Below, piece after piece: positions 1 through 64,000 of a stretch of 64,000 nt of DNA (position 1 is the first letter of the stretch; every line of letters begins with the position of its first letter). Origin of the DNA: Gammaproteobacteria bacterium (lineage in GTDB: Bacteria; Pseudomonadota; Gammaproteobacteria; UBA1113). The stretch spans positions 1,306 to 65,305 of the forward strand of contig CBDDLJ010000008.1 of assembly GCA_965230635.1 (NCBI GenBank), written 5' to 3'. Position numbers and translations under genes: made by a program. The notes under the pieces are model-generated. The model was given only the letters and a program-made list of their open reading frames with translations. It was not told the origin of the DNA and did not search any database.

Positions 1-30842: not shown

Positions 30843-32750
30843 TCACTGTTTAGAGGCTATCTGTTCATCAAACTGCTGCTTCAGCTCAGGCAATGACTTA
30901 ATACCCAGGTTTTTGCCTGATAATGATCTAACCGCCACCGTATCCGATTCAACTTCTTTATCGCCTACAATGAGCAAATAAGGAATACGTTGTAACGTGT
31001 GTTCGCGGATTTTAAAGCCAATTTTCTCGTTGCGCAAGTCATTATCGATTCTAAAGCCATTTTTACGCAAAATTTGAGTAACCGTTGATGCATAATCCAC
31101 ATGAGCATCGGTTATTGTCATCACAACTGCTTGTATAGGTGCCAACCAAAGTGGAAATTTAGCCTCGCACTGTTCAATTAATATACCCATGAAGCGCTCT
31201 AATGTACCTAAAATAGCACGATGAATCATAACTGGCACTTTTTTCTCTCCATCTTCATCGACATAGGTTGCACCTAAGCGTCCTGGCATAGAGAAATCTA
31301 ATTGAATTGTTCCGCACTGCCATAAGCGTCCAAGACAGTCTTTTAAGGTGAAATCAATTTTAGGTCCATAAAATGCACCATCTCCTGGCGCTAACTCCCA
31401 AGGCAATCCCTTGTTATTCAGCACATCTTGCAATGCGTCTTCTGCTTTATCCCATGTTTCCTCTGAGCCTACACGGCGATCTGGGCGTGTTGATAAACAA
31501 CACGAGATGGTTTTAAAACCAAAATCGGTATAAATCTCATAGACTAAATCAATTAATTGCTCAATCTCACTGGCAATCTGGTCCTCAGTGCAGAAAATAT
31601 GAGCATCATCTTGGGTAAACGCTCTTACTCGCATCAAGCCATGTAAAGTCCCTGAAAACTCATTACGGTGACAACAGCCAAATTCCGCCATACGCAAAGG
31701 TAAATCACGATAACTTTTTAAGCCTTGATTATAAACTTGCACATGGCAAGGGCAACTCATGGGTTTCACTGCAAAAACATGCTCTTCAGCGTTGATTGTA
31801 AACATTTCTTCCCGGTATTTATCCCAATGCCCTGACTTTTCCCATAATTTACGACTCAACACTTGTGGTGTCCGAATTTCTTCATAACCATAAGCGTCTA
31901 ATTTTTCGCGTATATAGTTTTGCATGAGACGATAAAGTGTATAACCTTTTCCATGCCAAAAGACCATTCCTGGTGCTTCTTCTTGAAAGTGAAACAAGTG
32001 CAGTTGCTTTCCTAGACGGCGATGATCTCGTTTTTCTGCTTCTTCAATTCGTTTCAAATAATCCTTTAAATCTACTTTTTTAGACCAAGCGGTGCCATAA
32101 ATTCGCTGTAGCATTTCATTATTAGAATCCCCACGCCAATAAGCGCCAGCAACCTTTGTTAATTTAAAAACACCGAGGTGACCAAGATGGGGAACATGAG
32201 GGCCTCGACATAAATCAACAAAGTCACCTTGCCGATACAGAGAAATAGCCTCGCCCTCAGCTATTTCTTCAATAATTTTTGCTTTATATTCTTCCCCCAG
32301 TTTCTTGAAATAGGCAATTGCATCTTCACGTGACATTTCTTCACGAGTAACTGTTGCTGCTTTTTTTACAATCTCTTGCATGCGTTTTTCAATAACCGCT
32401 AAATCATCCAACGTAAATGAGCGCTCAAAAGCAAAATCATAGTAAAATCCATCGTCAATGACAGGGCCTATGGTTACTTGAGCGGAAGGAAATAACTCTT
32501 TAACGGCTTGCGCCAATAAATGTGCTGTTGAATGGCGTAAAATTTCTAAGCCTTCTGGCATTTGTGATGTAATGAGGGTGACTTCTGCATCCGATTCAAT
32601 GAGGTAGCTCATATCTACCAATCGATCATCGACTTTCGCCGCTAGTGCCGTTTTGCCTAACCTCGGACTAATATCACAGGCAACTTGCGCTACACTCAGC
32701 GCTTCATTGTATTCACGTTTATCCCCATCCGGCAATATTATTATTGGCAT
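30843..32750 (-). CDS. thrS: Threonine--tRNA ligase
   Basis: The protein is 635 aa. Class II aaRS motifs are present along with the editing/TGS N-terminus ([14 protein letters not shown]). Confidence 0.9.
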
Positions 32751-32788
32751 CCCACCTACCTCTAAAGTTCATGCAATATGTTGTTATT

Positions 32789-32863
32789 TGGTAGGCACGA
32801 GTGGGATCGAACCACCGACCACCACCATGTCAAGGTGGTGCTCTACCACTGAGCTACGTGCCT
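32789..32863 (-). tRNA. tRNA-Val (anticodon GAC)
   Basis: Reverse-complement sequence: AGGCACGTAGCTCAGTGGTAGAGCACCACCTTGACATGGTGGTGGTCGGTGGTTCGATCCCACTCGTGCCTACCA. The anticodon loop is UUGACAU. The acceptor stem has 7 bp. A CCA end is present. Confidence 0.85.
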
Positions 32864-33654
32864 ATAAAACAGTAGAGTACCGTATCATTTGTCAATTATA
32901 CGGTCAAGTAGATGATTTAACAGAAAAACAATAGAAAGTACACATACGTATTTACACTGTTCTAATAGGGTACATTTTTATATGACGGAAAAGACAAATT
33001 AATATCCTATAAAGAAAAATAGTCACTATTTACATCGTTGGTATTGATAATGAATATTCTTATGTCAGCAAAAAAGCATATTGCGAAAAAAATATTGAAT
33101 TATTAATCATAATAAGTGCTCGTCTTTATCTGTTTTGTGGACAAATCTGTGTATATGATTTGTTGAACCGCTAACGGTTCATTAAAATAAAAACACGTCA
33201 TTAACCAAATAAAGCTGGAAAGCATTTAAAATCAATTAATTAAACCAAAAAAGTGATATTAACAACTCCACCTTTTTGTTTCTTTTCCTTTACTGCTATT
33301 GTGGAAAAAATAAAAAATAAGACTTGCTGGCATGCATAAATATATTTATTTCATGCATAAATAACAAATTTTCATCAAAATGTACTCACTCAAAACAGAA
33401 GCCAGCATACAAACTAAAGTTATTCACAGTTTCTGTGGATAAGTCTGTGCATAATACCCTGAAAAACAGCTCAATACCGCATGATTAAAAGCATTTTGAT
33501 AAATTTATCGAAAAATAGACACGATAGAAATTGTAATAAATTCAATTAGTTACTACATAGCAAGCATTTATTGCTATTTTTATTATTGAAAGGGAAAAAA
33601 AAATTTAACATTTTTATTGCTTGTTGAAAACTCTTCTGATATTTAGCCGCATTG

Positions 33655-34350
33655 TTACGAAGCTGGTGTGTGTGAGTCCAATAATTGCTTAATTAAGCAC
33701 AAGTCTTGAAATGCCTTGCGCTTATCCCGCGGGCTGCGCAATAAATAAGCTGGATGATACGTCACAATAAGTGGAATATTACTGGTACCAAATTTCCATT
33801 GCTTACCGCGCAATGCGCCCAATCGCTGTTCAATGCCGAGTAAATAATGTGCAGCAATACGGCCTACTGCCAGTAATAATTTTGGTTTGATGTGCAATAA
33901 TTGTTGTTCTAAATAAGGTGTACAACTTTCAACCTCTTGCTTGCTTGGATCACGATTATTGGGCGGTCGACATTTTAATACATTGCAAATAAAAATTTCT
34001 TCACGCGATAAGCCAATTGCCGCTAACATCAAATTGAGCAGTTTTCCTGCACGTCCCACAAATGGCTCACCTTGCCTATCCTCATTAGCGCCAGGTGCTT
34101 CACCTATAACCACCAAATCAGCTTGAGGATTGCCAACGCCAAACACAGCATGCTTTCGACTTTGATGTAATGGGCATAATTGACATTGATTGACACAGGT
34201 TCGCAAATCTTCCCAAGCCAGCGTGTCTATTTTAGTCTCATTCACAGCTATAGTCTCAGGCTCAACAAGCACGTCGACATTATTTGTCTGGCGTGACTGC
34301 CAGCGCACGATACCCATTTCTCGTAAATACACATCTTGCAACGAGGTCAC
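33655..34350 (-). CDS. Uracil-DNA glycosylase, family 4 (FeS-containing, SPO1 polymerase-related type)
   Basis: The motifs [50 protein letters not shown] and HPAYLLR are present. Confidence 0.7.
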
Positions 34351-34410
34351 GTTTTGCTTTCCTTTTTAACGAATATTATGCAAACTATTCCGATTTAAAC
34401 AACCGATGAA

Positions 34411-35811
34411 TTGATAATGACGATTGATCTGACCAGTATCAGTATTTTATGCTTGTGCATTCTAATTGCAAGCGCATTCTGCTATCTTCTGCTTGCAAAA
34501 AAAATAGGCAACTGTTGGCGCTTACTAACCAAAATAGAATTCTATCAGCAAGAACAACACAAGCTACACGACAGCATTAATAAGCTCAGTCAACAAAGTG
34601 AATTACAACAAGAAAAATTACAGCATCAATTCAGCCAAGAATTAAATAAACAATCTCAGCAAATATCAGAAAAACTAGCCCAGTCACAATTGCAGATGGA
34701 AAAAGCCTTTGCAGGATTAACAAGCTATTTGCAAAAACAACAATCGGAATTTCGTCAGCAATTTGATAAACATCAATTTGACCAAGTAAAAAGCTTACAA
34801 GATACCTGGCGGCAAAGTGCCATGGCGCTACAAAAACAGATCAATGACACATTAAATCAAAATGCGAAAAATATTGATGCACGCATGGAAAAGTTAACAG
34901 CAAATACAGATCAGCGCTTAAAAGAAATCAGTAACCAAGTTGAAAAGCGCTTACATGAAGGTTTTGAAAAAACCAATGCAACGTTTAGTGACATCGTTAA
35001 ACGCTTGGCTTTAATTGATGCAGCACAAAAAAAAATCACCGAATTATCCAGCAATGTGGTTAGTTTACAAGAAATACTTTCTGACAAACGGAGTCGAGGC
35101 GCCTTTGGTGAAGTACAATTAAGTGCATTATTGAGAAATGTGATGCCTGAACACAGTTTCTCTCTACAAGCAACACTATCAAATGGCAAGCGTGTTGATT
35201 GTTTACTGTACTTACCTCCACCAACCGGCAATATCGCCATTGATGCAAAATTTCCATTAGAAGATTATCGCAAAATGACGGATATTACATGCAGCACACA
35301 AGAGCGCCGAGCAGCAGAACAACAATTTTGTGCAATGGTAAAAAAGCACGTCCAAGATATTAGTAGCAAATATATTTTACCTGGCGAAACTTCTGACGGT
35401 GCCATCATGTTTCTCCCAGCTGAAGCCATCTTTGCTGAAATCCATAGCCACTACCCTGATTTAATCGAATTTGCACATAAAAACCAAGTATGGCTAGTTT
35501 CTCCTACAACATTAATGGCGATATTAACCACCGCACGTGCTGTATTAAAAGATGAAGCAACACGCAAACAAATTCATATCATTCAGGAGCATTTAGGCTA
35601 TCTCGCCAAGGACTTTTCTCGATTTGAGCAACGCATGGATAAATTGGGCAAACATATAGAACAAGCTAACACTGACGTTAAAGACATTCACACATCTGCT
35701 CGCAAGATCACGAGTCGGTTTGAAAAAATTGAAAAAGCAGAGTTATCCATTGAACAACAACAGACCGCTGATATGATGGAGCCTGTGCTAACATGGCAGG
35801 ATGAGGAATAA
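34411..35811 (+). CDS. rmuC: DNA recombination protein RmuC
   Basis: The protein has an N-terminal TM helix, a long Q-rich coiled-coil, and a C-terminal RmuC nuclease-like region (GAFGEVQLSALLRNVMPEHSFSLQATLSNGKRVDCLLYLP...IAIDAKFPLEDY). Confidence 0.75.
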   Translation: MIMTIDLTSISILCLCILIASAFCYLLLAKKIGNCWRLLTKIEFYQQEQHKLHDSINKLSQQSELQQEKLQHQFSQELNKQSQQISEKLAQSQLQMEKAFAGLTSYLQKQQSEFRQQFDKHQFDQVKSLQDTWRQSAMALQKQINDTLNQNAKNIDARMEKLTANTDQRLKEISNQVEKRLHEGFEKTNATFSDIVKRLALIDAAQKKITELSSNVVSLQEILSDKRSRGAFGEVQLSALLRNVMPEHSFSLQATLSNGKRVDCLLYLPPPTGNIAIDAKFPLEDYRKMTDITCSTQERRAAEQQFCAMVKKHVQDISSKYILPGETSDGAIMFLPAEAIFAEIHSHYPDLIEFAHKNQVWLVSPTTLMAILTTARAVLKDEATRKQIHIIQEHLGYLAKDFSRFEQRMDKLGKHIEQANTDVKDIHTSARKITSRFEKIEKAELSIEQQQTADMMEPVLTWQDEE

Positions 35812-35883
35812 AGAATACGGCTGATGGTGTGTTTTCTTGAAGTGGTTACGATTTATATAACTGGCTGATTTCAAAAAAATATT

Positions 35884-35960
35884 TGGCGCGCCCGGAGAGA
35901 TTCGAACTCCCGACCACCTGGTTCGAAGCCAGATACTCTATCCAACTGAGCTACGGGCGC
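35884..35960 (-). tRNA. tRNA-Arg with apparent anticodon TCG
   Basis: Reverse-complement sequence: GCGCCCGTAGCTCAGTTGGATAGAGTATCTGGCTTCGAACCAGGTGGTCGGGAGTTCGAATCTCTCCGGGCGCGCCA. The anticodon loop is CUUCGAA. It differs at only 4 of 77 positions from the Arg-ACG gene at 44330. Confidence 0.8.
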
Positions 35961-36225
35961 TATAAAAGTGACTTTTACTGCCTGTGTTTTTGCACATCAA
36001 TTACATTATCTAAGCAACGCGCTTTAACAACCGTGACAATGTCTAGACAGCCAATACGTGACAACAACTGATCGACAGACACTTGCACGACATTATAATC
36101 AATTTTCTAACACAAAAGGAATAGTTCAGCCTTAATTATTTTTCTGTAAAAAAATCAATCAAAACGTTGGCGCTAGTTAACGATAATGGCTGATAAAAAA
36201 ATATCGATGAATTATTAGCAGCATA

Positions 36226-37572
36226 CTAGGCACTTTCGGTTATTTTCACCATATTTTCTAGTGCTTTTCGAGCATTTTCTACCAACCAATCTTGACCTCT
36301 ATCATCCAACCGCTGCCTTGTGCCGGTAAATTCATTTACCACATCGCCAGGTTTGACGATATTATATTCAGGCGCTTTTCCCTGGCGTAATAAATCTAAT
36401 ATAGCCACCAAGTGAGGCGGGTCATTCCGCGACATTGTTGCACAACCGCAACCCATTCCCTGAGCTCCTTTCACTTTTGCCATACCTAAATTGACAACCT
36501 CAATACCAAAATCCTGACAGTATGTTTTAATATTTTCAACTAAATGATCTTCTGTACCTATTGCATATTTTTTCGTAGCAAATGTATCATTGGTTACATG
36601 CTGCCAAATAAATGCTGTTGAACCAGAGCTATCGGCAACATCGACAACCACTTTTCTACATTCCGGATGCACAACCACGTGATAATCTCGGTCTTGCCAA
36701 TATTTAACCATCTCAGGTGTATAATAACTATGTACTCCGCACTCACTAGAAAATAACACTAATTCAGCTTTATCAAATTGTGCTAACGTTTTTTCATCCT
36801 GCGCTAACAAGTTAAACTGAGCTCCTGCCGTCCCTCCTGGCCAATAAGCAATGTTATCGGGAGGAATGCCTACCCAACTAGCAACATTTTCTCCCATGTG
36901 TTTATCAGGAATAAAAAATATTTTTTTGTTTTTCTCTCTAGCCCATTCAAATATTTTTTTTACATTTGAACTGGTACAAACAGCTCCACCTAATTCACCG
37001 GTCATTGCTTTAATTCGTCCCGATGTATTCATATAGCAAATAGGTAAAATATTTTCTGTTCCATAACGTTCGCTTAAATCAAGAAAAGCAGGCTCGACCA
37101 TAAAATCTTTTGCTAGCATTTCCATTGTACAACCCGCTTTAGGGTTGGTGATATAAACAGTTTGATTTGGTTTTGCTAAAACACTGATCGACTCTGCCAT
37201 AAAATGCACAGCAGACTCTACTATGACTTCTTTATTAGGATTATTAGTAGCCATCAATGCTAGCTGGTAAGAGTCACCTACAATGCCACCAAATTCTTCT
37301 ATTAGTTTAACAATTTCTCCTCCCATATAGAAATGAGAGAGCAGCAAAAGCTTGTCGCCAAAATATTTTTGTGCAGGTATAATATAACGTTCCATCCATT
37401 TCAAAATCGTACTCATTTTTCGATCGGGTAGTGCTTGAAATTCTTCTGCATAAGGAATAAATTCTTCTTGATACCAATCTAACGGATAATCTTGTTGACA
37501 AATATTCATATCTGGATTTAATGTTTTTCTAGTTTTTGCAACGATATAATCGACTGTTTTAAAATTTTTCAC
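36226..37572 (-). CDS. nadA: Quinolinate synthase NadA (long form with an N-terminal extension)
   Basis: Blocks co-linear with E. coli NadA are present (GDSYQLALMA, VVVHPEC, ADSSGSTAFIWQHV, CGCATMSRN). The gene is the last in a nadC-nadB-nadA cluster. Confidence 0.65.
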   Translation of the reverse strand: MKNFKTVDYIVAKTRKTLNPDMNICQQDYPLDWYQEEFIPYAEEFQALPDRKMSTILKWMERYIIPAQKYFGDKLLLLSHFYMGGEIVKLIEEFGGIVGDSYQLALMATNNPNKEVIVESAVHFMAESISVLAKPNQTVYITNPKAGCTMEMLAKDFMVEPAFLDLSERYGTENILPICYMNTSGRIKAMTGELGGAVCTSSNVKKIFEWAREKNKKIFFIPDKHMGENVASWVGIPPDNIAYWPGGTAGAQFNLLAQDEKTLAQFDKAELVLFSSECGVHSYYTPEMVKYWQDRDYHVVVHPECRKVVVDVADSSGSTAFIWQHVTNDTFATKKYAIGTEDHLVENIKTYCQDFGIEVVNLGMAKVKGAQGMGCGCATMSRNDPPHLVAILDLLRQGKAPEYNIVKPGDVVNEFTGTRQRLDDRGQDWLVENARKALENMVKITESA

Positions 37573-39215
37573 TCTACTTGCCCCTCTAACTGAAAATCAA
37601 CTACACTCATCAACGAATCCTTAACCTTGGTATTTTCTTTTGGGTAATCCTCACGATAATGTCCACCCCGGCTTTCATCTCGGCTCATTGCTGAATTAAC
37701 TATGAGTGTTGCAACTAAAATGATATTACGCAACTCTATCAAATCACGTGTGATTGTATGTTTCCAATAATATTCTTCTACCATTTCAGCTCGTGTCTTA
37801 ATTAATTTTAATAAGTCTTCTAATCCTGCTTGTGTGCGTATTACGCCAGCGTAAGACATCATTTCTCCTCGCAGCCCACGCCAATGGGCATTGATCTGAC
37901 TCGCACGCCGCAAATTAACAACACTTTCAGAATCCCATAAGGGAGCGCTTTCATTTTTTATCTCATTGCTTGTTTGTAGATATTTTTCACTATACTCAGC
38001 CGCTTGTCTTGCCATGACAACTGCTTCTAGCAAAGAGTTGCTTGCCAAACGATTGGCTCCATGCATGCCAGAACAAGCAACTTCTCCAATGGCAAGCAAT
38101 CCTTGCAAATCAGTTTGACCATTGATGTCTGTTAAAATACCACCACACATATAATGCGCACCCGGCACAACAGGAATCATCTCCTGTGTCATGTCTATAC
38201 CTAAAGAGAGTAATGTTTTGTAAATAACCGGGAAACGGGTTTTTATCACATGTTTATCTTTGTGCCGTATATCCAAATAAACAAAATTTTTATCACTGCG
38301 CTCAATTTCAGTAAAAATAGCGCGAGCAATCACATCACGAGTTGCTAACTCCATTGAATCTTTTGCATATTTCTGCATAAAGCGCTCACCTGTATCAGGC
38401 GATCGCAAATAAGCACCTTCACCTCGCAATGCTTCTGTAATAAGAAAATTTCGCCTTTGGGGGTGATATAATAAGGTTGGGTGAAATTGTATAAATTCCA
38501 TATTGCTCACTCTGGCACCGGCTCTAAAAGCCATTGCTACACCATCACCCGTGGCAACATTCGGATTGGTTGTATAACGATAGACTTTACCTATTCCTCC
38601 TGTTGCTATCACAACAACTTTCGCCATCACCGTATGAATTAAACTAGTTTTTTCATCTAATATATAAGCACCTATCACGGTTGACAATTCATTTTCTGTC
38701 TTTGCCGTAATAAGGTTCACCACCGTATTAAATTCATGGATTTTAATATTGCACTTTGTCTTTAAGGCATTGGTCAAGCCACGACTAACTTCAATGCCGG
38801 TTATATCTTTATAATGAAAGATGCGACGACAAGAATGTCCTCCCTCTTTTGCTAAATCAGGCTCACCACTTTCCTGACGATCAAATTGCACACCGTGCTC
38901 AATCAAAAAGTCAATGGCTGCGGGGCCTGCTTCAACAATGTTGCGCACAACTTCCGGCTGACATAATGCAGAGCCAGCATTTTTTGTGTCCAACATATGT
39001 TGAGCAATACTGTCTTCTTCTAAACTGACTGCAGCTATCCCACCTTGTGCATATAGACTGTTTGACTCATTCGCACTATCCTTAATAAATACGTCAATTT
39101 TCACATTTGCTTGGCGTGTTGATAATTCTAAGGCATAGGATAATCCTGCTATGCCAGCGCCAATCACCAGCACATCCGTTTGTATTCGCTTGCCACACTG
39201 TGAAATTTTTTTCAT
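37569..39215 (-). CDS. nadB: L-aspartate oxidase
   Basis: The FAD motif DVLVIGAGIAGLSYALEL is present, together with RGEGAYLRSPDTGERFM and HGANRLASNSLLE. Confidence 0.85.
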   Translation of the reverse strand: MKKISQCGKRIQTDVLVIGAGIAGLSYALELSTRQANVKIDVFIKDSANESNSLYAQGGIAAVSLEEDSIAQHMLDTKNAGSALCQPEVVRNIVEAGPAAIDFLIEHGVQFDRQESGEPDLAKEGGHSCRRIFHYKDITGIEVSRGLTNALKTKCNIKIHEFNTVVNLITAKTENELSTVIGAYILDEKTSLIHTVMAKVVVIATGGIGKVYRYTTNPNVATGDGVAMAFRAGARVSNMEFIQFHPTLLYHPQRRNFLITEALRGEGAYLRSPDTGERFMQKYAKDSMELATRDVIARAIFTEIERSDKNFVYLDIRHKDKHVIKTRFPVIYKTLLSLGIDMTQEMIPVVPGAHYMCGGILTDINGQTDLQGLLAIGEVACSGMHGANRLASNSLLEAVVMARQAAEYSEKYLQTSNEIKNESAPLWDSESVVNLRRASQINAHWRGLRGEMMSYAGVIRTQAGLEDLLKLIKTRAEMVEEYYWKHTITRDLIELRNIILVATLIVNSAMSRDESRGGHYREDYPKENTKVKDSLMSVVDFQLEGQVE

Positions 39216-40162
39216 AAAATTTCCGTCTTCATTGATAGATCAACATTACCCGCCGAATGTGTAATACACCCTACTGAGACAAAATCAACACCTGTTTTTG
39301 CAATGGCAGGAATCTTTTCAAGCGTCATATTGCCAGATGCTTCTGTCTCAAATTGTCCAGCACACAGAGTAACACATTGTTTTAACATATCCACGTTCAT
39401 ATTATCTAAGAGTATCCGCGTCACCTTGCCTACCCCCGCTTGTAAAACATGGGTTAGTTCATCACTACTCCCTATTTCTATAATAACAGGCAGGGTATGT
39501 TGTTCTAATGAAGGTAAGGCTGCTAATACTTTATCAATCCCACCAAAAATATCGATATGTGTGTCTTTGATCATAATGGCATCATATAACCCCATACGAT
39601 GATTAACACCGCCACCACAATAAACGGCATATTTTTCTAAATGTCGCATACCGGGCAAAGTCTTGCGCGTATCTAAGATGGTTACCTTTCCAGCTGCTGC
39701 CAGAACATAGTCGCGAGTTAATGTCGCAATGCCGCTCAAATGCCGTAAATAATTTAATAGTGTTCGCTCAAGCATCAATAATTGTTGAGCAGATGTTTCA
39801 ATGGATAATATACGTTCATTGCCTGGGACAACATCACCATCTTCATAATCAGAATGAATCACGAAATCAGTACAAAATCGAGACAATATCGCATCAACAA
39901 CAACTTTACCCGCAAGAACAATCGGATGTGTATCTTTGTTTATAATAACTCCACGTGCATCTTGCGTCATATCGGCAAATAACAGCGTTGTCGTTGCATC
40001 GTAGCGTGGTTGACCTAAATCTTCATTTAACGCAATCTCTAACAATTGATTATCTAGCTCATTAAGCGACCACTTATTGATTAGCACAGGATTACCTCTT
40101 CTTAAAATGCAGTCGTCATTATAATAATTGCCGGTTAAACTACAAGTAAAAGTCTTAGCCAA
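39212..40162 (-). CDS. nadC: Nicotinate-nucleotide pyrophosphorylase (carboxylating)
   Basis: ILLDNMNVDMLKQCV...GVDFVSVGCITHSAGNVDLSMK is the typical QPRTase C-terminus. Confidence 0.8.
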   Translation of the reverse strand: MAKTFTCSLTGNYYNDDCILRRGNPVLINKWSLNELDNQLLEIALNEDLGQPRYDATTTLLFADMTQDARGVIINKDTHPIVLAGKVVVDAILSRFCTDFVIHSDYEDGDVVPGNERILSIETSAQQLLMLERTLLNYLRHLSGIATLTRDYVLAAAGKVTILDTRKTLPGMRHLEKYAVYCGGGVNHRMGLYDAIMIKDTHIDIFGGIDKVLAALPSLEQHTLPVIIEIGSSDELTHVLQAGVGKVTRILLDNMNVDMLKQCVTLCAGQFETEASGNMTLEKIPAIAKTGVDFVSVGCITHSAGNVDLSMKTEIL

Positions 40163-40347
40163 ATTTTGCTGCTTGCACTATTATAAAACATTTTGGTCTT
40201 GAACAATAATTGGCATAGTAAAAACTCATGATAACATTAACTACTTTTGCCAATACCGCGATACAATCTTATCTAATTTAAGTCAATTTTACTTGTGTTC
40301 TAGCAATTTTTAAACCTGTCTTATTACCTTCCGTACCAACACATATG

Positions 40348-40359
40348 TTAACATGTTAA
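40348..40359. promoter_or_regulatory. Perfect 12-bp palindrome TTAACATGTTAA in the divergent nadC / DUF45 promoter region. It is a candidate operator.
   Basis: The sequence is self-complementary. It lies 186 bp upstream of the nadC start and 97 bp upstream of the 40456 ORF. Confidence 0.3.
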
Positions 40360-40455
40360 ATTTGCTGATTTAGACATACAATTCAATGTCTACGGTAATT
40401 TATATTTCAGCGTTACCTAACTTATAAGTATACTGGCAATCTGGAGCAACAAGAT

Positions 40456-41178
40456 ATGACAAAGAATAAAACAAACGAAAATTCTCTGCCTCCTTATACT
40501 ACTCGGATTAGTCAGCGAGCTAAATATTTACAAATCAAAATTTCAGCAAAGAAAGGTGTGGAGATTATCGTCCCCAAAAAATTACCACGCAAAATTAGTA
40601 TTAATGATTTTATTCAATCCAAACGAGATTGGATAATCCAACAATACACAAAAATTGCCAATCTGCCGCACAAAAAAGCAACACTCCCTAAACAAATAAA
40701 ATTAGCCTTTCTCAATGAATGCTGGCAAGTGGATTATCAAATATCGTTAGGAAAATCTCAAATTATTGAAAGAACTAACCATGCCTTAATTGTTTTAAGT
40801 CATTCGATTGATTTTACTACTTGCAAAAGCTTGCTAATAGCATGGTTAAAAAAGCGAGCAAAAAATCATTTATTACCCTATCTAAATGAACTAAGCAAAC
40901 ACACTAACTTGCCTTATCAATGTGGAAAAATCCGCACACAAAAAACACGCTGGGGTAGTTGCTCTATGAATAGAGTTATTAACCTTAATTCACATCTTCT
41001 TTTTTTACCGTGCAATCTGGTCACTTATGTTTTAATTCATGAATTAGCACATACTATTCATTTAAATCACTTAGCAAAATTCTGGGCGCTAGTTGCGAAA
41101 CATGATCCTCATTATATAGAACATGAAAAACAGCTAAAACACATGAATAAACATGTACCTGATTGGGCATTAGTATAA
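40456..41178 (+). CDS. YgjP-like (DUF45/M48-family) zinc metallohydrolase
   Basis: The HEXXH motif is in the characteristic context LIHELAHTIHLNH near the C-terminus of a 240-aa protein. Confidence 0.6.
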   Translation: MTKNKTNENSLPPYTTRISQRAKYLQIKISAKKGVEIIVPKKLPRKISINDFIQSKRDWIIQQYTKIANLPHKKATLPKQIKLAFLNECWQVDYQISLGKSQIIERTNHALIVLSHSIDFTTCKSLLIAWLKKRAKNHLLPYLNELSKHTNLPYQCGKIRTQKTRWGSCSMNRVINLNSHLLFLPCNLVTYVLIHELAHTIHLNHLAKFWALVAKHDPHYIEHEKQLKHMNKHVPDWALV

Positions 41179-41482
41179 AAAAATGAATTGCGATATCTCA
41201 AGGTGCCAGTTGTAATACAGCAGCGTGCTTTAAGCAGTAATACCTATAGCCAGGATTATACCAAACTTCGCTCAACACAAATTAACATTGGCATTCAAAG
41301 CTTATTCGCAGTCAATCATACCTGATACTATATATTAAAGCAGAAAGCAACCATCATTAGTACCATTTAGTCTTTTACTCGATAATGTCATAATGACTGC
41401 TGAACAAGATATTCTATTGACACATTTATTGTTGTGTGTTATTTTCAGGCAATGGCTATAATTCATAAATTATGGGAGAGTA

Positions 41483-42991
41483 TTGATAATGAATAAAAGT
41501 GAAACGTTTAAAGATCTAAAAGACTTGGCAAGAGACCAACGCTTTAATACTCTAGGAAAGCAGTTCCTTACTTCTACTAACTTCATGAATAATTTGATGA
41601 GCTTAGTGGAGAATGATAACAACTTCGATGAAGTAAAAATACAAATAAGCACTTGCCCAGACAGACTTTATGAGCCGTTAAACATTGATCTTGAAACACT
41701 TTTGCACTATGCAGTTAAAGCAGGTGCAAAAAAAAATGTTGCATACCTTCTATCAGAAGGAGCTAATGCTAACCAGAAAAATGAGAATGACCAAACACCT
41801 TTTATGTATTGTATTATCTACGACAAAAAAGCTTTCTTTGACTTATTCTTAACAAAGAAAATCGACTTCAGCATTAAAGATAAAAATAATAATACAGCAT
41901 TACATCATGTTTTTTTAACCTCAGAAGGAGATCTTCGAAAGGCTAATAGTGATTTTTTAGAAGCCATCATAGAGAAATTCACACAGGCAAATATCGACTT
42001 GAACCCTTTGAACAATAGTGGTTTTTCTCCTCTATCTCTCGCTGAACAAGCTGCAGATCAAAAAAGTAAAAAAATACTTATAGATGCAATCGAACAAGCC
42101 AGTATTTCTCATGAAGAAAGACCTAAAAATAAAACGAGACCTCAACTATCGCTTGAAGCAGAAAAGCAAAACGCTTCCCCTCGTGCCTACTCCACTAGCT
42201 CAATGATAAAAGAATTTTCTTGTAAAATAGACATGCCTGAGGCTACTCCAGAAAGCTTTTCTTATGAACATTTACAACAAAAACTCAATTTCAATAACCG
42301 TAATGATCTTAGCCATCCAACAAAAGCAAGTATGATTGGCGGTTTATCGATACTACACAATCACTTTATATGGCAAGGCTACCTGGCTACCGTTAAAGAA
42401 TTAGATATAACGCAATGTAAGCAGGCATCTATAGACGAAAAACATAGTGCCTGTGAACAAATCATCAAAGCTGTAAAAGATGCTCTGTTGACATACCTTA
42501 CAATTTGGGGGCAAGCATCTCCTCATACGACAAGAGAAATAAACAATACCCTTGTAACCAAACTTGAAACCAAAAGAACATCCTATGTAGAATTAAATGG
42601 CATTCAGCTTATTGACTTTAACCTAGAAAAAACTGTCAAAAACATTATTGGTTTTTTGAAAAACGGTTCCGGACAATGGAACCCAGGCAAGCGACTAAAA
42701 AATACATCTGACTATCAAAAAAACAATGGACCATCAATTAAAGTATTACTCATGAAAAATTTGCTCACTATACCACTGTTTAATCGCAAAGTTCAAAATA
42801 ATCGGATCACCTTAGTCACACGAACTGAAATAGAACATGGGCTTGAATACGACTTGGATTTAACTAAAAGAAATTTTGGTGGTTGTTATATCTCCGGCTT
42901 GATTTGTTTCTTTGAAAATGAATGCAAACGCTTTGCAGGATTAGGCCAAAATCCTAGAGAACTAACAGAAACAATACTATGTCAGAGATAA
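41483..42991 (+). CDS. Ankyrin-repeat protein (eukaryotic-like; effector candidate)
   Basis: ANK repeats include TLLHYAVKAGAKKNVAYLLSEGANANQKNENDQTPFMYCIIYDKKAFFDLFLTKKIDFSIKDKNNNTALHHV and GFSPLSLAEQAADQKSKKILIDAI. The C-terminal 300 aa have no recognisable domain. Confidence 0.6.
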   Translation: MIMNKSETFKDLKDLARDQRFNTLGKQFLTSTNFMNNLMSLVENDNNFDEVKIQISTCPDRLYEPLNIDLETLLHYAVKAGAKKNVAYLLSEGANANQKNENDQTPFMYCIIYDKKAFFDLFLTKKIDFSIKDKNNNTALHHVFLTSEGDLRKANSDFLEAIIEKFTQANIDLNPLNNSGFSPLSLAEQAADQKSKKILIDAIEQASISHEERPKNKTRPQLSLEAEKQNASPRAYSTSSMIKEFSCKIDMPEATPESFSYEHLQQKLNFNNRNDLSHPTKASMIGGLSILHNHFIWQGYLATVKELDITQCKQASIDEKHSACEQIIKAVKDALLTYLTIWGQASPHTTREINNTLVTKLETKRTSYVELNGIQLIDFNLEKTVKNIIGFLKNGSGQWNPGKRLKNTSDYQKNNGPSIKVLLMKNLLTIPLFNRKVQNNRITLVTRTEIEHGLEYDLDLTKRNFGGCYISGLICFFENECKRFAGLGQNPRELTETILCQR

Positions 42992-43057
42992 CTTTTTTGA
43001 CAAGCATATTGACAAAATCAAAATCAGTAGACATGAATATGAGTAAGTCTAAAGCGA

Positions 43058-43615
43058 TTACTTTATTTTCTTGCTTATCATATCTAGTATAAATTTGACT
43101 CTTACTGCTGGCTCAGCCATTGGAATATCGGTAATGCGATAACCTAACTCATCATATCTTGCTCTTACGTCTTCGCCAAACTGCTTGGCTTGCTCAAATG
43201 TCATTTTGCGCTCATCATCATTCTGATATATCTCTTCCCAGGCAGAAAGAAAAAACACTTCGCCATTATATTGATATTGATGAGAAGCATAGGTATAGAC
43301 TCTCCGATCTAAATCAAAAAAATTGGCATAGCTTATATTATCTGGAATACCGCGGTCATATAGCACAGGCCCTTTGTGATCTACCATTTGCTTAAATTGA
43401 TAGATTGATCGTGATAACAGCAACTCAGCAAATAATGTCGGATCATGTTCAGGAAGGCCACCTCCACCTATAGCTCTTTGCTCTGCTAATATCTGTCTAG
43501 CAGGCTCATCAATACATACAAAGTCTAGTTTTCTTAGTTCCTGGAGAATTGTTGATTTTCCAGCACCCATAGCGCCAGTGATAATAAAGTAATTTTCTTT
43601 AATATTTTTAACCAT
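43058..43615 (-). CDS. Small P-loop NTPase/kinase-like protein (AAA_28/AAA_33-like)
   Basis: The Walker A IITGAMGAGKSTIL is present. The protein is 185 aa. Confidence 0.5.
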   Translation of the reverse strand: MVKNIKENYFIITGAMGAGKSTILQELRKLDFVCIDEPARQILAEQRAIGGGGLPEHDPTLFAELLLSRSIYQFKQMVDHKGPVLYDRGIPDNISYANFFDLDRRVYTYASHQYQYNGEVFFLSAWEEIYQNDDERKMTFEQAKQFGEDVRARYDELGYRITDIPMAEPAVRVKFILDMISKKIK

Positions 43616-43701
43616 ACATAAGCCTACGCTTCAATCCTCAACAATTTTGTGTCAATGCTCCTTGATCCCAAAAGGCAGCGTTATGCTGCCATACTTTTCT
43701 G

Positions 43702-44211
43702 CTACCTCTCATTAGTTATTCCATAAATTTCAACATCAATACCTTGAATGATTGTTTTTTTGATTAAAAGCATACCGACCTTCGATGCAACTTTTTTCGA
43801 TGCAATGTTTTCCAGATGAATAATTGAAATTAGTTTTTGAATATTCAGGACGTTAAAAGCATGATCTTTTACTTCTTGAGCAGCTTCTGTTGCTAATCCT
43901 TGTCCCCAGTATTTTTTAGCTAAACGATAGCCTAATTCGATGCATTCTTTATCATCAACGACTTGCTTGATAAGACCACAAAATCCAATTAACTCATTTG
44001 ATTTTTTATGGATTAATACTATTAAGCCAAACCCCTGGTTTTCATAGGCTTTAATCCATTTAGCTACTTTGATTTGTGTTTGCTTTCTGTCGTGAGCACC
44101 ACCGCCAATATATTTCATCACGTCAGGATCAGCACATATTGCAGAAAACACATCAATATCATTACTACAAAATGGCCTCATAAGCAGACGATCTGTTTCA
44201 ACGACTTTCAT
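43702..44211 (-). CDS. GNAT family N-acetyltransferase (RimJ/RimL-like)
   Basis: The motifs GFGLIVLIHKKSNELIGFCGL and LAKKYWGQGLATEAA form the acetyl-CoA binding region. Confidence 0.7.
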   Translation of the reverse strand: MKVVETDRLLMRPFCSNDIDVFSAICADPDVMKYIGGGAHDRKQTQIKVAKWIKAYENQGFGLIVLIHKKSNELIGFCGLIKQVVDDKECIELGYRLAKKYWGQGLATEAAQEVKDHAFNVLNIQKLISIIHLENIASKKVASKVGMLLIKKTIIQGIDVEIYGITNER

Positions 44212-44329
44212 AGAATAATTTTGCTTATTATTTTCAGAAATTTCCTTGCCTTTAGGTGTAATAACATAATATTTTGTTTCCGCACTATAATGAACAAAGT
44301 TATAAGATTTTGATTTTAAATAAAAAATT

Positions 44330-44406
44330 TGGCGCGCCCGGAGAGATTCGAACTCCCGACCGCCTGGTTCGTAGCCAGGTACTCTATCCAGCTGAGCTAC
44401 GGGCGC
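44330..44406 (-). tRNA. tRNA-Arg (anticodon ACG)
   Basis: Reverse-complement sequence: GCGCCCGTAGCTCAGCTGGATAGAGTACCTGGCTACGAACCAGGCGGTCGGGAGTTCGAATCTCTCCGGGCGCGCCA. The anticodon loop is CUACGAA. Confidence 0.85.
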
Positions 44407-44440
44407 ACTATTTTTACTTCAGTGAAATTATCACACTCTG

Positions 44441-44533
44441 TGGCGGAGAGAGAGGGATTCGAACCCTCGATGAAGTTATAAGCCCCATACTCCCTTAGCA
44501 GGGGAGCGCCTTCAGCCGCTCGGCCATCTCTCC
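44441..44533 (-). tRNA. tRNA-Ser (anticodon GCT), class II with a long variable arm
   Basis: Reverse-complement sequence: GGAGAGATGGCCGAGCGGCTGAAGGCGCTCCCCTGCTAAGGGAGTATGGGGCTTATAACTTCATCGAGGGTTCGAATCCCTCTCTCTCCGCCA. The anticodon loop is CUGCUAA. Confidence 0.85.
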
Positions 44534-45204
44534 GATGCATGTAATAATGTACCATACTGCTCGCTACTAGTGCCTTAGCAAAGTGCAACGAAAGCAGGCA
44601 AAATCACAAGTGCTGTAGTATATACTCATTACACTTAGAGATGCAATCTTTCTGCCTCCTCTGGATCATCAGCGTTTTTTGATGACAAAACTCTCACCGA
44701 AACAAAATTGATCGCCTAAATAATCAACACAAGCAGTTTTCTTACAAACACCCTGTTTTTAAGCAATTCTGTTACTTTTAGCGGTGTTTACCGTATTATT
44801 TTCTCCATTTTTCTACAAAATGTTTATAATTTTTACAGTAGACTATTTTTACATCAGTCAATTTTCGCCCATTTTTTTAAGCCTGTTCTGCTGTTTTTTT
44901 AACCACTGAATTATCAGGACACGACCGTCGCGCCGTAAAAGCAAGGCGTACAAACCGCTATTGTGCTCAAGACGATTAATATCGCTAACACGCCAGCTAA
45001 ATTAAGCAAAATTAACGACAAAACCATCTCCGTATCATTCCAGCTTTGTGTTTTTTTTGAGCATTTACTGTAGGATCTGGGTAAATCCGCCAATAGCTAA
45101 TTCTGCGTGCAAGGACAACGCTGCAAACCCAGTCAACGCCAATACCGTTTTTTCACTTTGGTACTAAAACGGTAGAGTGTTTTTTAGCATGATCACTTCA
45201 CTCT

Positions 45205-45310
45205 CTTTTTTCTCTCAATGGGTCACGGCGGCTCTTTCTTAAAAAATAATTCTAACTCAGATCTCATTGAGAAAAGAGGGTTCCTATTTATTTAGATGCA
45301 ATATCCAGAA
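45205..45310. repeat. Direct repeat, copy 1 (about 100 bp), immediately downstream of the paralog B stop. It is homologous to the 5' leader of paralog B at 49345..49440.
   Basis: Copy 1 reads ...ggtcacggcggctctttcttaaaaaataattctaactcagatctcattgagaaaagagggttcctatttatttagatgcaatatccag. Copy 2 reads ...gggcgacggttgttttttagaaagtaattctaactcatttatcttagtgagaaaagagagctcctatttatttagatgaaatatcag. Identity is about 80-85%. Confidence 0.55.
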
Positions 45311-45318
45311 TACCTTGC

Positions 45319-48300
45319 TCATTGCATAACCCGCCTGATATTCCTGTAGCTTGTTTGCACACTGCTCTTTTCAGTATGTTGTGAAGAAAAAAAACTCATT
45401 ACTGATTTAGAAAATAAACTCAACTTAGAGAGAATGCTGACTGAATTGTCAATATCCATTCTATAAGGCTGCAGATCTTGTTTGATTTGCTGAATAATAG
45501 ACTGCGACAATGCTAATTGTTCTGTTTGTCCTGCTTGCACCACAACCACAGTGCTGGCTTGCTCATACACTAATACACGATGTTTTACTAATTGTTCCCT
45601 AATATACTGGCGACTCTTATCATGAATTTTCTTATACAAAGGCAATAGTAAATGCACTGGGATATCGCCGGAGTGTGATAGATCACCTCCAAAACTGTCT
45701 GTGAACAAAAAACTATCTAGAGAGGCTTGGACTTTATTTGGCTGCTTGAACAATTGAATTTCACTTGTCGTCAACCTGCCGCTAAAATATTCACTTACTT
45801 TCTTATCCTGACATAACACCAATAATACCGCATCCATCAATTCTGGGGTTGGTGACAAATGCTTAACGGCGCTTATCCCCAGCTCACCGCGAACATAATT
45901 ACTTACCGTCTTATCCCGAACGAATGCCAATACCACATCCACCGACAAATACGAAGCGGCGCTTTTCGCCAACTTGCAGCGAAAATAATCCATCAACGTC
46001 TCATCCTGAAGGAACGCCAATACCGCATCCACATATTCTGGGATTGGTGACAAATGCGTAACAATGCTTTTCATAACCCTGCCGCGAACATCCTCATTTA
46101 CCGCCTCATCCTGAAGGAACGCCAATACCGCATCCACACATTCTGGAGTTTGTGACAAATGCTCAACGACGCTTATCGCTAGATCCTCGCGATAATAATC
46201 ACTTGCCGTCTCATCCCGAAGGAACGCCAATACCGCATCCATACATTCTGGGATTTTTGACAAATGCGTAACGACGCTTTTCATAACCATGCCGCGAGCA
46301 CGATTACCTACCGCCTTATCCTGAAGGAACGCCAATACCGCATCCACCAATTCTGGAGTTGGTGGCAAATGCGCAACAGCACTTCTGGCCAGCATGCCGC
46401 GAATATAATCACTTGCCGTCTCATTCCGAAGGAATGCCAGTAACGCATCCACCAATTCTGGAGTTGGTGACAAATGCGCAACAGCACTTCTGGCCAGCGC
46501 GCCGCGAACACGATCCTCTACCGTCTCATCCCAAAGGAACGCCAATACTGCATCCACACATTCTGGGGTTTGTGAGAAATACGCAGCGACGCTTCTCGCC
46601 AGATTGTCGCGAACATAATTATCTACCGCCTTATCCCGAAGGAACGCCAATACCGCATCCACACATTCTGGAGTTTGTGGCAAATACACAGCGCCTCTAA
46701 TCGCCAGCGCGCCGCGAACACGATCCTCTACCGTCTCATCCCGAAGGAACAGCAATACCGCATGCACACATTCTGGGGTTTGTGGCAAATACGCAACGAC
46801 GCTGCTTGCCAGCGCGAGACGAACAGAGTCACTTACCTTCTCATTCCGAAGTAACGCCCATATCGCATCCGCAAATCCTGGGGTTTGTGACAAGTGTGCA
46901 ATGGCACTTCTCGCTAGTTCGCTGCGAACATCTCCATCCACTTGCTCATCCCGAAGGAACGCCCATACTGTGTCCACAAATTCTGAGGTTGGTGGCAGAT
47001 GCGAAACGGCACTTCTCACCAGATCGCAACGAACATACCTACCATCCAATTGCTCATCCCGAAGCAACGCCCATACTGCATCCACAAACTCTGGGGTTAG
47101 TGGCAGATGCGAAACGGCATTCCTCACCAGATTGCAACGAAGATGACCACTTACCGTCTCATCCAAAAGGAACACCGATACCGTACCCACACATTCTGGG
47201 GTTTGTGGCAAATACGCAGCGACGCTTTTCGCTAGCTCACCGCGAAAATAACCACTTACCGTCTGATTCAGAAGAAACGCCAATACCGTATCGGCATTCA
47301 AGCGAATGAGCCTAGGATGCATGGAAAAAATATCTATTGTAGTCTGCTGCCATGATTCTGGCAGCTCGTTAAACCGCTTTATAAGTTGTTTAACTGCACG
47401 CAACAAGGTTTGCTGTTGTAAGCCTATTACATGTGTGTCCGTACTAGAGGGCAAACTTGATTCCAAACAACGCATCAGCAAATCAAACTCAACAAACCCA
47501 AGCCAGTCTTTGGGACCTGCTACTAAAGTCGACAGAAAATCATCTAATACTGTCGGATATCGACTCAACAAACCGGCTACTGATGGCCATACTAAGGTGA
47601 AATTGGGATGATATTTATACCTATGGATGACTTGCGTTAAGTGTGTTTTTTTCTCTTCTGTGCCTTGTCTCAACGTCACGGCTATCACGTTTGCCGCTAA
47701 AAATTCTTGAAACGATAAATGGAGAAATTCATACCTCTGGTGTGCTTTTATTGCACGCCCAACTTGCTTCAATAAGCCTAATGCTCTCAACGCTGGCACA
47801 TTGAGTTGCTTTAACCGATTCTCCGATAATAATGTAGGGCTTTCATCACTGCTCTGAACGCCTTTTAACCAGCTGATGGGTAATTGCGCAGTATCTTGCC
47901 GTAACCCTTCAAAGGCCCAACACCCTAACGTGTCCAATAAACAGCGGATACTGGGGACTTCTAATACCATTTCATCATCTAATAACTTATTTTCATCCAA
48001 TTCACCTATTTTGGCCAGATAGCGCCGGCACACATTCACCATCAGCGACTCATACAAATCACTCACCGACATCTCACTCAGCAGTACCGGCTTATCGTGT
48101 TGACAAGTGGTTTCCCACCAAGTTTTGAGTAAATACGCATTAATCGGGATATGCACTATCGCCCAAAGGTCTGGATTCTGTTTTATGTCTTTAATAAAAT
48201 TATTGGTACGCCCAGTCGCTCCCAAATGTTTATTAAAAAACGTGAGCACACTCTCATCGGAAAAGCCTTGGATTTCCACCAACCTGTCATGGCTTAGCCA

Positions 48301-49296
48301 TTGCCGTAAATTGCTTACCGCATAAGGCCTTGTCGTTACCAATTTCTTAAACGGCAATCCAAATAATTGCTTAAGCAAACCATGCCAAGGACTGTCCATC
48401 TCAAACATCGGTAACTCATCTAAACCATCTAGCAAAAGTAAATACTTATCAGGAGCCTCACGCCATCGTGATAAGAGTTCTGCTGCCTCAGCAACCAACA
48501 TGTCTAACCCATTCCAGCACGTAAGACGCAATAACTCGGTAATACCCCATGCTGAGATATTGGGCCCCATTATCTCCGGACGCAAACTGCGACAACGAAT
48601 AATCAATACCCCATCAAAATCTGACCACAACCCTTCTTTACCCTCGCCTTGTTTGAAAAGCGCCCATTGGTAAGCAATATAATCTATCAAGGTTGTCTTA
48701 CCTACACCTGCCGCCCCGGATACCACAACCGTATCGATAGATACTGATGACTTGCCATTGGCACCTTGATAGGCTGAGGGTTGAAACAAATCACTCGGTG
48801 CAATAGCTTCTTTTTTACCGACCAGTCTATCACGCTCTCGTAATGGTTTGTGAGAGCGCTTATCGTCATTGCTTTGCGTTACCTCATTTCTCTCATAAGC
48901 TTTCACCACCACCTGAAGATTGACAAAATAATCTGCTAGCGAAAAGTAATCCGTATCAAATAAGCGCTTGTTCACAAAGCTTGTCTCGGTATAGTGGGCT
49001 GTTAATTGTGTTTGCAAGCGCTGCAGTAAATCAGGAAAAACAGGCTGCGTTTGAGGTGACTGACTTTCAGTTTTATTAAAACTGTCCTTAATTGTTAGAT
49101 TCACATTAACCTGCCCTTGCTCCGAAGCAGAATTATTTTTAAAAGGTATGGTAATGCAAGGCATGTCAGTTAGCGGGGATTTTTCTCCAGCTAATTTTTC
49201 GGTTGATGCTTCAGATGCTTTATTAAGGGCCATTGATGACGTGCCTGAGGGGGTTGCACTATCTGCTGTCGGTTGTGTAGTAGAACCGTTATCCAT
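45319..49296 (-). CDS. Giant STAND NTPase (paralog B, 1325 aa): short S/T-rich N-terminus, NACHT domain, about 15 HEAT-like 35-aa repeats, and a conserved C-terminal module
   Basis: Walker A VVVSGAAGVGKTTL (about 48694..48720), Walker B YLLLLDGLDELP, KKLVTTRPYA, QGF and HIPINAYLL define a NACHT domain. HEAT-like repeats (PECVDAVLAFLRDETVEDRVRGALARSAVAHLSPT) span 45741..47304. The C-terminal DIPVHLLLPLYKKIHDKSRQYIREQLVKHRVLVYEQ is shared. An AGGAGG Shine-Dalgarno sequence lies 5-10 nt upstream of the ATG at 49296. Confidence 0.8.
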   Translation of the reverse strand: MDNGSTTQPTADSATPSGTSSMALNKASEASTEKLAGEKSPLTDMPCITIPFKNNSASEQGQVNVNLTIKDSFNKTESQSPQTQPVFPDLLQRLQTQLTAHYTETSFVNKRLFDTDYFSLADYFVNLQVVVKAYERNEVTQSNDDKRSHKPLRERDRLVGKKEAIAPSDLFQPSAYQGANGKSSVSIDTVVVSGAAGVGKTTLIDYIAYQWALFKQGEGKEGLWSDFDGVLIIRCRSLRPEIMGPNISAWGITELLRLTCWNGLDMLVAEAAELLSRWREAPDKYLLLLDGLDELPMFEMDSPWHGLLKQLFGLPFKKLVTTRPYAVSNLRQWLSHDRLVEIQGFSDESVLTFFNKHLGATGRTNNFIKDIKQNPDLWAIVHIPINAYLLKTWWETTCQHDKPVLLSEMSVSDLYESLMVNVCRRYLAKIGELDENKLLDDEMVLEVPSIRCLLDTLGCWAFEGLRQDTAQLPISWLKGVQSSDESPTLLSENRLKQLNVPALRALGLLKQVGRAIKAHQRYEFLHLSFQEFLAANVIAVTLRQGTEEKKTHLTQVIHRYKYHPNFTLVWPSVAGLLSRYPTVLDDFLSTLVAGPKDWLGFVEFDLLMRCLESSLPSSTDTHVIGLQQQTLLRAVKQLIKRFNELPESWQQTTIDIFSMHPRLIRLNADTVLAFLLNQTVSGYFRGELAKSVAAYLPQTPECVGTVSVFLLDETVSGHLRCNLVRNAVSHLPLTPEFVDAVWALLRDEQLDGRYVRCDLVRSAVSHLPPTSEFVDTVWAFLRDEQVDGDVRSELARSAIAHLSQTPGFADAIWALLRNEKVSDSVRLALASSVVAYLPQTPECVHAVLLFLRDETVEDRVRGALAIRGAVYLPQTPECVDAVLAFLRDKAVDNYVRDNLARSVAAYFSQTPECVDAVLAFLWDETVEDRVRGALARSAVAHLSPTPELVDALLAFLRNETASDYIRGMLARSAVAHLPPTPELVDAVLAFLQDKAVGNRARGMVMKSVVTHLSKIPECMDAVLAFLRDETASDYYREDLAISVVEHLSQTPECVDAVLAFLQDEAVNEDVRGRVMKSIVTHLSPIPEYVDAVLAFLQDETLMDYFRCKLAKSAASYLSVDVVLAFVRDKTVSNYVRGELGISAVKHLSPTPELMDAVLLVLCQDKKVSEYFSGRLTTSEIQLFKQPNKVQASLDSFLFTDSFGGDLSHSGDIPVHLLLPLYKKIHDKSRQYIREQLVKHRVLVYEQASTVVVVQAGQTEQLALSQSIIQQIKQDLQPYRMDIDNSVSILSKLSLFSKSVMSFFSSQHTEKSSVQTSYRNIRRVMQ
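45741..47304 (-). repeat. In-frame tandem array of 105-bp (35-aa) HEAT/E-Z-type repeats inside paralog B
   Basis: The repeats are highly regular: TPE(C/L/F)VDAV(L/W)AFL(R/Q)DE(T/Q)V...VR..LA.SAVAHLS. Long antisense stop-free pseudo-ORFs are present. Confidence 0.75.
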
Positions 49297-49300
49297 AATA

Positions 49301-49306
49301 CCTCCT
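49301..49306 (-). promoter_or_regulatory. Shine-Dalgarno sequence (AGGAGG) of paralog B
   Basis: The plus-strand cctcct at 49301-49306 is the reverse complement of AGGAGG. It lies 5 nt upstream of the ATG (reverse complement of cat at 49294-49296). Confidence 0.5.
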
Positions 49307-49344
49307 GTTGCAATATAATCACAAAAATTGGCTAAACTGGCTCA

Positions 49345-49440
49345 TCACAATATGGGCGACGGTTGTTTTTTAGAAAGTAATTCTAACTCATTTATCTTAG
49401 TGAGAAAAGAGAGCTCCTATTTATTTAGATGAAATATCAG
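49345..49440. repeat. Direct repeat, copy 2 (leader region upstream of paralog B)
   Basis: See the entry for copy 1 at 45205..45310. Confidence 0.55.
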
Positions 49441-49628
49441 TGTGGCGATTTTTGTTCACTCGAAAAATCGCTATATGACTATATTTTAACTATCACGAAC
49501 AGCAAAAAAATAAAATATTATTATTTATCAATTTATTAGAAAAAAATCTGTACTCTTCAATAAAAAATACATGACGTTGTTGATTAATTGTTAATCGATT
49601 TTCAAGGTGGACTAAAATATATACTTTG

Positions 49629-49662
49629 ATGGGTAAAACATACTCGAAATAATTATAGAACT
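49629..49662 (-). terminator. Candidate intrinsic terminator downstream of csrA
   Basis: The inverted repeat ctcgaaata-(N10)-tatttcgag is followed on the minus strand by a T-rich stretch. It lies 50-80 nt after the csrA stop. Confidence 0.3.
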
Positions 49663-49709
49663 ATTTCGAGCTGTATTTTTTTCGGTAATAATGCTGAAAC
49701 TGTTTAACA

Positions 49710-49919
49710 TTACACATCTTCACCGCTAGAGTCTTTCTGTTCAGGCTTTCCCTGCTTTTCTTCCTGTATACGTAAATAAATTTCTTCACGATGAACAGAC
49801 ACTTCTTTTGGAGCATTCACACCGATACGAACTTGGTTACCTTTAACACCAAGTACAGTCATTGTTACGTCATCTCCAATTATCAATGATTCACCGACAC
49901 GCCGTGTCAAAATGAGCAT
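49710..49919 (-). CDS. csrA: Carbon storage regulator CsrA
   Basis: [48 protein letters not shown] is nearly invariant in CsrA. Confidence 0.9.
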
Positions 49920-50072
49920 TATCTAACCTCCTTATCCTCTTACAACGCCATCTCCAGATGGGTCATACAGTTTACCTGGCTGTCTTACTATTCACTAGAA
50001 TAAAACAAACTATTTACCCTTTAGTATATGCAACCAAAATTAAGAAAAAATTAAGCAATGAAAAAAAAATTA

Positions 50073-64000: not shown

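Follow-up and report, generated by a model that had tools for sequence, protein, structure and literature searches.

In the 64,000-nucleotide stretch of DNA analysed here (the window), paralog B, a member of a NACHT gene family, is bracketed by two imperfect direct repeats, R and R', that adjoin the edges of the unit it shares with its relatives. The comparison of gene orders supports the view that B and its flanks are an insertion into a conserved csrA–tRNA-Ser junction, with the repeats marking its edges. The likeliest reading, which we hold tentatively, is that the repeats are the footprint of a segmental duplication and that the downstream copy, R', would be what remains of the upstream edge of a tandem copy since lost. 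Taken by itself, the repeat looks like a small evolutionary scar, a leftover of gene duplication or recombination and not a regulatory leader of the family. The features of the locus are as follows.

44330-44406, minus strand: tRNA-Arg(ACG), confirmed.
44441-44533, minus strand: tRNA-Ser(GCT), confirmed.
44534-45225, no strand assigned: spacer between R' and tRNA-Ser, 692 bp, 38% GC; searches for coding, repeat and RNA remnants were negative.
45226-45305 (with indels about 45216-45309), minus strand: R', the downstream copy of the direct repeat, from blastn and global alignment.
45319-49296, minus strand: paralog B, an intact ORF of 1325 aa, from Pfam, repeat and GC analysis.
45944-47292, minus strand: repeat array within B, unit 105 bp (35 aa); paralog C has this repeat as well.
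49297-49353, minus strand: proximal leader (PL), the 57 nt preceding the ATG, sharing 92-93% identity with the leaders of the two family genes on the related contig L001.
49357-49438 (with indels about 49345-49441), minus strand: R, the upstream copy of the direct repeat, from blastn, alignments and motif counts.
49439-49709, minus strand: AT-rich spacer between csrA and R, 26% GC, from fold and GC scans.
49710-49919, minus strand: csrA, the last gene of a conserved recA-recX-alaS-lysC-csrA block; in relatives tRNA-Ser comes directly next.

When the two flanks of B were compared by blastn with the whole window, a single significant pair emerged, 49357-49438 against 45226-45305, with 82.9% identity over 82 columns (E 4e-18; 5e-20 when flank was compared with flank). 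MAFFT and global alignment lengthen the match to about 88-91 nt at the cost of three short indels (1, 2 and 3 nt); in the longest blocks, perfect identity runs for 17, 13 and 11 nt. Both copies lie on the strand of B and are direct repeats. R has a GC content of 29% and contains, on the gene strand, CTAAATAAATAG, which places stop codons in all three frames. Both diagnostic blocks of the repeat are present at just two sites in the 64 kb, and neither blastn nor motif counts revealed a third copy in the window. The earlier note had described direct repeats of about 100 bp at 80-85% identity; this is borne out, the length being slightly overstated, and the alignment clears the limit of 70% identity over 50 bp that the note had set for its claim.

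The position of the repeats relative to the gene is precise. R is separated from PL by 3 nt, and R' begins about 12 nt (10-13) past the stop codon at 45319-45321. Beyond R', the sequence has no similarity to PL or to the gene, local alignment scoring no better than shuffles. The repeat had been described as the 5' leader of B. It is indeed located upstream of the ATG, but the 57 nt that adjoin the ATG are not repeated after the gene.

What constitutes the leader follows from comparison with L001, a contig from a related metagenome organism that carries two family genes, one of them 93.5% identical to B. The homology of B with both of these genes spans exactly 49353 to 45318, that is, PL plus the ORF, and ends upstream at 49353, where R begins. 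Since PL and the ORF are common to B and the L001 genes, neither of which has R upstream, the leader conserved in the family is PL and not R. Within PL are a Shine-Dalgarno sequence (AGGAGG), a TGTGATTAT motif similar to an extended -10 element and TTGTGAT twice as a direct repeat; PL has no significant fold. For planning reporter or RACE experiments, the conserved candidate regulatory segment is accordingly 49297-49353 rather than the repeat. The value of the repeat is that it marks the limits of the unit, the 57-nt leader plus the ORF, by which a massively expanded NACHT family is copied.

B consists of a NACHT NTPase domain (residues 188-358; PF05729, E 5.6e-19) followed by about 13 repeats of 35 aa. 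Its GC content is 45%, compared with 39% for the window and 26-38% for its flanks. The family comprises about 24 close paralogs, which appear to derive from one Legionellales-like assembly, and more than 30 matches once related NACHT proteins are included. A profile of the family detected no relative among the genome contigs scanned. Like the bacterial NACHT and antiviral STAND NTPases (bNACHT, Avs), B combines a NACHT P-loop domain with a C-terminal repeat array, but unlike them it matches none of the models in PADLOC-DB v2; the likeness in sequence concerns the gene and not the repeat.

The site at which the unit entered is among the most conserved junctions in proteobacterial genomes. tRNA-Ser(GCT) follows lysC at a distance of about 60-750 nt in 20 of 22 lysC loci from other members of the proteobacteria; these loci came from a contig scan, represent distant relatives (LysC identity of at most 67%) and were used for gene order only. 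The closest syntenic relative found, L082, has a LysC 75% identical to that of the window and the same mutS-cinA-recA-recX-alaS-lysC-csrA...nadCBA order. There the distance between csrA and tRNA-Ser is 185 bp and the NACHT gene is absent, whereas in the window it is 5176 bp. These two lines of evidence uphold the idea, already raised in the earlier note, that B was inserted, with the repeats at the edges of the insertion. The neighboring tRNA-Ser(GCT) and tRNA-Arg(ACG) were also correctly recognized there, both being on the minus strand, while the distance from the repeat to the tRNA, given as 670 bp, measures 692 bp. The non-unit DNA at the locus exceeds the 185-bp spacer of L082 by about 950 bp. 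This excess, together with the coding-like GC content (38%) of its 692-bp part, agrees with a site that has seen more than a single insertion or deletion, and it counts in favor of the duplication reading.

If the repeats are the footprint of a duplication, the history of the locus might be as follows. A family unit, made up of R, the 57-nt proximal leader, the ORF and about 12 nt, would have come to lie between csrA and tRNA-Ser. The unit would then have been duplicated in tandem, as the NACHT family visibly does in the related organism, and a later deletion would have removed the leader and ORF of the second copy, leaving R' stranded right behind the stop codon of B. The former second copy and its deletion are the parts of this history that we infer. 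On the same reading, R would be ordinary upstream DNA, at most promoter-distal and not a transcribed leader, and R' would be a relic serving no gene.

Several observations favor such a duplication. The match between R and R' is highly significant, and the 64 kb contain no third copy. R adjoins the upstream region of B itself, and the family forms tandem pairs in which upstream DNA is repeated, although these are seen in the related organism and not in this genome. The L001 pair repeats 237 bp of upstream DNA at 94.9% identity, and a second pair, on L136, repeats 390 bp at 82%, with a coding identity of 85%. In that organism it is therefore normal for upstream DNA to reappear behind the gene before it, and the 83% identity of R and R' falls within the range. 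The distance between R and R' is about 0.20; the neutral distance between B and its closest L001 relative, dS, is 0.155, computed on 510 clean codons of a low-coverage contig with a frameshift. Since the former is no smaller than the latter, the duplication would be old, as expected for a decayed array. In form, R' resembles the tandem segmental duplicates of expanded NLR/STAND families, in which part of the upstream region is found again directly behind the gene before it; R and R' differ to a similar degree as paralogs do, and L001 and L136 are intact pairs of the same form. Here, in contrast to such arrays, the second gene and its PL are absent and the outer 82 bp alone survives, so that the tandem state is a reconstruction.

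Other observations weigh against a duplication. R is not found upstream of the L001 gene that is 93.5% identical to B. Because PL, the best conserved part of the family's upstream region, is missing after R', the deletion would need to have its left end within about 8 nt of the boundary between R and PL, which is a coincidence. Past R', a shuffle test, blastx, tblastx and profile searches with the 105-bp unit (nhmmer) and the 35-aa unit (hmmsearch) revealed no trace of a lost copy, be it leader, ORF or 35-aa repeats. The suggestion in the earlier note that B is the survivor of a tandem array is plausible in that tandem pairs with repeated upstream DNA exist in a related organism.

The main rival to duplication, possible but unlikely in our estimation, is that R and R' are the recombination joints of an insertion, like att sites or LTRs. 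A circular or linear copy of the unit bearing an R-like sequence would have recombined, in a Campbell-type event, with a resident R in the csrA–tRNA-Ser spacer, leaving a hybrid copy on each side; recombination between R and R' could in turn excise the gene and leave a solo R. Such an origin accounts well for the geometry. The repeats bracket the unit of family homology to within 3 nt on one side and about 12 nt on the other, and the absence of leader and gene after R' calls for no special deletion. The junction is conserved, is empty in L082 and adjoins tRNA genes, and the GC content of B is above that of its flanks. Moreover, the closest relative of B in L001 is placed behind another family gene and IS256-type fragments, a context unlike that of B, and the unit has therefore changed neighbors on a short time scale. 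Against recombination joints, no gene for an integrase, recombinase or transposase is present within or next to the insert, nor among the window ORFs of at least 150 aa, for which Pfam returned only housekeeping, ankyrin and NACHT domains, the sole ORF between the repeats being the NACHT gene. The repeats overlap no tRNA gene, the nearer one, R', being 692 bp from the 5' end of tRNA-Ser on its upstream side. Given their 17% divergence and three indels, R and R' either differed from the start or are of old age. This origin also presupposes a resident solo R, and the DNA between the repeats accounts for only about 4.1 of the 5.2 kb of extra DNA.

Genomic islands at tRNA genes and their integrase-less derivatives (CIME-like elements) are flanked by imperfect direct repeats, attL and attR. 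The locus of B shares with them the imperfect direct repeats around a gene of higher GC content, the conserved junction by tRNA genes and the site that is empty in a syntenic relative. It differs in that the insert holds no integrase, the repeat contains no tRNA 3' end, the insertion lies 5' of the tRNA, 692 bp away, and a single gene is involved. Recombination between flanking direct repeats also underlies solo-LTR-like dynamics. The repeat-gene-repeat geometry is the same and could likewise be reduced to one repeat, or be created by an insertion into one, but R has no retroelement features and a solo copy was not observed.

A further alternative, suggested in the earlier note and in our view doubtful, is that R is a functional cis-regulatory module (a promoter, operator or 5' UTR element) common to the family and that R' is a second active copy, directed for example towards the tRNA operon. 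R does lie directly upstream of the conserved PL; R and R' share the identical blocks of 17, 13 and 11 nt; and a promoter-like TTGAGA-18-GATCAT at the 3' edge of R' (45218-45189) points at tRNA-Ser. In the L001 pair, the upstream 237 bp (95%) are more conserved than the coding sequence (81%), and upstream DNA of the family can thus be constrained or homogenized. Nevertheless, R is missing from the leaders of both L001 genes, even the one closest to B, and from that of paralog A. A consensus scan, which can miss weak or non-canonical promoters, found no -35/-10 hexamers at 16-18 nt inside R or R', and the promoter-like total of the region is below the shuffle mean; the only nearby promoter-like sites are the one at the edge of R' and one inside PL that overlaps the ATG. 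By our own reading of the alignment, the 2-nt indel alters the spacing of the best hexamer candidates. R folds no more stably than shuffles (z from -0.22 to +1.35), and Rfam detected only tRNAs at the gathering threshold and nothing credible at E≤5. R likewise shows neither a terminator consensus nor a coding signal. Short ORFs across R switch frame between the copies; a conserved small ORF on the plus strand was rejected because the 2-nt indel shifts its frame. The view of the repeat as a regulatory leader common to the family is therefore not supported: the conserved segment is PL, R is absent upstream of the L001 genes and paralog A, and no Rfam match, fold or sigma-70 consensus speaks for it.

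One more recombination-based proposal deserves mention, although we find it quite improbable: R and R' might be recombination sites of a cassette-shuffling mechanism that moves or swaps NACHT (NLR-like) genes between intergenic slots directly in front of tRNA genes. The host would be an intracellular Legionellales-like bacterium and R' could be the edge of a slot, paralog B sitting before tRNA-Ser and paralog A before tRNA-Pro. If true, this would amount to an integrase-independent or trans-mobilized reshuffling of more than 30 receptor-like genes. Like integron cassettes with attC, the locus has a single promoter-poor gene followed at once by an element of roughly 60-140 bp; unlike them, R has no imperfect palindrome, no IntI-type gene occurs among the window ORFs of at least 150 aa, and the element is also present upstream of the gene.

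Returning to the duplication reading and to how far the repeat extends beyond this locus, R was absent upstream of paralog A, and the upstream region of paralog C falls outside the window. Nor was it present in the 3' flanks of A, C and related loci. R as a 3' element of family genes was rejected, since it resembles none of the 3' flanking sequences compared (paralogs A and C, L001 and L085), and no flanking repeats were found around paralog A or P0026 in L085. The 136 fetched loci contained no copies beyond chance seeds of 17-20 nt, two scans of JGI metagenomes gave 0 matches, and blastn with both flanks found nothing on plasmids. A scan of viral contigs with the R 17-mer gave 50 matches, which extend to 20 nt at most (40 nt in one contig) and are treated as chance. 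In all, the 64-kb window yielded two copies of the motif, and the other collections searched yielded no more. That a dispersed repeat of the REP or MITE kind lies on both sides of B by chance is highly improbable: small palindromic elements do occur in this genome, one of them at 61041-61166, but R has neither terminal inverted repeats nor a stable hairpin, both copies in the window are at the edges of B, the collections just listed hold no other, and two random copies would hardly frame the unit to within a few bases. If R-like repeats edge other paralogs genome-wide, they would point to a specific spreading mechanism for NLR-like genes in a host-associated bacterium; if they do not, the locus would represent the routine decay of a tandem duplicate.

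The spacers around the unit offer a few minor observations. In the 692-bp spacer, blastx, tblastx, nhmmer and hmmsearch (with the 105-bp and the 35-aa unit, respectively) and Pfam searches of all small ORFs revealed neither a decayed paralog nor another gene; no known RNA was detected there either. A 59-aa ORF in this spacer has no homologue among 5.8 billion proteins. An Rsm/Csr-type sRNA in the spacer or repeat was rejected, as GGA motifs are not clustered and there is no Rfam match. The same spacer contains a 37-aa hydrophobic ORF without homologues (44914-45027, minus strand), and on the other side of the unit a terminator-like hairpin is located at 49642-49671, just past csrA.

A blastn comparison of the flanks of paralog B with the whole window returned a single significant match, between R and R', the upstream and downstream copies of a direct repeat at the edges of this gene (82 columns, 82.9% identity, E = 4e-18; E = 5e-20 when one flank was compared with the other). 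The similarity extends over ~88–91 nt once three small indels are allowed. Its two longest stretches of perfect identity are CATCTAAATAAATAGGA and TGAGTTAGAATTA, and nowhere else in the 64 kb is this pair found together. A chance origin of R/R' is excluded. The earlier note's observation that a repeat brackets paralog B beside a tRNA-Ser/tRNA-Arg pair is confirmed, with the tRNAs located and the repeat coordinates trimmed:

49357–49438, R
49297–49353, proximal leader (PL) of paralog B; L001 counterparts at 9944–10000 and 14256–14312
45319–49296, minus strand, paralog B, intact ORF of 1325 aa
45226–45305, R'
44441–44533, paralog B's strand, tRNA-Ser(GCT)
44330–44406, paralog B's strand, tRNA-Arg(ACG)
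20010–20086, tRNA-Pro(GGG)

Both repeat copies contain CTAAATAAATAG on the minus strand (49418–49429 in R, 45285–45296 in R'), which provides stops in three frames on the gene's strand; as read from the sequence, its occurrence in R' lies ~25 nt past the stop of paralog B itself.

Paralog B encodes a NACHT NTPase domain (PF05729, E = 5.6e-19) and ~13 tandem repeats of 35 aa (105 bp) each. A protein search retrieved ~24 close paralogs with 60–69% identity and near-identical N-termini (MDNRSTTQPTADNAITSD...), as well as ankyrin-NACHT relatives, giving more than 30 matches once related NACHT proteins are counted. Every match is a single-member cluster, and the contigs involved have only a few different lengths; all of these proteins seem to derive from one assembly. 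Contig L001, which like the other related contigs belongs to a single ENA metagenome sample (ERZ25074695), carries two family genes in tandem. The first is 80.9% identical to paralog B across the whole gene, and the second is 93.5% identical at the DNA level over 1763 nt (91% protein identity, dS 0.155, dN 0.043). Both alignments start at window position 49353 and that of the complete gene ends at 45318, 1 nt beyond the stop codon, so that PL (the 57 nt before the ATG) plus the ORF is the unit common to the family. R stops 3 nt upstream of this unit, and R' begins ~12 nt downstream of it. The identity of PL between paralog B and both L001 genes is 92–93%, equal to or above that of the coding sequence, whereas upstream of PL the L001 genes have a different 180-nt sequence, which belongs to a 237-bp block 95% identical between the pair. 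PL, not R, is the real candidate for a family-common regulatory element. TTGTGAT occurs in it twice in direct orientation, 27 nt apart, alongside an AGGAGG Shine-Dalgarno sequence and TGTGATTAT, which resembles an extended -10 motif; no significant RNA fold was found in PL. In the related metagenome organism, the closest relative of paralog B (L001, 9944–16018) lies in tandem behind another family gene, beside fragmented IS256-type (Transposase_mut) ORFs and, unlike paralog B (45318–49353), not beside csrA.

The gene order in the window is mutS, cinA, recA, recX, alaS, lysC, csrA, paralog B, tRNA-Ser, tRNA-Arg and, farther on, nadC-nadB-nadA, RmuC and UDG. In other proteobacteria, tRNA-Ser(GCT) starts ~60–750 nt past lysC at 20 of 22 lysC loci, and tRNA-Arg(ACG) is usually next. 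In the closest syntenic relative found (L082; LysC 75% identical, same gene order), csrA and tRNA-Ser are separated by 185 bp without a NACHT gene, compared with 5176 bp in the window. The csrA–tRNA-Ser junction is a site of insertion, with ~950 bp of the additional DNA falling outside the R...R' interval; the tRNA pair lies 692 bp past R'. In this 692-bp spacer we found no homologue, coding remnant or repeat remnant. Its GC content (38%) is below that of paralog B (45%) and above those of R' (34%), R (29%) and the csrA–R spacer (26%). A minus-strand spacer ORF (44914–45027) encodes a strongly hydrophobic product of 37 aa, MVLSLILLNLAGVLAILIVLSTIAVCTPCFYGATVVS (59 aa from an upstream TTG), without a homologue or meaningful Pfam match. 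Between tRNA-Arg(ACG) and nadC, the window (40456–44211) encodes GNAT acetyltransferase, AAA_28 kinase-like, 502-aa ankyrin and YgjP-like proteins, and L082 (12136–12663) only a small MscS-type channel; this neighborhood is variable in general.

How did the repeat arise? In the L001 tandem pair the upstream DNA is repeated (a 237-bp block at 95%), and in contig L136, from the same sample, a tandem pair of ARM-NACHT paralogs (9610–20261) has 390 nt of upstream sequence in common at 82%, with coding identity of 85%. Because both pairs repeat their upstream DNA, an upstream segment recurring behind the preceding gene is an ordinary signature of tandem duplication in the NACHT family, and R/R' at 83% is in range. 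The R/R' duplication is old, since the Jukes-Cantor distance (~0.20) equals or exceeds the dS between paralog B and its closest L001 relative (0.155). We tentatively favor the reading that a downstream copy has been lost and that R' is its orphaned outer edge: tandem duplication would have formed that copy, and its leader and gene would afterwards have been deleted. The weak point is that the deletion breakpoint must fall within ~8 nt of the R/PL boundary. No trace of PL was found downstream of R'.

The main rival reading requires no such coincidence: a unit that brought its own R would have recombined in a Campbell-type event with an R already resident at the locus, leaving one copy on each side. 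This would agree both with the exact bracketing and with the different genomic context of the L001 relative, but no recombinase was found among the window's ORFs of 150 aa or more, neither repeat copy contacts a tRNA gene, and a solo R would need to have been in place beforehand; we regard this reading as possible, if doubtful. The proposal in the earlier note that the repeat is the family's shared regulatory leader is disfavored and appears unlikely, as R is missing from the leader of paralog B's nearest relative. Nor was R found elsewhere in L001, in L136, in L085 (a locus with family protein P0026), at lysC loci or on either side of paralog A or C within the window. A generic dispersed repeat is highly improbable, given only two copies in the window, placed precisely at the edges.

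Other identities for R were rejected. Rfam returned only tRNAs, fold z-scores ranged from -0.2 to +1.4 on both strands, a consensus scan placed no promoter or terminator within R, and short plus-strand ORFs shift frame between the copies at a 2-nt indel and have no Pfam match. R is likewise not a palindromic or MITE-like element. JGI metagenomes and plasmids yielded no copy of R, and viral contigs gave chance seeds only. At the 3' edge of R' (45189–45218, minus strand), a promoter-like TTGAGA-18-GATCAT, a consensus match only, is directed towards the spacer and tRNA-Ser.

R/R' resembles repeats that flank a gene unit after its duplication or insertion. The pair differs from a tRNA-island att pair in having neither tRNA overlap nor integrase, and lacks what defines an integron attC, a MITE or an RNA leader. 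R/R' is a real feature, ordinary in kind; more interesting is the expanded NACHT family, with its habit of location just upstream of tRNA genes (paralog B ahead of tRNA-Ser, paralog A ahead of tRNA-Pro). Paralog A (20408–25570; 1720 aa, ankyrin and NACHT) lies between ihfA, which closes a thrS-infC-rpmI-rplT-pheST-ihfA block, and tRNA-Pro(GGG) (region 20010–26215). It is a second family member placed immediately 5' of a tRNA gene where a conserved operon ends. No direct repeat was found in its flanks.

Elsewhere in the window, a glutamate dehydrogenase of the large, NAD-specific bacterial type is spread over three consecutive overlapping ORFs (5617–7881, 3714–5651 and 2948–3778); this could be explained by frameshifts, by a pseudogene or by errors in the sequence. 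Downstream of paralog C, a 126-bp palindromic MITE-like element (61041–61166) with perfect 23-nt terminal inverted repeats (CTGTATTGTTGACCTATACTAAG) lies amid short broken ORFs that by eye resemble a decayed transposase, without a Pfam match; a third, partial match to the terminal repeat, with 3 mismatches, is at 15232–15254. The 105-bp units of paralogs B (45944–47292) and C (61586–64000) are 71–98% identical to each other, those of paralog C starting at 62181 and 62811 being 98% identical. This range, together with the many paralogs seemingly from one assembly, suggests that the array is rapidly reshuffled in an NLR-like family.
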